From assembly GCA_047178865.1 (NCBI GenBank), contig JBCQSY010000006.1, forward strand, positions 6,065 to 70,064: DNA of 64,000 nt. Reading direction: 5' to 3'. Source of the stretch: Rikenellaceae bacterium. Lineage in GTDB: Bacteria > Bacteroidota > Bacteroidia > Bacteroidales > Rikenellaceae. This document shows positions 1 to 64,000 of this stretch, piece after piece. Each line of letters starts with the position of its first letter. Within the stretch, counting starts at the first letter, position 1. The notes under the pieces are model-generated. The model searched no databases. It saw only the letters and a list, made by a program, of their open reading frames with translations, and was not told where the DNA came from. Position numbers and translations under genes: made by a program.

Positions 1-74
1 GGAAACAGTTAAAATATAGTAATCCGTTAAAGTACTATTGGTTGAGATTCACCAAGGGACTTGACAAAATATAA
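1..74 (+). CDS. 3' end of a CDS truncated by the window edge (...KQLKYSNPLKYYWLRFTKGLDKI*)
   Basis: Frame 3 is open from base 3 to TAA at 72-74, 14 nt before the GT2 start. Product cannot be determined. Confidence 0.45.
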   Translation, partial: KQLKYSNPLKYYWLRFTKGLDKI

Positions 75-88
75 TATTCGTAAAATCT

Positions 89-868
89 ATGGAGACACAA
101 CCATTAGTTTCGATTATAATCCCTGTCTATAATATGGAGAGGTTTCTTTGTGAGACCTTGGACTCTGTATTGGCGAGCGACTACCCCAATTTGGAGGTTG
201 TTCTAGTCGATGATGGCTCGAAGGATAGTTCGCTATCTATTGCCAAGAGCTACTCCGAGAAGGACTCTCGTTTGAGGATATATTGCCAGAGCAATGCAGG
301 TGCGTGTGCGGCACGTAACCACGCTATCAGAGAGGCAAAGGGGGAGTTTATACTACCCGTAGATGGTGATAATCTGATAACTACCGACTTTGTATCACTT
401 GCTGTGGCTGAAATCATGAGCGATAGCGAGGTTAAGGTGGTCTGTCCGAGAACTAACTTTATCGGGGATAGAGAGGGTGAGTGGATTCTACCTCCATTCT
501 CGTTAAACCTGTTGGCTCGTCGAAATGTGATGGACACAACGGCTCTATATCGCAGAAGCGATTGGCAGAGAGTTGGTGGATATTGCGATGAACTGATGAC
601 ACGTGAGGATTGGGATTTCTGGATTTCGATGCTCAAAGATGGTGGCAAAGTAGTCAGACTCAACAAGTTGACATTCTTCTATCGTCGACGTGGCGACTCA
701 AAGAGGGTTAAGGGTCGTAAACTCCACAAACATGTTATCGACACACTAAACCAACGCCACAGCGACTTCTTCGAGCGAGAACTGGGTGGTAAACTCCACT
801 ACCGTCGCTCGTGGTCGAAAGCGATAAATCGTTTCAACAAACTCTTCCGCCTTCGCAAAATTAGTTAG
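89..868 (+). CDS. Glycosyltransferase family 2
   Basis: VSIIIPVYN, LVDDGSKD, ARN, VDGD (DxD) and EDWDFW motifs. Confidence 0.93.
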   Translation: METQPLVSIIIPVYNMERFLCETLDSVLASDYPNLEVVLVDDGSKDSSLSIAKSYSEKDSRLRIYCQSNAGACAARNHAIREAKGEFILPVDGDNLITTDFVSLAVAEIMSDSEVKVVCPRTNFIGDREGEWILPPFSLNLLARRNVMDTTALYRRSDWQRVGGYCDELMTREDWDFWISMLKDGGKVVRLNKLTFFYRRRGDSKRVKGRKLHKHVIDTLNQRHSDFFERELGGKLHYRRSWSKAINRFNKLFRLRKIS

Positions 869-891
869 AATCTGTTTAAACAGATTCTTAA

Positions 892-1740
892 CTACTCGAC
901 CATCTGCGAGAAGTAGGCGTGGATGGTGGGGTGGATGAATTTGTAGCCCATCTGTTGCAGGCGCATGGGGCGTGTGTAGTTGCTATGCATTATCACATTT
1001 GCGGCTCGTCCGTACAGGATTTTCAGGAGTAGAATAGGCAGTTGGATTATAAATCTCACTCCCTTGGCTCGTTTGGCACTATCCAAGAATTGCTCCTGGG
1101 TGGTTGGTTCTGGAGTGACGAAATTCACTGCGCCTTCGACCTCTTTACGCTTGATAATATGCTCTATAGCGTGCGCCACATCATCGACTGCTATCCACGA
1201 GAGAAGCCTCTCGCCACTACCTATCCTCGCTAAGAAACCCCATCCGCTACTCTCCAACATCTTAGGCAGAGCACCACGCGAGGCATCAAAGACGACACTA
1301 AACCGAGTAATAACAAGACGTGTCTTGGAGTTGATTCTACGTGCCTGACCCTCCCACTCGTCGATTAATTTAGTGAGGATGGTGTCGCTCTTGATATTTG
1401 GTTTTAGCAACATCTCCGAGGAGTGATACCCCGCAGCGGAGGCTGAGATAAATAGCGAAGGACGCTGTGAGCGGTTGATAATATCGACCAATCGTTTAGT
1501 CACCTCGATACGGCTATTGAATATTTTATCCAGATTCGCCCTACTCCACCGCTTCGAGATTGGTGCACCTGAGAGGTTAATCACCACGTCTGAATTATCT
1601 ATAATAGTCTGAAGATTACCCATTTGAGGCATGGTAAGGAGTACTCTAGTGATTGGAGTGACGGTGTGACCTACTCCTTTAAGATATGCGCTAAGGTGAT
1701 GCCCAACGCATCCCGTCGCACCACATATAGCGATATTCAT
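892..1740 (-). CDS. NAD-dependent epimerase family protein (TIGR01777/YfcH-like)
   Basis: MNIAICGATGCVG Rossmann start, VINLSGAPI, SRIEVT, ISASAAGY, WIAVDD. Start moved to ATG 1740. Confidence 0.88.
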   Translation of the reverse strand: MNIAICGATGCVGHHLSAYLKGVGHTVTPITRVLLTMPQMGNLQTIIDNSDVVINLSGAPISKRWSRANLDKIFNSRIEVTKRLVDIINRSQRPSLFISASAAGYHSSEMLLKPNIKSDTILTKLIDEWEGQARRINSKTRLVITRFSVVFDASRGALPKMLESSGWGFLARIGSGERLLSWIAVDDVAHAIEHIIKRKEVEGAVNFVTPEPTTQEQFLDSAKRAKGVRFIIQLPILLLKILYGRAANVIMHSNYTRPMRLQQMGYKFIHPTIHAYFSQMVE

Positions 1741-1801
1741 AGTTAGAATCTGGTTTAAAACTTTCTCTCTAGGCAATCGCAATCATAGTGCCAATAATGA
1801 T

Positions 1802-1827
1802 AAGTTAAGAATTAAGAGTTAAGAATT
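1802..1827. repeat. Heptamer tandem array (AAGTTAA GAATTAA GAGTTAA GAATT)
   Basis: About 3.5 degenerate 7-mer units read directly; same unit as 23811-23850. Confidence 0.6.
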
Positions 1828-1858
1828 TATTTATAGCTCAGGCAGTCCCAATAGATAG

Positions 1859-1895
1859 AAAAAAAATCACTGCAACTCTTTCGAGTTACAGTGAT
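1859..1895 (-). terminator. Intrinsic terminator of efp
   Basis: 13-bp stem ATCACTGTAACTC/GAGTTGCAGTGAT, GAAA loop, U-run on the minus strand. Confidence 0.85.
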
Positions 1896-1932
1896 GTAAA
1901 CTAGGTGAATATCCCCTACAAATCAAGCACTA

Positions 1933-2499
1933 CTACTTAATACGCTCGTAGTACTCTCTGGTGCGAGTGTCAACGCGGATTTTATCGCCTGTGTTGATAA
2001 ACAAAGGAACACGAACTGTCGCTCCAGTATTTACGGTAGCTGGTTTCAACGAGCTAGATGATGCAGTATCGCCCTTGATTCCTGGCTCGGTGTACTCAAC
2101 CTCCATATCAACGATTGGAGGAAGCTCAGCTGAAAGCACTGTCTCCTTCTCGGTGTGGAACATAACCTCAACAATCTGACCATCAGCCATCAAATCGAAG
2201 TTAGTGATAAGTTCTTTCTCGATATTAATCTCCTCGAAGGTCTCAGTATGCATAAAGTGAACACCCAAGTCATCCTCGTAAGTGAATTGGTATGGACGAC
2301 GCTCTACACGTACAACCTCAATCTTCGCACCCGACGAAAAGGTGTTATCAACCACACGACCATTCTCTAGATTTTTAAGTTTTGTACGTACGAAAGCTGG
2401 ACCTTTACCAGGCTTAACGTGCAAAAATTCAACGATTTGGAAAGTCTTGCCATCCATCTCGATACATAGACCATTTTTAATGTCAGCTGTTGTAGCCAT
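1933..2499 (-). CDS. efp: Elongation factor P
   Basis: [34 protein letters not shown]. Confidence 0.98.
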
Positions 2500-2558
2500 T
2501 TTATTATTTTTATTTAAAGTTTGAAAATTCTAGGCACAAATGTAGTAATTATAAATTA

Positions 2559-3125
2559 CTAGAGCAAATTTTTACCCCTCCATCTTGCAATATCTCCTTG
2601 ACACCCCGCCATATCGACACCTCGACTCGATACCGTTAGAGCCAACTCCTCAATATTCTCAGGGTGCATATAGTATGATGGAGAGGCAGGGAGTATCACA
2701 GCACCAGCCTGGGTGAGGGTTGTCATATTACGCAGATGAACGAGCGACAAGGGGGTCTCTCGAAGAACTATAACCAACCGACGACGCTCCTTGAGCATCA
2801 CATCCGCAGCACGTGTAAGCAGTGAATCACACACTCCACTCGCCACTCTCGACATTGTTCCCGTAGTGCACGGAGCAATAATCATCGCATCGTATCCGCT
2901 CGAACCACTAGCTGGTGGCGAGAACATATCATCCACATCGTAACGAACAATCTTATCCGAAGCAGGCAACGACTCACCCTCATACTCCATAACCTCCTGA
3001 GCTTTCGAGCTAAGTATCAGAGCAACCTCCCCCACTTGAGGGTCGGCTATAAGTAGCTGAGCTATCTGTCGAGCGTATATCGCACCACTCGCTGCGGTTA
3101 TTGCAAGAATAATTCTCTTTTCCAT
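2559..3125 (-). CDS. ubiX: Flavin prenyltransferase UbiX family
   Basis: AITAASGAIYA, PASGS, IAPCTTGT, RAADVMLKERRRLVIVLRETPL, PASPSYY. Confidence 0.9.
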   Translation of the reverse strand: MEKRIILAITAASGAIYARQIAQLLIADPQVGEVALILSSKAQEVMEYEGESLPASDKIVRYDVDDMFSPPASGSSGYDAMIIAPCTTGTMSRVASGVCDSLLTRAADVMLKERRRLVIVLRETPLSLVHLRNMTTLTQAGAVILPASPSYYMHPENIEELALTVSSRGVDMAGCQGDIARWRGKNLL

Positions 3126-3127
3126 CA

Positions 3128-3730
3128 CTACAAAACCTCACATTTAAGACCCTTCTGCTTAGCTAGTTCCAAGACTCTCGGCAGAGCGTAGCTCATATTA
3201 CGAAACGACTTCTCGCTATCGTGGAACACCACAATAGAGCCATCCGTAAGGTAGTTAGCCACATTTTTATAGCAATCCCTTGGCGATATCTTCGACTCGT
3301 AATCTAGCGAGAGGATATCCCACATTATAATCTTATATCTCTTGGAAAGATACCTCGACTGTGAGGGTGTAATCTGCCCATAAGGTGGACGAAACAGATT
3401 CGAGTCCAACAAACCATTAGCAAAGTCGACATCCTCGACATATCTCTCCAACGACATCCTCCACCCCTTCTGATGGGAGTAGGTGTGGTTACCCAACTTA
3501 TGCCCCTCCTCCTCGATTCTATCACGCAAATCGGGATACAACTCGGCATTCTTACCCAGCACAAAGAATGTAGCCTTCGCCTCATACTTGCGCAGAGTGT
3601 GGAGTATCCACTTAGTTATGCCTGGAGTTGGCCCATCATCAAAGGTTAGGTAAATAGCCCCTTGCGAGGGCATCTCCCAGATAAGGTCTGGCATAATTCG
3701 ACGTAGAAACTTTGGTGGTTTTAATCTCAT
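3128..3730 (-). CDS. Polysaccharide deacetylase (NodB/CE4)
   Basis: LTFDDGP, NHTYSH, FRPPYG and VVFHD motifs. Start moved to ATG 3730. Confidence 0.92.
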   Translation of the reverse strand: MRLKPPKFLRRIMPDLIWEMPSQGAIYLTFDDGPTPGITKWILHTLRKYEAKATFFVLGKNAELYPDLRDRIEEEGHKLGNHTYSHQKGWRMSLERYVEDVDFANGLLDSNLFRPPYGQITPSQSRYLSKRYKIIMWDILSLDYESKISPRDCYKNVANYLTDGSIVVFHDSEKSFRNMSYALPRVLELAKQKGLKCEVL

Positions 3731-3829
3731 CTGATTTACTTTCTGGCACAAAAATAGTAATTAATTAGTAATTACTAAAAATAATATCTACATTTGTATA
3801 AATAATACCTATATAAAAATTAAAATAGC

Positions 3830-4831
3830 ATGATTAAGAACTTTTTCACAGTCGCTCTCACTGCCGCATTTCTACTTCTAACAGGGTGTGATGCTCTAAG
3901 AACAGTAACCGAAAATAGGGTCTCGTCACAAGGTGCTCCTTACGAGCTTATCGTGGTGTGTAATCAACCTGAGTGGGAATCTTCACTGGGTGACTCCCTA
4001 AGCATGGCTCTTTCGTCAGATATACCCTACTTAGCTCAGAGCGAACCATATTTTAATGTGCTACGTGTAACCTCAGCGAGCTACAATAATCTCGTGGCGA
4101 AACATCGTAACATATTGGTCTGTGTGGTAGAGCCAACCCTTGCCCAGAGCACAATGGTTGTCGAGTGGGATGTCGATGCAGAGCCTCAGATAGTGGCAAC
4201 TCTGCAAGGTCCTTCGACTCAATCCATGGCGGAGTATGTCGGTGAGAATCAAGCAAATATACGCAACCTATTCGAAGCCGCTGAAAGAGACCGTTCGATA
4301 TACTTTGCAGAGAACTTCTCGGTGGAGTCCTTAGACCGTCTTATCGAGGAGAAGTTCTCGATTAAGATGCATATCCCAAAAGGCTACACCCTGCGCGCTG
4401 ATAGTGAGGATTTCCTCTGGTTATCACACGAATACCCCACCGCAAGTCAGGGTCTAATCATCTACAGCTATCCTCTCGAAGGCAGTGTTACATCGGCTCT
4501 TAGAGAGAGGTCGTTGGTGGAGGCTCGCAACAAATTCGTTTCACGAGTGCCAGGACCTAGCGATGGTTCATTTATGACAACCTACACCGAGATTGAGCCT
4601 GAGCATCGAGCTATCAGAATAGATGGTCGACTATGGGTTGAGATGCGTGGTTTATGGTGTGTAGAGAATGATTTTATGGGTGGTCCTTATGTCAGCTACT
4701 CAACCATCGACACCGAGTCAAATAGCGTATTTACCCTCGATATGTATGTCTACTCTCCTAAGTTAGGCAAGCGTAACTTCCTACGTTCACTAGAGCATCT
4801 CCTCCACACGACACAAATACCTGCCAATTAA
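3830..4831 (+). CDS. DUF4837-family lipoprotein
   Basis: Lipobox LLTGC; SQGAPYELIVV, EMRGLW, FMGGPYVSY, GKRNFLRSLE resemble Bacteroidota DUF4837. TACATTTG promoter motif at 3789-3796. Confidence 0.75.
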   Translation: MIKNFFTVALTAAFLLLTGCDALRTVTENRVSSQGAPYELIVVCNQPEWESSLGDSLSMALSSDIPYLAQSEPYFNVLRVTSASYNNLVAKHRNILVCVVEPTLAQSTMVVEWDVDAEPQIVATLQGPSTQSMAEYVGENQANIRNLFEAAERDRSIYFAENFSVESLDRLIEEKFSIKMHIPKGYTLRADSEDFLWLSHEYPTASQGLIIYSYPLEGSVTSALRERSLVEARNKFVSRVPGPSDGSFMTTYTEIEPEHRAIRIDGRLWVEMRGLWCVENDFMGGPYVSYSTIDTESNSVFTLDMYVYSPKLGKRNFLRSLEHLLHTTQIPAN

Positions 4832-4893
4832 AGAATATTCGTTGTTTAAGCAATTACGGAGTATAAAACTACCGAATCTGCGATTTAATCCTT

Positions 4894-4938
4894 AAACTAA
4901 ACACCAAATTTTAGTTGTGAAAATTTGGTGTTTAGTTT
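4894..4938 (+). terminator. Perfect 19-bp inverted repeat with U-run; terminator of the DUF4837 gene, overlapping the tRNA promoter
   Basis: AAACTAAACACCAAATTTT / AAAATTTGGTGTTTAGTTT, 7-nt loop. Confidence 0.8.
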
Positions 4939-4955
4939 TTTTTTACCTACTTTTG
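4924..4955 (+). promoter_or_regulatory. Bacteroidota -33/-7 promoter of tRNA-Thr(GGT)
   Basis: TTTG 4924-4927, 20-nt spacer, TACTTTTG 4948-4955. Confidence 0.7.
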
Positions 4956-4974
4956 TCATCGCAAAGTAAAAAAC

Positions 4975-5046
<72 letters not shown>

Positions 5047-5165
5047 CAATTTGGTGATACCAATATCAAAACTAGACTCTTGTGAGTCGCACTCCAATCC
5101 TCAACATATCTTAGGCACTATAATTGCCCTAACCATAATCGAATTTTAAACTAAAATCTAAGATT

Positions 5166-5345
5166 ATGGAAAAACATGTTTGCAACGTATGTAACTACAT
5201 CTACGACCCTGCAGTGGGTGACACAGAGAATGGCATTGAGGCAGGAACATCCTTCGAAGATATACCTCAGTCGTGGCGATGCCCAGTGTGTGGCGAGAGT
5301 AAAGCCGCTTTTGATATGGTCGAGAGCGCAGAGAGTGTAATCTAA
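5166..5345 (+). CDS. Rubredoxin (59 aa, absent from the ORF track)
   Basis: Hand translation [59 protein letters not shown]; CxxC...WxCPxC. Confidence 0.95.
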
Positions 5346-5358
5346 TAACTAATTGCAC

Positions 5359-5979
5359 ATGACAAAATGGAGATTCAAGGCTAAACCACTGCCTTACAAA
5401 TACACCGCTCTTGAACCAACCATCTCGGAGCAGACTCTCAAATTCCATCACGACCGCCACTACATAGGCTATATCAACAAACTCCAAGATTTGATATGTG
5501 ATACCAAATTTGAGGAGTGCTCTCTTTGGGAGATTGTGATGGAGTCGGATGACGCAATATTTAATAATGCAGCTCAGGCACTCAACCACGAAATCTACTT
5601 CGAACAGTTCTCACCACACCCTCAAGATGCACCAGAGGGGGTGTTGCTCAAGACCATAGAGCGTGATTTTGGCACTCTCGGAGCATTCAAAGAGGCTATG
5701 GATAGAGCTGGTGCTGCACTTTTTGGTTCGGGTTGGGTTTGGCTCGTTAAGGATATTGGCGATAGATTGACTATTATCAACACCAGCAACGCAGAGACTC
5801 CTATACGCGATGGTGCTGAGCCACTTATAGTTATCGATGTCTGGGAGCACGCCTACTATCTCGACTATCAGAACAATCGAGGGGAGTATCTCTCCGCCTT
5901 TTGGAAGGTTCTCGACTGGAGAGTGGTTCAAAAACGATGGGCAGAGATTCCTATAACCGAAAATCAGGAGGCACTTTAA
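5359..5979 (+). CDS. sodB: Fe/Mn superoxide dismutase (Fe-type signature)
   Basis: LPYKYTALEP, HHDRHY, FNNAAQALNH, FGSGWVW, DVWEHAYYLDYQN. Confidence 0.93.
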   Translation: MTKWRFKAKPLPYKYTALEPTISEQTLKFHHDRHYIGYINKLQDLICDTKFEECSLWEIVMESDDAIFNNAAQALNHEIYFEQFSPHPQDAPEGVLLKTIERDFGTLGAFKEAMDRAGAALFGSGWVWLVKDIGDRLTIINTSNAETPIRDGAEPLIVIDVWEHAYYLDYQNNRGEYLSAFWKVLDWRVVQKRWAEIPITENQEAL

Positions 5980-6025
5980 TACTATTGTGTTACATATAAA
6001 CAAGTTACCTATATTAACAAACCAT

Positions 6026-6051
6026 AGAGAGAGGTGAACTCTCTCTTTTTT
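6026..6051 (+). terminator. Intrinsic terminator after sod
   Basis: AGAGAGAG-GTGAA-CTCTCTCT followed by a T-run. Confidence 0.75.
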
Positions 6052-6117
6052 ATGGTAGGATTTGTTGTATTCCCATTTTTTTTATACATTTGCCACGTAT
6101 AAAACAGAAATATTATT

Positions 6118-6963
6118 ATGGCTTGCAATTTACTTAAAGGGAAAAAAGGTTTGATTTTCGGAGCTTTAAACGATCAATCAATCGCTTGGAAAGTGGCACA
6201 ACGTGCCGTAGAAGAGGGTGCAGAAATTGTCTTAACAAATACTCCTCTCTCTATCCGTATGGGTACGATAAACTCTCTAGCCCAAGAGTGTGGCTCAATA
6301 GTTATCCCAGCAGATGCTACTAGTGTTGAGGATTTGGAAATCTTGATAGATAAAACGATGGAACATTTCGGTGGAAAATTCGATTTTATTCTACACTCTA
6401 TCGGCATGTCTCCAAACGTTCGTAAAGGTTATTCATACGACGATTTGAACTACGATTTCTTCTCTAAAACATTAGATATCTCTGCTCTGTCATTCCACAA
6501 GGTGATGCAGGTAGCCTACAAAAAAGATGCTATCAACGAGTGGGGTTCAGTTGTGGCTCTTAGCTACTTAGCCGCACAGCGTACTCTATATGGTTATGGA
6601 GATATGGCAGAGGCCAAGGCGATGTTGGAGTCGATAGCTCGTAGCTTTGGATATAAATATGGAGTCGAGCGAAATGTTCGTGTCAACACAGTATCTCAAT
6701 CACCAACTCCAACCACCGCAGGTAGCGGAGTGCTTGGTCTTGGCAAGTTGATTGATTTGGCTGAGAAGATGTCGCCTCTAGGCAACGCATCAGCTGAGGA
6801 TTGTGCGGACTATATCCTCACTCTATTCTCAGACTTCACTCGTAAGGTTACCATGCAGAATCTATTCCACGACGGAGGTTACTCTTCGGTTGGAATCTCA
6901 GAGGAGGCTATGAATATCTTTATCGAGGGTCTTGAGGTTAAGGCGTCAGAGACAAACGATTAA
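6118..6963 (+). CDS. fabI: Enoyl-ACP reductase (NADH)
   Basis: GALNDQSIAW, LHSIGMS, YGDMAEAKAMLES, HDGGYS. TACATTTG promoter motif at 6085-6092. Confidence 0.95.
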   Translation: MACNLLKGKKGLIFGALNDQSIAWKVAQRAVEEGAEIVLTNTPLSIRMGTINSLAQECGSIVIPADATSVEDLEILIDKTMEHFGGKFDFILHSIGMSPNVRKGYSYDDLNYDFFSKTLDISALSFHKVMQVAYKKDAINEWGSVVALSYLAAQRTLYGYGDMAEAKAMLESIARSFGYKYGVERNVRVNTVSQSPTPTTAGSGVLGLGKLIDLAEKMSPLGNASAEDCADYILTLFSDFTRKVTMQNLFHDGGYSSVGISEEAMNIFIEGLEVKASETND

Positions 6964-6986
6964 AGAGTATTTAAGTTCTCAAAAAA

Positions 6987-7035
6987 AGAGGTTATTCAAG
7001 GTATCTATTTCCATGAATAACCTCTCCTCTTTTTG
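6987..7035 (+). terminator. Terminator after fabI
   Basis: 12-bp stem AGAGGTTATTCA/TGAATAACCTCT followed by a T-rich tail. Confidence 0.65.
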
Positions 7036-7088
7036 ATATAGGTGGAATAGATAAAAAAAATGAAAAATATAAAAAAATTATCTGAAAA

Positions 7089-7122
7089 TTTGTTCTATTC
7101 TAAATAAAAATTCCTAACTTTG
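7089..7122 (+). promoter_or_regulatory. Promoter of the mce-mmd operon
   Basis: TAACTTTG at 7115-7122 with TTTG at 7089-7092. Confidence 0.6.
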
Positions 7123-7172
7123 AGTGCTTAAAAATTCGCAAAAAATTATTTACTACACATAATACAAAAATC

Positions 7173-7577
7173 ATGAAGTTATCACACATTGAGCACCTCG
7201 GTATCGCAGTGAATAGCCTTGAGGAGGCAATCCCATACTGGGAGAATGTCATGGGACTTAAGTGCTATGCCATTGAAGAGGTTGCAGAACAAAAAGTTAA
7301 AACAGCATTTCTCATGCTAGGTCAAACTAAAATCGAGCTTTTAGAGGCTACATCTGAGGACTCTCCTATCGCTAAATTCATCGCGAACAAAGGCATCGGT
7401 ATCCACCACGTAGCATTTGCTTGTGAGGGAATCGAGGAGCAACTCGCCGACGCTGAGGCTAAAGGCATTCGTCTAATCGACAAAACACCTCGTAAAGGTG
7501 CTGAGGGCATGACTATCGCATTCCTTCACCCAAAATCAACTCAGGGTATCCTATCTGAGCTTTGCGAAAAAAAATAA
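7173..7577 (+). CDS. mce: Methylmalonyl-CoA epimerase
   Basis: HIEHLGIAV, TKIELLE, GIHHVAF, IAFLHPKST, ELCE; sits first in the mmd operon. Confidence 0.95.
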   Translation: MKLSHIEHLGIAVNSLEEAIPYWENVMGLKCYAIEEVAEQKVKTAFLMLGQTKIELLEATSEDSPIAKFIANKGIGIHHVAFACEGIEEQLADAEAKGIRLIDKTPRKGAEGMTIAFLHPKSTQGILSELCEKK

Positions 7578-7603
7578 TTAAACTATAAAGATATTATAAT
7601 AAG

Positions 7604-9166
7604 ATGAGTGAAATTCAAAAGAAGATTAACGAACTTGTTGAGAATCGTCAAACTGCACGCCTAGGTGGTGGACAAAAACGCATTGACGCTCAACACGATA
7701 AGGGCAAATACACAGCTCGTGAGAGAATTGACATGCTTCTCGACGAGGGTTCTTTCGAGGAGTTCGACATGTTTGTAACACACCGTTGTACTGACTTCGG
7801 AATGGATAAAAGCCACACCTTTGGTGATGGTGTTGTTACTGGTTATGGTACTGTAGATGGACGTTTGGTCTATATCTTTGCTCAGGACTTTACCGTTTCA
7901 GCTGGCTCTCTATCTATCACAATGGCAGAGAAAATCTGCAAGGTGCAAGATATGGCCCTCCGCAATGGTGCGCCTTGTATCGGTATCAACGACTCAGGAG
8001 GTGCTCGTATCCAAGAGGGTGTTAACGCACTAGCTGGATATGCTAACATCTTCCAACGTAACGTAATGTCGTCGGGTGTTATTCCTCAAATCTCGGCTAT
8101 CTTTGGCCCATGTGCAGGAGGTGCAGTTTACTCACCAGCTCTTACCGACTTCATCATCATGAAGAACCAAACATCGAATATGTTCCTAACTGGCCCTAAG
8201 GTTGTTAAGACCGTAACTGGCGAGGATGTAACTCAGGAGCAGTTGGGTGGTGCTTTGATGCACAACACCAAGTCTGGAGTATCTCAGTTCGCAGTCGACA
8301 CCGAGGAGGAGGGTATCTCTCTTATCCGCAAGTTGCTTTCATACCTCCCATCGAACAATATGGAGGAGGCTCCACTTGCAGTATGTACCGATAAAATCAC
8401 TCGTTTGGAGGACTCTTTGAACGAAATTATCCCTGACAATCCAAACAAACCATACGATATGACCGAAGTTATCTCGGCAATTGTCGATGATGGAGAGTTC
8501 TTGGAGCAAGCAGCAGGTTACGCTAAGAATATCATCACTTGCTTCGCTCGTTTCAACGGTCAGAGTGTAGGTATCGTTGCCAACCAACCTAAGTTCATGG
8601 CTGGTGTATTGGATATCAACGCTTCACGTAAAGCGGCTCGTTTTATCCGTTTCTGCGACGCATTCAACATCCCTATCGTAACGCTTGTTGACGTACCTGG
8701 ATTCCTTCCTGGAACAACTCAGGAGTATGGTGGTGTTATCACACACGGAGCAAAACTTCTATTCGCATATTGCGAGGCTACCGTACCTAAGGTAACAGTA
8801 ACTCTTCGTAAGGCTTACGGAGGTGCATATATCGTAATGGCATCTAAGCACATTCGTGGCGATATCAACTACGCTTGGCCAACAGCTGAAATCGCGGTAA
8901 TGGGTGCAAGTGGCGCAGTTGAGGTACTACAAGGACGTGCAGCTGCGGCTATCGAGGATGCTGAGGAGCGTGCTAAGTTCATCGCAGAGAAGGAGCAAGA
9001 GTACAACGACAAGTTCTCAAACCCTTACAACGCAGCTCGTTACGGATATATCGATGATGTAATCGAACCACGTAACACTCGTTTCCGTGTAATTCGTGCA
9101 TTGCAGTCGCTCACTAACAAGCGTCTACAAAACCCAGCTAAGAAACACTCAAATATCCCATTATAA
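7604..9166 (+). CDS. mmdA: Methylmalonyl-CoA decarboxylase alpha (carboxyltransferase) subunit
   Basis: [46 protein letters not shown]. Confidence 0.93.
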
Positions 9167-9179
9167 ACTTTAAGTGAAT

Positions 9180-9554
9180 ATGGAACAACAGATGGAATTA
9201 AGCGAGGTGTTGTGGATTGCTCTAATCGGCTTTCTATTTGTCGCTGCCCTACTCTTTGCCCTAGTACTAATCATACGTGTATTTGGTCTAATCTTTACTC
9301 AGCAAGCTAAAATGGCAGCTAAGAAAGATGAGGCAGATGGCAAGGATGTAGTTAAAAAACAGATGGTTAGCCCTGAAGAGATTGCCGCTATTGCTGTGGC
9401 TCTACGTCTACACACACTCGAACTGCATGATAGAGAGTCTACGATTCTCACTATTCAAAGCATCAAAAAGGCATACTCGCCTTGGAGTGCTAAGGTACAC
9501 ATGCTAAGAGAGTTGCCTCAACGAGGAATTAAGAGTAATAAAATCAATGCGTAA
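9180..9554 (+). CDS. Na+-translocating decarboxylase small membrane subunit (OadG/MmdD family)
   Basis: Single N-terminal TM helix, EEIAAIAVAL, SPWSAK; operon position. Confidence 0.85.
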   Translation: MEQQMELSEVLWIALIGFLFVAALLFALVLIIRVFGLIFTQQAKMAAKKDEADGKDVVKKQMVSPEEIAAIAVALRLHTLELHDRESTILTIQSIKKAYSPWSAKVHMLRELPQRGIKSNKINA

Positions 9555-9560
9555 AAAAGA

Positions 9561-10010
9561 ATGAAAGATTACATTATAACAATTAACGGACACAAACACG
9601 AGGTTCAAATCAACAAGATTAATGAGGATTCAAAGTCAGCTCGTGTAATAGTCAATGGAGTGGAGTTCGAAGTTGGTGTAGAGGGAATGATTAGAGCACC
9701 TAAAAAGAGCAAACCTCAGGTGGCTAGTATTCCAACAATCGCTGCATCAGGCGACTTGGTAAAACCAGTAATTAAACAAGTAGCTCACTCAGGAGCAGGA
9801 AGTCCTATCTATTGTCCACTTCCTGGAACAGTTGTCGACATTAAGGTTAAAGTTGGCGACGCTGTCTCTGTAGGTCAGACCCTTCTTATCTTGGAGGCGA
9901 TGAAGATGGAGAACAATATCGATGCTACTATTGGCGGAACTATCAAGGAGATTTTGGTGGCAAACGGAGCTACTGTAATGGAGGGTGAAACATTAATCGT
10001 CATTGAGTAA
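9561..10010 (+). CDS. mmdC: Biotin carboxyl carrier subunit
   Basis: EAMKMEN biotinylation motif, PLPGTV. Confidence 0.93.
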
Positions 10011-10012
10011 CC

Positions 10013-11206
10013 ATGTTTAATCTACTATCATCAACTTCAGTGCTAGATCGCCTCTCGACCTTCTTCGCCTCATCGGGCGTTGCAGGTATGCAGTGGGGTA
10101 ATCTAGCTATGATATGTGTAGCCGTGCTGCTACTATATCTAGCTATACGCCATAAGTTCGAACCTTTGTTGCTTATGACTATAGCATTTGGTATGCTACT
10201 AACAAACCTGCCAGGAGCTAACATGTACCATGCTGAGCTTTTTGCAGGTGGACACATACATTGGGGTAATTTTGTCGACGATGCAGGTCTGCTCGACTAC
10301 CTCTACCTCGGTGTTAAATTGGGTATCTATCCTTGTCTTATATTTATAGGTGTAGGTGCGATGACTGACTTTGGTCCACTTATCGCCAATCCACGTAGTT
10401 TCCTACTAGGTGCTGCGGCTCAGGTAGGTATCTTCGGAACATTTATCGGTGCTTCGCTATTGGGTTTTGCACCAAACGAGGCTGGTTCAATCGCTATTAT
10501 CGGAGGTGCTGATGGCCCAACTGCTATCTTCCTCACAGCACAACTTGCACCACACTTGCTTGGTCCTATCGCCGTTGCTGCCTACTCATACATGGCTCTT
10601 GTACCACTTATTCAGCCACCTATTATGAAGGCGTTGACTACACCCGAAGAGCGTAAAATCAAGATGAAGCAGCTTCGTTCTGTCTCTCCGACCGAGCGTA
10701 TTATCTTCCCTGTAACCATCGCTGTGATTATCTCGCTTATTATCCCTAGCGCAGCGCCACTTGTTGGTTCGTTGATGTTGGGTAACTTGATGAAGGTATC
10801 GGGTGTTACTGAACGACTTAGCAAAACCGTACAGAATGAGTTGATGAATATCGTAACGATATTCCTTGGTCTAACGGTTGGTGCTACTGCTACCGCAGAG
10901 GCTTACCTTAACCTTCAGACTCTTCTTATCATGGGTCTTGGAGTTATCGCTTTTGCTGTAGGTTCAGCGGGTGGAGTACTCTTTGCTAAGTTGATGAATC
11001 TATTCTCGAAAGAGGAGAACAAAATCAACCCACTTATTGGTTCGGCTGGTGTTTCGGCTGTTCCGATGGCGGCACGTGTATCGCAAAATGAGGGTCAAAA
11101 GGCTGATCCATCTAACTTCCTATTGATGCACGCAATGGGTCCAAATGTTGCAGGAGTTGTAGGTTCAGCTGTTGCAGCGGGTCTTTTGCTATCGTTCTTG
11201 GGATAG
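10013..11206 (+). CDS. mmdB: Na+-translocating decarboxylase beta subunit (OadB/MmdB)
   Basis: [46 protein letters not shown]. Confidence 0.95.
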
Positions 11207-11228
11207 TTAAGAGCTAAACATAAAGTTC

Positions 11229-11261
11229 AAAAATAGGTAGTCTCGTGGCTACCTATTTTTG
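11229..11261 (+). terminator. Terminator of the mmd operon; its 3' arm also reads TATTTTTG (possible -7 box for the esterases)
   Basis: AAAATAGGTAG-8 nt-CTACCTATTTT. Confidence 0.75.
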
Positions 11262-11289
11262 AATAACTTAACCTAAATAGCTAACCCGT

Positions 11290-12735
11290 ATGAAACTTAA
11301 ATTTTCCGCCCTACTACTTCTACTCTTTGTAGCACATAACCTCACCGCCCAAGTGCGCCTTCCCGAACTTATTGGTGATGGCATGGTTCTACAACGCAAT
11401 AGCGACGCAACACTATGGGGTTGGAGCGATGCCAACAAAAAAATTACGGTCACCACCTCGTGGAGCAAGGAGAAGTTCACAACCCTCAGTGATGAGCAGG
11501 GGCGATGGTTCATCGATATCCCAACGGGAGAGGCTAAGTGGGCTCAGAGTATCACAATTAGCGATGGCAAAAAGGCCACTCTCAATAATGTTATGGTTGG
11601 CGAGGTGTGGATATGCACCGGTCAATCCAATATGGCGATGCCCATAATGGGTCTTAGTAACCAGCAGATGGAGGGTGCAATGGAGGTGTTATCTACAGCT
11701 AACAACTACCCCAATATCAAACTATTCCGTGTTCGTATGGCAGATGCTGATGAACCCATTGAGGAGTTTAGCTCGTATGGTGGATGGCAGGATGCGACCA
11801 GTGAAAATATAGCACCTTTCAGCGCTCTAGCCAACCAATTTGCACGCACTCTCACCGACTTTATGGGTCGTGATATACCTATCGCACTGATACAAAACAC
11901 ATGGGTTGGAACTCGTATCGAGGCTTGGATGAGCAAAGAGTCTATCGACAATATCGAGGGAATCGACCAGGAGTACACCTATGATATTGAGCGCACACGT
12001 CGTCATCGCTCACGACTCTACAACGCTATGATTCACCCCACTCGCCACTATACAGCCAAGGGATTCTTGTGGTATCAAGGTGAGTCAAACTGGTTAAAAC
12101 CAGAAGATTACCACCTCCTTATGGAGTCGATGGTGAAGCTATGGCGCAAGGATTGGGGTGATGATACAATGCCCTTCTACTTTGTTCAACTTGCTCCGTA
12201 CAAGCTCCATGGCTCAGCAGATGGTATCAATATTCCACTAACGGTCGAGGCGCAGGTCAAGGCTCTCGACTTAATCCCATATTCGGGCATGGTCGGAACA
12301 ACAGATATCGGACATGCAACCAATATCCACCCACCATGCAAGAAGCAGATAGGTGAGAGGATGGCATATATTGCTCTACGCAACGACTATGGATTCAAGG
12401 CTATCCCCGAAGATGCACCTCGATTCAAGGAGATGACAATCTCGGAAGGAACTGCACTTCTTAGCTTCCATAATACAACACGTCAAGGCTCTAACAACTC
12501 ATTCAAAAAGCACGATAACTATCAGCTCTTCGAGATTAAAGGTTTCGAGATGGCGGGCGAGGATAGAGTTTTCTACCCAGCTGAGGCTAAAATTGAGGCG
12601 AGCCAGATAAGCGTTACCTGCGACAAGGTGGCAAACCCAGTGGCTGTACGCTATGCATTCTACAACCTCTGTGAGGGTAATGTGGTAACTGTCTTGGGGC
12701 AACCACTCATCCCTTTTAGAACAGATAATTGGTAA
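11290..12735 (+). CDS. Sialate O-acetylesterase family (SGNH/SASA) secreted esterase, copy 1
   Basis: Signal peptide; GDGMVLQRN, GEVWICTGQSNM, WYQGESN, VQLAPY, IHPP, VRYAF. Confidence 0.9.
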   Translation: MKLKFSALLLLLFVAHNLTAQVRLPELIGDGMVLQRNSDATLWGWSDANKKITVTTSWSKEKFTTLSDEQGRWFIDIPTGEAKWAQSITISDGKKATLNNVMVGEVWICTGQSNMAMPIMGLSNQQMEGAMEVLSTANNYPNIKLFRVRMADADEPIEEFSSYGGWQDATSENIAPFSALANQFARTLTDFMGRDIPIALIQNTWVGTRIEAWMSKESIDNIEGIDQEYTYDIERTRRHRSRLYNAMIHPTRHYTAKGFLWYQGESNWLKPEDYHLLMESMVKLWRKDWGDDTMPFYFVQLAPYKLHGSADGINIPLTVEAQVKALDLIPYSGMVGTTDIGHATNIHPPCKKQIGERMAYIALRNDYGFKAIPEDAPRFKEMTISEGTALLSFHNTTRQGSNNSFKKHDNYQLFEIKGFEMAGEDRVFYPAEAKIEASQISVTCDKVANPVAVRYAFYNLCEGNVVTVLGQPLIPFRTDNW

Positions 12736-12760
12736 ATTACAAACTAAAAAAATACCTAAA

Positions 12761-14233
12761 ATGAAGAAATTTACACTACTACTGCTAGCTATGATTGCGA
12801 TGTCGTCACTTCAAGCTGAGGTGCGACTACCCGCTATACTTGGCGATGGAATGGTCCTACAGCGCAACTCCGAGGTGAACATCTGGGGATGGGCTGAGGC
12901 TGGAGCTAAAATTAAAGTAACAACTTCGTGGAACAGCGAGAAATTCACCACAACCGCCTCTGAGGATGGCGAGTGGTTGGTTAAAGTCCCAACGCGCGAG
13001 GTGATGTGGGAGCAGTCGATTACAATTAGCGATGGCGACAAAACAACCCTCAACAACGTTATGATTGGTGAGGTGTGGGTCTGTTCGGGGCAATCTAATA
13101 TGGAGATGCCGCTAACTGGTTACAACTGCCAACCAAGCGAGAATCCAACTCAGGCTCTTATCGAGGCTAAACGCTACCCTAACATAAGACTATTCACAGT
13201 CGAGAAGTGTTCAAAGGGCGAACCTTTAGAGGATTGTGAGGAGTATAAAGCGTGGAGCGACGCTTCGGCAGATAATATCGCAACATTCAGTGCTACGGCA
13301 TACTACTTTGGACGCACCCTCGCCTCGTTTCTCGATGATGTACCTATCGGATTAGTTCACTCTTCATGGGGAGGAACTCGTATCGAGGTATGGTTAAGCG
13401 AGAAGAGCTACGACAACCTCCACGAAGATGTCGACAGAGATGCTATCACAAAAAAAGGCAATCAAGAGAAGTCCGCTAGCAGGCTCTACAACGGCATGAT
13501 TCACCCTATCAAGAACTTCACCGCACGAGGTTTTATCTGGTATCAAGGCGAAGCTAATAGATTCCACTACAAATACTACCACCACATGATGGATGCAATG
13601 GTTAGTGGTTGGAGAGAGGATTGGGGAGATGATACAATGCCATTCTACTTTGTTCAGATTGCACCATACCACTACAATGGCGATGATAAGAGTATCCTAC
13701 CTCTGCTTATCGAGTCGCAGAGCAAAGCCGCTGAGATGATACCTCACTCAGCTATGGCTGCGACAACCGATATCGGGCATAAAGTGACTATACACCCAAC
13801 CAAAAAGCGTGAAGTTGGCGAGCGTCTAGCCTACCTTGCTCTACGCAATGATTATGGAGTAAAGTATGTACCTATGCCTGCTCTAACCCTCAAGCAGATG
13901 GAGATTAAGGGTGACACGGTGACAATCAGCCTCAACAATGTAACCAGAGATTTTGAAGGTGGTAACAACTCACTCGTACCATATAACGATGAGGGCAACC
14001 TCAAAATCAAAGGATTCGAGGTTGCAGGCGAAGACCAAGTATATCACACAGCCAAAGCGTGGATTAACCGCGCCACCAACACCATCTCGATGAAATGCGG
14101 CGATGTTCCTGAACCAGTAGCCGTGCGATATGCATTCTACAACCTACACGAGGGTAATGTTGTAACCTGCCTAGGGCAACCACTCGTTCCATTCAGAACC
14201 GATGATTGGGATATTATCGAGGTGAAAAAATAG
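12761..14233 (+). CDS. Sialate O-acetylesterase family secreted esterase, copy 2
   Basis: Signal peptide; GEVWVCSGQSNM, WGGTRIE, WYQGEAN, IHPT, VRYAF; paralogue of the preceding gene. Confidence 0.9.
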   Translation: MKKFTLLLLAMIAMSSLQAEVRLPAILGDGMVLQRNSEVNIWGWAEAGAKIKVTTSWNSEKFTTTASEDGEWLVKVPTREVMWEQSITISDGDKTTLNNVMIGEVWVCSGQSNMEMPLTGYNCQPSENPTQALIEAKRYPNIRLFTVEKCSKGEPLEDCEEYKAWSDASADNIATFSATAYYFGRTLASFLDDVPIGLVHSSWGGTRIEVWLSEKSYDNLHEDVDRDAITKKGNQEKSASRLYNGMIHPIKNFTARGFIWYQGEANRFHYKYYHHMMDAMVSGWREDWGDDTMPFYFVQIAPYHYNGDDKSILPLLIESQSKAAEMIPHSAMAATTDIGHKVTIHPTKKREVGERLAYLALRNDYGVKYVPMPALTLKQMEIKGDTVTISLNNVTRDFEGGNNSLVPYNDEGNLKIKGFEVAGEDQVYHTAKAWINRATNTISMKCGDVPEPVAVRYAFYNLHEGNVVTCLGQPLVPFRTDDWDIIEVKK

Positions 14234-14262
14234 ATAATTTTTCAAATTTTAATGCATATACT

Positions 14263-15807
14263 ATGAACAACAAACTACTTACTCTGCCCCTAGCGATGCT
14301 AGCTATGGCATGTTCGCAAAGCGAGGAGAAGAAGCCTAATATCATATTCATCCTTGCGGATGATATGGGTTATGGTGATGTTGCTGCTCTAAATGAAGAT
14401 TGCAAACTCCTAACACCCCAACTCGACAGGATGGTCGAGCGAGGTGTAACCTTTACCGATGCTCACACCTCATCATCGGTGAGTACTCCAACACGTTACG
14501 GCGTTGTGACGGGACGTTACAACTGGCGTTCAACCCTCAAACAGTATGTCTACAATGGCTACTCGAAGGCTCTTATCCCAACATCACGCGAGACTGTAGC
14601 CTCGGCACTTAAGAAAGGTGGCTACACCACTGGATGTGTCGGAAAGTGGCACATGGGTTGGGATTGGCATGTGACCCAGGAGGGAACTAACCATGGTATC
14701 ACAAACGAGGTTAACCCCGAAGTTGTCGACTTTAGCCAGCCTATCACCAATGGACCTTGCGACCTTGGTTTCGACTACTTCTATGGATTCTGCGCATCGT
14801 TGGATATGCCTCCGTATGTCTATGTTGAGAACAATATGGCAACAACTCAAAACTTCCACACCACAGTACACAAACACCGTTACGGATGGTGGCGTGAGGG
14901 TGTAACAGGCGAGGATTTCGTACACGAACAGACCCTACCTCACTGCACCGATAAAGCTATCGAGTTTATCCAACGCGAGGGTAAAGGGGATAATCCTTTC
15001 TTCCTATACCTACCCTACCCAGCACCACACACGCCTATTCTTCCAACTGGCGAGTGGGATGGAATATCAGGCACAAACCCTTATGGCGACTTCGTAATGA
15101 TGGTCGACAATGAGGTTGGTCGTCTTATGGCAGCTCTCGAAGAGATGGGTATCGACGACAACACAATCGTAGTATTCACAGCAGATAACGGATGCTCTCC
15201 AGCCGCTAAACTCGAAGAGCTACACGAGAAGGGACACTACCCTAACTACGTCTATCGCGGACACAAAGCTGACCTATTCGAGGGTGGACATCATGTTCCA
15301 TGTATCGTTCAATGGCCTAATGGTTTCGCACCAGGCAAGAGCTCTCAGACAGTCTGTTTGACCGATTTCTACGCTACATTTGCAAAGATTGCAGGTGTTG
15401 AGCTCTCAGACTCCGAGGCGGAGGATAGTTTCGATTTGACACCTGCGCTCTACGATACTGAGTATAGCGAGCCAATTCGTCAATCGACAATCCACCACTC
15501 TATCGCTGGTGAGTTTGCTATCCGTATGGGTGATTGGAAACTTCTAGCCTCACCTTCATCGGGTGGTTGGAGCTATCCTCAACCAAAAAATGTAGAGGCT
15601 CTTAAAAAGTTACCTCCAATGCAACTCTACAATCTTGCTGATGATATTCGCGAGGAGAAGAACCTATACAACGAATATCCTGAGATTGCAGCTCAACTTC
15701 TCGAACAACTTCGCTTTGAGATTAAAGAGGGTCGTAGCACACCTGGTGCAGCGCAATTCAACGACGTAATCGGACGTTGGCATCAACTTGAGACTATATT
15801 TGAATAG
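14263..15807 (+). CDS. Arylsulfatase-type S1 sulfatase, Ser-type, lipoprotein
   Basis: Lipobox LAMAC; PNIIFILADDMGYGD, STPTR (S-x-P-x-R), GKWHMG, FTADNG, GHKADLFEGG. Start moved to ATG 14263. Confidence 0.93.
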   Translation: MNNKLLTLPLAMLAMACSQSEEKKPNIIFILADDMGYGDVAALNEDCKLLTPQLDRMVERGVTFTDAHTSSSVSTPTRYGVVTGRYNWRSTLKQYVYNGYSKALIPTSRETVASALKKGGYTTGCVGKWHMGWDWHVTQEGTNHGITNEVNPEVVDFSQPITNGPCDLGFDYFYGFCASLDMPPYVYVENNMATTQNFHTTVHKHRYGWWREGVTGEDFVHEQTLPHCTDKAIEFIQREGKGDNPFFLYLPYPAPHTPILPTGEWDGISGTNPYGDFVMMVDNEVGRLMAALEEMGIDDNTIVVFTADNGCSPAAKLEELHEKGHYPNYVYRGHKADLFEGGHHVPCIVQWPNGFAPGKSSQTVCLTDFYATFAKIAGVELSDSEAEDSFDLTPALYDTEYSEPIRQSTIHHSIAGEFAIRMGDWKLLASPSSGGWSYPQPKNVEALKKLPPMQLYNLADDIREEKNLYNEYPEIAAQLLEQLRFEIKEGRSTPGAAQFNDVIGRWHQLETIFE

Positions 15808-15814
15808 GTTCTGA

Positions 15815-17674
15815 ATGGTTCAAATAGAGCATATATCTAAATCGTTTGGCGACCTCACCCTCTATGATAACTTATCGTTATATATTCAGGAGGGTGAGCG
15901 TATCGCTCTTTTAGCAAGGAATGGAGCAGGTAAAAGCACACTGCTCGACATTATCGCAGGAGTCACCTCGCCCGATTCGGGTGATGTGACTATGCGTCGT
16001 GACCTAAAGGTAGGATACCTCTCTCAAACCCCTTATTTTCAACAGGGTGCAAATGTGATTGAAACTATCTACAACTCAAATCCTGCGATAAGTCGCGCTA
16101 TCGAGGCGTACTACTCTGCTATGGATAGTGGCGATGAGGCTCTTATCGCTGAGGCTATATCCCAGATGGAGGTGGTCGAGGCGTGGGATATCGAGCAGCG
16201 AGCTAAAACAATCCTCACTAAGCTCAATATCACCAACTTCAAACAGAGCGTTTCGTCAATGTCGGGAGGTGAGCAAAGGCGTGTTGCGCTAGCTCAGGTG
16301 TTAACCTTAAATCCCGATTTTCTTATCCTCGATGAGCCAACCAACCACCTCGACCTTGAGATGTCGGCATGGTTGGAGGATTACCTTGTAAAGTGTGGTA
16401 AGACGCTCTTGATGGTGACCCACGATCGCTACTTCCTGGATAGGGTCTGTACGAATATCTACGAGATAGACCAGCGTGAAATCTACTCATACAAAGGCAA
16501 TTACAGCGACTACGTAATGCGCCGTTCAGAGAGAATAGAGCAGGGTGCAACCGAGCGCGAACGTGCTCAAAACCTCTACCGCAAAGAGTTGGAGTGGATG
16601 CGACGTATGCCCAAAGCACGTGGCACGAAGGCTAAATATCGCAAAGATTCATTCGAAACTCTCAAAGATAAAGCGTTCGCCTCACGTGATGATAGAGGTG
16701 TCGAGATTGGGGTGGGTTCAGCTCGTCTGGGTAACAAAATCTTCGAGGCTAAATCACTATCGAAATCATTTGGCGAAAAGAGGGTTCTCGACAACTTCTC
16801 CTACACCTTCTCGCGTGGTGAGAAGTTGGGAGTAATCGGAGGAAATGGCACAGGAAAGAGCACCCTACTCAAAATGTTGACGGGTATCATACCGCCCGAT
16901 TCGGGAGTTATCGACCTAGGTAGTAGCGTTAAATTTGGCTACTATCGCCAGGAGGGAATCAGTTACAACGAGAGTAGCAAGGTGATAGATGTAGCACGTG
17001 AAGTAGCTGAGGTAGTGACACTTGGCGATGGTTCGACCATTGGAGTTTCGCAATTCTTGACTCGTTTCAACTTCGAGCCACCTACGCAACACTCATTTAT
17101 CTCAAAGCTATCGGGAGGCGAGCGACGTAGATTGTATCTTCTCACGATATTGATGCAATCGCCCAACTTCTTGATTCTCGATGAGCCAACCAACGACCTC
17201 GACATAGCAACGCTCAACACATTGGAGAGTTATCTCGAAAATTTCGCAGGGTGTCTAATCGTGGTATCCCACGACCGTTACTTTATGGATAAGGTGGTCG
17301 ACCATCTACTTATCTTCGAAGATGGAGGCAAGACACAACTATTCGAGGGTAACTACACCCAATATCGTAACTGGGTCGAGGAGAGAGATGAGGCTAAAGC
17401 TAAGGAGAGCAGCAACTCAACCACAGCAGCACCAACCCCCAAACGCAGCCAAAATCGAGAGCGAAGGTTAAGCTACAAGGAGCAGCGTGAATTGGAGGAG
17501 CTAGAGACTCAAATTGCCCTACTCGAAGAGGAGAAGAGCCGTATCGAGAGTGAGCTAAACTCTGGCACGCTCGACAGTGACTCTCTTATAAAGCTATCGC
17601 AACGTCATGGCGAAGTGGAGAGTGAACTCGACGAGAAGAGTATGCGATGGTTAACCCTAGAGGAGCTAAGGTAA
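15815..17674 (+). CDS. ABC-F family ATPase (Uup-like)
   Basis: Two Walker A (NGAGKST, NGTGKST), MSGGE/LSGGE signatures, LDEPTN twice, C-terminal coiled coil, no TM segment. Confidence 0.93.
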   Translation: MVQIEHISKSFGDLTLYDNLSLYIQEGERIALLARNGAGKSTLLDIIAGVTSPDSGDVTMRRDLKVGYLSQTPYFQQGANVIETIYNSNPAISRAIEAYYSAMDSGDEALIAEAISQMEVVEAWDIEQRAKTILTKLNITNFKQSVSSMSGGEQRRVALAQVLTLNPDFLILDEPTNHLDLEMSAWLEDYLVKCGKTLLMVTHDRYFLDRVCTNIYEIDQREIYSYKGNYSDYVMRRSERIEQGATERERAQNLYRKELEWMRRMPKARGTKAKYRKDSFETLKDKAFASRDDRGVEIGVGSARLGNKIFEAKSLSKSFGEKRVLDNFSYTFSRGEKLGVIGGNGTGKSTLLKMLTGIIPPDSGVIDLGSSVKFGYYRQEGISYNESSKVIDVAREVAEVVTLGDGSTIGVSQFLTRFNFEPPTQHSFISKLSGGERRRLYLLTILMQSPNFLILDEPTNDLDIATLNTLESYLENFAGCLIVVSHDRYFMDKVVDHLLIFEDGGKTQLFEGNYTQYRNWVEERDEAKAKESSNSTTAAPTPKRSQNRERRLSYKEQRELEELETQIALLEEEKSRIESELNSGTLDSDSLIKLSQRHGEVESELDEKSMRWLTLEELR

Positions 17675-18775
17675 CACCCTATCTTTCAGAGCAGTAATAC
17701 GTTTATAAGCCTCATCTATTCGGCTCTGAGGGATAGTTCCATCTTTAACCATCTCGTAGATATACTTCATGCTACGCTCTGGCAGGTCGGATTCATATTT
17801 AGCTCCGTTATTGCCAATAATAACCATATCAACCCCTGCATTTATCGCTAATTGCAGGGCTTTTTTGTAGGTATAGTGGTCGGTTATCGCCCTCATATTC
17901 ATATCATCGGTGGCAACAACTCCATCATATCTCAACTCACAACGCAGGATACTATCAATGGTTACGCGCGAAAGCGATGCAGGGTATAGCGAGTCGATAT
18001 TTCGATTAAAGAGGTGTCCCACCATCACTATCCTCGCCCTATCCTCCTCGATAAGTTGACGATATGGCTCTAGCTCGCTTGACGAGAAACTATCGGTAAT
18101 ATCGGTAAATCCAAGGTGTGAATCGCTCACCGAGCTACCATGCCCTGGGAAGTGTTTCAATGATGTGATGATGCCTCGCTTGTCGAACTCCTCGATAACA
18201 ACCTCAGCATGACGCACAACCACATCTCTATCATCCGAAATAGCTCGTCCGCGTGCTCCAATTACAGGATTTTCGGGGTTGAGATTCAAATCGACACATG
18301 GCACAAAGTTGACATTTATCCCCAACTCCACCAGCTGCTCAGCGCTAATCGCAGAGTAGTGGCGAGTCGAGTCGAGGTCGTCCACTTCACCTAGATATTG
18401 TGGTGATGGGGTCTCAACAAAACCCCTATCCGCTCTTAATCGCTGCACCGCACCGCCCTCTTGGTCGATGGAGATAAGCAGTCGATTATCGCTCGCCTCT
18501 TGAAGGGTTCGAGTAAGCCCGGTGAGCTGCTCCATATTAATTACATTGCGCTCAGCCAAACCCTCACTCACATCCTGACTAAAGAGGATAACACCTCCCA
18601 CGCCCTGTTGTGAGACCAAATCCAGAAGCCTCTCATCCGCCTCGCTACCCTTGAAGCCAACAACTAGCATCTGGGCTATCTTAAACTTCAACTCGCTATC
18701 ATTACCCTCTCGATTGCAGCAACAAAACAAACTAGTCAAAAACACGACTGCAACAATAGATAAAATTTTATTCAT
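17666..18775 (-). CDS. GH3 beta-N-acetylhexosaminidase (NagZ-like) lipoprotein
   Basis: IDQEGG, KHFPGHGSSVSDSH, VATDDMNM; Cys lipobox. Confidence 0.9.
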   Translation of the reverse strand: MNKILSIVAVVFLTSLFCCCNREGNDSELKFKIAQMLVVGFKGSEADERLLDLVSQQGVGGVILFSQDVSEGLAERNVINMEQLTGLTRTLQEASDNRLLISIDQEGGAVQRLRADRGFVETPSPQYLGEVDDLDSTRHYSAISAEQLVELGINVNFVPCVDLNLNPENPVIGARGRAISDDRDVVVRHAEVVIEEFDKRGIITSLKHFPGHGSSVSDSHLGFTDITDSFSSSELEPYRQLIEEDRARIVMVGHLFNRNIDSLYPASLSRVTIDSILRCELRYDGVVATDDMNMRAITDHYTYKKALQLAINAGVDMVIIGNNGAKYESDLPERSMKYIYEMVKDGTIPQSRIDEAYKRITALKDRVLP

Positions 18776-18792
18776 ATCAAATTAGATTAAAA

Positions 18793-19593
18793 TTATACCT
18801 TTTTTACGAACTCAAGGATTGCATCTGCGCACTCCTGCGCCTGCTCGATAAATGGGTTGTGTCCCGACTCTGCGAACCAGACAAACTTAGCCTGAGGATG
18901 TGCTTGAGCTAACTCCTGCGACACCTCCAAGGGGATATATTCATCCTTTTCGCCAAATAAAAATAGCTGTGGGACGGGACTCTTTTGCAACACTTCATTC
19001 AAATCCTCACGCTCCGCCATTCCTCGAAGTAGAGCTATAATTCCCTCATCTTCGGTTAACATAACGATATCCTGCAACTCCTCGATGTAGGAGTTGAAAC
19101 GTCGAAGATTATCCACTGCAAAACCCATTTTAGGCGCTGTACGAGCCAATAGCTCACGCTTTCCAGCCTTAATAAGCTCAATTTCGCGTTGACGGTTTTC
19201 GCGTTTTTCATCACTATCGGCGTGTGGTCTCGATGCCATCATAACCAGCGAAGATAACATTTCGGGGTATAATTTAGTAAATGCCACCGCAACATAGCCA
19301 CCCATCGAGTGACCAACAAGATGACACTTCTCAACACCCAACGCCACCAACATATCACGCACAACCGATGCCAACCACTCCATCGAGTGAGTCTCACCAC
19401 AAACCTCCGAGATACCATGACCTGGCAAATCCAAAGTTATAACTCTCACATCTTTATATAGATAGGGGACAAAATCATCCCATACCAAAATCGACTCCAA
19501 ATAACCATGCAACAGAACAACAACCTCATCACCACTCTCCGAGTCACATATATGCAGAGCGGTATCACCCGCCATTAAAAATTTCTCTACCAT
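18793..19593 (-). CDS. Alpha/beta-fold hydrolase
   Basis: LLHGY, DLPGHG, GHSMGG nucleophile elbow, GEKD, SGHN. Confidence 0.92.
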
Positions 19594-19710
19594 AGACCTT
19601 GTTTAATTTTACTACAATTTTACCCATTTTATTTGATATTATCAACAGATTCCACAAAAAATTTGCGTTTTACTCTAATATTGCCTACTTTTGAAGTTGA
19701 AAATTATAAC

Positions 19711-20625
19711 ATGGAAAATATCGAATATATACTTTGTCACGGTTCGGGCAACCGATTTGTGATGATTGATGGAGTAAAGAGCGGCTTTGACTTGACTAAA
19801 GCCTCTGAGCTTATGTTGGGCATAGCTAAAAATATTGAGTGCGATGGGCTGTTAATCCTCGACAGAGAGGGCAAGAGTGACTACGCAATGCGTATGTACA
19901 ACACAGATGGCACATCGGCTGCCATGTGTGGTAATGGCATGAGGTGTATAGCTAGGTTAGCTGATGAATTATATATCCATAGCGAGAAGTTCAACCTCTA
20001 CTCAGGTGGTGGACTCTACCCTATTGAGCGTAGCGAACCACTCAGTGAAGGGGTTGCAACTTATGGCGTTGATATCTCGGTGAGCCTCACAGGCGAGGAG
20101 TTACCGCTAGCTAATGGAGAATTTATCGCAAAAGAGATAGAGGAGCTGCATCCTGGCATGAAATTTACTCTGCTAAACTTAGGAAACCCACACGTTATAG
20201 CCAAAGTTGATGAGATTGATTACGAGCTACTTAGCTCGCTAGGTGAGAGGGTTAAATCTCTAAAGGAGATATTCCCGAATGGAGTCAACGTTAGCTTTGT
20301 AAAGCAAGAGGCTGAGAACCAGATATTTGTCGCAACCTACGAGAGAGGAGTCGGACTTACCGCTTCGTGTGGAACGGCGATGACTGCATCGACCACGACC
20401 ATGGCTCTGATGGGCTGTGTTGCATGGGGCGAGGTGGTTCAGGTACGTAACAGAGGTGGTTTTGTGAGGTGTCGTCCATCACGAGATGGTGGCAAAATTA
20501 CCACTCAACTACTTGGTAATGCGACATATATCGAGACTGGGGTGATAACTCCCGATTTTAAAGTCGTCCCTCAGAGAGAGTGCTCAGATGATATGGCAGC
20601 GTGGGAGAGGTTGATTTCAGAGTAA
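19711..20625 (+). CDS. dapF: Diaminopimelate epimerase
   Basis: CHGSGNRF, AAMCGNG, GNPH, NGVN, YERGVGLTASCGT. Start moved to ATG 19711. Confidence 0.9.
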   Translation: MENIEYILCHGSGNRFVMIDGVKSGFDLTKASELMLGIAKNIECDGLLILDREGKSDYAMRMYNTDGTSAAMCGNGMRCIARLADELYIHSEKFNLYSGGGLYPIERSEPLSEGVATYGVDISVSLTGEELPLANGEFIAKEIEELHPGMKFTLLNLGNPHVIAKVDEIDYELLSSLGERVKSLKEIFPNGVNVSFVKQEAENQIFVATYERGVGLTASCGTAMTASTTTMALMGCVAWGEVVQVRNRGGFVRCRPSRDGGKITTQLLGNATYIETGVITPDFKVVPQRECSDDMAAWERLISE

Positions 20626-20652
20626 GAGTTAAAATTTAAACGATTTATAGTT

Positions 20653-21399
20653 ATGGTAAAGGAGATTTTTGAACATAGAACAATACGTAAATTCACCGAC
20701 GAGAAGGTATCTAAAGAGGATATTTTAGCTATCTGCTCGGCAGCATCTCGTGCCTCGACATGTGGTAATATGCAGTGTTACAGCTTGGTAGTGTCGCAAG
20801 ACGAGCAGATGGTTAAGTCACTCTCGCCTCTTCACTTCGGACAGGTCGAGAGGATGAATATGCAGTGCGTTGTGACTATCTGTGCAGACGTTAACCGCTT
20901 CTCGCTATGGTGTAAACATCGTGGTGCAGAGCCTTCATACGACAATTTTTTGTGGTTTGTCAATAGCTCTATCGATGCGCTACTAGCTGCTCAGAATCTA
21001 ATTCTCGAAGCTGAAAGTCGTGGGTTAGGCATCTGTATATTGGGTACTACACTCTACACCGCAGAGGCTATATCTAAACTTTTAGAGCTTCCAACGGGAG
21101 TTATCCCAATCACGACAATCGGTGTTGGACACCCCGCTGAGCAGGTCGAGTTGACAGATAGATTGCCAGTTGAGGCGGTGGTTCACTTCGAGAAGTACCA
21201 ACAATATAGCAACGAGCGAATCGATGAATTGTGGGCAGAGAAGGAGGCTCTACCTCTTACAGCAGAGCTTATCAAGGAGAATAATCTCCCAACTCTCGCA
21301 CATATCTTCACCGAAAATAGATATAAAAAATCTGATAATTTAGGTGTCTCAAACTCATATTTTGAGCTACTTAAGAGCCAAGGTTTCTTCAATAACTAA
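20653..21399 (+). CDS. Nitroreductase / NADPH-flavin oxidoreductase (NfsA-like)
   Basis: HRTIRKF, ASTCGNMQCYS, DALLAAQN, GLGICILG, RLPVEAVVH. Confidence 0.9.
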   Translation: MVKEIFEHRTIRKFTDEKVSKEDILAICSAASRASTCGNMQCYSLVVSQDEQMVKSLSPLHFGQVERMNMQCVVTICADVNRFSLWCKHRGAEPSYDNFLWFVNSSIDALLAAQNLILEAESRGLGICILGTTLYTAEAISKLLELPTGVIPITTIGVGHPAEQVELTDRLPVEAVVHFEKYQQYSNERIDELWAEKEALPLTAELIKENNLPTLAHIFTENRYKKSDNLGVSNSYFELLKSQGFFNN

Positions 21400-21402
21400 C
21401 CC

Positions 21403-23760
21403 GTGACGATGCCCAAGGGAGTATATAGAGTATTTATCCTAGCTGCGCTTGCGTGGATAGCGACTTCGTGTGGTGTAACACGTAATATTCCCCAGGGAGA
21501 GTACCTTCTTCAGAAGGTTAAAATCGAGAGTGATAGCACCCTACATCGCAATCCACATCAGATAAGCTCCTCGGTGCTCGATAGGTATGTTCGTCAAAGC
21601 CCCAACAAGAAGTTCTTCGGAACAAACCTCTATGTCTGGATATACAACTCGGCTAAACCCGACAAGAACAACGCTTGGAATCGACTCAAACGTCGCATGG
21701 GTGAAGCTCCTGTTATCTATAATGAGTCTCTCACGGAGCGAAGTGTCGATAATATCGAGACATTTATGCGTTCGCAGGGTTACTACTCAAATAGTGTTAG
21801 CTACTCGGTAGACACCACAAGTCGCGATAAACGTGCATACGTAACCTATAGAGTAACGCAGGGTGAACCATATATCATTAGCGACTACAGCTACCTCTAT
21901 CGAGACTCGACTCTTCGCAACATTATCGAGGCTGACACCGCTAATTCGCTGGTTCGAGTCGGAGAGCTATTCAACGCCACAATCCTTGATGCTGAGCGAG
22001 ATAGAGTTGCTACAATCTTGAGAAATAAGGGATACTTCAACTTCACGGTTAATAATATCGAGTATATCGCTGACACCCTCTCGCAGGGTAATAGGGTGAA
22101 ACTTCAGATGGTTGTAAAGCGTCATGTCGATGGATATGACTCGCAAGGTCGAGCCATAATCTCCGACAATAAAGCCTACGCTATCAATAGCGTCAATATC
22201 ATCCCCAACTTCGACCCCACTGTCATAATGAGCGATACATCATATCTTAGTCGTATCGACACGCTACAGTTCCGAGGTATGAATATTATCTACGAGGGGG
22301 ATAAACCAAATATTAGCGAGAATCTTCTACGTAAAATTGTCCCCATCAAGGAGCAGAGCCTCTACGATGCATCGACCGTAGAGCAGACATACAAAAACCT
22401 TATGTCGTTGGGATATTTCCGTAGCGCGCGTATCTCTTTTGTCGAAGATAAGGAGGTTGCGGCGGACTCGTTGACATTTCTTGGGGTGGAGTCGCCTCAT
22501 GGAGGGTTGGCTTGTAATATAATGTGTACTCCATCTCTTCGCCAAAGTTTCAATGTCGAGTTGGAGGGAAGTACAACATCTACATTCTACGGACTCTCTG
22601 CCACCATCGGTTACCAAAACAGAAACATATTCCGACGAGCTGAACTATTCGACGCCTCGGCGACCATCAGTAATGAGTTTATCAAGAGTTCATCATCCTC
22701 TCGAAACGCATATGAGTATGGATTCTCAACAGGACTATCCTTCCCTCGATTTATCATTCCATTTATGGATACCCAAAAGTTGGATGTTTCGCAACCTCAG
22801 TCTCGATTGGGTCTCTCGATAAACTACCAGGATAAACCATACTATAGGCGAACCCTGTCGAGTATCACATGGGACTACTCTTGGCGTAACAAATACTCCA
22901 GCTTTAGCCTGGCTCCGTTCAACATTAACTTTGTGAATATGGGCTACCTGAGCGAGGAGTTCGCAGAGTCACTTGAGAATATATATCTACAGGAGAGTTA
23001 CCAGAGTCAGCTTATCACGGGTCTATCTTTTGCCTATATCTACAACAATCAACCTGCGGACATTATGGGTAACGCCACAATGTTGCGTATCGGAGTCGAG
23101 AGTTCGGGTAACTTGGTCGATGGAGTGAGCAGGCTGGTGGCTCAAACACCTGAGAGTGGATATTACGATATATGGGGAGTGGAGTATGCACAATATATCC
23201 GTGCGGACTTCTCGCTGAGCCAGAAGATTATGCTCTCATCTAAAACCTCGCTAGCAGGTCGACTCTACGCAGGTTTGGGATGTACCTATGGTAACTCACA
23301 GGACAAACTTATGCCAGTCGATAGGCTCTTCTATGTGGGTGGTAGTAATAGTATGCGCGGTTGGGCTGCACGTACTCTAGGCCCTGGTTCAACTCCTGAA
23401 CCCGAAGATGTAGTATATCCATCACAGTTGGGAGATATGCGACTTGAAGCCAACCTCGAACTACGATTCCCAATATGGAACATACTCAATGGAACGGTAT
23501 TCTTCGACGCTGGTAATGTCTGGTATATACGCGATAGTGAGGATATCGACTCTAGCGGAGTCTTTAAATTCAATGAGTTCTACAAGCAGCTAGGATTCAA
23601 CACAGGAGTTGGTCTAAGACTCGATGTTCAATTTGTTATCCTCCGCCTCGACTGGGGATTACAACTCTACAATCCTAACCTAGAGGCGAGTCAACGATGG
23701 ATTGGATTCCCAAAATGGAAGTATAGCGCACTGAATTTCGGTGTGGGATATCCGTTCTAA
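21403..23760 (+). CDS. Omp85 family (TamA/BamA-like) outer-membrane lipoprotein
   Basis: Lipobox IATSC, POTRA-like N-terminal half, YVGGSNSMRGW, C-terminal NFGVGYPF. Confidence 0.9.
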   Translation: MTMPKGVYRVFILAALAWIATSCGVTRNIPQGEYLLQKVKIESDSTLHRNPHQISSSVLDRYVRQSPNKKFFGTNLYVWIYNSAKPDKNNAWNRLKRRMGEAPVIYNESLTERSVDNIETFMRSQGYYSNSVSYSVDTTSRDKRAYVTYRVTQGEPYIISDYSYLYRDSTLRNIIEADTANSLVRVGELFNATILDAERDRVATILRNKGYFNFTVNNIEYIADTLSQGNRVKLQMVVKRHVDGYDSQGRAIISDNKAYAINSVNIIPNFDPTVIMSDTSYLSRIDTLQFRGMNIIYEGDKPNISENLLRKIVPIKEQSLYDASTVEQTYKNLMSLGYFRSARISFVEDKEVAADSLTFLGVESPHGGLACNIMCTPSLRQSFNVELEGSTTSTFYGLSATIGYQNRNIFRRAELFDASATISNEFIKSSSSSRNAYEYGFSTGLSFPRFIIPFMDTQKLDVSQPQSRLGLSINYQDKPYYRRTLSSITWDYSWRNKYSSFSLAPFNINFVNMGYLSEEFAESLENIYLQESYQSQLITGLSFAYIYNNQPADIMGNATMLRIGVESSGNLVDGVSRLVAQTPESGYYDIWGVEYAQYIRADFSLSQKIMLSSKTSLAGRLYAGLGCTYGNSQDKLMPVDRLFYVGGSNSMRGWAARTLGPGSTPEPEDVVYPSQLGDMRLEANLELRFPIWNILNGTVFFDAGNVWYIRDSEDIDSSGVFKFNEFYKQLGFNTGVGLRLDVQFVILRLDWGLQLYNPNLEASQRWIGFPKWKYSALNFGVGYPF

Positions 23761-23780
23761 ATCAACAACAACTTATCGCA

Positions 23781-23850
23781 TTGCTGAGAACTACTGAGAA
23801 TTGCTGAGAAATAATTCTTAATTCTTAACTTATAATTCTTAATTCTCAAT
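23781..23850. repeat. Three 10-mer tandem repeats followed by a heptamer array
   Basis: TTGCTGAGAA CTACTGAGAA TTGCTGAGAA then ATAATTC TTAATTC TTAACTT ATAATTC TTAATTC. Confidence 0.75.
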
Positions 23851-23866
23851 CACCTATCCCACAACA

Positions 23867-23896
23867 AAATAGGCTATCCTTATGGATAGCCTATTT
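23867..23896. terminator. Probable bidirectional terminator between the Omp85 gene and rpoC
   Basis: AAATAGGCTATCC-TTAT-GGATAGCCTATTT, perfect 13 bp. Confidence 0.8.
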
Positions 23897-23936
23897 ACTT
23901 ATTTCAAACTAGAGAACCTCCCCCCCAGAGTTGCCT

Positions 23937-26900
23937 CTAGATTGGTGACTCGGTCTCAGCTTTCAAACCTACAACCAAGTTGTCATACTCGCGAAGTCCT
24001 GTTCCACCTGGGATAAGGTGTCCACAGATAACATTCTCCTTCAAGTTTGCCAATGGGTCAACCTTACCTTGGATTGCCGCCTCGTTAAGAACCTTAGTGG
24101 TCTCCTGGAACGATGCCGCAGAGATAAAGCTCGATGTCTGAAGTGCTGCACGTGTGATACCCTGAAGTATCTGGTTGCTTGTCGCTGGGACAATATCACG
24201 TACCTCAACCTCTCTCATATCACGACGTTTAAGTGAAGAGTTCTCATCACGAAGTTTACGAAGTGAGATAATCTGACCTGGCTCAACAGTTGTCGAGTCA
24301 CCCGCATCGGTAACAACTACCTTATCGTACAAATCATCATTTATATCAATGAACTCCCACTTGTCGATAATCTGATCCTCGAAGAAACGAGTATCACCTG
24401 GGTCGTTAATCTTCACACGATTCATCATCTGACGAACGATAACCTCGAAGTGTTTATCATTAATCTTCACACCCTGCATACGATATACCTCCTGCACCTC
24501 ATTTACGATATGCTCTTGGACACGTGTTGGGCCTAAGATATTTAGGATATCGGTAGGAGTGATTGCACCATCCGATAGTGGGTTACCCGCACGAACATAG
24601 TCATTCTCCTGAACGATAATCTGACGTGAAAGTGGCACTAGATATCTACGTACATCCCCATCTTTACTTGTGATGATAATCTCGCGATTACCACGCTTAA
24701 TCTTACCGAATGATACCTCTCCATCAATCTCCGAAACGATAGCTGGGTTCGATGGGTTACGAGCCTCGAATAGCTCAGTCACACGAGGAAGACCTCCGGT
24801 GATATCGCCTCCCGACTTACCTACGCTACGTGGAATCTTGATAATGATATCTCCCGCCTTAATCTTAGCTTTGTTATCAACGATAACGTGAGCCGTAACT
24901 GGAAGGTTATATGAGTTAATCTCGTCGCCATCCTTGGTTACAATCTTGATAACAGGGTTCTTAGTTCTATCCTTGCTCTCGATTACCACACGCTCCGAAA
25001 GACCAGTCTGCTCATCACGCTCCTCGCGATATGTGATACCCTCGATGATATTATCATACTGGATAACACCCGCGCTCTCGGCGATAATTACTGCGTTATA
25101 TGGATCCCACTCGCAAATCAAATCGCCCTTCTTGATAGCTGCTCCATCGTTAACGAATAGAGTCGTACCGTAAGGTAGCTGATGTGTGAATAGAACGATA
25201 TTTGTCTTTGGATCAACGATACGGAACTCCGACTGACGTGACACAACCAATGTTACACCACTCTTAGTCTGGATTGTACGCAAGTCATCAATCTCGATAG
25301 TACCCTCATATTTAGAGATAACGTTAGTCTCGATAGTTGAACCACCCGCAACACCACCGACGTGGAAGGTACGAAGAGTAAGCTGAGTTCCTGGCTCACC
25401 AATTGACTGAGCAGCGATAACTCCAACAACCTCACCCTTTTGAACCATACGAGCTGTTGCTAGGTTACGTCCGTAACATTTAGCACACACTCCACGACGA
25501 GACTCACAAGTAAGTACCGAACGAATCTCAACTGACTCCAATGGAGACTCCTCGATTACTGCCGCGATATCCTCGGTAATCTCATCACCTGCACCACATA
25601 TCAACTCACCTGTGATTGGGTGAATTACATCTAGAAGTGAGGTACGACCTACGATTCTATCGAATAGAGTCTGAACAACATCATCATTACGTTTGATAGC
25701 TGTAGCAGTCAAACCACGAAGTGTTCCACAATCCTCCTCGTTGATAATCACATCCTGAGCCACATCAACCAAACGACGTGTCAAGTAACCTGCATCGGCA
25801 GTTTTAAGTGCGGTATCGGCAAGACCCTTACGAGCACCGTGGGTTGAGATAAAGTACTCAAGCACCGATAGACCCTCCTTAAAGTTAGAAAGGATAGGGT
25901 TCTCGATAACCTGCTGTCCACCTTCAACACCCGACTTCTGAGGTTTCGCCATAAGACCACGCATACCCGATAGCTGACGAATCTGCTCTTTAGATCCACG
26001 TGCTCCAGAGTCGAGCATCATATATACTGGGTTAAATCCATCCTGATCTGCAATCAGAGTGTCGATAACCGTCTTTGTTAGCTTAGAGTTGATATTTGTC
26101 CAAACATCAATAATCTGGTTGTAACGCTCATTATTGGTGATAAGACCCATATTGTAATCATCCATGATGGCATCGGCACGCTCGTAACCCTCGGCTACAA
26201 GTTTCTCCTTCTCATCTGGGATAATCACAGCATCAAGGTTAAATGACAAACCACCCTTAAAGGCCATAAGATAACCCATTCCCTTGATATCATCGAGGAA
26301 CTTAGCAACCTTAGCCGCTCCCGCACGATTCATCACAACTGAGATGATATCACGCAATGAACGCTTAGTCAACACCTCATTGATATATCCTACCTCTTCA
26401 GGTACGAACTCGTTGAATAGGATACGTCCTACGGTTGTATCTTTAAGAACAGTTACTCTCTCACCTTCGCCGTTGATATCCTCTACCAAACACTTGATGT
26501 TGGCATGGAGAGCAACTTGCTTCTCGTTGTATGCAATGATAGCCTCTTCAGCTCCGTAGAATACAAGACCCTCACCCTTAGCTCCTGGGCGTGGTTTGGT
26601 GATATAGTATAGACCCAAGACCATATCCTGTGATGGTACGGTGATAGGTGCTCCATTGGCTGGGTTGAGGATATTGTGCGAACCCAACATCAACATCTGA
26701 GCCTCAAGGATAGCAGCATTACCCAATGGTAAGTGAACCGCCATCTGGTCACCATCAAAGTCGGCATTAAATGCGGTACATGCAAGTGGATGTAGCTGCA
26801 TTGCTTTACCCTCGATGAGCTTAGGTTGGAACGCCTGGATACCCAAACGGTGAAGAGTTGGGGCACGGTTCATCAACACTGGGTGACCCTTGATTACATT

Positions 26901-28175
26901 CTCCAAAATACCCCAGATAACTGGCTCTTTTCTATCTATAATCTTCTTAGCACTCTTTACAGTCTTAACGATTCCACGCTCGATTAGCTTGCGGATAACG
27001 AAAGGTTTGTACAACTCAGCCGCCATATCCTTAGGGATACCCATCTCGTGCATCTTCAGCTCAGGACCAACGACAATTACCGAACGAGCTGAGTAGTCAA
27101 CACGCTTACCTAGAAGGTTTTGACGGAAACGACCCTGCTTACCCTTCAACGAGTCAGAGAGCGACTTCAAAGGACGATTACTCTCGTTCTTCACCGCATT
27201 GCTCTTTCTTGAGTTGTCGAATAGTGAATCGACCGCCTCCTGCAACATACGCTTCTCGTTACGAAGGATAACCTCAGGAGCTTTAATCTCGATAAGGCGT
27301 TTTAGACGGTTGTTACGTATAATAACACGACGATACAAATCGTTCAAGTCCGAAGTTGCAAAACGACCTCCATCTAGAGGTACAAGTGGACGCAACTCAG
27401 GTGGAATAACTGGAAGAACAGTCAATACCATCCACTCAGGTTTATTACAACCATTCGATGCACGGAACGACTCGATTACGTTCAAACACTTCAAAGCCTC
27501 ACTCTTACGCTGTTGCGAGGTCTCGGTTGATGCTTTATGACGAAGTGAGTATGACATCTTGTCGAGCTGAACCTTCTGCAATAGAGCATAGACAGCCTCA
27601 GCACCCATCATCGCTACAAACTTCTCTGGGTCATCATCCGAAAGAGATTGATTACCCTTTGGAAGTGCATCTACGATATCTAGATACTCCTTCTCGGATA
27701 GTATCTGCAAAGGCTCAACACCCGAAAGAGCTGCTGCTCCAACGTTTACAACAACATATCTCTCGTAATATACGATAGACTCCAACTTCTTTGATGGAAT
27801 ACCCAAAAGGTAACCAATCTTAGAAGGAAGTGAGCGGAAATACCAGATGTGAACAACTGGTACAACAAGTGAAATGTGCCCCATACGCTCTCTACGTACC
27901 TTCTTCTCGGTAACCTCCACACCACATCTATCACAAACAATACCCTTATAACGAATGCGTTTATACTTACCACAGTGGCACTCGAAATCCTTGATAGGAC
28001 CAAAAATGCGCTCGCAGAATAGTCCATCCCTTTCAGGTTTGTACGTACGGTAGTTGATAGTCTCTGGCTTTAGAACCTCACCACTAGATTGTGCCTTAAT
28101 CTCCTCTGGAGAGGCCAAACCTATTGATATATTGCTATAACCACCCGTTGGTTTATTATCTCTATTAAATGACAT
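23937..28175 (-). CDS. rpoC: RNA polymerase beta' subunit
   Basis: [30 protein letters not shown]. Confidence 0.99.
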
Positions 28176-28277
28176 AATATATATTTTTTTATCTCTAATA
28201 ATCTGTTAAGCTACACTCTCCAGAGAGGCGAAACACCTACTCCGAATGAGTATATTGGAGTTATTAACGCCTATCTC

Positions 28278-31200
28278 TTACTCAAGTTTTACCGAAAGTG
28301 CCAAACCGCGCAACTCATGAAGAAGTACATTCATCGCCTCAGGGATACCTGGTTTTGGTAGGTTATCTCCCTTAACGATAGCCTCATAAGCCTTCGCACG
28401 ACCTGTTACATCATCACTCTTGATTGTCAAAATCTCCTGTAGGATGTTGGCTGCACCGAAACCTTCGAGTGCCCAAACCTCCATCTCTCCGAAACGCTGA
28501 CCACCGAACTGAGCCTTACCACCGAGTGGCTGCTGAGTAATAAGCGAGTATGGTCCAATAGAACGAGCATGCATCTTATCGTCAATCATGTGACCGAGTT
28601 TAAGCATATATGTCACACCCACTGTCGCAGGTTGATCAAAACGCTCTCCCGTTCCTCCATCATAGAGATAAGTACGTCCACTACGTGGGATACCTGCCTC
28701 CTTGGTGAGTTCGTTAATCTGCTCTAGAGATGCTCCGTCGAAGATAGGTGTAGCGAACTTAACGCCCAACTCACGACCTGCCCATCCAAGAACAGCCTCA
28801 TATATCTGACCCAAGTTCATACGCGATGGTACACCTAGTGGGTTCAAACAGATATCAACGATTGATCCATCCTCCAAGAATGGCATATCCTCATCACGTA
28901 CGATTTTGGCAACGATACCCTTATTTCCGTGTCGTCCCGCCATCTTATCTCCAACCTTGAGCTTACGTTTCTTAGCGATATATACCTTAGCTAGCTTGAT
29001 AACGCCGCTCTGAAGCAACTCATCACCATTAGTTAAGTTATACTTCTCACGCTTGATTAGAGCATCGGCACGTTTCCACTCCATCGAGTAGTTATTGATT
29101 GTACGAGTGATAAGGACATTTGTCGCCTCATCCTTAGTCCAATTATACTCTGTTAGGTTAAGGTAACCAATCGCAGCTCCCGTCTTTTCGTCAACGGCGA
29201 TGCGTGAAATCTCTTCGAGAACCTTACGTGTGATTTTTGTTCCTGGTGCGAATAGCTCAACTCCGAAGTAGTCGTAGATACCCTCCGAGATAGTGTCGCC
29301 CAACAACTCCTCCAACTTATCAACAAGAAGAGTAGTTAAAGAGGCTGCCTGCTCGGCAAATTTCATATCCATCTTTTCGAGTAGAGCATTCTCGGCACTC
29401 TTACCTCTCTTACCATCCTTAATAGCACGGCTGTAGAGTTTAGTGTCAACAACAACTCCGTGTAGAGATGGTTGAGCCTTCATTGAGGCATCCTTAACAT
29501 CTCCCGCTTTATCACCGAAGATAGCACGCAAGAGTTTCTCTTCTGGTGAAGGATCGCTCTCTCCCTTAGGGGTGATTTTACCTATAAGTATATCTCCAGG
29601 GTGGATATTAGCTCCAACTCTAACGATTCCATTCTCATCAAGGTCGCGTGTTGCCTCCTCGCTAACGTTAGGGATATCACTTGTTAGCTCCTCAACACCA
29701 CGTTTAGTGTCACGAACCTCCATGATATACTCATCAACGTGAACAGATGTGAATACATCCTCGCGTTGAATACGCTCCGAGATAACAATCGCATCCTCGA
29801 AGTTGTAACCCTTCCAAGGCATATATGCAACCTTAAGGTTCTTACCCAATGCCAACTCACCAGCTTGTGTTGAGTAACCCTCGGTTAGAATCTGTCCCTT
29901 AGTGACTCTCTCACCTGCGAATACGATAGGTTTCAAAGTCACCGAAGTGTTCTGGTTGGTACGACGGTAACGTGGTAGTTTATATGTTGTAACCTCTGGT
30001 GAGAATGAAGAGATAATATCCTCACGTGTGCGGTCATACTTAACCTCGACAGTGAAGGCATCAGAGTAAACAACCTCTCCATCACCTTCTGCCACAACCT
30101 GAATACGGCTATCGATAATCAAATCCTTCTCGATACCTGTTCCAACGATTGGTGCTTCGGTCACTACCAATGGTACTGCCTGGCGCATCATGTTAGAACC
30201 CATCAACGCACGGTTGGCATCATCATGCTCCAAGAATGGAATAAGCGATGCGGCAATCGACGCAATCTGGTTTGGGGCAACATCCATCAAATCAAGTCCT
30301 GTGGCACTAACCACCGGAACATCAGCTCCTTGACGAGCCTTGATACGCTCTGGGTTGACAAAGTTACCAGCATCGTCGATGCTCATATTTGCCTGAGCTA
30401 CAACCATATCCTCCTCCTCTTCGGCTGAGTAATATTTGATGTGGCTATTATCCATATCGATAACTCCCTCATTTACCTTACGGTAAGGAGTCTCGATGAA
30501 TCCCATAGGTGAAATCTTTGCGTACATACACAACGACGAAATAAGACCGATGTTTGGTCCCTCAGGAGACTCAATCGGACATAGACGACCGTAGTGTGTG
30601 TAGTGTACGTCACGAACCTCGAAACCTGCTCTATCACGTGAAAGACCACCAGGACCAAGTGCCGATAGACGACGCTTGTGGGTAATCTCCGCTAGAGGGT
30701 TAATTTGGTCCATAAACTGTGATAGCTGAGAAGTTCCGAAGAATGAGTTGATAACGCTCGACAAGGTCTTCGCATTAATCAAATCAATTGGAGTAAATAT
30801 CTCATTATCACGAACATTCATTCTCTCACGAATAGTTCGTGCCATACGAACAAATCCAACAGAGAATTGATTCGACAACTGCTCACCAACTGTACGAACA
30901 CGACGATTCGAAAGGTGGTCGATATCATCTACCTCCGCCTTTGAGTTGATAAGTTGTATCAAATACTTTATGATAGCGATGATATCCTCACGTGTTAGCG
31001 TGCGAACCTCATCGGATGTATCCAATTCAAGTTTTTTGTTAATTCGGTAACGACCTACGCCGCCCAAATCATAACGCTTATCAGAGAAGAACAACTTGTC
31101 GATTACGTCACGAGCCGTAGCCTCATCTGGTGGCTCAGACGCACGTAGCTGTCTATAGATATAGACCACAGCCTCCTTCTCGGAGTTACATGGGTCCTTC

Positions 31201-32138
31201 TGAAGCGTGTTATATATAATAGAGTAGTCGATACCCGACAAATTCTCGTTATGTAGAAGAATTGTCTTAACACCACTCTCCAAGATAGCCTCAATATGGC
31301 TCTCTTCAAGAATAGTCTCACGATCTACAATTATATTGTTACGCTCAATAGATACTACCTCACCGGTATCCTCATCCACAAAGTCCTCGACCCAAGTAGA
31401 TAGAACACGCGCAGCAAGAGTGCGACCTATTGATTTTTTAAGGTTTGTCTTGTTAACCTTTAGCTCATCTGCAAGATTAAAAATCTCTAAAATCTGCTGG
31501 TCTGCCTCATATCCAATAGCACGTAGAAGAGTAGTTACAGGTAACTTCTTCTTACGGTCGATGTAGGCATACATCACATTGTTGATATCCGTTGCAAACT
31601 CAATCCATGAACCCTTGAATGGGATGATACGAGCTGAGTATAACTTAGTACCATTGGTGTGGGTACTCTGTCCGAAGAATACACCTGGTGAACGGTGAAG
31701 CTGAGAGACGATAACACGCTCCGCTCCATTGATCACAAATGTACCTCGCTCGGTCATGTATGGTATGGTTCCAAAGTAGACATCCTGAACAACTACATCG
31801 AAATCTTCGTGCTCAGCATCTGTACAATAGAGCTTAAGTTTAGCCTTCAATGGCACACTATATGTCAAACCCCTATCCAAACACTCATCAATGGTGTAGC
31901 GAGGTGGATCGATATAGTAGTCAATGAACTCTAGAACGAAGTTGTTTCGGGTATCTGTAATTGGGAAATTCTCCTGAAAAACACGATATAGCCCCTCGTT
32001 TCTACGCTTTTCAGCGGTTGTATCCATCTGAAAGAAGTCTCTAAAAGATTTCAACTGAATCTCCAAGAGATCAGGATATGGCACCTGATTTTTTATCGTA
32101 GAGAAGCTCTCTCTGTTATTTTTGATTATTGTGGACAT
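28278..32138 (-). CDS. rpoB: RNA polymerase beta subunit
   Basis: [32 protein letters not shown]. Start moved to ATG 32138. Confidence 0.99.
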
Positions 32139-32372
32139 CGGCTTAATCCAGTATTTAGTTGATCTTGTTTTATGCTCACGCAACTCACATTTGAGATAGT
32201 TATTTGTCGACTACTCCACTCCTTTCCCTCCTCCACGAGTCCCTATAACAGAAGCTCACATCACCCTCACAGTAAGGAGTTTACACAGAATAGTCACCCA
32301 TCAACAAGCCCAGAACTATCTCAGTTTCTGAACCCTCTGGGTGTGTGGTAAATACCACTAAATACACTTAGA

Positions 32373-32417
32373 CGACAAAAGGCATAGAGCTTAAATAAGC
32401 TCTATACCTGCTTGTCG
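32373..32417 (-). terminator. Attenuator-like hairpin between rplL and rpoB
   Basis: AGGTATAGAGCTT-ATTT-AAGCTCTATGCCT followed by TTTGTC. Confidence 0.7.
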
Positions 32418-32431
32418 AAGTGCTATAAGAA

Positions 32432-32806
32432 TTACTTAAGCTCAACCTCAGCTCCAGCCTCTTCCAAAGACGCTTTAAGTGCCTCAGCCTCCTCTTTAGA
32501 TACTCCCTCTTTAACTGCTTTAGGAGCACCATCAACCAATGCCTTAGCATCGCCTAGAGATAGACCAGCTGCCTCTTTAACAGCCTTGATTACTTGAAGC
32601 TTAGCTTGACCTGCGCTTACCAAAACTACATCGAATGAAGTCTTCTCTGCTGCTGCTGCCTCGCCTGCTGCTGGAGCTGCTGCTACAGCTACTGCTGCTG
32701 CTGCTGGCTCGATACCATACTCATCTTTAAGAATTGTTGCCAACTCGCTAACTTCCTTAACTGTCAAATTTACTAATTCTTCAGCCAATTTCTTTACATC
32801 TGCCAT
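32432..32806 (-). CDS. rplL: 50S ribosomal protein L7/L12
   Basis: [12 protein letters not shown], Ala-rich hinge, [16 protein letters not shown]. Confidence 0.98.
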
Positions 32807-32907
32807 AGTTGTAATTGTATTTTAAAATTTTGTTTTTGTTTTTGTTTTTCCTTACTCTTCAACCTATCCACTCAATTCTAAGGGATGAGGTCTCTAAGCA
32901 GTTCTAC

Positions 32908-33429
32908 TTAATTGCGCTCTTCGAGTGCTTTTACGATACCAGCAACCTTCTGACCAGCTGATCCCTGAAGTGCAGAGATAACATTCTTGGCTGGAGATTG
33001 AAGCAACGAAATAACGTCTCCGATAAGCTCCTCTTTGCTCTTGATTGCACATAGAGCATCGAGTTGATTGTCACCTACGTAAACCGCACCCTCAGCGAAA
33101 GCCGCCTTGATGATTGGTTTGTCGCATCCCTTGCGGAACTCCTTGATAAGTACCGCTGGAGCTTTTGCATTTTGTGACAACATAATTGATGTTGGACCCT
33201 CCAACACCGCTAGTAAATCAGCATCTGCTAACTCAACCTTCTCAAGAGCCTTTGTCAAAAGTGTGTTCTTAACGACGATAAGTTTAACGTCACTCTCGAA
33301 ACACTTACGACGAAGTGATGCAGTTTGATCTGCATTCAACGCCTCGATATTAGTGATATAGAAGTGGGGATATGCAGTGAGTTCACCAGCAAGAACCTCA
33401 ATGAGGGCTGTTTTTTCCTGTTTTGTCAT
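32908..33429 (-). CDS. rplJ: 50S ribosomal protein L10
   Basis: LRRKCF, VVKNTLL, LLQSPAKNV; operon position. Confidence 0.97.
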   Translation of the reverse strand: MTKQEKTALIEVLAGELTAYPHFYITNIEALNADQTASLRRKCFESDVKLIVVKNTLLTKALEKVELADADLLAVLEGPTSIMLSQNAKAPAVLIKEFRKGCDKPIIKAAFAEGAVYVGDNQLDALCAIKSKEELIGDVISLLQSPAKNVISALQGSAGQKVAGIVKALEERN

Positions 33430-33443
33430 CTTTATCCTCCTAC

Positions 33444-34142
33444 TTATTTAGTTTCTACTGATTTTACATCAATCTGCAAACCTGGGCTCATAGATGTTGA
33501 GAGGAATACACTCTTAACATAAGTTCCCTTAGCTGCAGAAGGTTTCAACTTGATGATTGTACCCAACACCTCTTTTACGTTGTCGAGAATCTGCTCTGGT
33601 GAGAACGAGATACGACCAACGGTAGTGTGTACAATACCATACTTGTCAACCTTGAAGTCAATCTTACCTGCCTTAACCTCTTCAACAGCCTTAGCTACAT
33701 CCATTGTAACTGTACCTGTCTTAGGGTTTGGCATCAAACCTCTAGGACCTAGAATACGTCCTAGTGCTCCTACTTTACCCATAACGTTTGGTGTAGTGAT
33801 GATAACATCAACATCAGTCCATCCTGATTTGATTTTATCAACATACTCATCCAACCCTACAAAGTCTGCGCCTGCAGCCTTTGCCTCAGCCTCCTTCTCA
33901 GGTGTACAAAGTACAAGAACTCTTGTAACTTTACCTGTACCGTGAGGAAGTGTCACAACGCCACGAACCATCTGGTTCGCTTTACGTGGATCAACACCTA
34001 GACGTACATCGACATCTACCGATGCGTCGAACTTCGTAAAGGTAATCTCCTTGAGAAGAGCTGCTGCCTCTGATAGTTTGTACGCCTTGTCAGACTCAAC
34101 TTTCGAGAGTGCAATTTTCTGATTTTTTGTCAACTTACTCAT
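33444..34142 (-). CDS. rplA: 50S ribosomal protein L1
   Basis: [30 protein letters not shown]. Confidence 0.98.
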
Positions 34143-34150
34143 CTTGTTAA

Positions 34151-34591
34151 TTACGCTTTTGGAAATTCGCCAACTACGTTGATACCCATACTGCGAGCAG
34201 TACCAGCTACCATCTTCATCGCCGCCTCTATTGTGAAACAGTTCATATCAGACATCTTGTCTTGGGCGATAGCTTGTACCTGCTCCCAAGTCACCTCACC
34301 AACCTTTGTACGGTTTGGTTGAGCTGAACCAGACTTGATTTTCGCTGCATCCTTGAGTTGAATGGCTACGGGTGGTTGTTTAATTACAAAGTCGAAAGAC
34401 TTATCGCTGTAAACTGTGATGATGACCGGAAGAACCTTACCTGCCTTATCCTGTGTGCGAGCATTGAACTGCTTACAGAAGTCCATAATATTGACTCCTT
34501 TAGAACCCAACGCTGGACCCACTGGGGGTGAAGGATTGGCGGCACCACCTTTGATCTGCAATTTAATAAATGCAGCAACCTCTTTTGCCAT
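34151..34591 (-). CDS. rplK: 50S ribosomal protein L11
   Basis: [22 protein letters not shown]. Confidence 0.98.
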
Positions 34592-34607
34592 AATTTTCCT
34601 TGGTTAA

Positions 34608-35168
34608 TTATTCTTTTTCTACTTGTGTAAAACTTAACTCCATTGGAGTCTTGCGCCCGAATATCTTTACAGATACCGTAAGTTTTCTGCGCTCATTGTC
34701 GACACTCTCTATAGTACCTTGGAAGCTAGAGAAAGGACCGTCTGTAACTTTGACAGTCTCGTCAACAAAGAATGGTATCTCGTTCTCCTCCTCTTGTGCA
34801 CTTAGCTCATCAACGCGACCCAAGATTCTTGCCACCTCAGCCTCACGCAGTGGTGTGGCAATCATTTTGCGGCTCTCCTCTTTGGTGTCACCCAAGAAAC
34901 CTAGCACATTAGGGATATTACGAATTATCGTAGGAATACGACCAACAAAGGCCGCCTCGATTAGTACATAGCCTGGATAAGAGACCTTCTCTTTGGTATA
35001 TTTCTTACCGTTGCGAATCATATAGACCTTCTCGGTTGGAATCAATACCTGCGAGATATAATCCTCAAGGTTATTCTGGCGAATCTCAATCTCGATATAC
35101 TCTTTGACCTTATTCTCCTTGCCACCTATTGCGCGGACTACATACCACTGTTTTTCAATATTGCTCAT
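34608..35168 (-). CDS. nusG: Transcription termination/antitermination factor NusG
   Basis: WYVVRAIGGKE, YPGYVL, DGPFSSF KOW motif, IFGRKTPMEL. Confidence 0.97.
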   Translation of the reverse strand: MSNIEKQWYVVRAIGGKENKVKEYIEIEIRQNNLEDYISQVLIPTEKVYMIRNGKKYTKEKVSYPGYVLIEAAFVGRIPTIIRNIPNVLGFLGDTKEESRKMIATPLREAEVARILGRVDELSAQEEENEIPFFVDETVKVTDGPFSSFQGTIESVDNERRKLTVSVKIFGRKTPMELSFTQVEKE

Positions 35169-35188
35169 TATCGTAAACTTTTAAGCAA

Positions 35189-35386
35189 TTATGAATTTAA
35201 GTTTCCAAGAGCTCTATATACAACCTCCATAAGACCCTCAAACGAAAGGTCCATTACAAGGACAATAACAGAGAAAATCACTGTTGCAACTATCACTACG
35301 ATAGCTGAGCTTTGAAGTTGCGAAAATGATGGCCATGCCACCTTGTTCACCAACTCATTGTATGACTCTTTAAAGTACTTAATCAT
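35189..35386 (-). CDS. secE: Preprotein translocase subunit SecE
   Basis: ELVNKVAWPS followed by one TM helix; position between tRNA-Trp and nusG. Confidence 0.93.
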   Translation of the reverse strand: MIKYFKESYNELVNKVAWPSFSQLQSSAIVVIVATVIFSVIVLVMDLSFEGLMEVVYRALGNLNS

Positions 35387-35457
35387 TGTTTTATATATTA
35401 TGAGGAGATACACCCCTCAGCTGTATATTATAAAGAGGAGACTCCTCCCCACTTGGG

Positions 35458-35528
35458 CAGGAGCAGAGAGATTCGAACTCCCATCAACGGTTTTGGAGAC
35501 CGCTATTCTACCCTTGAACTATGCTCCT
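35458..35528 (-). tRNA. tRNA-Trp(CCA)
   Basis: Reverse complement AGGAGCATAGTTCAAGGGTAGAATAGCGGTCTCCAAAACCGTTGATGGGAGTTCGAATCTCTCTGCTCCTG. Confidence 0.96.
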
Positions 35529-35566
35529 AAAAAAATCAGAGCGGTGTGAGTGACACACCACTCTGA
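35529..35566 (-). terminator. Intrinsic terminator after tuf
   Basis: TCAGAGTGGTGTG-5 nt-CACACCGCTCTGA followed by T7 on the minus strand. Confidence 0.8.
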
Positions 35567-35583
35567 CGAATTATATTGTGAAA

Positions 35584-36771
35584 TTACTCAACAATCTCCA
35601 ATACCTGACCTGCACCTACTGTACGACCACCCTCACGGATAGCGAAACGTAGACCCTTGTTCAATGCTACTGGGTAGATAAGACCTACAGTGATTGTTAC
35701 GTTATCACCTGGCATTACCATATCTACTCCCTCTGGAAGAGTCACCTCACCGGTGATATCCATTGTACGAAGGTAGAACTGTGGACGATATTTGTTGTGG
35801 AATGGAGTGTGACGACCACCCTCCTCTTTCTTAAGGATATAAACCTCAGCCTTGAACTTAGTGTGAGGAGTGATTGTGTTTGGTTTAGCTACAACCATAC
35901 CACGCTTAACATCCTTCTTATCAACACCACGAACTAGAAGACCTACGTTGTCACCAGCCTCACCTTGGTCAAGAAGTTTACGGAACATCTCAACACCTGT
36001 ACAAACTGTAGAGATTGGTTTCTCACCAAGACCGATAATCTCAACTGGCTCACCTACTGTAACAATACCTGTCTCGATACGACCTGTGATAACAGTACCA
36101 CGACCTGTGATAGAGAATACGTCCTCAACTGGCATCAAGAATGGTTTCTCGTTCTCACGTGGAGGGATTGGGATATATGTATCAACTGCCTCCATAAGCT
36201 CCATGATTTTATCCTCCCAAGTTGGCTCACCGTTCAATCCACCAAGTGCAGATCCACGGATAACTGGTGCATTGTCACCATCGAACTCATACTTAGAAAG
36301 TAGATCACGAACCTCCATCTCAACTAGGTCAAGCATCTCAGGATCGTCAACCATATCACATTTGTTAAGGAAAACAACGATCTTAGGAACGTTTACCTGA
36401 CGTGCAAGAAGAACGTGCTCGTTAGTTTGTGGCATAGGACCATCAGTTGCAGCAACTACCAAGATAGCACCGTCCATCTGAGCAGCACCAGTAACCATGT
36501 TCTTTACGTAGTCGGCGTGACCTGGACAGTCAACGTGAGCGTAGTGACGGTTAGCAGTTTGATACTCAACGTGAGCAGTGTTGATAGTGATACCACGCTC
36601 TTTCTCCTCAGGAGCATTGTCGATAGAGTCGAATGAACGAAGCTCTGAAAGACCCTTATTAGCCAATACAGTTGTAATAGCTGCAGTAAGAGTAGTCTTA
36701 CCGTGGTCAACGTGACCGATAGTACCTACGTTTACGTGAGGTTTCGAACGGTCGAATTTTTCTTTAGCCAT
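35584..36771 (-). CDS. tuf: Elongation factor Tu
   Basis: [28 protein letters not shown]. Confidence 0.99.
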
Positions 36772-36903
36772 AGCAGTAAAAAAATTTAATTTAGTATAAT
36801 TAAAAAATATTTTCTATTCTCTTCGATAATCATGTTACTCTCTACGTAGAGGCAAGTAAAACTTGCCAACCTTTCGGTCAGCAAGTCATTACCAACTGCG
36901 TTG

Positions 36904-36976
36904 AGCGGAAGACGAGGCTCAAACTCGCGACCCTTAGCTTGGAAGGCTAATGCTCTATCAACTGAGCTACTTCCGC
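36904..36976 (-). tRNA. tRNA-Gly(TCC)
   Basis: Reverse complement GCGGAAGTAGCTCAG...TTAGC-CTTCCAA-GCTAA...CTTCCGCT. Confidence 0.95.
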
Positions 36977-37002
36977 ATTAACTCTGCAATCATCGATTTG
37001 TG

Positions 37003-37084
37003 TGGGAAGTGATGGATTCGAACCACCGAAGGCGAAGCCAGCAGATTTACAGTCTGCCCCATTTGGCCACTCTGGTAACTTCCC
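37003..37084 (-). tRNA. tRNA-Tyr(GTA)
   Basis: Reverse complement GGGAAGTTACCAGAGTGG...GCAGA-CTGTAAA-TCTGC, long variable arm, GGTTCGAATCC. Confidence 0.96.
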
Positions 37085-37157
37085 GAATGTTACTCTACAG
37101 ATTTCATCTCTTTCAAATCTCTCATCGCTGAGAACTCTTCTAAAGCTGTTCACTGTG

Positions 37158-37231
37158 AGCCGATGGAGGGATTCGAACCCCCGACCAGCTGATTACAAAT
37201 CAGCTGCTCTGGCCAACTGAGCTACATCGGC
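37158..37231 (-). tRNA. tRNA-Thr(TGT)
   Basis: Reverse complement GCCGATGTAGCTCAG...GCTGA-TTTGTAA-TCAGC...CATCGGCT. Confidence 0.96.
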
Positions 37232-37252
37232 AAAACTAATCGTTTCGGATTG

Positions 37253-37283
37253 CAAAGGTAGTAATAATTTTTTATTCTCCAAA
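37253..37283 (-). promoter_or_regulatory. -33/-7 promoter of the tRNA-tuf operon
   Basis: Minus-strand TTTG (37283-37280), 19-nt spacer, TACCTTTG (37260-37253). Confidence 0.75.
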
Positions 37284-37800
37284 TTTTCAGGAGTAAAAAA
37301 TCACACTTTTTATCAAAGAACTACTCAACTACCTCTGCTACATTCTATTACATAGAAGTGACTTTTTTACTCACCACCAACTTTACAGTTTGTTAGCTAT
37401 TAGTAGTTGAAATCGGGTGCAAATATAGGATAGTTATTTGAATAAAAAAAGATATTGGCTACTTTTTTTCACTAAAAAGCAAAAAAAAGTCTACTTACAG
37501 CCACACCTATATATATAAATATTAGGGCATCTTCTAAAACATCACCCAAAACACTCCCCAATAGCTAGCTAACATACGCACTTGGTTACAGCAAAAAGAG
37601 CATCTAATCAATCTCCACCATAGACTAAACAACAACACAAATAGTAAAAAATTTTAAAGATATATTTACTCCTTATACCTACATATAGCTATAAACAGTT
37701 ACTAACTCCGCTACAACCCCTTTAAAATACCCATTTTTAGCTATTGTTCATACCCACTATCTGGGATAACTTTGCAGGAGAAATAATCAAAGAGAAAAAT

Positions 37801-39150
37801 ATGAAAAAAATTTTACTATTATCCCTCTGTTTTGTTGTGCTCACAACTCAAGCACAAACTCAAGAGGATTACAAACTACTACTCGAAAGAGTCGAGGCGA
37901 TGGAGCAGTTGCTCTCTGAGAACCAAGAGGAGTCTAAGAGTGAAGAGCTTAAAGAGTCGATAGACAAAAAGTCACGTCTAACATTTGGTGGTTATGGTGA
38001 GATTACCATGAGTCGCCACTTCTACAGCGACAACTACAAGCGTTACTCAGCCCCAGCATACTACGCCGACGACGAGGGTTACGGACGAGTAGATATTCCA
38101 CATGCGGTATTCTTCGTGGGTTACGATTTTGGTAAAGGCTGGTCATTCGGAACAGAGATTGAGTTCGAACATGGTGGATTAGAGGTCGCCGTAGAGTTGG
38201 AGCAGGAGGAGAATGGTGAATACGAGACCGAGGTTGAGAATGGTGGAGAGATTATCCTCGAACAGTTCTGGATTAATAAGGAGTGGAGCAAGGCTATGAA
38301 TCTAAAGATGGGACACATAGTTCTACCAGTTGGTCAGACCAACAAGTATCACATGCCAAATGAGTACTTCGGGGTATTCCGCCCTGAGGGTGAGTCGACA
38401 ATTATCCCATGTACTTGGCACGAGACGGGCGTTAGTTTCTGGGGTAGTGCTGGCGATTGGTCTTACGAGGCGATGTTTGTTGCAGGATTAGATGCTGAGC
38501 GTTTTGATAGTTGGGGATGGGTCGCTTCGAGTGCTGGTTCACCCTACGAGTTCACCATATCTAACACCTATGCAGGAGCTTTCCGTGTCGATAATCACAG
38601 CGTCAAGAACCTTACGTTAAGCGTGAGTGGATATTACGGACATAGTGCATCAAACTCACTGAAAGATAAATACTCGGAGGATATCAGCGGAGCGGTGAAA
38701 ATCATCTCTTTCGATGGAGTCTATCGCTCGAATATAGTGGTTGCAAGGGCTAACGTGCTCTACGGACACCTCAGCGATTCGGACGTTATCACCACTGGAA
38801 ACAAAAGTTCTGGTACATCATCTATGTCGTCGGGACTACCCGTTGCTGAGAGTGCATTGACCTATGGCGCAGAGGTTGGTTACAATATTCTATCACCATT
38901 CAAAAGAGCCGAGAGCCAGAGCCTATTCCTATTTGGTCGCTACGAGTTCTACGACTCGATGTACACCGTAGCCGAAGGTGTAACAACCAAGGGTTACTAC
39001 TCACGTAACTGTGTGTCGGGCGGTGTTAACTATAGCCCAATACCTGCAATCACAATCAAGGCGGAGTACCAAAGCCGTATGTTCTCAGCACCTTACAATA
39101 CCGAGAACACCGTGATGATTGGTTTCACCTACACAGGTCTATTTAGATAG
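37801..39150 (+). CDS. Outer-membrane porin-like beta-barrel with N-terminal coiled coil
   Basis: Signal peptide, heptad-like DYKLLLERVEAMEQLL, FGTEIEFEHGG, LEQFW, GRYEFYD, terminal IGFTYTGLF. TAACTTTG -7 box at 37767-37774 lies inside the longer ORF call, so start moved to ATG 37801. Confidence 0.8.
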   Translation: MKKILLLSLCFVVLTTQAQTQEDYKLLLERVEAMEQLLSENQEESKSEELKESIDKKSRLTFGGYGEITMSRHFYSDNYKRYSAPAYYADDEGYGRVDIPHAVFFVGYDFGKGWSFGTEIEFEHGGLEVAVELEQEENGEYETEVENGGEIILEQFWINKEWSKAMNLKMGHIVLPVGQTNKYHMPNEYFGVFRPEGESTIIPCTWHETGVSFWGSAGDWSYEAMFVAGLDAERFDSWGWVASSAGSPYEFTISNTYAGAFRVDNHSVKNLTLSVSGYYGHSASNSLKDKYSEDISGAVKIISFDGVYRSNIVVARANVLYGHLSDSDVITTGNKSSGTSSMSSGLPVAESALTYGAEVGYNILSPFKRAESQSLFLFGRYEFYDSMYTVAEGVTTKGYYSRNCVSGGVNYSPIPAITIKAEYQSRMFSAPYNTENTVMIGFTYTGLFR

Positions 39151-39186
39151 CACACATATTATTTATTAACATATAAAAAAACAGTT

Positions 39187-40449
39187 ATGAAAAATTTATT
39201 CAATTTAGTTATCACCGCTTGCGCTACAGCAACATTGGCTCTAGCAGGTGCATGTTCAACAAACGACGCAGATGCGGGAAACTTCTTCCTCTTCGAGGCT
39301 AGTGGCGACGTTGATGGAGTAGATGTTCTTGAGTCTTACGCTAAGGATGTCGTTATCACACGCTACGAGAATCTTGCTGACAAAGCTCAGGCTCTCTACC
39401 ACGCAACTCAGGAGATTACTTTTGGTGCATCGGATGAGTCTACTAAAATCGCTGCTGCCGCTGCTGCATGGGTTGAGGCTCGTTTGGCATGGGAGCGTAC
39501 TGAGGCTTACCTATTTGGTCCAGTAGACCTCTACAAAATCGACCCAGGTATCGACTCTTGGCCTTTGGCTCTTGCCGACCTTGCAGTCTTTATGACAGGT
39601 TACGCTGCAGGAACATACTCAGACTACCACATCGCAAATGATAATGGTGAGAGAAAAGGTTTCCACGCAGTTGAGTTCCTTCTATTCGAGGATGGCAACT
39701 CTAAGAAGGCTCTTACTGACTTCAACAGCGCAGAGATCTCTTCATCTTATGGATTGAGCAGCGTTGCAGGAGCTGATGTTCAGAAGTATCTAGTAGCTAT
39801 CGCAAAGGAGCTATACTACAACACAGTTCTTTTGGTTGCCGAGTGGGAGGATATCGACGCAGTAGCTTCATACGAGGCAGCTGATGCACTTAGCGTTAAG
39901 ACTAACAATGGTGGTGGTTACTACGACGACTTCACAACAGCTGGCGACGACGAGAGCTCTTACTCATCTATCTCTGATGCACTTAGCGTAATCCTTGAGA
40001 ACGCAGCAGGTATCGCCGAAGAGGTTGGTGATGTTAAAATCTCAGACCCATACACTTCAAAAGATGTTCTTGATGTAGAGTCTTGGTTTAGCTGGAACTC
40101 AGTTTATGACTTCACCGACAATATTATCGGTATCAAGGAGGCATACTACGGAAAACTTTACAGCGGTCTATCTGACGACTACACTGCAACAGCTTTCGGA
40201 AGTGCAGCAGCTAACTCAATCAGTGCTTATGTAGCATCTGGTAGCTCAAATTTGGACACTCTAGTAAAAGAGGCTATCGAGGAGGCTATCGAGAAGGTGG
40301 CAGCTCTACCTTATCCATTCAGAAGCTACCTTAGCGATTCGAGCAAATCAGCTGATATCGAGGCTGCAATGGATGCTTGTCTAGAGTTGGTTGACGCACT
40401 AGCTATGGCACAGAGTGCTGTAAACGATGGTTACTATATAACTGAGTAA
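39187..40449 (+). CDS. Imelysin (peptidase M75 / IrpA-like) lipoprotein
   Basis: Lipobox LAGAC; AWVEARLAWERTEAYLFGP, IDSWP, GFHAVEFLLF (GxHxxE), EVGDVKISDP, ESWFSWNS. Confidence 0.9.
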   Translation: MKNLFNLVITACATATLALAGACSTNDADAGNFFLFEASGDVDGVDVLESYAKDVVITRYENLADKAQALYHATQEITFGASDESTKIAAAAAAWVEARLAWERTEAYLFGPVDLYKIDPGIDSWPLALADLAVFMTGYAAGTYSDYHIANDNGERKGFHAVEFLLFEDGNSKKALTDFNSAEISSSYGLSSVAGADVQKYLVAIAKELYYNTVLLVAEWEDIDAVASYEAADALSVKTNNGGGYYDDFTTAGDDESSYSSISDALSVILENAAGIAEEVGDVKISDPYTSKDVLDVESWFSWNSVYDFTDNIIGIKEAYYGKLYSGLSDDYTATAFGSAAANSISAYVASGSSNLDTLVKEAIEEAIEKVAALPYPFRSYLSDSSKSADIEAAMDACLELVDALAMAQSAVNDGYYITE

Positions 40450-40475
40450 CACACAACACAATAACTACAAAAAAA

Positions 40476-42257
40476 ATGAGAAAAGTTTTAAACACAAAAC
40501 TCTCTCTACTTATCATAGCTACATCTCTTCTTGGAGCATGTAGCTATGATACGTCGTTGAGTGAAGAGGAGTTATTAGAGCAGGAGCTTAATCCACTTGG
40601 ATTGGCGGATGAGTACTTCACAGGAGGACTTATGGGAACAACAACAATTAATGGAGTGTTCTGTTTCGAACAGGCGACATATTCAGTCTCGTCGATGGGA
40701 TTGGATAGTGATTTCCTACATGGAGAGGCGTTCTTCGAGGATTACTTCTCCTCAGAGAGAAACGAAGGTTACCCAATGTCGGGACGTGGACCTCTATACA
40801 TTCGTGAATCATGTATTGGTTGCCACCCAGGCTACGGACATGGTAAACGTATGGGAAACCTCGGTGAGGATGTAACATTCGACACCTCGAATAGCGGAAA
40901 TGGATATCTTCTAGTTGTCTACAATAGTGGTGCTGATAAAGACTTTGGTGATGCATCAAGCACAATTACTGATGGTCGTATCGATGGCCCAACTTGGACA
41001 GATGCAACATCTGATAACGCCTATGTTGCCGAGCTTACTGGTATGCCACAGACAAGGAGCGCAACTCCATTCCCAGAGCCAATTGACGAGAGCCAAATCC
41101 AAATCAAATGGGTGAAGTATGTCGACGAGCATGATAATAAGTATAGCGATGGCGAGAGCTACGAGTTGATATACCCCGAAGTTACAATCCCATCGGATGC
41201 TATCTATGGAGTCAACTCAGGTTACTTCGACAACCTCAACAGCGAATCGAAGTATGAGGTTCGCCTAGAGGCAACTATCGGAATCTACGGAACTGGTCTT
41301 ATCGATGCTATCACCGAGGAGGATATCGACGCTGAGTCTGAGGCTCAAGCAGATAAGTCATGGGGAGGTCGTCGTGGTGCATCAATCACACAGCTCGATG
41401 GTTCAACTCGCAAGGGTCGTTACACCTATGGTCTAACACGTGGTACATTGCAACATGGCCCTGGTTCAAACGCACTATGGAACATCACAAACGTCACTCG
41501 TGAGACATCCAACAAGCTATATCGTAGCAACTACGTCACTGCTGCCTATGCTAATGCAGTGTGTGAGGATGTTGATGTTATGACCTCACTTATGAACGAT
41601 AGCCACTACGGCGAGTTCTTGGTGAGCGATGACGACCCATCATCGACCGCCTCGAAGAATGAGGTCTACAACTACTTGTTATGGAACAATGCATATCCAA
41701 CCGAGAAGCTAACCTCGACTACCTACCTCGACCATCTCGACGATGCAACACAGCGTGATGCAGAGCTTGATTTGGACTCTTACACTCAGTTTATGGTGTG
41801 GCATCGTGGTTTGGCTGTTCCTTCAGCTCGTAATATCGACGATGAAGATTTTATCCGCGGTAAAGAGCTATTCTATAGCGAAGAGTTAGCTTGTACGGCG
41901 TGTCACCGTCCATCATGGACAACAGGCTCGGATGATTATGTTGGTGATGCGGATATGGCGGGTAAACTTCCGAAGTATCCAAACCAGAAAATTTGGCCTT
42001 ACTCTGACTTCCTACAGCACAACTTGGGAATGGTTAACAATATCCGCACAGGGTGGTGTCGTACCACTCCACTATGGGGTCGCTACCTCAACTTGGTAGC
42101 TAATGGCGAGAGTAGCCACCTTCACGACATGCGTGCTCGTGACTACTACGAGGCGATAATGTGGCACAATGGTCAAGCTAAATACTCTAGTGATGCATTT
42201 AGAGAGCTTATCAAGAGTGATCGCGACGCAGTGGTTAAATTCCTGAAGTCTATCTAA
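40476..42257 (+). CDS. Di-haem oxidoreductase (DHOR/DUF1111-type) c-type cytochrome lipoprotein
   Basis: Lipobox LLGAC; two haem-binding motifs CIGCH and CTACH; IYGTGLIDAI, PYSDFLQHNLG, RTTPLWG, LHDMRAR, EAIMWH. Confidence 0.9.
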   Translation: MRKVLNTKLSLLIIATSLLGACSYDTSLSEEELLEQELNPLGLADEYFTGGLMGTTTINGVFCFEQATYSVSSMGLDSDFLHGEAFFEDYFSSERNEGYPMSGRGPLYIRESCIGCHPGYGHGKRMGNLGEDVTFDTSNSGNGYLLVVYNSGADKDFGDASSTITDGRIDGPTWTDATSDNAYVAELTGMPQTRSATPFPEPIDESQIQIKWVKYVDEHDNKYSDGESYELIYPEVTIPSDAIYGVNSGYFDNLNSESKYEVRLEATIGIYGTGLIDAITEEDIDAESEAQADKSWGGRRGASITQLDGSTRKGRYTYGLTRGTLQHGPGSNALWNITNVTRETSNKLYRSNYVTAAYANAVCEDVDVMTSLMNDSHYGEFLVSDDDPSSTASKNEVYNYLLWNNAYPTEKLTSTTYLDHLDDATQRDAELDLDSYTQFMVWHRGLAVPSARNIDDEDFIRGKELFYSEELACTACHRPSWTTGSDDYVGDADMAGKLPKYPNQKIWPYSDFLQHNLGMVNNIRTGWCRTTPLWGRYLNLVANGESSHLHDMRARDYYEAIMWHNGQAKYSSDAFRELIKSDRDAVVKFLKSI

Positions 42258-42308
42258 TCAAAACCTATTTATAGAGGCGAACTAACAAGTCGAAAAAACA
42301 CCATACTT

Positions 42309-42392
42309 CGTCATTGCGGACTTGATCCGCAATCTCATAATAAGCAGATAATCAATACTGTTTAGAGATTGCGGATCAAGTCCGCAATGACG
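42309..42392. repeat. Inverted dimer of a CGTC-tagged palindromic (REP-like) unit
   Basis: 42309-42336 CGTCATTGCGGACTTGATCCGCAATCTC is the exact reverse complement of 42365-42392; each arm is itself ATTGCGGA-CTTGA-TCCGCAAT; 28-nt spacer. Confidence 0.9.
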
Positions 42393-42571
42393 TATATGGG
42401 TAAGAGTTATCCTTAATAGTCATCCTTTTTGTTTTATAATAGTGTCATAGATAGCCTATACTGTGAAAATTATAGTTCCATTGAATAAACCCATATTTTT
42501 ATAGAATTGGCGTTGTTTTTTCGTTAAAATAGTTAATCTTTGTAGTAGAAAAAAACTATTAAAGAGTTAAT

Positions 42572-43321
42572 ATGAGCCACTTAAGTAGTATAATATCTAA
42601 GTTTCAAGGCATCTCTCTGGGTGAGATGGACGAAGTGAAATTGATGAATAGAACCGATAAAAAGTATTGGTTTTGTCAAGATATGCTCACCCCAATTTTA
42701 GAGGATATCGCTCAAGATTACTTTATTCTAGAGGTCAGCGGTGAGCGTAACCTACCCTACTCCACTACATACTACGACACCGAAAGTAATGAGATGTTCC
42801 AAAACCACCATCGTGGCAAACTCAATCGTTACAAGATACGTCGTCGCAACTACATCTCCACGCAGAGTAGTTTTCTGGAGGTTAAATTCAAAAGCAACAA
42901 AGGTCGAACCATCAAGACCCGACAGACATGTGACTACAACATCAGCGGATTTAGCGATTCGGAGCGAGAATTTATTGCAAAAAACACACCCTATTCATGT
43001 GATAAACTACGCAAGGTTTTAGAGAATAGATTCTACCGTTTGATGTTGGTGAGTCGGAGTATGGATGAGCGTTGCACTATCGACAGCTCGCTGAGTTTTA
43101 GTGGTGAAGGTGGCTCATCGAGCCTTGATAATATGGTTATCGTCGAGGTAAAAAGAGATGGAAAGAGCCCAAGCAGAATCATTGATGCGCTCAATGCTCG
43201 ACGCATTAAACCCTCAGGATTTAGCAAATACTGCATCTGTCGCAGCTATATCGACCAGGGATTAAAGAGGAATAATTTCAAAGGCAAGCTCCGTGAAATA
43301 GGGCGGAAAACAGGTAACTAA
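42572..43321 (+). CDS. VTC (polyphosphate polymerase) domain protein, CYTH-like
   Basis: LMNRTDKKY, TTYYDT, RYKIRRRNY, FLEVKFK, RCTIDSSL, IVEVK, FSKYC; no TM segment. Confidence 0.88.
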   Translation: MSHLSSIISKFQGISLGEMDEVKLMNRTDKKYWFCQDMLTPILEDIAQDYFILEVSGERNLPYSTTYYDTESNEMFQNHHRGKLNRYKIRRRNYISTQSSFLEVKFKSNKGRTIKTRQTCDYNISGFSDSEREFIAKNTPYSCDKLRKVLENRFYRLMLVSRSMDERCTIDSSLSFSGEGGSSSLDNMVIVEVKRDGKSPSRIIDALNARRIKPSGFSKYCICRSYIDQGLKRNNFKGKLREIGRKTGN

Positions 43322-43335
43322 AATATGTACAAATT

Positions 43336-44007
43336 ATGATTGAATGGATGGAGTCTCTCCGTTTTCTGGGGATTAGACTTATTGATTTTGAGGACTTTTT
43401 CGAGTTGATTTTTAGATTTCTACTCAACACTGGTATGCTGCTGCTGATAGTTAGGTTTCCATATCTAAAACATAGCGAGAGCCGCAACTATACCTTTAGC
43501 TTCTTGGCTGTAGGAACAACCGTGTTCCTACTCTGTTTCCTACTCAACAGCGTTAAATTAGAGCTAGGTTTTGCACTGGGTCTATTCGCTATATTTGGAA
43601 TAATCCGCTATCGCACCGATGCTATACCCTTCAAACAGATGACATACCTCTTTGTGGTGATTGGACTCTCGGTGATGAATGCACTCGCCAACAAGAAAGT
43701 TAGCTACACCGAGATACTATTCACCAACTGTGTCATTATCGCTGGATTGTGGCTACTTGAGAAGTTCCTCAATCGTCGCAATGAGGCCTCGATGAGGATT
43801 ATCTACGAAGATATCTCAAAGGTCAATATCGAGAAGTATGACGAACTTCTCGAAGATTTAAGAGCACGCACAGGCTTTGATATACACCACTTCCAGATTC
43901 AGAAGATAGACTATCTACGTGATGTGGCGAGCATTATGATATATTTCCACTGCAACGACAACAACCACTTCGTTGCGGATAACAGACCAGAAGAAGAGGA
44001 GGAGTAG
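43336..44007 (+). CDS. DUF4956 family membrane protein
   Basis: LGFALGLFAIFGIIRYRT, MTYLFVVIGLSVMNAL; several TM helices plus soluble C-terminal domain (IDYLRD). Confidence 0.88.
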   Translation: MIEWMESLRFLGIRLIDFEDFFELIFRFLLNTGMLLLIVRFPYLKHSESRNYTFSFLAVGTTVFLLCFLLNSVKLELGFALGLFAIFGIIRYRTDAIPFKQMTYLFVVIGLSVMNALANKKVSYTEILFTNCVIIAGLWLLEKFLNRRNEASMRIIYEDISKVNIEKYDELLEDLRARTGFDIHHFQIQKIDYLRDVASIMIYFHCNDNNHFVADNRPEEEEE

Positions 44008-44010
44008 TAG

Positions 44011-44703
44011 ATGAGTTTCAAAAGATTAATTCTAACAGCTGCATTACTTATAAGCAGCATTGCAGCAGCCTTTGCCGATGGGACAAAGGATGATGTCGAG
44101 GTGCTCTATAAGTATCAATTCTCAGCCGAGGTTGAGTATAAGATAATCAAGGGGTTGAGTGTCAATTTCAGCCCAGAGTTGCGATTTTGTGAGGGGTATG
44201 ACAAGCTACTTCTCAACGCAGGTGTAGAGTATAAGATGTTTGGATGTATCCACCTAGGGGCTACATATCGCCTAGATGTCGATAGAGTCGAAGGCTCTGG
44301 CAGCTCATACTCGATGTCGGGATTTGGTAATAACTACGATTCGGAGGTGTCGCATCGCTACGCTTTTGATGTGACATATAAGGAGAAATTCGGGCGTTTC
44401 ACTCCATCATTTAGGGTGAGGTACAACAACTTCACCGACGAGGATATCGACGATAAGGAGTTTCTGCGCTATCGTGCAAAGGTCGATTACAACATCCGCA
44501 AGTGTAAAATCACACCATACCTATCAGTTGAGGCGTACCAAGATTTAACAGAGAATCTGCTCTACAAAATGCGCTACGCCACAGGATTTGATTTCGATAT
44601 GAACAAAAAATCAGCCATCTCGCTAGATTACAAATTTGACTTCTACTGCTTGGAGTATAAGAATGCAAATATCTTTAGCGTTGGTTATAAATATAAATTC
44701 TAG
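44011..44703 (+). CDS. Small outer-membrane beta-barrel (DUF2490-like)
   Basis: Signal peptide, alternating beta strands, LRYRAKVDY, PYLSVE, C-terminal GYKYKF. Confidence 0.78.
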   Translation: MSFKRLILTAALLISSIAAAFADGTKDDVEVLYKYQFSAEVEYKIIKGLSVNFSPELRFCEGYDKLLLNAGVEYKMFGCIHLGATYRLDVDRVEGSGSSYSMSGFGNNYDSEVSHRYAFDVTYKEKFGRFTPSFRVRYNNFTDEDIDDKEFLRYRAKVDYNIRKCKITPYLSVEAYQDLTENLLYKMRYATGFDFDMNKKSAISLDYKFDFYCLEYKNANIFSVGYKYKF

Positions 44704-44705
44704 TT

Positions 44706-46133
44706 ATGAACTCAAAAATTATCACTTTCGCAGCACTATTAATAGCCATTACGGTGGTTAGCTCATGTCGTAATGATGAGTATATATATTGGGATATCTA
44801 CTGGGACAACGACGATGAAGAGTACGACCCTTCGCTGGTAGACACGGAGACATTCCCCGACTGGACGGAGCTAACACATAGCAATGCAGCAGCTCCAGAT
44901 TACAACACTGTTTTCGAGCAGAATAAAGTGCTACGACTCGACCTTACAATCAGCTCGTCGAACTGGAGTTCAATGCTCTCGGATTTGAGTAGCAACATCT
45001 CGTCGGGCAACAATATGATGGGCGGAAATAATATGGATAGCGACCTAGGATTTACTCCCGTGTGGAAATCATGTACTGTCACCTTCAACGACACCGATTG
45101 GTATAAGGTGGGTGTGAGATTCAAGGGTAATTCGAGCCTGAGCACAACATACTCTTCGGGAAATCGAAAACTCTCTCTGAAGTTGAGTTTCGATAAGTAT
45201 GAGGATGACTACCCAGCCCTAACCAACCAACGTTTCTATGGATTCAAGCAGCTCAACCTCAACAACAACTACAACGACGAGTCGTTGATGAGAGAGAAGA
45301 TTGGTACAGAGCTATTCCGCAGCTTTGGCATTGCAGCGCCTCAGACCTCTTTCTGTGAGGTATATATCGACAAGGGTTCGGGAGCGGAGTACTTCGGACT
45401 ATACACGATAGTCGAGGAGGTGGACGACACGCTTATCGACGACACGGAGTGGTTCAGCGATGGAGGAGGTAACCTCTACAAACCCGAAGATGATGCCGCT
45501 TCGTTCAAATCAGGAACATACGACACCAGCGAATTTAACCTCAAAACCAACCTCACCTCACCCGACTATAGCGACGTAAAAGCTCTCTACGATGCTCTAC
45601 ACAGCTCTAATCGAACCTCAAATCAGAGTGATTGGTGTGAAGGAGTAGAGAGTGCGTTCGATGTCGAGACCTTCCTTAAGTGGTTGGCTGCAAATACTAC
45701 TATTCAGAATTGGGACACCTACGGCAATATGACACACAACTACTTCCTCTACAACTATAACGGGCTGTTGACGTGGATTCCGTGGGATAATAACGAGGCA
45801 TTTCAGAGTGGCAATGATGCCATCGAGGTTGATGAAATGAGTATCGTAGGCTACTCGTGGCCACTGATAAAGTACCTCTTCGATGTCGAGGAGTATGAGC
45901 AGATGTATAAAGATTACCTGCGCGAATTTATCAACGAGGTATTCATCACAGCTGATATGCAGAGCCTCTACACAAGCTACTACAACCTGCTCCTCGACTC
46001 GGCAAGTCGCGAGGAGAGTGGCAAAACATTCTTCGATTCGTCAAGCCCAAGTACGGAATTTAGCAGCGCAGTGTCGACCCTTAAGAGTCATGTGGTGAGC
46101 AGAACAACGGTTGTAAACAACTATTTAGATTAA
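44706..46133 (+). CDS. CotH-family protein kinase, lipoprotein
   Basis: Lipobox VVSSC; VRFKGNSS, LSLKLSFD, LNLNN, MREK, GLYTIVEEVD, NWDTY, HNYFLY, IPWDNNEAF. Confidence 0.88.
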   Translation: MNSKIITFAALLIAITVVSSCRNDEYIYWDIYWDNDDEEYDPSLVDTETFPDWTELTHSNAAAPDYNTVFEQNKVLRLDLTISSSNWSSMLSDLSSNISSGNNMMGGNNMDSDLGFTPVWKSCTVTFNDTDWYKVGVRFKGNSSLSTTYSSGNRKLSLKLSFDKYEDDYPALTNQRFYGFKQLNLNNNYNDESLMREKIGTELFRSFGIAAPQTSFCEVYIDKGSGAEYFGLYTIVEEVDDTLIDDTEWFSDGGGNLYKPEDDAASFKSGTYDTSEFNLKTNLTSPDYSDVKALYDALHSSNRTSNQSDWCEGVESAFDVETFLKWLAANTTIQNWDTYGNMTHNYFLYNYNGLLTWIPWDNNEAFQSGNDAIEVDEMSIVGYSWPLIKYLFDVEEYEQMYKDYLREFINEVFITADMQSLYTSYYNLLLDSASREESGKTFFDSSSPSTEFSSAVSTLKSHVVSRTTVVNNYLD

Positions 46134-46311
46134 GAATCCTATTTTACTAATAGAACCACTATTAGCTGCGATACCAAAATTAAAAAGCAAAATAGGACAT
46201 AGCATATTTAAGCAGAAAAACTTAAACAGATTCTAAAAGGTCTCTTTAACAACATTGAATTTTTGTGTGTTTAGTGAGAAAAATATAAATAAAAAAGGTA
46301 TCTTTGCAGTG

Positions 46312-47517
46312 ATGATACATGAAAGAAAAATATTAGCCATTGAGTTTATAGTAGTAATCCTGCTATGGATATTCGTGATTATCACTCCGCTGCTATTGGT
46401 TGATGACTTCGACCAGGATTGGATAACTGTTCATATTATGTGGGCGGAGTATGCTGTTGTGGGTTTTGCATTCCTGCTCAATAGGCTTGTCTTGATGCCA
46501 CGCCTTTTTTTCGCTAAAAAGTATATTAAATATGCCCTATCACTAGCGACATTATTTCTACTTCTAGGGCTATTTGTTATACGCTTTGATGGAATTAACA
46601 AGACCCTCTCACTCTTTGGCATAGAGGCGGTTGATCCTCAATCACCTCGCGCAATGGATGGAAATACCCCCAGGCCACTATCATATAGAGATGAAATTGC
46701 TCGCAGAGATGAATATCCTCGATACGAGGATGACTCTCTTCGAGATGGAGAGTATTCACGACCACCTCGCCGAAGAGGAGTTATGCGTCCAACTTCATCT
46801 CCTCACTCACTCTCAATCTTTCCACCATCATTCTCGTTACTATTCCTTGCGATGATTGTTATCGCTCTGGATATGGGTCTGAGTATCGCCGTGAAGTGGT
46901 TGATATCGGAGCAGAAACAGGCTCACAGTGAGAAAGAGAGGGTCTCAGCACAGCTCTCGAACCTTCAGAGTCAGGTGAGTCCCCACTTCTTTATGAACAC
47001 GCTGAACAATATCCACGCGCTGGTCGATTTGGACTCTAAGCGTGCCAAGCAGACCATTATCGAGCTATCAAGTTTGATGGATTATCTGCTCTACGACAGC
47101 TCGACACAAGAGAGCGTATCGCTACAGAAAGAGTTGGATTTTATCTGTAGCTACGTCAACTTGATGCGTCTGAGATACTCCAACACGGTGAATATAGAGC
47201 TTATATATGGCAATAATGTACCAGTGGTTCAAGTGCCACCGCTACTATTTTTGAACTTTATCGAGAACTCGTTTAAGTATGGAATAGATTATGAACACGA
47301 CTCATTCATCAAGATTGAGTTCGACTTCAACGAGAAATTTATCGAGATGAGAGCTAAAAACAGCAACCATTCGAAACTAGTTAATAGCCAACGACATGGA
47401 TTGGGCATAAGCAATGCTTGCAAACGACTAGAGCTACTATATGGGGATAACTACACCCTCGATATAGATGAAAAAGAGAGTACATTTAATGTAAACCTAA
47501 AAATACCAACACTATGA
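46312..47517 (+). CDS. LytS/YehU-type sensor histidine kinase
   Basis: N-terminal TM helices; LQSQVSPHFFMNTLNNI, PPLLFLNFIENSFKYG, GLGISN. TATCTTTG at 46299-46306 argues for a start at ATG 46312. Confidence 0.92.
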   Translation: MIHERKILAIEFIVVILLWIFVIITPLLLVDDFDQDWITVHIMWAEYAVVGFAFLLNRLVLMPRLFFAKKYIKYALSLATLFLLLGLFVIRFDGINKTLSLFGIEAVDPQSPRAMDGNTPRPLSYRDEIARRDEYPRYEDDSLRDGEYSRPPRRRGVMRPTSSPHSLSIFPPSFSLLFLAMIVIALDMGLSIAVKWLISEQKQAHSEKERVSAQLSNLQSQVSPHFFMNTLNNIHALVDLDSKRAKQTIIELSSLMDYLLYDSSTQESVSLQKELDFICSYVNLMRLRYSNTVNIELIYGNNVPVVQVPPLLFLNFIENSFKYGIDYEHDSFIKIEFDFNEKFIEMRAKNSNHSKLVNSQRHGLGISNACKRLELLYGDNYTLDIDEKESTFNVNLKIPTL

Positions 47518-48221
47518 TAAGCTGTATAGTTATTGACGATGAGCCACTAGCGCTACAACAGATTGAGCAATATGTCACAGATACGCCCCTGCTAGAGCTA
47601 CGCGGGAGCTTTAATTCAACCACCAAAGCATTGGAATATCTACGTGAGAATAGCGTGGATTTACTCTTTGTTGATATCAATATGCCACGTATTTCGGGAT
47701 TGGAGTTTGTCGATGCTCTACCCTTTGATGTTAAGGTTATATTCGTCACTGCCTACCGTGAGTACGCCCTCGAAGGGTTCTCGTTAGATGCTGCGGACTA
47801 TCTGCTAAAACCGCTCTCGTATGCCGCTTTTCTAAAGTCGGTTGAGAAGGTCAACAGCCGCTACTTTAATAGAGCACCTGACGATAAGAGTGATAGAGAG
47901 TACACATTCCTCCGCTCGGCTAATCGCACCGTGAGGGTCAACTTCTACGAAATACTCTATATCGAGTCGAAGCGTGAATATCTCGATATAGTACTCTCTA
48001 CAGGGGATATTGTTACGGTACATGGCTCACTAAATAGCATCCTCGAAAAGCTACCGCAGGATAGATTCCTCAAGGTTCACCGCTCGTTTATTGTCAACTT
48101 AGACAAAGTGAAGATATTGGAGCGTAACTCTATAGTATTCGAAAAGTTATATATCCCGATAAACGAGCAAGCCAAAGAGCATCTAATGAACTTTATCAAC
48201 AACGCAACTAAAATAGGCTAG
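47514..48221 (+). CDS. LytTR-family response regulator
   Basis: VIDDEP, LFVDINMP, FVTAY, YLLKP, FLKVHRSFIVN; ATGA overlap with the kinase. Confidence 0.94.
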   Translation: MISCIVIDDEPLALQQIEQYVTDTPLLELRGSFNSTTKALEYLRENSVDLLFVDINMPRISGLEFVDALPFDVKVIFVTAYREYALEGFSLDAADYLLKPLSYAAFLKSVEKVNSRYFNRAPDDKSDREYTFLRSANRTVRVNFYEILYIESKREYLDIVLSTGDIVTVHGSLNSILEKLPQDRFLKVHRSFIVNLDKVKILERNSIVFEKLYIPINEQAKEHLMNFINNATKIG

Positions 48222-48305
48222 GAGAGAGGGTTTAAAAGATATATTGGGTAACAGTTGTTTTTGTTAGAAATTATCCCTAACATTGTACTTCTAAAACCTA
48301 AACTT

Positions 48306-50240
48306 ATGAAATTAAACCTTTGCAAATCTATTTTGCTACTATTGTCACTCGCTATCTCTAGCTGTAGCTCAACAAAAGATAGCGGGTTAGATATTGCTCA
48401 ATATCTCTCTTTAGCAACCTCGGAGGATAGTATCTATCCCTCTGCGGAGCAGATTGCCCTGCTCGAAGAGTTTATCCCAGAGAGCACCTACACCCCAGCC
48501 CCAGCTATCTCGAACAGAGAGTATTGGGAGAAAATTGCTGCATCTCAGGCGGGTAAGGACGAAGTGGCAAATGCACTAGCTGTGCTCGACGAGAAACCGA
48601 CAATTCCTATCTCTGACGAGATTTATCGCCAAGCAAATGCAGAGGGTAATCGTGGACTCTATAAGACACGTTACTACACCTCGATGGCTCGATTAGAGAG
48701 CTATCTTCTAGCGGAGTGTATCCAGAATCAAGGGGTTTTTATCCCACAAATTGAGACCTACACCAGAGCTATCCTCGATATGAAGTCTTGGTTGCACCCC
48801 AATCATGACGATGATGATAATGGAGTGTTAGAGGGTCGTCGTGTATCTATCGACCTGGGAGCTAGGAAGTTTGGTTCGGTGTTGACGCTAGTAAATCTAC
48901 TTTTAGAGGATAAAATCTCGACAGAACTACGTGATGAGATTTCGACTCAGGTGCGTTGGCGTATTATCGAGTCATATCTTAATAGCTGTTCCGGAGAGGA
49001 TAAGAGTGTTAGCAACGACTGGCTAAGAAAGGTAAACAACTGGAACTCAGTCTGTACGAGTGGTGCAATCTTCACAACTATCGCAAATAGCGAGGATAGA
49101 GACGAGCGCATCGCAGCTATCGGTTGCGCACTAAATGGTATGAGATACTACCTCACAGGATTTGGTGAGGATGGCTACTGCTCCGAAGGTTTTGGATATT
49201 GGAATTATGGATTTGGACACTACCTATACCTTGCACATATCCTCTCGGAGTACACCAATGGAGCTATCGACCTATTCACCTTCGACAACCCTGAGAAGTT
49301 GGTTAAAGTGGCTCACTTCCCACAAAAATATGAGATACAGAATAGCTTATGCTCTGCCTTCTCGGATGGTTCATTTAGGATGCCTAAGGAGGATGGCGAC
49401 AACTTCGCCTCGGTGATGTGTGCCAAATATTATGGCACTCCAAAGCCCAAAAAGTTCAACCCCGACCAGGCGGTGCTAACCATTATCGGATGGGATATAG
49501 CTCCTAAATACACCGACCCTAACGCAGTCGAGGCTGAGCTACCTGAATATAGCTACTTCGACAAGTATGGAATTGTGATATCTCGTGGCAAACAAGATGT
49601 TCCATTCTCGGTTGCTATCAAGTCGGGACACAACGCTGAGAACCATAACCACTGCGATGTTGGTAGCTACTACATCCTGCTAGGTAGTGATAGGGTCGCA
49701 GGAGATATTGGCTCACCTGTCTATATCGGTCACACCCCATCTATTATCCACCCTGCACGTAACTCATGGGGACACCCAGTGCCACGTATCAACGATACGC
49801 TCCAATCAATCGGTCGTGAGTTTAAGGGTACGATAACTAAAACGGAGTTTATCGATGGTCGTGATTTTGTTGAGATGGAGCTAAAGGAGGCGTACGAGAT
49901 TCCTTCGATTCAGAGCCTAACACGCACACTCACCAACGACAAATCGGGCAGTGGCAAGATTACCGTTGTCGACAAATTTGTCGCTGATGAGGCTCTGATT
50001 TTTGGCACTGCGGTGATGGTTAACACCAAGTACGAAATTAAGGGTGAGACAATTTATATCTACACCGACAACCATAAAATCAGAGTCGATATCACCGCAA
50101 ATGGAGCGCCTATCAAAATCAAAGATGAGGAGGTCTTGGCTCGCATGAGTAGTGGCAAGGTGTCGTATAGAATAGGTATCGACTTCACTCAACCTCTCAA
50201 AGAGGGCTCTATCGAGGTGACATACACCCCTGAATTATAG
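48306..50240 (+). CDS. Heparinase II/III-like (polysaccharide lyase-related) lipoprotein
   Basis: Lipobox ISSC; IDLG, NNWNSVC, DGYCSEGFGYWNYG, GHNAENHNHCDVGSY, WGHPVP. Start moved to ATG 48306. Confidence 0.78.
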   Translation: MKLNLCKSILLLLSLAISSCSSTKDSGLDIAQYLSLATSEDSIYPSAEQIALLEEFIPESTYTPAPAISNREYWEKIAASQAGKDEVANALAVLDEKPTIPISDEIYRQANAEGNRGLYKTRYYTSMARLESYLLAECIQNQGVFIPQIETYTRAILDMKSWLHPNHDDDDNGVLEGRRVSIDLGARKFGSVLTLVNLLLEDKISTELRDEISTQVRWRIIESYLNSCSGEDKSVSNDWLRKVNNWNSVCTSGAIFTTIANSEDRDERIAAIGCALNGMRYYLTGFGEDGYCSEGFGYWNYGFGHYLYLAHILSEYTNGAIDLFTFDNPEKLVKVAHFPQKYEIQNSLCSAFSDGSFRMPKEDGDNFASVMCAKYYGTPKPKKFNPDQAVLTIIGWDIAPKYTDPNAVEAELPEYSYFDKYGIVISRGKQDVPFSVAIKSGHNAENHNHCDVGSYYILLGSDRVAGDIGSPVYIGHTPSIIHPARNSWGHPVPRINDTLQSIGREFKGTITKTEFIDGRDFVEMELKEAYEIPSIQSLTRTLTNDKSGSGKITVVDKFVADEALIFGTAVMVNTKYEIKGETIYIYTDNHKIRVDITANGAPIKIKDEEVLARMSSGKVSYRIGIDFTQPLKEGSIEVTYTPEL

Positions 50241-50250
50241 GTAAATAGGC

Positions 50251-50275
50251 GGAGAGTTAATCGAATTAACTCTCC
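50251..50275. terminator. Hairpin between the convergent lyase-like gene and adenine deaminase
   Basis: GGAGAGTTAAT-CGA-ATTAACTCTCC. Confidence 0.6.
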
Positions 50276-51900
50276 AACCAATCAAAGCGAGAGAGGGCAA
50301 AGAGTCCTCTCTCTCCTATTTTAACGTGTGGGATAACAAGCAGTGACAAAAACGCCAAAGTCATAAATGGAGCATTCAGCGTACAGCCAAGCGACTTTAC
50401 CCTGCTATCCAACTCCTTATAGAGCTGAGCAACCTCACGACCAGCAAGCGGCGAGATAATACCACCTATTGGCAGAGGGAGTGTTGCGCACTCTCCATTA
50501 TGAGCCACAGAGAGAGCTCCACGATGCTCAATTACGGCATTGATAGCCATTTGCAACTCCTCGTCACTACAACCCACCGCAACTATATTGTGGGAATCGT
50601 GCCCCACAGAGCTAGCAAAAGCTCCCTGAGTAATGCCACAACCCTGTAGATAGGATATTTGAGGTGTTCCATTCTGGTAACGATTAACGTAGACCACCTT
50701 GGCGATATCGGCTGAGGGTATCGACTCTAAATTATCCACTGACTCATCGACTCGATGATATAACAGATTAGTCACCAACTCATTAGGGATAATTCCAATC
50801 ATAGCAAACTCACCAGACACCGCCTTCGAAAGCTCCTCGACGAGGATAGGTTCATGGTTGAAATTATTGGGGCAACTCTGCAAAGACTCCTCTTCGCATA
50901 GAACCCCATCCGCTGAGTCGAAACGCTTCTCACCCGCTACGTATAGCTGTTTCACATTGAAATCGATCAAGTTATCAACCACCATAAAGTCGGCGCTATC
51001 ACCCTCTCGCAACACTCCCAAAGGGAGGTTATAGTGCTCGATAGGGTTAATCGAGGCGATACGTAGCAGCTCGAATAGGTCGAATCCATCGGCTACGCCC
51101 TGGCGCAAAAAGCGGTCGATATCTCCACTCTCCAACAAATCATCGGGGTGGAGGTCATCGGTGCAGAACATCACATCACGAGGATTTGAAGCGATAAGAG
51201 GTTTTAACGCCTGATAGTTATAAGCAGCACTACCCCATCGAATTAGAATCTTCATTCCAGAGGCTATCTTCATCTGAGCCTCATCCAAACTCACACACTC
51301 ATGGTCGGTGGTGATACCCTGCGAACTATACACCTCAAGCTCCGAAGCTAAGATAAGCGGAGCGTGTCCATCTATTGGTAGCCCAAATTCACGAGCCACC
51401 TCTAGCTTTGAAATCACCTCCTTATCGCCAGACAACACACCTGGCACATTCATCACCTCGGAGAGAGCTACGAACTGCCCCGAAGCTGCCATGCGCCTAA
51501 CATCCAACGAGTTAATCTCACCACCTGCAACATCAAAAGGGGTTGCAGGGACAGATGAAGGGATAGAGAAGAAGGTTCTGATTGGCGAAGATTTGCTACT
51601 CTCCACCATAAAATCGACACCCTCAACACCCATCACATTGGCTATCTCGTGGGGGTCTGTCACCACACCTATCGTACCATGCTCCACCACCAACCGACCA
51701 AACTCAGCTGGGGTAAGCATCGAGCTTTCGATATGGACATGAGCATCCACCAGCCCCACAGTGATGTAGTGAGTCTGAGTGGTTGGATGTCTCTTGATAG
51801 CTACAATACGCCCATCTTGAATATGAAGAGAACCCTCAAAAATTGAGCAACTATCTATATCGACAATACGCCCCTCTACGCTTTTAATCCCAGTTTCCAT
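50266..51900 (-). CDS. ade: Adenine deaminase (AdeC type)
   Basis: DAHVHIESSM, DPHEIANV, DGHAP, TDHEC, FCTDD, GHDSHN. Confidence 0.93.
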   Translation of the reverse strand: METGIKSVEGRIVDIDSCSIFEGSLHIQDGRIVAIKRHPTTQTHYITVGLVDAHVHIESSMLTPAEFGRLVVEHGTIGVVTDPHEIANVMGVEGVDFMVESSKSSPIRTFFSIPSSVPATPFDVAGGEINSLDVRRMAASGQFVALSEVMNVPGVLSGDKEVISKLEVAREFGLPIDGHAPLILASELEVYSSQGITTDHECVSLDEAQMKIASGMKILIRWGSAAYNYQALKPLIASNPRDVMFCTDDLHPDDLLESGDIDRFLRQGVADGFDLFELLRIASINPIEHYNLPLGVLREGDSADFMVVDNLIDFNVKQLYVAGEKRFDSADGVLCEEESLQSCPNNFNHEPILVEELSKAVSGEFAMIGIIPNELVTNLLYHRVDESVDNLESIPSADIAKVVYVNRYQNGTPQISYLQGCGITQGAFASSVGHDSHNIVAVGCSDEELQMAINAVIEHRGALSVAHNGECATLPLPIGGIISPLAGREVAQLYKELDSRVKSLGCTLNAPFMTLAFLSLLVIPHVKIGERGLFALSRFDWLES

Positions 51901-51912
51901 CGTTAACCTATT

Positions 51913-51950
51913 AAAAAAAAAGAGACCTCCCTATCAAAAAGGAGGTCTCT
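51913..51950 (-). terminator. Terminator after pfk
   Basis: AGAGACCTCC/GGAGGTCTCT 10-bp stem with T-run on the minus strand. Confidence 0.75.
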
Positions 51951-51969
51951 ACACTATTCTACATAAAGA

Positions 51970-53202
51970 CTACCAGTTCAAAATCTTATTGAAGTCGTAA
52001 TCCTCTGGCGTTGCAACATACTCTTTAGCTGCTGCGTAATCCTCCTCGGTGATGTAGCTAAGGATATTATCCACAACCGAGCTAACCTTATCAGAGTTGA
52101 TATCAACCAGACGTGGTGGAATTTTACCAGTTACTGCATCCTGCAAATCTTTAAGATATAAAGGTGATACATTACCCTCGCCATCAACAAAGACCATACA
52201 TCCGCTCTTGCCCTCAGCGAAGAGTTTATATACACCCATACCCAACTCCGAGCAGTATGTCAAGTCGAAAGCTACTGGAGTAGTACAGCGAACCTCATAT
52301 CCAATCTCAACTGGGCGGCTCTTAACCTTAAGACCCAACGCCTTAACTTTATTCTCCAACATCTCATTGAAGATGTGTGCTTTAGATACCTTACCAAGCT
52401 CTGGATGACCATGGTCGTCATACGAGAAGTTTACACCGCTCTTCTTAATCTCCTGGTCAGATAGTTCGTGGAACACACCCTCAGAGATGATTGCAGCACC
52501 ATAATCCATACCCATAATCTTACGCTTGATAATCGACGAAACTACCAAGTTAACAATCTTATCCACAGTGATTTCAGTCTTGTTGAACATCTCAGGGATA
52601 ACAATCATTGGATAGTGACAAGCCTCACCAATACCAAAAGCAAGGTGACCTGCCGAGCGACCCATCGCAGCTAGTACGAACCAGTTTCCGCTAGTACGTG
52701 CATCGATATAGACAGTACGTGCGATAACTGCACCCTTATCCTTAGCTGACTCATAACCAAAAGTTGGAGTTCCAGCAGGAAGTGGAAGGTCGTTATCAAT
52801 AGTCTTAGGAACGTGGATATTTGAGATAGGATACTGCTTCTCCTCCAAGAATTTAGCGATGCGATTCGCAGTCGATGCGGTATCATCACCACCAACTGTA
52901 ACCAATAATTTGATATTGTTCTTGATAAAGAAATCGAGGTTGAAGTTGTTCTCAAAATCTGCATCAGTTGGTTTAAAACGGCTCATCTGAAGGAACGAAC
53001 CACCACGATTAAAGATATCGTCTGCCATTGGGAATGATATCTCAACAGTATTTGGAGTAGGATTGAAAAGTCCTGAATATCCGCCATTTAGACCGATTAC
53101 TGTATATCCTTTTTGTAGAAAAGTCTTGGCAACACTACCAACGACTGTATTCATACCAGGTGCTGGTCCACCACCTGTAAGAATTGCTATTGCTTCTTTC
53201 AT
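51970..53202 (-). CDS. pfp: 6-phosphofructokinase, probably pyrophosphate-dependent
   Basis: GGGPAPGMN, GGDDT (Asp variant associated with PPi use), PKTIDND, MGRSAGH, IGYEVR. Confidence 0.85.
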   Translation of the reverse strand: MKEAIAILTGGGPAPGMNTVVGSVAKTFLQKGYTVIGLNGGYSGLFNPTPNTVEISFPMADDIFNRGGSFLQMSRFKPTDADFENNFNLDFFIKNNIKLLVTVGGDDTASTANRIAKFLEEKQYPISNIHVPKTIDNDLPLPAGTPTFGYESAKDKGAVIARTVYIDARTSGNWFVLAAMGRSAGHLAFGIGEACHYPMIVIPEMFNKTEITVDKIVNLVVSSIIKRKIMGMDYGAAIISEGVFHELSDQEIKKSGVNFSYDDHGHPELGKVSKAHIFNEMLENKVKALGLKVKSRPVEIGYEVRCTTPVAFDLTYCSELGMGVYKLFAEGKSGCMVFVDGEGNVSPLYLKDLQDAVTGKIPPRLVDINSDKVSSVVDNILSYITEEDYAAAKEYVATPEDYDFNKILNW

Positions 53203-53231
53203 GTTTTTTTAGGTTTTATTTTGAAAAGTCT

Positions 53232-53453
53232 CTAATACTCCTCTTCATTAAAGAAAAAGTCATCTTTCGATGGGTAATCAGGCCAAATCTCCTCTATCGA
53301 GTCATAAGATTCTCCCTCATCCTCAATCTCCTGCAAGTTCTCAAGAACTTCAAGAGGAAGCCCCGAACGTATCGCATAGTCGATTAATTCATCCTTTGTT
53401 GCTGGCCATGGTGCATCTTCTAATTTAGAAGCAAGTTCAAGTGTCCAATACAT
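53232..53453 (-). CDS. DUF2795 family small protein
   Basis: MYWTLELASKLEDAPWPATKDELIDYAIRSG, the conserved Bacteroidota sequence. Confidence 0.85.
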   Translation of the reverse strand: MYWTLELASKLEDAPWPATKDELIDYAIRSGLPLEVLENLQEIEDEGESYDSIEEIWPDYPSKDDFFFNEEEY

Positions 53454-53578
53454 AGTCTCTAATATTTTATTTTGTTTTTATTTTTGCACGATTCGCAAAG
53501 ATATAAATAAAAATCAAAAAATCAAATTTAGAACACTATTTTTCACCCTTATTTCAATATAAATTAACTACTTTTTAA

Positions 53579-54154
53579 TCATGGATGCCACTCTCGCTCC
53601 TCGACATTGGAGTGGAAGGTTATCGAACGACCCAGAACATAGAGGTAATCCGAGAGACGATTCATATAGCTAAGTATCACATTATCAAAGTCGTAATGCT
53701 CCGATGCGGTGATAATACGTCTCTCGCAACGTCGAGCAACTGTTCGACAAACATGACACAGTGAAACCCTAGTATCACCACCTGGGATGGTGAATTTAGT
53801 GATTTTAGGAAGTGGCTCTTGCAAGGTATCAATCCTCGATTCGAGCCAATCAATCCACTCCGCCTGAAGTTCTGGGAGCTTAAAGCTAACCTGCTCACCA
53901 CTAGCCAAATGAGCCTCGATACTCATAAGCATCGAGTTAATCCTCTCTAAATCGCTACAATATTCACGATATAGAGTGATGTTACTCTGCTCACAGCCAA
54001 TCTCTTGCATTATCTTATCGGTCAACAACCCGATAAAGGCTGTCAACTCATCCAGCGACCCATAAGCCTCAACTCTTAAGTCGTCTTTTCTGGCGCGCTC
54101 ACCACCAACAAGTGATGTTGAGCCACTATCGCCTCCTTTAGTGTAGAGTTTCAT
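53579..54154 (-). CDS. ATP:cob(I)alamin adenosyltransferase (PduO type)
   Basis: KLYTKGGDSG, EAYGSLDEL, RTVARRCER, NRLSDYLY. Confidence 0.93.
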   Translation of the reverse strand: MKLYTKGGDSGSTSLVGGERARKDDLRVEAYGSLDELTAFIGLLTDKIMQEIGCEQSNITLYREYCSDLERINSMLMSIEAHLASGEQVSFKLPELQAEWIDWLESRIDTLQEPLPKITKFTIPGGDTRVSLCHVCRTVARRCERRIITASEHYDFDNVILSYMNRLSDYLYVLGRSITFHSNVEEREWHP

Positions 54155-54594
54155 ATCTTAAATCTTTGCTTTGGTAAACCATTATTAAACAGCAGAGTAT
54201 AGCCCTTAGCCTCGATAACCGTTGAGTTGTGATTAGAGGTGTCGTAGCTCTCGCCCTTCGAGAGGATTATAGCAATAGTCGCTCCACTTTTTACGCCCAT
54301 CTCAACTGCTCTATCCAAATCTTCGCCTTTCGTGGTGTGACAGATAAGCATATCCAACTCGTCGAGGTTTGAAATGGTATCAACCCCCCAATTATGGTAT
54401 GAACAGTGGAGGATGGTCTGCTCTAGATGAAATGCAATACGTGGAGTCAAACCTATATTAATCAGTTCACGACACACTCCGCCGTGCTCCGCCTTTCGAT
54501 TCTCATAGATAGTTCGAACCAAGCTATAAACAAATGGAGAGTGGATTCCATGTCCACGCCTACGCAGAAACTTAGCTATCCTTCCTCTTATCAT
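54151..54594 (-). CDS. Hypothetical protein with the HGIHSPFVY N-terminus seen in Bacteroidota methyltransferase-like proteins
   Basis: RRRGHGIHSPFVYSL; ATGA overlap with pduO; no GxGxG motif. Confidence 0.6.
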   Translation of the reverse strand: MIRGRIAKFLRRRGHGIHSPFVYSLVRTIYENRKAEHGGVCRELINIGLTPRIAFHLEQTILHCSYHNWGVDTISNLDELDMLICHTTKGEDLDRAVEMGVKSGATIAIILSKGESYDTSNHNSTVIEAKGYTLLFNNGLPKQRFKI

Positions 54595-54615
54595 CGCCTA
54601 CTTTAGCTCTTTTAT

Positions 54616-55923
54616 CTATTCACTCTTGAGTTCACCTGCTAGGTGTCCTGTTGAGAATGCTATCTGCAGGTTGTAACCACCCGTATCAGCATCAAGGTCT
54701 ATCACCTCACCTGCGAAGTATAACCCCTTGACTTTGAGCGACTCCATAGTGTTTGGATTAATCTCAGCGCAGCTAACTCCTCCCGCTGTGACAATGGCAT
54801 ACTCAAATGGAGCGTAGTCGACGATAGGGAAACGCCAGCACTTCAAAATCTCGATAAGTCGCTCGATATTCTCGTCGGTTAGACGTGATAGGTATAGAGT
54901 TGAGTAGACTCCAATCTCCTCACTTAGAGATATAATCAACGGTTTTGGCGAGAGTTTACGAATTAAATCCGCTAAGGTCGCCTTAGGGTCGCTCTCCAAC
55001 TCTGCCATCTCGCGAGCAATACGCTCACGCAATATCTCAGGAGTTAGAGCAGGTTTCATATCGATAGTCAACTCGACACTCTTCTCGTCGATAAGAGCAT
55101 CCACCGCCTGGCGACTAAGTCGCAGAACACCAGCACCCTCGATACCTCTATCCGAGAATGATATCTCACCAAACTCCTCACCTGCCAACTCACCATCGAT
55201 ATATAGGCAGATATTGACATTCTTCAACCATACACTATCCAGCCTCTTGGCTTGAGGATGTGACGAAAGAAGCGGAGTGAGCGAAGGTCGCACCTCCTCG
55301 ATAGTGTGTCCCAAATCGGATGCCATAAGGTAACCATCACCCGTAGAACCAGTTGCAGGGTAGGACATTCCTCCCGTTGCCAAGATTACATTCGCGGCCT
55401 CCTCCTTGCGGATAAAGCCCCTCTTATTGCGATAGGTTACACCATAAACCTTATTCGAGATAGTCATAATCGACAACACCTCCGTATCGTAGATAATCTT
55501 AACCCCCGACTCGTAGCTATACTCCAGCAGCGCATTGGCTACATCCCACGCCTTTCCACTCTTAGGGAATACTCTATCACCCTGCTCAACGGAGAGTCGA
55601 CAACCTTGACGCTCAATAAGTTTTATCGTCGCACGATTGCCAAAGTGTGCAAATGGCACAGCAAAAAAATCTACGTTACATTTAATATGGTTCTCGAACT
55701 CCTCGGCTGCACGTGCATTAGTAACGTTACATCGCCCCTTACCCGTGATTCTTACCTTTCTGCCGCTCTTCTCCATCTTCTCGATAAGAAGCACCTTTTT
55801 ACCATTGCGCGCAGCAGTTCCAGCAGCCATCATTCCAGCAGCTCCTGCTCCAATAACTATCACATCATAGGGGATATGCAGCTCCTGCGATACCTCCTCA
55901 ATACTATCTTTTATCTCATTCAT
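54616..55923 (-). CDS. HI0933/YhiN-family flavoprotein oxidoreductase
   Basis: VIGAGAAGMMAA, ITGKGRCNVTN, LATGGMSYPATGSTGDG, TAGGV, DADTGGYNLQIA. Real start ATG 55923; the ORF-track extension overlaps radC. Confidence 0.92.
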   Translation of the reverse strand: MNEIKDSIEEVSQELHIPYDVIVIGAGAAGMMAAGTAARNGKKVLLIEKMEKSGRKVRITGKGRCNVTNARAAEEFENHIKCNVDFFAVPFAHFGNRATIKLIERQGCRLSVEQGDRVFPKSGKAWDVANALLEYSYESGVKIIYDTEVLSIMTISNKVYGVTYRNKRGFIRKEEAANVILATGGMSYPATGSTGDGYLMASDLGHTIEEVRPSLTPLLSSHPQAKRLDSVWLKNVNICLYIDGELAGEEFGEISFSDRGIEGAGVLRLSRQAVDALIDEKSVELTIDMKPALTPEILRERIAREMAELESDPKATLADLIRKLSPKPLIISLSEEIGVYSTLYLSRLTDENIERLIEILKCWRFPIVDYAPFEYAIVTAGGVSCAEINPNTMESLKVKGLYFAGEVIDLDADTGGYNLQIAFSTGHLAGELKSE

Positions 55924-55936
55924 GCAACAAAAGTAG

Positions 55937-56596
55937 TTATTTAAATTGAGATTGCGAAATTTTCGATGAAACAAAACTATACTCCTCGCTCGCAGCGAGG
56001 ATAAGATGGTCAACCAAGTTGATATCAAAGAGTTCGGCCGCTTGGCGTATCTTCTCTGTGAGCGAGATATCCTCGTCACTTGGAGCGGCACTTCCCGATG
56101 GGTGATTATGCACCACAATTATCTGTGAGGCAAGTAGTTCCACTCCACGCTTAATGATTAATTTGGTATCTACAACAGTTGAGTTAACTCCCCCCTGGCT
56201 CACTCTTAACTTGTCGATAATCGAGTTGGAGGATGTTAGGTACAAAACCCAGAACTCCTCATGGGAGAGAGGTGAGAGAATTGGACGAAATATATCAACC
56301 ACATCTCTACTCGATGTGATAACATGACACTGCTCACTCTGCTCTAGAGCCACACGACGACCCAACTCAGCTGCTGCCAACAAAGTAACAGCTCGCTTTA
56401 GACCCAACCCCTCACACATCCTCAGACGTGAAGGCGACTGCTGCGATATCACAGCAAGAGAGCCTGCATGTTGCTGCAATAGAGACTGTGCACTCCTCTC
56501 ACAGAGCGCATCTTCGCCTAGCAGGAGGGTTAATAACTCCACATCACTAAGTGATTCAACACCTCGCGAGAGTACCCTATCTGCCAACGCTGCCAT
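55937..56596 (-). CDS. radC: RadC (JAB/UPF0758) family protein
   Basis: LSDVELLTLLL, EEFWVLYL, VHNHPSG, SDED, DHLI; TAATG overlap with rnc. Confidence 0.92.
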   Translation of the reverse strand: MAALADRVLSRGVESLSDVELLTLLLGEDALCERSAQSLLQQHAGSLAVISQQSPSRLRMCEGLGLKRAVTLLAAAELGRRVALEQSEQCHVITSSRDVVDIFRPILSPLSHEEFWVLYLTSSNSIIDKLRVSQGGVNSTVVDTKLIIKRGVELLASQIIVVHNHPSGSAAPSDEDISLTEKIRQAAELFDINLVDHLILAASEEYSFVSSKISQSQFK

Positions 56597-57423
56597 TACT
56601 CCTCGATATTATCAGATTTAACTTGAAGTGACTCGTTATCGACCTCTAATTTATCGACACTCTCCAAGATTGCATCGCTCTCTCTATCAGAGATACCACC
56701 CTGCGAGACTGAATATGCAGCCTGCTGCTCAGCCTCCTTCTTGGAGTCGCCCGTACCATAACCTACCTCGACTCCAGAGATTAGAACCTTCGAGCAGAAG
56801 TTATGAACAGAGAGTGATTTTTGACTATTATCTTCGGCGGTTTTAAACTCAATTGGAAGATGTTCTCGTTGTGCCCACTCGATAAGACGACTCTTATAGT
56901 CGGTCTCGACATTCTCGATTTTATCAGAGTCGAGACAGTTTGCAAAGATATCATTTATCAAAAATCTATTGACAAAATCATACCCTTGGTCGAGATATAT
57001 CGCACCAATAAGCGCCTCGAAGGCGTCACCGAATATATGTTTTTGATTATGGTTGCCCGTAGATTTACAGACAACATGTTTATCCAGACCTATCTGGCGA
57101 GCTATAGCGTTGAGACTCTGGCGTGAAATTATCTTAGCACGCAGCTGAGTCAACGAACCCTCACGCAGCTCTGGGTATTCGATATAGAGAAAATCCGAGG
57201 TAACAGCATTGATTATAGCATCACCTAGATACTCCAACCTCTCGTTGTTTATACTCCCTCTACCCTCTATATGGATTGAAGCTGACTTATGAATTAAAGC
57301 CAACTTGTAAAGATCGACATTATAGGGGATAGTCCCTATAATGTCATCTATTACCTTAATAAACTCTCTATCTGCATCAAAATTGCGCCTAAAGAGACGA
57401 CGTATAGCTAATCTAATTGACAC
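56596..57423 (-). CDS. rnc: Ribonuclease III
   Basis: NERLEYLGDA, DAFEALIGAIYLDQG, DYKSRLIEW, SKKEAEQQAA. Confidence 0.96.
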   Translation of the reverse strand: MSIRLAIRRLFRRNFDADREFIKVIDDIIGTIPYNVDLYKLALIHKSASIHIEGRGSINNERLEYLGDAIINAVTSDFLYIEYPELREGSLTQLRAKIISRQSLNAIARQIGLDKHVVCKSTGNHNQKHIFGDAFEALIGAIYLDQGYDFVNRFLINDIFANCLDSDKIENVETDYKSRLIEWAQREHLPIEFKTAEDNSQKSLSVHNFCSKVLISGVEVGYGTGDSKKEAEQQAAYSVSQGGISDRESDAILESVDKLEVDNESLQVKSDNIEE

Positions 57424-57435
57424 GATAGTTGAGAG

Positions 57436-58683
57436 TTATAACTTCTTGAAAATTACAGAAGAGTTGTGTCCACCAAATCCAAAGGTGTTGCTTAGAGCCA
57501 CCTTCACATCACGTTTTTGAGCCTTATCCAACGTTAAGTTCAACTTAGAGTCAATCTCTGGATCGAGATTCTCACAGTTGATTGTTGGAGGAATTACTCC
57601 GTTGGTGATAGCAAATACACAAGCCAACGCCTCAACAGCACCCGCAGCACCTAGAAGGTGACCTGTCATAGATTTTGTTGATGAGATATTGACATTGTAG
57701 GCATGCTCCCCGAACAGACCCTTAATCGCCTTCAACTCAGCTTTGTCACCAAGTGGAGTAGATGTACCGTGAACATTGACGTAATCAATATCCTCGACTG
57801 TAAGTCCAGCATCTTTAAGCGCATCGCGCATAGATTTCATCGCACCCAAACCCTCTGGATGTGGTGCAGTAAAGTGGTGAGCATCAGCAGAGTTTCCACC
57901 ACCGGCAACCTCACAATAGATTTTAGCTCCACGAGCTACTGCATGCTCATACTCTTCGAGAATTAGAGCCGCAGCACCCTCGGCAATAACGAAACCGTCA
58001 CGATCCTTATCAAATGGACGTGAAGCGTGCTGGAAGTCGTCGTTGCGAGTAGATAGAGCCTGCATTGAGTTGAATCCTCCAACAGCTGGCTCATTTACAG
58101 GGGCTTCAGAACCACCTGCAATCATAACATCAGCCTTACCATATCTGATGGTATTCATCGCATCAATCAAACCGTGGTTCGACGATGCACAAGCTGATAC
58201 TGTAGCGTAGTTTGGACCCATTGCTCCATACTTGATAGAGATATATCCCGCTGCGATATCGGCAATCATTCGAGGAATAAAGAATGGACTAAAGCGAGGA
58301 GTATTTCCACTCTCGGCATAGTTCAAACACTCATCAAAGAAAGATTTTATACCTCCGATACCTGAACACCAGATAACACCAACCTGCTCTTTATCAACAA
58401 CATCGAAATCGAGAGTTGAATCTTTAACAGCCTCATCTGCTGCCACAAGAGCATATTGTGCATATAGATCATACTTACGAACCTCTTTGCGATCGAAATG
58501 CTCCAGAGGGTCGTAGTTTTTTACTTCACAACCAAATTTAGTTTTAAATTTTTCGGTGTCAAAGTGTGTAATCAACCCACAACCACTAACACCCTTCTCC
58601 AACGATGCAAAATACTCTTTTGCGTTATTTCCTATAGGATTAATTGTTCCAATTCCTGTAACAACTACACGTCTTTCTACCAT
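57436..58683 (-). CDS. fabF: Beta-ketoacyl-ACP synthase II
   Basis: SACASS, HGTSTPLGD, STKSMTGHLLGAAG, SNTFGFGGHN. Confidence 0.97.
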   Translation of the reverse strand: MVERRVVVTGIGTINPIGNNAKEYFASLEKGVSGCGLITHFDTEKFKTKFGCEVKNYDPLEHFDRKEVRKYDLYAQYALVAADEAVKDSTLDFDVVDKEQVGVIWCSGIGGIKSFFDECLNYAESGNTPRFSPFFIPRMIADIAAGYISIKYGAMGPNYATVSACASSNHGLIDAMNTIRYGKADVMIAGGSEAPVNEPAVGGFNSMQALSTRNDDFQHASRPFDKDRDGFVIAEGAAALILEEYEHAVARGAKIYCEVAGGGNSADAHHFTAPHPEGLGAMKSMRDALKDAGLTVEDIDYVNVHGTSTPLGDKAELKAIKGLFGEHAYNVNISSTKSMTGHLLGAAGAVEALACVFAITNGVIPPTINCENLDPEIDSKLNLTLDKAQKRDVKVALSNTFGFGGHNSSVIFKKL

Positions 58684-58714
58684 ATCAAAATCTGGTTAAG
58701 TAAATACTTTACAC

Positions 58715-58772
58715 CTAATATCTCCCACTATTAACCTCTCATAAAGAGATATTTAGTAATGGGAGATATTAG
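58715..58772 (-). other. Long stem-loop in the acpP-fabF spacer
   Basis: Perfect 13-bp CTAATATCTCCCA/TGGGAGATATTAG closing a further irregular helix; no U-tract. Confidence 0.65.
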
Positions 58773-58792
58773 ATATATCGTTTTTTTTTCGA

Positions 58793-59026
58793 CTATTTGT
58801 GTGACTCGATATAAGACACAGCGTCACCTACAGTTGCAAGTTTCTCAGCATCCTCATCTGGAATTTGAATATCAAACGCCTTCTCAAACTCCATGATAAG
58901 CTCTACGATATCAAGTGAGTCTGCGCCTAGATCGTTAGTAAAACTTGCCCCCATCTCTGCTAGAGATTCCTTTACGCCCAATTTGTCTACAATAATCTCG
59001 ACAACTTTTGATTGTACTTCTGACAT
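58793..59026 (-). CDS. acpP: Acyl carrier protein
   Basis: DLGADSLD phosphopantetheine motif. Confidence 0.98.
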
Positions 59027-59190
59027 AACTTTAATGTTTTAATTAATAAATTTTATTTAATAAAAATGTTGTTATCAAGTGATAAATCTGCGCAAATTTA
59101 ATACTTTTTTACTAACTTTGGCTATTATTTCCAGTTTTTTATTACAAAAAATGCAGGTTACTTTTATATGTGTTTAATTTACAGTGGGTT

Positions 59191-59895
59191 ATGAAACTGC
59201 TTTTACTTTCCAATTCTACCAATGCAGGGGAGGATTTTCTAGAATATTCACTTTTTGAGATAGAAAAACATCTCAAAAATGTGAAATCTACCCTCTTTAT
59301 TCCATACGCTGCCGTCGGTTCGAGTTACGACAGTTACTTTGAGATGACCTCACAGCGACTCTCGCAGATTGGAATCAAAGTAACATCTGCACACCACTAC
59401 TCATCACCTAATGAGGCAGTTATCCAAGCTGAGTCGATATGTGTAGGGGGTGGCAACACCTTTGCTCTACTCCACAAAATGCAACAATTAGGGTTAGTCG
59501 AGGCTATCAGTGAGCGAGTTATCCAAGGAGTACCCTATCTAGGGTGGTCTGCCGGAAGTAACGTCACCTCACCCACCATCGCAACAACAAACGATATGCC
59601 TATTATCGAACCAGAGTCGCTCAATTCGCTAGGGTTGATTCCATTTCAAATCAATCCACACTATATCGACACAACGATTCAAGGGCACGCTGGTGAGAGT
59701 CGCGAACAACGTATCGAGGAGTACCTATATTTAAATCGCAAGAGGTGGGTCGTAGGTCTACGTGAGGGTACGATGCTCAAAGTTGATGGAGACGACATCC
59801 ACCTACTCGGTGATAAAACAGCACGAATATTTAGATATGGAGAGACTCCCCGCGAGCTATCGTCGAAGGATTCTCTACAATTTTTACTCAAATAA
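59191..59895 (+). CDS. pepE: Dipeptidase E (peptidase S51)
   Basis: LLLLSNST, VGGGNTFAL, GWSAGSN, PFQINPHY, GHAGESRE. Confidence 0.93.
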   Translation: MKLLLLSNSTNAGEDFLEYSLFEIEKHLKNVKSTLFIPYAAVGSSYDSYFEMTSQRLSQIGIKVTSAHHYSSPNEAVIQAESICVGGGNTFALLHKMQQLGLVEAISERVIQGVPYLGWSAGSNVTSPTIATTNDMPIIEPESLNSLGLIPFQINPHYIDTTIQGHAGESREQRIEEYLYLNRKRWVVGLREGTMLKVDGDDIHLLGDKTARIFRYGETPRELSSKDSLQFLLK

Positions 59896-59943
59896 AACTG
59901 TCGCCTAATGGCGAAGAAAACAATAGAAAAATAGTCAAAAAAC

Positions 59944-60786
59944 ATGAACGTATTTGTTATAGGAGTTGGTCTAATCGGAGGCTCACTATGTTACGCTCTT
60001 CGTGAGCATGAAAAAGAGGTCTCGATTTCGGGTTACGACTCATCACGCGAGAACCTCGACGAGGCGATTAAGCTAGGTATTATCGACAAAGCGGTCGAGC
60101 TAAAAGAGGGAGCAGCAACAGCCGACTTGATTATCGTGGCAGCACCCGTTAGTATCTCGCCAATGATTGCCGTGAAGGTGCTCAACAATATCTCACCAAA
60201 GGCGGTGGTTATCGACGTTGGTTCAATCAAGGAGGAGTTGTGTGAGGTTATCTCACAACACACCTCACGTGGCCGTTTTGTTGCCACCCACCCTATGTGG
60301 GGTACTGAGTTTAGCGGACCTAAAGCTGCGGTCAAAGGTGGGTTCAAGGGGGCTAAGGTGGTTATCTGTGAGAAGAGTAAATCGGACAAGGACGCACTCG
60401 AATTTATCGAGAAGATATATGGTAAATTGGGTATGAATATGGTCTATATGGAGGCTGAAGAGCACGACCTACACACGGCATACGTCTCACACATCTCACA
60501 TATCACCTCTTTTGCTCTGGCACTAACGGTTCTGGAAAAAGAGCGCGAGGAGCAACACATACTCGACCTTGCAGCGACAGGTTTCGCCTCGACAGTGAGG
60601 TTGGCTAAGAGCTCACCATCGACATGGGTACCTATCATCCTCAACAACCGTTTCAATGTGTTGGATGTACTTCGCGAACATATCCACCAACTTCAACTCC
60701 TGCGCAAAGCAATCGAGAGAGGCGATAGCGCTGAGCTTGGTGCGATGTTCTCAAAGGCAAACGAGATAGGTAAGATACTTAAATAA
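59944..60786 (+). CDS. tyrA: Prephenate dehydrogenase
   Basis: GVGLIGGS, DVGSIK, HPMWGTE, HDLHTAYVSHISH, STVRLA. Confidence 0.92.
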   Translation: MNVFVIGVGLIGGSLCYALREHEKEVSISGYDSSRENLDEAIKLGIIDKAVELKEGAATADLIIVAAPVSISPMIAVKVLNNISPKAVVIDVGSIKEELCEVISQHTSRGRFVATHPMWGTEFSGPKAAVKGGFKGAKVVICEKSKSDKDALEFIEKIYGKLGMNMVYMEAEEHDLHTAYVSHISHITSFALALTVLEKEREEQHILDLAATGFASTVRLAKSSPSTWVPIILNNRFNVLDVLREHIHQLQLLRKAIERGDSAELGAMFSKANEIGKILK

Positions 60787-60801
60787 AATTATCACACGGC
60801 T

Positions 60802-61167
60802 ATGACCTCAACAATCGATATTGGTCGACAAGCGGAACAGGCTGCTGTCGACTATCTACGTGGTAACAACTTTATGATACTTGAACGCAACTGGCGCAGT
60901 GGTCGATACGAGATAGATATCATAGCTCAAAGATGGGATACTATCCACTTTGTCGAGGTCAAAAGCCGCACACTTGGTGGATGGAGCAGCCCCGAAGATG
61001 CTATTGATAGCAGCAAAATTAGCTCGATGCAGAGGGGTGCTAGAGCCTATCTCGCACTGAAACGCTCTAAAATGCAGTACCAATTCGACCTTATCGCAGT
61101 CGAGACCCTGTGTGGGGAAATCGAGGAGTTGCGATATATCGAGCGTGTATTTGAGGATAGATGGTGA
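60802..61167 (+). CDS. YraN (UPF0102) family nuclease-like protein
   Basis: GRQAEQAA, RNWR, EIDIIA, FVEVKSR, FDLIAV. Confidence 0.9.
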   Translation: MTSTIDIGRQAEQAAVDYLRGNNFMILERNWRSGRYEIDIIAQRWDTIHFVEVKSRTLGGWSSPEDAIDSSKISSMQRGARAYLALKRSKMQYQFDLIAVETLCGEIEELRYIERVFEDRW

Positions 61168-61214
61168 TTTCGGAGAAAAATTTTGTATATTTGTAGCTCA
61201 TAACTAAAGCCATA

Positions 61215-62456
61215 ATGTTTATATATAATATAGGTATATTTCTATACGGTCTGATTATCAGCATCGTTCAGAGGTGGAACTCAAAGGCCAAATTGTGGAT
61301 TGAGGGTCGAAAAGATATCTTTGAGAGGATGCACGACAAGATTAAACTCGCTGACGGAGAGAATCTTATATGGATTCATGTTGCATCACTTGGTGAGTTC
61401 GAGCAGGGTCGTCCAATTATTGAGACCATCAAACAAGACCACCCCACATCGCCTATCTTGCTCACCTTTTTCTCACCATCGGGGTATGAGATACGCAAAG
61501 ATTACCAGGGTGTCGACTACATCTTCTACCTACCACTCGACACTCCAAGCAATGTGAAGCGATTCCTCGACGTAGCCAGACCGCAAAAGGCGATATTCGT
61601 TAAGTATGAGTATTGGTTAAATATGCTATTCGAGCTACACAGACGCTCGATTGACACATACGTTGTATCTGCTAACTTCAGAGCAAACTCCATCTTCTTC
61701 AAACCATGGGGTGCTCTGCATCGCAAAGCGTTGGCTACCTTCAAGACCATCTTCGTGCAGAGTGAGAGCTCTAAAAAACTACTGCGCACAATCGGAGTGG
61801 AGAGAGTTGTAGTGGCGGGAGATACCCGATTTGATAGAGTTGTCGAGATTGCTCGCACCCTCACCCCTATCGAGAAGATTGAGGCTTTTGCCCAGGGCGA
61901 GAAGATATTCGTCGCAGGTTCGGCATGGGAGCCAGATATCGAGATTATCGCACCTCTAATCAAGGAGTATAAGGAGCTGAAATTCCTGCTCGTACCTCAC
62001 GAGGTCGACTCGGCACATATGCACAAAATAACCGAGATACTAACCGCTCAAGGTGTCGACTACTCACTATACAGCAACTTCGACCCAACGGAGAACTCTC
62101 AAGTGCTTATCGTCGATAGCATCGGCATCCTATCTAAAGCGTACCAATATGCACGCTGTGCATACGTAGGCGGTGGTTTCGGAGTTGGAATACACAACAC
62201 GCTAGAGCCAGCGGTCTATGGAATACCTATCTCATTTGGCGATAATTATGGTAAATTCAAGGAGGCTATCGACCTAATCGACAGGGGCATTGCTCGCAGC
62301 GTATCGACCTCGCAGGAGTTGTCGCAGTGGCTCTCTGAGCTACTATCTAACCCCGCAAAGGTGGAGTATATCGCACAACAAGCGGAGCAATATACCGCAG
62401 AGCAGAGCGGCGCAACAGAGCTTATTCTCAAGGAGATTATGGGTGGTAACGAGTAG
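61215..62456 (+). CDS. waaA: 3-deoxy-D-manno-octulosonic acid (Kdo) transferase
   Basis: WIHVASLGEF, YLPLD, GDTRFDRV, VGGGF, HNTLEPA. Confidence 0.93.
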   Translation: MFIYNIGIFLYGLIISIVQRWNSKAKLWIEGRKDIFERMHDKIKLADGENLIWIHVASLGEFEQGRPIIETIKQDHPTSPILLTFFSPSGYEIRKDYQGVDYIFYLPLDTPSNVKRFLDVARPQKAIFVKYEYWLNMLFELHRRSIDTYVVSANFRANSIFFKPWGALHRKALATFKTIFVQSESSKKLLRTIGVERVVVAGDTRFDRVVEIARTLTPIEKIEAFAQGEKIFVAGSAWEPDIEIIAPLIKEYKELKFLLVPHEVDSAHMHKITEILTAQGVDYSLYSNFDPTENSQVLIVDSIGILSKAYQYARCAYVGGGFGVGIHNTLEPAVYGIPISFGDNYGKFKEAIDLIDRGIARSVSTSQELSQWLSELLSNPAKVEYIAQQAEQYTAEQSGATELILKEIMGGNE

Positions 62457-62483
62457 TTACGCTGTTAACCATGAAAAAAATTG

Positions 62484-62519
62484 AATAATTCAAACCATTT
62501 TTTTTTGGTTTGAATTATT
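62484..62519 (+). terminator. Perfect 14-bp inverted repeat after waaA overlapping the tRNA-Gln promoter
   Basis: AATAATTCAAACCA-T8-TGGTTTGAATTATT followed by a T-run; TTTG 62504-62507 and TACCTTTG 62527-62534. Confidence 0.7.
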
Positions 62520-62543
62520 TTTTTTATACCTTTGCACAACCAT

Positions 62544-62614
62544 TGAGCTATGGTGTAATGGTAACACAACAGATTCTGATCCTGTTATTCTTGGTTCGAG
62601 CCCAGGTAGCTCAA
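62544..62614 (+). tRNA. tRNA-Gln(CTG)
   Basis: TGAGCTA/TAGCTCA acceptor, TGGTGTAATGGTAACAC D-arm, TTCTGAT anticodon loop, GGTTCGAGCC T-arm. Confidence 0.94.
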
Positions 62615-62615
62615 C

Positions 62616-62650
62616 AAAGAGGCTCTCCGCAAATGCGGAGAGCCTCTTTT
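62616..62650 (+). terminator. Terminator after tRNA-Gln
   Basis: AAAGAGGCTCTCCGC-AAAT-GCGGAGAGCCTCTTT, 15 bp. Confidence 0.85.
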
Positions 62651-62767
62651 GTGTAAAGAATCTTTTTGTTGTGTAAAGAGCGGAAGAACTCTTTCATCTC
62701 AAAGAAAAAAAGCCGCAGTCCACCCATGAACTGCAACTTTTAAATCCATTATATGTCAAAACTCTGC

Positions 62768-63145
62768 TTAGAGCCTCTTCTCCTTTGCCTCGATGCACTC
62801 AGTAGCGTGAGGAACTCTCAAAAGTCGAGCCTTTGGGATAAGGTTTCCTGTAGTTTTACAGATACCATAAGTCTTATTCTCGATACGTATTAGAGCCATC
62901 TCTAGATTGCGGATAAACTTCATCTGGTGTGCTGCCAAACGACCACTCTCCTCCTTCGATAGGGTCATTGCACCCTCCTCCAACACTTTGAAGGTAGGTG
63001 ATGTATCCTCCGTATCATTACCAGATGAGTGTGTAATTGTTGCACGAAGCAATTCATAGTCTTCACGAGCACTCTCCAATTTCTTTATAATAACCGCTTT
63101 AAACTCCGCTAAATCATTATCACTATATCTAATCATCGCCTCCAT
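62768..63145 (-). CDS. dksA: DksA/TraR family RNA polymerase-binding factor
   Basis: Coiled coil with DTEDTS tip; LEMALIRIENKTYGIC, RLLRVPHAT. Confidence 0.9.
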   Translation of the reverse strand: MEAMIRYSDNDLAEFKAVIIKKLESAREDYELLRATITHSSGNDTEDTSPTFKVLEEGAMTLSKEESGRLAAHQMKFIRNLEMALIRIENKTYGICKTTGNLIPKARLLRVPHATECIEAKEKRL

Positions 63146-63321
63146 AACTATTGCTATGTTAAGTTAATATATATTTATGTTTATTATGTAAAGGTAGTAT
63201 AATAATCTATAAACACAAAGAAAAGAGAGCAAAAGTTGTGCTAAAATCAAAAAAAATACTCCAACCCCTTATAAAAAGTGGTTAGAGTATCTTTTGTAAT
63301 TTGATAGCTCTAGCTATCTTT

Positions 63322-63567
63322 TTAATTATAGCTACTTATAATTTTCATCGCTGCGTCATATATAGCTGTGTCATCCAGGGTAACAACGCCACCGTCAGGA
63401 CCTTGCTCGATATGAACACCTGCTCCAACTTGCGCCTCTATATGGCTACTTCCGAAATAGTTACGTACTGTGTCGATATCCACTCCTTGTTCATCTGCAA
63501 TGCGCTGTAGGCTACCACTTGGCAATTTATCCTTAATTCTGCGCAATTCGTTAAATGTAATAATCAT
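63322..63567 (-). CDS. Small conserved Bacteroidales protein, probable helix-turn-helix
   Basis: ITFNELRRIKDKLPSGSLQRIADEQGVDIDTVRNYFG; recalled as a conserved putative DNA-binding protein. Confidence 0.7.
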   Translation of the reverse strand: MIITFNELRRIKDKLPSGSLQRIADEQGVDIDTVRNYFGSSHIEAQVGAGVHIEQGPDGGVVTLDDTAIYDAAMKIISSYN

Positions 63568-63780
63568 AATCGTAATATTTTAGATTGGTTTATTTCTTTG
63601 TGCAAAATAGTGATAAATTACGAAACTACCAAATTTATACCGAACTTTTTTCATATAAAACCTCAATTTGTTTAAAAAAATTATTTACATAAAAGAAACA
63701 GTTTTGGCTATAAACATTAAAATAGGTATAACACTTTTTTTTTGCATAAAATTACTACCTTTGTAGAAACCTATAACGTA

Positions 63781-64000
63781 ATGCAAACCAATAAACTACT
63801 AAATCCGACCCTATTTATGGGAGCTATATTGTGTAGCTCTGCCACTTTGGTGGGTAGTGAGAGGAGTAACATTATCTTTATTCTAGTCGACGATTTAGGT
63901 TATGCTGATGTCGGATTCAACGGTTCGAAATATTTCGAGACCCCAATAATCGATAGCCTCGCTGAGCAGAGTGTTATCTTCGAGAACTCATATATGTACC
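63781..64000 (+). CDS. Sulfatase, N-terminal part (truncated by the window edge)
   Basis: Hand translation MQTNKLLNPTLFMGAILCSSATLVGSERSNIIFILVDDLGYADVGFNGSKYFETPIIDSLAEQSVIFENSYMY; TACCTTTG promoter motif just upstream. Confidence 0.88.
   Translation, partial: MQTNKLLNPTLFMGAILCSSATLVGSERSNIIFILVDDLGYADVGFNGSKYFETPIIDSLAEQSVIFENSYMY

Follow-up and report, generated by a model that had tools for sequence, protein, structure and literature searches.

A porin, imelysin and di-haem cytochrome operon of a Rikenellaceae bacterium as a candidate outer-membrane iron-uptake module

Pairs of an imelysin and a di-haem cytochrome of the DHOR family (formerly DUF1111) have been tied to iron uptake since 2011, when the pairing was described, and have no assigned biochemical function; imelysin-DHOR fusion proteins are also on record (PMC3143127). 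The M75 domain of EfeM binds Fe2+, Fe3+, Cu2+ and also Zn2+, and IrpA and PIBO, the latter being the imelysin of Bacteroides ovatus, share its HxxE site (PMC9174327). By thermofluor, PIBO showed no binding of Fe3+ or haem (PMC3143127). In B. thetaiotaomicron, the locus BT2473-BT2482 is 63-324-fold up on iron depletion and 14-33-fold up in colitis (PMC10434189), which makes a locus present in a genetically tractable species one of its most strongly iron-induced.

The window analysed here, a 64,000-nucleotide stretch of a Rikenellaceae contig, carries an imelysin-DHOR pair behind a porin-like gene (Table 1). The cassette is found across gut Bacteroidales, and it is a further member of the known, mechanistically unsolved iron-uptake cassette and not a new one. 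The locus comprises only three genes and lacks the second, GxxxxE imelysin-like protein and the DUF1513 of the proteobacterial form, and is therefore a Bacteroidales variant. This form is the simplest: a single pore, imelysin and cytochrome, in most cases accompanied by a haem-attachment enzyme of its own.

Gene layout and proteins of the cassette

Table 1. Positions of the genes and sequence elements of the cassette in the window
Feature	Position	Strand	Description
Operator	37726-37747	+	Inverted heptamers TACCCAT-TT-TTAGCTA, then TTG; overlaps the -33 element (37744-37746)
Extra half-site	37750-37757	+	ATACCCAC, inside the -33/-7 spacer; read from sequence
Bacteroidetes -7 promoter box	37767-37774	+	TAACTTTG (TAnnTTTG); read from sequence
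Porin-like gene	37744/37801-39150	+	Open reading frame
Outer-membrane porin-like beta-barrel	37801-39150	+	449 aa; signal peptide, N-terminal helix, C-terminal aromatic residue
Imelysin (Peptidase_M75, PF09375) gene and lipoprotein	39187-40449	+	420 aa; GxHxxE 158-163, lipobox Cys23
DHOR (ex-DUF1111, PF06537) gene and di-haem c-type cytochrome lipoprotein	40476-42257	+	593 aa; assigned by Pfam and motifs
REP-like nested palindrome	42309-42392	.	Operon end; precedes the next promoter and a VTC gene at 42572

The trio spans 37801-42257, all genes being co-oriented, with gaps of 36 nt between porin and imelysin and 26 nt between imelysin and DHOR. As read from the sequence, it is one real three-gene operon; the promoter box, from which the first-pass annotation had counted the cluster, and the three tightly spaced genes that it described are both present. 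A TAnnTTTG box lies 20-50 nt 5' of the porin ATG in most of 80 related loci. The ATG at 37801 is a likelier porin start than the upstream TTG and gives the signal peptide MKKILLL...TQA/QT. The REP-like palindrome may serve as a terminator, and a near-identical copy of it sits 5' of hemerythrin/LuxR genes on contig C33. The trio is flanked by tRNAs/tuf and by a VTC/DUF4956/DUF2490/CotH operon. The earlier statement that the cluster encodes no TonB-dependent receptor or inner-membrane permease holds for its open reading frames and Pfam matches. The absence of a permease refers to the cluster only, FeoAB being encoded and co-regulated elsewhere in the genome.

The imelysin matches its Pfam family with an E-value of 6.9e-48, and residues 57-402 cover profile positions 2-285 of 288, comprising both four-helix-bundle domains. 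The domain-interface motif G158-F-H160-A-V-E163 (GFHAVE) occurs in the canonical, non-permuted domain order, and G158, H160 and E163 are invariant in 76 sequences together with W102, E103, E106, D119, D123, E279, K284 and E298. Its relatives in the PDB are 3n8u (E 1.8e-40), which is circularly permuted with respect to the query, and 4ecg, which is collinear. The identification as a GxHxxE imelysin lipoprotein in the first-pass annotation is confirmed.

The cytochrome gene product scores 133.9 bits with the DHOR profile, where the gathering threshold is 22 (E 8e-39), and carries two haem motifs, CIGCH at 113 and CTACH at 473, which are both invariant in the DHOR alignment, as are Met519 and His550; the lipobox cysteine is Cys22. 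The earlier description of a 593-aa lipoprotein with two CxxCH motifs was accurate, and the long acidic stretches that it stressed are mostly Rikenellaceae-specific insertions, this DHOR bearing about 90 aa of lineage-specific insertions and other Bacteroidales DHORs being about 500 aa long. Pfam labels the family 'putative peroxidase'. Searches of the PDB with phmmer and with a profile yielded only a generic CxxCH stretch, and the structure model, which is of moderate confidence (pLDDT 65), had no significant Foldseek match, the top one being MauG (E 0.49, probability 0.12). Neither sequence nor fold thus ties DHOR significantly to a solved member of the MauG/BCCP/MbnH di-haem peroxidases, and no fold-based function is assigned to it because Foldseek gave nothing significant. 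A literature search for DHOR biochemistry yielded nothing relevant, and no biochemical function is on record for any DHOR.

The porin-like protein has more than 5000 homologues, every one of them annotated as hypothetical. It matches no Pfam family, including the porin families, and no PDB entry by sequence, and in NCBIfam a weak N-terminal match to TDE1717 falls far under the cut-off. Its AlphaFold2 model is a beta-barrel of moderate confidence (pLDDT 65, pTM 0.65), which Foldseek relates to the 16-stranded general porins OmpC, OmpU and OmpM1 with E-values of about 1e-8 and TM scores of 0.5-0.66, to be read against a model pLDDT of only 65. Of the "coiled-coil porin" described previously, the barrel is therefore retained on the strength of AlphaFold2 and Foldseek, while the coiled coil reduces to a predicted N-terminal helix (residues 21-54) that varies among, or is missing from, most homologues. 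The mature protein has a pI of 4.8, and its acidic and histidine-rich segment EIEFEHGG-LEVAVELEQEENGEYETEVENGGEIILEQFW (residues ~119-157), which is modelled at low confidence, contains Glu and His columns that are invariant among homologues. The pore, predicted to be Glu/His-lined, may be cation-selective.

Both lipoproteins are predicted to face outwards. The surface-export signal (LES) has been defined experimentally as CS(D/E)2 (PMC6222051, PMC5080379). Acidic residues (D/E) occupy +3 and +4 in 67% and 74% of DHOR family sequences, and in 52% and 49% of imelysin family sequences, respectively. The motifs in the window itself, CSTNDAD and CSYDTS, are weak, and surface exposure is therefore uncertain in this organism.

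Conservation, operator and candidate regulator

The imelysin gene lies directly next to the porin gene in all 80 related porin loci, and DHOR is present in all 77 that are informative, the other three being cut by a contig end. A CcsBA gene is found immediately 3' of DHOR in 43 of the 53 loci with at least 6.5 kb of downstream sequence. In this genome, ccsBA is not beside the trio; a fused CcsBA of 815 aa is encoded on a separate contig (C16:19168-21616). The c-type cytochrome maturation that the first-pass annotation had seen as implied by the cytochrome is hence encoded in the genome, by an enzyme that adjoins DHOR in most related loci.

A position weight matrix built from the 80 porin loci scores the operator at 25-26 bits, and about 70 of them keep the element 5' of the porin gene. 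In this genome, the 22-mer stands exactly 20 nt ahead of a TAnnTTTG box at five promoters, and seven matches of at least 19 bits were observed, compared with 0.4 expected from Markov-1 simulations. The same operator-promoter unit also precedes feoAB (FeoA and FeoB by Pfam), a Xus-like operon of a TonB-dependent receptor and a DUF4374 protein, an operon of a small His-rich protein and a TonB-dependent receptor, and an ORF-less, sRNA-like unit. The extra half-site in the promoter spacer, which has a similar counterpart at a promoter on contig C41, may also be functional. Across 18 genomes, 31 exact operator and promoter matches were found, versus none in the reversed control, and the genes downstream include the porin (ten times), feoAB (twice), TonB-dependent receptors (three times), HmuY, flavodoxin, a ZIP transporter and hemerythrin (twice). 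The hmuY gene carries the operator in P. uenonis, and the operator-bearing hemerythrin genes of other Bacteroidales are paired with a LuxR regulator.

In silico, the operator shared with feoAB and TonB-dependent receptor operons here, and with hmuY and flavodoxin elsewhere, suggests an iron-responsive operon. The earlier proposal of a link to iron is well supported, both by this sharing with feoAB and two TonB-receptor operons and by the iron-induced counterpart in B. thetaiotaomicron (PMC10434189). Of the two permeases that it had named for a search, feoB and FTR1, FeoAB was found and is co-regulated, while the genome has no FTR1 (PF03239) anywhere. The feoAB genes carry the operator in Rikenellaceae and in some Tannerellaceae and Muribaculaceae. 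In Bacteroidaceae, feoAB has no operator, though the porin operon there has one; regulon membership is therefore lineage-dependent, and the idea of one universal regulon across the cassette genomes was dropped.

Neither Fur (PF01475) nor DtxR (PF02742) is encoded anywhere in the genome, and the conserved motif does not resemble a Fur box; control by Fur was accordingly rejected. The operator is likely bound by a hemerythrin-partnered LuxR/GerE protein of the CdhR type, which is encoded together with its hemerythrin on contig C33. Hemerythrin and GerE pairs adjoin the cassette in nine of 62 loci, and two hemerythrin/LuxR operons in other genomes carry the operator themselves. Upstream of the hemerythrin/LuxR operon of this genome, no convincing operator site was found.

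A possible route for iron and its alternatives

We lean, with modest confidence, towards the trio being an outer-membrane module that is induced by iron starvation, captures iron and feeds Fe2+ to FeoAB. When iron is scarce, the regulator would act on the inverted-heptamer operator overlapping the -33 element and switch the promoter on, and FeoAB, the Xus-like xenosiderophore receptor operon and the second TonB-receptor operon would answer to the same operator. CcsBA would attach the two c-haems of DHOR in the periplasm, and DHOR and the imelysin would be anchored in the outer membrane as lipoproteins. At the membrane, DHOR may change the redox state of the iron, and reduction of Fe(III) to Fe2+ is favoured, since no iron permease other than FeoAB was found and FTR1/EfeU is lacking. 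The HxxE/acidic site of the imelysin may capture the ion, the Glu/His-lined barrel may let it through into the periplasm independently of TonB, and the Fe2+ would be imported by FeoAB. Such a division of labour, in which the cytochrome changes the redox state, the imelysin binds and the porin passes the metal, is plausible with the redox step in either direction. An outer-membrane reductase requires an electron donor, and that none was identified counts against the reductive form.

The redox step might also run in the oxidative direction, following the pattern of EfeB/EfeO in B. subtilis. DHOR would here oxidise Fe2+ at the envelope as a ferrous peroxidase dependent on H2O2, with the Fe3+ product held by the imelysin; the module would then concentrate iron, and its main role would be protection from peroxide and Fenton chemistry. 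The peroxidase label of DHOR in Pfam, the EfeUOB models, in which ferrous oxidation precedes the M75 protein, the Leptospira imelysin-DHOR-imelysin operon, which is switched on both by H2O2 and by iron limitation (PMC7567364), and the induction of the B. thetaiotaomicron locus in colitis are consistent with such a role. However, Fe3+ would have no permease in this genome, which lacks FTR1/EfeU and any equivalent, and FeoAB transports Fe2+; the genes under the same operator serve uptake and not peroxide defence, and H2O2 is scarce for a gut anaerobe. This oxidative reading appears rather unlikely. DHOR might instead leave iron alone and, like MauG or MbnH, oxidise a residue of the imelysin or the porin to generate the real metal site. 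MbnH/MbnP provide an analogy for such modification of a partner protein. The obligatory pairing with the imelysin (77/77 informative loci), the reported fusions (PMC3143127), the failure of recombinant imelysin alone to bind Fe3+ or haem, and MauG as the top, though non-significant, fold match of DHOR all agree with this reading, which is nevertheless improbable, given that neither sequence nor fold links DHOR significantly to MauG, BCCP or MbnH and that the PIBO and IPPA crystal structures are not reported to require modification.

Less probable again is a role of the barrel as scaffold or translocon, anchoring or exporting both lipoproteins as in Sus- or Mtr-type complexes, with iron entering otherwise. 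The strict co-inheritance of barrel and lipoproteins, the surface-export signals on both of the latter and the low-confidence model of the acidic segment would fit a scaffold; against it, the modelled fold appears to resemble open 16-stranded diffusion porins rather than plugged or 22-26-strand barrels, the invariant, alternating Glu/His segment has the look expected of a cation-selective lumen or constriction, and LES lipoproteins of Bacteroides generally manage without a dedicated barrel. Finally, Cu2+ and Zn2+ are further ligands of the EfeM M75 domain, a ZIP transporter gene stands under the operator in another genome, and iron-depleting chelators are not fully specific, which would allow Mn, Zn or Cu as the substrate; the regulon consists mostly of iron and haem genes (feoAB, Xus-like TonB-dependent receptor, HmuY and flavodoxin), and a divalent metal other than iron is very improbable.

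Returning to the iron-capturing module, its fullest form is possible but doubtful, and we put it forward tentatively: a TonB-independent, reductive route in which a surface cytochrome and an imelysin docked on a Glu/His porin supply FeoAB, with the whole iron/haem-starvation regulon (cassette, feoAB, Xus-like receptors, hmuY, flavodoxin and sRNA) controlled through the 7-2-7 operator by a hemerythrin-coupled LuxR/CdhR-type regulator and not by Fur. If true, a TonB-independent route to FeoAB would explain how anaerobes get iron past the outer membrane, and c-type cytochromes would be present on the surface of common gut commensals. The defined operator with a candidate non-Fur regulator, the predicted outward lipoproteins and the invariant acidic pore segment offer new handles on the cassette.

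Comparison with described systems

The closest described locus, BT2473-BT2482, a published part of the B. thetaiotaomicron iron stimulon, likewise encodes a porin/hypothetical barrel, a peptidase M75, a 'thiol oxidoreductase' corresponding to DHOR, and CcsA/ResB (PMC10434189), and the related Bacteroides loci L009, L033 and L077 match the cassette of the window in gene order and operator. The orthologous barrel of B. thetaiotaomicron is BT2480 or BT2477. In contrast to the window, BT2473-BT2482 includes an adjacent ccsBA, an HTH regulator, a fimbrillin and extra hypothetical proteins, whereas the Rikenellaceae genome has ccsBA on contig C16, hemerythrin/LuxR on contig C33 and a DHOR with the ~90 aa of insertions. 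The hemerythrin and LuxR/GerE pair resembles P. gingivalis CdhR (PG1237) with hemerythrin PG1236, and BT0519-0520; CdhR controls hmuYR, and no DNA motif has been published for it (PMC11018363).

In EfeUOB/EfeM, too, iron uptake relies on an M75 metal-binding protein of imelysin fold and a partner of the haem-peroxidase type. The system of the window differs in having no EfeU/FTR1 (PF03239, genome-wide) and no cupredoxin domain, in that its haem partner is the c-type di-haem DHOR and not a DyP, and in its location in the outer membrane instead of the periplasm and inner membrane. The P. aeruginosa icmP cluster (PA4370-PA4373), V. cholerae VC1264-VC1267 and the Leptospira LruB operon share the GxHxxE imelysin lipoprotein and the di-haem DHOR, and they are iron-regulated and encode no permease (PMC3143127, PMC7567364, bioRxiv 072470). 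Unlike the Bacteroidales cassette, these clusters have a second, GxxxxE imelysin-like protein, often a DUF1513 beta-propeller, and Fur control; particular to the Bacteroidales cassette are the single imelysin, the acidic porin, usually its own CcsBA, and the non-Fur inverted-heptamer operator.

The porin-imelysin-cytochrome cassette

The first-pass annotation had read this locus as a porin, imelysin and di-haem cytochrome operon for iron uptake, and the three-gene operon and promoter box it described are both present: three co-oriented ORFs, separated by gaps of 36 and 26 nt, follow the Bacteroidetes TAnnTTTG promoter box (-7 box) TAACTTTG. All three mature proteins are acidic (computed pI 4.0-4.8), and the 5' neighbours of the operon are tRNA genes and tuf on the opposite strand.

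A porin-profile scan of species-representative genomes gave at least 583 loci, the best 80 of which were retained for comparison and span Rikenellaceae, Muribaculaceae, Bacteroidaceae, Tannerellaceae, Porphyromonas uenonis, Odoribacter, Paludibacteraceae and Lentimicrobiaceae. The three genes form a fixed cassette: in these best 80 of at least 583 loci, the imelysin gene is next after the porin gene in all 80 and the di-haem cytochrome (DHOR) gene follows imelysin in 77, the remaining three ending at a contig edge. It is also an accessory one: of 201 genomes drawn evenly from the order, 18 have DHOR. Among the best 80, 53 loci have at least 6.5 kb of downstream sequence, and in 43 of these a fused CcsBA (ResB+CcsA) haem-attachment protein is encoded immediately 3' of DHOR; the cytochrome is thus usually accompanied by a haem-attachment enzyme of its own. 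In the window's genome, the c-type cytochrome maturation anticipated from the sequence is accounted for by ccsBA (815 aa), which lies away from the cassette on contig C16 beside HzsA-like di-haem proteins.

This genome encodes a beta-propeller di-haem protein and four large two-CxxCH proteins whose middle domain is of the hydrazine-synthase-alpha type (PF18582); three of the four also carry a fused FGE-sulfatase domain. The sole ccsBA is directly 3' of one large di-haem protein gene. Such a c-type cytochrome complement is unexpected for a 1.9-Mb gut Rikenellaceae-like genome. The REP-like nested palindrome at the operon end (CGTCATTGCGG...CCGCAATGACG) and its near-identical copy on contig C33 indicate a dispersed repeat family. 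The next operon encodes a VTC domain protein, DUF4956, a DUF2490 barrel and a CotH kinase-like lipoprotein; it is served by a separate promoter region and bears no relation to the iron cassette.

Features of the cassette, its surroundings and the operator sites of the same genome (unprefixed positions, window; prefixed positions, contigs)
Feature	Position	Setting	Basis
Operator, window copy AATACCCATTTTTAGCTATTGT	37726-37747	exactly 20 nt before -7 box; before porin-imelysin-DHOR operon	
-7 box	37767-37774		
Gene 1, porin-like barrel	37801-39150	co-oriented with genes 2, 3	ORF + AF2 model
Gene 2, imelysin lipoprotein	39187-40449	co-oriented with genes 1, 3	Pfam Peptidase_M75
Gene 3, DHOR di-haem lipoprotein	40476-42257	co-oriented with genes 1, 2	Pfam PF06537
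REP-like palindrome	42309-42392	3' of operon	sequence
VTC/DUF4956/DUF2490/CotH operon	42572-46133	past palindrome	
LytS-type histidine kinase	46255-47517	after VTC/DUF4956/DUF2490/CotH operon	
PF18582/beta-propeller di-haem loci	C16:393-3663, C16:13357-19154, C5:23284-27292, C6:73032-75407	C6 locus just past window end	
Near-identical REP-like palindrome	C33, upstream of the hemerythrin gene (plus-strand 6642-7349)	before hemerythrin/LuxR regulator genes	
Operator site		before feoAB, a FeoA-FeoB fusion	
Operator site		before TonB-dependent receptor, then DUF4374 and ferric-reductase-like membrane protein; resembles XusABC (xenosiderophore receptor system)	
Operator site		before small His-rich membrane protein, then second TonB-dependent receptor	
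His-rich membrane protein	C3:58850-59218	first gene of operator-controlled operon	
Operator site, ORF-less unit of ~150 nt	C14:4498-4715 (L146:99-316)	outside window; unit ends in terminator hairpin	

The three proteins

Gene 1 has no family match by sequence in Pfam, NCBIfam or PDB, and its more than 5000 homologues are every one annotated 'hypothetical'. Its AF2 model (pLDDT 65, pTM 0.65) is a beta-barrel with a preceding helix (residues 21-54), and Foldseek relates this model, at pLDDT 65, to 16-stranded general porins such as OmpC, OmpU and OmpM1 (E ~1e-8, TM 0.5-0.66). The 'coiled coil' earlier ascribed to the porin is merely a predicted helix that varies among homologues. Five histidines are invariant in the homologue alignment, as is the segment EIEFEHGG..E.AVE.E.EE.GEYE.EVE.GGE..LEQFW, whose alternating Glu residues would suit a cation-binding lumen or constriction, the AF2 model being unreliable there.

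The imelysin assignment of gene 2 holds (Peptidase_M75/imelysin, E 6.9e-48), together with its GxHxxE motif (G158-x-H160-x-x-E163) and lipobox Cys23; Cys23, G158, H160 and E163 are invariant in 76 homologues. PDB relatives are 3n8u (Bacteroides ovatus PIBO, circularly permuted relative to the gene 2 protein) and 4ecg (collinear). Gene 3 is, as described, a two-CxxCH lipoprotein, a DHOR (formerly DUF1111; E 8e-39) with CIGCH at 113, CTACH at 473 and lipobox Cys22. The acidity of its 593-aa product is real (mature pI within 4.0-4.8), and the extra length and acidity are due mostly to Rikenellaceae-specific insertions.

The surface-export signal of Bacteroides lipoproteins after the lipid-attachment Cys is CS(D/E)2 (PMC6222051, PMC5080379). 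D/E occurs at +3 and +4 in 67% and 74% of DHOR sequences and in 52% and 49% of imelysin sequences, respectively, and from these family-wide residues both lipoproteins are predicted to face outward. The window's own post-Cys motifs, CSTNDAD and CSYDTS, are weaker, and those of the closest relatives are canonical.

The operator, its regulon and a candidate regulator

Alignment of the upstream regions of the 80 porin loci (best of at least 583), anchored on the -7 box, revealed a conserved inverted repeat before the porin gene, ~wATACCyA-N4-TrGGTATTG. One way to read it is as a pair of inverted TACCyAn heptamers with a 2-nt spacer, the final TTG being the -33 element; an additional half-site lies between the -33 element and the -7 box of the window promoter. 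A whole-genome PWM scan (cut-off at least 19 bits) gave seven matches at five distinct sites in the window's genome, against 0.4 expected from Markov-1 simulations, and all five share the identical 20-nt distance to a TAnnTTTG box.

The exact operator and promoter pattern matched 31 times in 18 Bacteroidales genomes, compared with 0 for a reversed control. The genes that follow include the porin family (10), TonB-dependent receptors (3), feoAB (2), HmuY, flavodoxin, a ZIP transporter, an NlpA lipoprotein and, twice, the hemerythrin gene of a hemerythrin and LuxR/GerE pair. As read from sequence, the operator-linked gene set is an iron/haem-starvation regulon. In Bacteroidaceae, the operator was found before the porin operon but not before feoAB.

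The ORF-less unit on contig C14, with a -7 box and operator upstream and a strong terminator hairpin followed by a U-run, has a folding z-score of -3.7 and matches no Rfam family; it may be an sRNA of iron starvation. Another genome (L121) likewise has a comparable ORF-less, terminator-bearing unit behind the operator, and in a Tannerella-like genome (G006, locus L136) the operator-promoter precedes a 59-aa ORF with the Cys-rich tail MRMCSCCCMHR. The 122-aa His-rich protein of the window's genome carries an HSH...HSH...HTH cluster and has no Pfam family over the cut-off.

No Fur (PF01475), DtxR C-domain (PF02742) or FTR1 iron permease (PF03239) was found in the whole genome, estimated to be 100% complete, and iron regulation appears to proceed via the heptamer operator instead of Fur/DtxR. 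The TACCyAn heptamer in its 7-2-7 arrangement presumably resembles NarL-type GerE-domain sites, and we infer that the hemerythrin-partnered GerE/CdhR-type regulator family uses the operator. The literature holds no published binding motif for CdhR (PMC11018363). Contig C33 encodes a hemerythrin-domain protein and a GerE-type regulator, and in 9 of 62 loci homologous pairs or fusions adjoin the cassette; the counterparts of these adjoining pairs are P. gingivalis PG1236/CdhR and BT0519-0520, which are iron-induced in their own right. A search for an operator site before the hemerythrin/LuxR regulator genes on C33 found none.

Proposed function and known systems

In the best-supported reading, the trio is an outer-membrane module that would be induced by iron starvation, capture iron at the outer membrane without the use of TonB, and hand Fe2+ on to the co-regulated FeoAB. 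We favor a reductive role of DHOR because the genome has no Fe3+ permease; what seriously weakens this reading is that an electron donor is missing. DHOR may instead be an H2O2-driven ferroxidase, as in EfeB/EfeO, and the Leptospira LruB operon does respond to H2O2 as well as to low iron (PMC7567364). Alternatively, DHOR may mature the imelysin in a MauG/MbnH-like manner, or the barrel may be a scaffold and not a channel. The observation behind the proposed iron-uptake operon stands and its interpretation is partly supported by the operator, the regulon and CcsBA; the redox-binding-pore mechanism is plausible.

The imelysin-DHOR cassette belongs to a known kind, to which this analysis adds the operator and regulon, a candidate non-Fur regulator, the near-constant CcsBA linkage, the predicted surface exposure of the lipoproteins and the pore's acidic segment. 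Imelysin and DUF1111 operons without EfeU have been regarded as putative outer-membrane iron clusters in a study that also reported no binding of Fe3+ or haem by PIBO (Xu et al., 2011, PMC3143127). Metal binding by the EfeM M75 domain covers Fe2+, Fe3+ and Cu2+, and IrpA and PIBO share the conserved HxxE site of this domain (PMC9174327). Co-fitness was reported among the genes of EfeO-like/DUF1111/EfeO-like/DUF1513 operons (Price et al., bioRxiv 072470). In B. thetaiotaomicron, BT2473-BT2482, which comprises a porin, thiol oxidoreductase (DHOR), peptidase M75, CcsA, an HTH regulator and hypothetical genes, is upregulated 63-324-fold when iron is depleted and 14-33-fold during colitis (PMC10434189).

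Follow-up and report, generated by a model that had tools for sequence, protein, structure and literature searches.

The yeast VTC complex (Vtc4/Vtc3 or Vtc2/Vtc1; 3G3Q, 7YTJ, 8I6V) is a polyphosphate (polyP) polymerase-translocase, and it is inactivated by R264A/R266A/E426N (PMC9911596). CotH kinases depend on a catalytic and a metal-binding Asp, both of which are essential, and those studied to date use ATP (PMC7821199). The two protein families meet in Gram-positive bacteria, where genes for CotH, a polyP-polymerase domain and DUF4956 are accessory genes of pel loci (Whitfield et al., bioRxiv 10.1101/768473). SIR_1592-1594 of S. intermedius are such a pel-linked cotH/VTC/DUF4956 set: deletion of the VTC or the CotH homologue caused no aggregation or Pel phenotype, and loss of DUF4956 alone had an effect, a slight one (bioRxiv 10.1101/2024.04.20.589940). 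The only published knock-outs were thus almost without phenotype. The preliminary description of the locus reported here had called the VTC/DUF4956 pair uncharacterised, which holds for its function, but the trio with CotH had already been described beside the Gram-positive pel operons. Finally, extracellular polyP from bacteria is documented in two reports (PMC10653871, PMC12026824).

Layout and setting of the operon

The locus belongs to a fish-gut Rikenellaceae bacterium and was analysed within a window, i.e., the whole stretch of 64,000 nucleotides. It comprises four genes on the + strand, in the order VTC, DUF4956, DUF2490 and CotH, with intergenic gaps of 14, 3 and 2 nt. The four genes form one operon, a real conserved module spanning the compartments of the envelope. 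The features of the operon and of the adjacent two-component pair are:

42393-42571, + strand: putative promoter/leader of the operon (sequence reading)
42572-43321, + strand: VTC-domain protein, 249 aa (PF09359)
43336-44007, + strand: DUF4956 inner-membrane protein, 223 aa (PF16316)
44011-44703, + strand: DUF2490 outer-membrane beta-barrel, 230 aa (PF10677)
44706-46133, + strand: CotH-family kinase lipoprotein, 475 aa (PF08757)
46255-47517, + strand: LytS-type sensor histidine kinase (PF06580, E 6e-23)
47514-48221, + strand: LytTR-family response regulator, 4-nt overlap with the kinase gene (PF00072 and PF04397)

The spacing and the compartment layout, both noted in the preliminary description, were borne out by the open reading frames, Pfam, structural models and signal sequences, and its four family assignments were confirmed by Pfam matches far above the gathering score (E-values of 2e-25 for VTC, 2e-46 for DUF4956, 7e-16 for DUF2490 and 3.5e-65 for CotH). 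An 84-nt REP-like palindrome (42309-42392) divides the leader from an upstream imelysin/di-haem operon. The leader carries TAATCTTTG at 42534-42542, a near-consensus Bacteroidetes -7-like box, and may hold the operon promoter; a generic sigma-70 scan of the leader performed no better than chance. Downstream, a TATCTTTG box at 46299-46306 lies just before ATG 46312, which is probably the true start of the LytS-type kinase gene. A histidine kinase and response regulator pair was found at most 10 kb from the cluster in 28 of the 50 loci with full flanks, and the LytS/LytTR pair is probably the regulator of the operon.

A heparinase-like lipoprotein is a further neighbour in the window, in which neither an HlyD adaptor nor a TolC gene was found. 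None of the four proteins matched PADLOC defence families at E<=0.01, and no CotB/CotG-like Ser-rich substrate gene lies near this CotH. No ABC, RND or MFS pump accompanies the cluster, and the VTC enzyme is the sole candidate energiser. The same genome also encodes ppk1-ppx; the VTC enzyme would therefore be a second, specialised one, dispensable for bulk cytoplasmic polyP.

The four predicted proteins

The VTC protein is a soluble, single-domain protein in which no hydrophobic segment was found. The PF09359 model matches residues 26-224 with 90 bits (cut-off 23), no second family appears at E<=0.01, and both an SPX domain and a C-terminal membrane domain are absent, Pfam recognizing only VTC over the 249 aa. 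In the PDB, a profile built from 72 VTC orthologues finds no chains other than those of Vtc4/Vtc2 (3G3Q, E 1.6e-7). R27, K31, R90, R92, E103, K105 and K115 correspond to Vtc4 R196, K200, R264, R266, E279, K281 and K294, and R117, R156, R167, E192, K194, S218 and K219 to Vtc4 R296, R361, R373, E426, K428, S457 and K458. Vtc4 K200, R264, R266, K281, R361, R373, E426, S457 and K458 are thus all identical in the window protein, and the mapped tunnel and catalytic positions are mostly invariant across the 72 orthologues. K200 is reportedly lost in the inactive Vtc2/3 subunits. These sequence data support the assignment of the protein as a Vtc4-type triphosphate-tunnel enzyme and candidate polyP polymerase rather than a generic CYTH protein; to judge from its family membership only, it would adopt the closed beta-barrel tunnel fold.

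The DUF4956 protein is predicted to fold into five long helices followed by a small C-terminal beta-alpha-beta-beta (ACT-like) domain (pLDDT 81). One of its helices is G-rich and invariant, and it also carries the motif R91-Y92-R93-T94. The preliminary description had proposed a "split VTC" with DUF4956 as the channel half. This did not hold: a PDB fold search with the model gave no match at E<0.05, the VTC membrane chains were missing from its hits, and homology to the yeast VTC channel was rejected, the fold being unlike the membrane domains of Vtc1 and Vtc4. DUF4956 is a candidate translocation partner of the VTC enzyme, for which a channel role could be proposed only by analogy.

For the DUF2490 protein, a signal helix and a barrel with about 12 strands are predicted (pLDDT 92); its C-terminus reads ...YKYKF, with Phe as the final residue. 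It matches its family with 58.8 bits (cut-off 29.8). VTC-linked copies score 45-66 bits against PF10677 whereas unlinked paralogues score 100-185 bits; by sequence, the window protein belongs to a divergent, VTC-linked subfamily. About 11 conserved K/R versus about 5 D/E line the predicted lumen. Once size is normalised, its fold comes closest to NanC and KdgM, both porins for anionic sugars, and to 12-stranded autotransporter barrels (TM about 0.45-0.55; 0.48/0.53 for NanC and 0.43/0.56 for KdgM, similar to the autotransporter barrels). This likeness is generic. No match to the NanC/KdgM porins was detected at the sequence level.

The CotH protein starts with MNSKIITFAALLIAITVVSS-C21, in which VSS-C21 is the lipobox, followed by a conserved acidic stretch. 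It matches its family with 221 bits and aligns to B. cereus CotH (5JD9) at E 4.5e-15. D337 and D361, 24 residues apart, correspond to B. subtilis D228 (catalytic) and D251 (metal-binding), so that the kinase motifs, which had looked intact on first reading, are present; Cys21, D337, N345 and D361 are invariant in 49 syntenic orthologues. As the lipobox Cys is invariant and CotH paralogues in related loci have T9SS sorting tails, this CotH is extracytoplasmic and probably surface-exposed.

Conservation and partner exchange

Synteny was followed in 80 related loci from named genomes, and gene presence in 251 genomes of the phylum and 14 control genomes. Co-occurrence across genomes had been set beforehand as a test of the module, and it holds: VTC is followed by DUF4956 in 75/77 loci, DUF4956 by DUF2490 in 71/77 and DUF2490 by CotH in 47/69, with median gaps of 6, 1 and 10 nt across the 80 loci. 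Among the 251 genomes, and in raw counts that ignore kinship, DUF4956 is present in 38/38 VTC genomes; CotH is present in 38/38 VTC genomes versus 64/213 other genomes, and in 74/77 DUF4956 genomes versus 28/174 others. VTC and DUF4956 were both found in the same three of the 14 controls (B. thetaiotaomicron, C. glutamicum and M. acetivorans), all with CotH. The same gene order recurs in dozens of genera, in Bacteroidales, Marinilabiliales, Cytophagales, Lentisphaeria, Marinisomatota and Caldithrix, and the four-gene arrangement is therefore far from chance. That functionally unrelated genes lie side by side by accident is hardly credible, as the genes keep their order and spacing across several phyla and dozens of genera and show a nested phyletic pattern; the synteny and phyletic data effectively refute it.

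The set proposed earlier as a four-gene unit stands as a conserved module, but its last two members are common, not universal, partners. DUF2490 is confined to one subtype, and CotH is adjacent in about 70% of cases: about 30% of the loci that are complete in other respects lack it, and a Cthe_2159 carbohydrate-binding beta-helix lipoprotein, a recurrent neighbour of the cluster, sometimes stands there instead. One locus retains DUF4956-DUF2490-CotH without VTC. An HlyD-type periplasmic adaptor lies beside VTC-DUF4956 in 21 of the 24 loci that lack DUF2490, and with such an adaptor as third gene the VTC-DUF4956 pair would form the inner-membrane end of an exporter that spans the envelope. A Porin_O_P-family protein fills the barrel slot in one related locus (hhalign of DUF2490 against it reached only 9%), and in another family a DUF4956-like gene is followed by adaptor-like and TolC-like genes, these being sub-threshold matches. 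Two natural VTC-DUF4956 fusion proteins, P0121 and P0122, point to physical coupling of the two partners; one sits in a VTC::DUF4956-DUF2490-...-CotH cluster. Both come from metagenome assemblies, and one of the contigs seems indel-prone. The replacement of the barrel by HlyD adaptors elsewhere and the occurrence of these fusions lend independent support to the trans-envelope idea.

Proposed function, alternatives and comparison with known systems

Sequence and synteny led us to a model in which (i) the cytoplasmic VTC enzyme would take the gamma-phosphate of NTPs to build a phosphate chain, either polyP or a short oligophosphate, (ii) DUF4956, on which the enzyme would be docked, would move the growing chain into the periplasm, a step analogous but not homologous to that of the yeast polymerase-translocase, (iii) the small basic-lined DUF2490 barrel would pass the polyanion over the outer membrane, and (iv) the lipid-anchored CotH would use the exported phosphoanhydride as phosphoryl source or, alternatively, modify whatever surface structure carries the polymer. 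What the data show is the gene order, the membership of the families, the conservation of catalytic residues, the compartments and the co-occurrence; that polyP is the product, that DUF4956 translocates it, that it passes the barrel and that CotH is chemically linked to it is inferred. That the module carries out polyP synthesis plus export is plausible, and we hold this reading tentatively, at somewhat less than an even chance; that polyP would be the phosphoryl donor of CotH is distinctly doubtful. To our knowledge, no CotH-fold kinase uses polyP. The broadest form of the proposal is quite unlikely: it would hold that VTC and DUF4956 together make up a polyP synthase of bacteria and archaea that is independent of PPK and coupled to export, here through the DUF2490 barrel and elsewhere through HlyD/TolC-type ducts, and whose polymer powers extracytoplasmic CotH. 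If true, phosphorylation where no ATP exists would gain a source of phosphoryl groups and energy, and the origin of bacterial extracellular polyP, for which we know of no described export route, would be explained.

The same genes could instead form a regulatory or homeostatic module without export, which we consider unlikely. An MgtC-like DUF4956 would sense a ligand through its ACT-like domain and tether VTC at the membrane, cytoplasmic turnover of polyP or triphosphate would tune the phosphate or energy status or signal envelope stress, and the barrel and CotH would be just co-regulated envelope proteins. The five helices and small ACT-like domain fit this scheme, and the S. intermedius preprint compares the architecture of DUF4956 with that of the regulator MgtC, suggests cytoplasmic polyP and reports a phenotype for the DUF4956 mutant alone (10.1101/2024.04.20.589940). 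Two sub-threshold matches of the MgtC Pfam model (PF02308) to other DUF4956 genes point the same way; the model had no match in the genome of the window, and membership in this family was rejected, the profile-profile (hhalign) probability being 1.2%. A purely regulatory role also leaves unexplained the barrel or HlyD adaptor in the slot beside the pair and the exported CotH in every VTC genome, and cytoplasmic polyP is already served by PPK1/PPX in this genome.

A different phosphoryl carrier might be exported, either a nucleotide (ATP/GTP) or a short oligophosphate (PPi, PPPi), for use by an ordinary ATP-type CotH kinase or in metal handling. Characterised CotH kinases do use ATP, tunnel enzymes of the VTC superfamily bind nucleotides and triphosphates, and a 12-strand barrel or Porin_O_P-type porin would let small phosphate anions through equally readily; yet the residues that mark the polymerase Vtc4, K200 included, are all kept and no nucleotide exporter of such architecture is known, which makes this rather unlikely. 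Modification of a surface polymer is very unlikely. There, VTC would phosphorylate a lipid-linked, protein or glycan acceptor flipped or exported by DUF4956, and CotH and Cthe_2159 would then act on a surface glycan or protein, e.g., an exopolysaccharide or matrix that is phosphorylated or capped with polyP. The attachment of the trio to Gram-positive pel exopolysaccharide operons and the recurrence of Cthe_2159 beside the cluster, at times in place of CotH, speak for it, but genes for glycosyltransferases or polysaccharides were found neither around the cluster in the window nor as recurrent neighbours in the 80 related loci, and Pel production in S. intermedius is independent of these genes.

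Read as a polyP synthesis and export module, the operon resembles several described systems in part. Like the 12-strand NanC/KdgM and the phosphate/pyrophosphate porins OprO/OprP, DUF2490 is predicted to be a monomer-sized barrel with about 12 strands and many conserved basic residues in the lumen, but the likeness is one of generic fold (TM about 0.5) with no detectable sequence kinship. With tripartite exporters (inner-membrane transporter, HlyD and TolC), the HlyD adaptor is shared by the DUF2490-less relatives only. The Bacillus spore-coat kinase CotH (5JD9/5JDA) is of the same Pfam family and shares the catalytic and metal-binding Asp; however, it acts on CotB/CotG inside the mother cell, whose cytoplasm supplies ATP, whereas the operon CotH sits on a lipid anchor outside the cytoplasm, in a diderm that forms no spores. 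The Gram-positive pel set has the same three families as a conserved set and an exported CotH with intact catalytic residues. The operon differs from it by belonging to a diderm and having an outer-membrane barrel of its own, by its gene order (VTC-DUF4956-(barrel)-CotH), by the absence of pelDEA(DA)FG genes nearby and by a lipoprotein CotH in place of a secreted, FN3-tailed one. The eukaryotic VTC complex shares the Pfam family and all mapped tunnel and catalytic residues with the operon enzyme, which likewise pairs obligatorily, and sometimes fuses, with a small multi-helix membrane protein. In contrast to its eukaryotic counterpart, the operon enzyme has neither an SPX sensor nor a membrane domain of its own, the DUF4956 fold is unrelated to the Vtc1-type three-helix subunits, and regulation is probably by LytS/LytTR rather than by inositol pyrophosphates. 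The operon further adds outer-membrane and kinase components, and its proposed target would be the cell envelope or exterior instead of the vacuole.

The VTC operon and its genomic setting

Four co-directional ORFs lie in the order VTC, DUF4956, DUF2490 and CotH, and the intergenic gaps of 14, 3 and 2 nt reported in the preliminary description were recovered on measurement. Comparison with Pfam placed all four products in the families it had named, each far above the curated threshold, whereas no NCBIfam model was matched by any of them and the PADLOC defence library gave no match to the operon proteins.

Features of the operon and of the operon upstream of it
37744-42257, plus strand: upstream operon, encoding an outer-membrane barrel-like protein (no Pfam match), an imelysin lipoprotein (PF09375) and a di-haem oxidoreductase (PF06537)
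42572-43321, plus strand: VTC-domain protein (Pfam VTC, E 2e-25)
43336-44007, plus strand: DUF4956 membrane protein (Pfam DUF4956, E 2e-46)
44011-44703, plus strand: DUF2490 barrel (Pfam DUF2490, E 7e-16)
44706-46133, plus strand: CotH kinase (Pfam CotH, E 3.5e-65)

All four genes are single-copy in the genome (1.88 Mb, 58 contigs), and the closest relatives of the VTC protein, with up to 68% identity, come from MAGs labelled Rikenellaceae. As the operon sequence was found in four runs, all DNA and all from fish-gut metagenomes, co-transcription is deduced from the gene spacing. The same genome carries an adjacent ppk1-ppx pair, and a search of it for PPK2 found none; the coexistence of ppk1-ppx with a VTC operon is new here.

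The upstream operon, on the same strand, resembles a gene set for iron uptake; it is not conserved beside the VTC cluster across 80 related loci. The 315-nt gap that follows it contains a perfect palindrome of 84 nt (42309-42392), which is a genome-wide REP- or MITE-like repeat: at least ten full-length copies with 87-99% identity are present on contigs C1, C9, C13, C14, C15 and C44, and its 28-nt arm occurs in dozens of copies, often as tandem arrays (e.g. C8:23699-23954; also C24, C43 and C53). The VTC operon is followed at 121 nt by a LytS-type histidine kinase, then by a LytTR response regulator and a heparinase-II/III-like lipoprotein. The kinase ORF (46255-47517) probably starts at ATG 46312 rather than at TTG 46255, a Bacteroidetes -7 box (TATCTTTG, 46299-46306) standing immediately before this ATG, and in its membrane domain an extended loop, at about ORF residues 125-185, is enriched in R, D, E, P and Y. 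The 661-aa lipoprotein (48255-50240) has a weak heparinase II/III C-terminal match of 19 bits, below the cut-off, and is a candidate polysaccharide-active enzyme.

Conservation and variant forms of the cluster

A VTC profile scan of one genome per species yielded 80 loci, mainly in Bacteroidales and Marinilabiliales, with others in Runella, Saprospiraceae, Lentisphaeria, Marinisomatota and Caldithrix. Among loci with sufficient flank, DUF4956 lay immediately 3' of VTC in 75 of 77, DUF2490 was next in order in 71 of 77, and CotH followed in 47 of 69 and stood elsewhere in the locus in 4 more; median gaps between the cluster genes were 6, 1 and 10 nt. New here are this diderm subtype, which has its own DUF2490 barrel and near-perfect synteny, and two frequent partners. 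A LytS-type kinase with a LytTR regulator was found within 10 kb of the cluster in 28 of 50 loci, and a Cthe_2159-family (PF14262) beta-helix lipoprotein of about 580 aa was found near it in 14 loci (among them L015, L018, L022, L025, L039, L046, L050, L056, L059, L061 and L063, roughly +2.2 to +3.7 kb relative to the VTC start). This lipoprotein sits either behind CotH or in the CotH position right after DUF2490, and may be an alternative extracytoplasmic end component. Lamin-tail and T9SS sorting domains are found on long CotH paralogues in related loci. Another recurrent neighbour, near the cluster in 16 of the 80 loci (e.g. L016:8815-9225), is a small periplasmic protein of about 135 aa that has a signal peptide and an LTxxQ-like motif; it appears Spy/CpxP-like by eye and has no Pfam match.

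The phyletic distribution was examined in 251 evenly drawn genomes of the phylum, of which 38 were positive for VTC, 77 for DUF4956, 88 for DUF2490 and 102 for CotH. CotH was present in all 38 VTC genomes versus 64 of the 213 others, and in 74 of 77 DUF4956 genomes versus 28 of 174 others, both contrasts being uncorrected for phylogeny. Co-occurrence of the four families, on which the earlier proposal depended, holds: DUF4956, like CotH, was found in every VTC genome, but CotH adjacency is incomplete and a subtype lacking DUF2490 exists. Of 14 control genomes, three (B. thetaiotaomicron, C. glutamicum and M. acetivorans) contained both VTC and DUF4956 and the others neither, and CotH was present in all three.

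The DUF2490-less subtype of VTC-DUF4956 was found in other classes of the phylum (24 loci). In 18 of these a divergent HlyD-family adaptor, with a TM helix, a coiled coil and a lipoyl-type motif, directly precedes VTC (HlyD_3 matched in 6 of 17 members), and in 3 further loci a clearer HlyD protein follows DUF4956. This alternation of barrel and adaptor beside VTC-DUF4956 is likewise new. One locus has an outer-membrane protein in the slot between DUF4956 and CotH, whose match to the phosphate-selective porin O/P family is barely above threshold; as Porin_O_P is present in at least 136 of the 251 genomes, adjacency statistics are uninformative and the observation rests on this single locus. 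Sequence comparison showed no relationship between DUF2490 and this porin-like protein (hhalign, 9%). A 778-aa "fused VTC" in the high-GC locus L090 was also ruled out, as its ORF is over-extended and runs into the adaptor gene.

DUF4956 also occurs without VTC. One locus has DUF4956-DUF2490-CotH, and in the large family f28 a VTC-less DUF4956-like gene is followed by HlyD-adaptor-like and TolC-like (OEP-like) genes, which we use as a hint only because their matches fall below the Pfam thresholds. In two VTC-less genomes (L082:7419-9871 and L083:7387-10158) DUF4956 is followed by a secreted protein of about 350 aa and by a secreted purple-acid-phosphatase-like enzyme (Metallophos and Pur_ac_phosph_N domains), a further tie of DUF4956 to extracytoplasmic phosphate chemistry. 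Another VTC-less DUF4956 gene has a convergent neighbour (L088:7772-9667, minus strand) whose product carries a signal peptide and a PPDK_N (pyruvate-phosphate-dikinase AMP/ATP-binding) domain; it is odd in itself for an ATP-grasp-type enzyme to be exported.

Two database proteins are fusions of an N-terminal VTC to a C-terminal DUF4956, one of them within a VTC::DUF4956-DUF2490-...-CotH cluster. One junction is direct and the other has a 45-aa linker, so the two fusions arose independently; as metagenome assemblies are the source of both, either may reflect a lost stop codon. At one fusion locus (L140:10244-11698), the interval from DUF2490 to CotH contains a secreted arylsulfotransferase (PF05935) together with several T9SS-tail fragments, and the many short fragments suggest that this assembly is indel-prone.

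Properties of the four proteins

When compared with the PDB, a profile of 72 VTC orthologues matched only the catalytic domains of yeast Vtc4 and Vtc2 (3G3Q, E 1.6e-7), other tunnel enzymes being absent from the matches; this broader profile was required, as neither the single sequence nor a narrow 24-sequence profile gave a match. Residues R27, K31, R90, R92, E103, K105 and K115 correspond to Vtc4 R196, K200, R264, R266, E279, K281 and K294, and R117, R156, R167, E192, K194, S218 and K219 to Vtc4 R296, R361, R373, E426, K428, S457 and K458, the majority of these positions being invariant among orthologues. The C-terminal correspondences were taken from the local profile alignment, with the numbering checked, since global hmmalign breaks down at a large Vtc4 insertion. 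The yeast cryo-EM structure was obtained with the R264A/R266A/E426N triple mutant, which is catalytically dead (PMC9911596). The bacterial protein has neither an SPX domain nor a membrane domain.

The DUF4956 model (pLDDT 81) comprises five helices (18-43, 51-72, 76-93, 99-117 and 124-146) followed by a beta-alpha-beta-beta domain (150-205) with weak resemblance to ACT-type domains. The best-conserved stretch is a glycine-rich helix ending in the invariant R91-Y92-R93-T94. By the positive-inside rule the protein would be N-out and C-in, so that the C-terminal domain, like this basic motif, would face the cytoplasm. The preliminary description had cast DUF4956 as the channel half of a split VTC; the fold search does not bear this out, as nothing in the PDB was significant and the yeast VTC membrane subunits were absent among the matches, so that the structure gives no channel analogy.

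The DUF2490 model (pLDDT 92) shows a signal helix and about 12 strands, the best size-normalised fold matches being the 12-strand porins NanC and KdgM and autotransporter barrels (TM ~0.45-0.55). Conserved lumen-facing positions hold about 11 Arg/Lys versus about 5 Asp/Glu. DUF2490 is in general a broad family with many paralogues, of which the VTC-linked copies form a divergent subfamily (45-66 bits, versus 100-185 bits for unlinked copies). CotH aligns to the B. cereus CotH structure 5JD9, and D228 and D251, which are essential in B. subtilis CotH, have their counterparts in D337 and D361. That it is a lipid-anchored kinase with intact motifs agrees with the invariance of D337, D361, N345 and the lipobox Cys21 in 49 syntenic orthologues; the acidic stretch behind Cys21 appears to resemble Bacteroidetes surface-export signals.

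Proposed function and relation to known systems

Taken together, the data support one functional unit built on an obligate inner-membrane pair of VTC enzyme and DUF4956, in which a third component spans the periplasm or outer membrane, with an exported CotH kinase as its usual beneficiary. By analogy with yeast VTC, the most economical mechanism would be phosphate-chain synthesis coupled to export of the chain, with the DUF2490 barrel as the outer-membrane passage in the subtype studied here; we hold this reading tentatively, as a real possibility. That CotH uses polyphosphate (polyP) as donor appears improbable, since the CotH kinases characterised to date use ATP (PMC7821199) and CotH is dispensable in ~30% of loci.

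The chief alternative takes DUF4956 to be an MgtC-like regulator, with polyP remaining intracellular. An MgtC-like architecture was pointed out in a preprint on S. intermedius, in which the genetics were also weak: aggregation changed slightly in the DUF4956 mutant and was unaltered in the VTC and CotH mutants (bioRxiv 10.1101/2024.04.20.589940). However, hhalign profile comparison rejected homology between DUF4956 and MgtC, and a regulator of this kind leaves the conduit partners unexplained.

The pair had been called uncharacterised, and the literature search found no paper testing any bacterial member or proposing an export mechanism; the set itself is not new, cotH, a polyP polymerase and DUF4956 being known as accessory genes of Gram-positive pel operons (bioRxiv 10.1101/768473; bioRxiv 10.1101/2024.04.20.589940). 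VTC-type polyP synthesis is regarded as a eukaryotic invention, a 2023 review of polyP evolution treating VTC as eukaryotic and leaving prokaryotic homologues unmentioned, and a prokaryotic VTC module bears on that view. We know of no export route for bacterial extracellular polyP. For synthesis coupled to export, a Vtc4-like enzyme, a membrane protein and outer-membrane or periplasmic conduit parts provide a concrete, testable candidate, and the strict association of VTC with exported CotH offers a testable answer to how CotH kinases could act outside the cytoplasm. Bacterial extracellular polyP itself is documented (PMC10653871, PMC12026824). As B. thetaiotaomicron has all four families, with the DUF4956 and DUF2490 genes adjacent (BT3498-99), a laboratory gut commensal is available for testing the idea; a literature search on B. 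thetaiotaomicron locus tags gave nothing beyond an iron transcriptome in which the change was not significant. Should the export idea fail, the module would still be among the more widespread conserved gene sets without known function. Compared with the yeast VTC polymerase-translocase, the bacterial module would be a split analogue, whose candidate channel is non-homologous.
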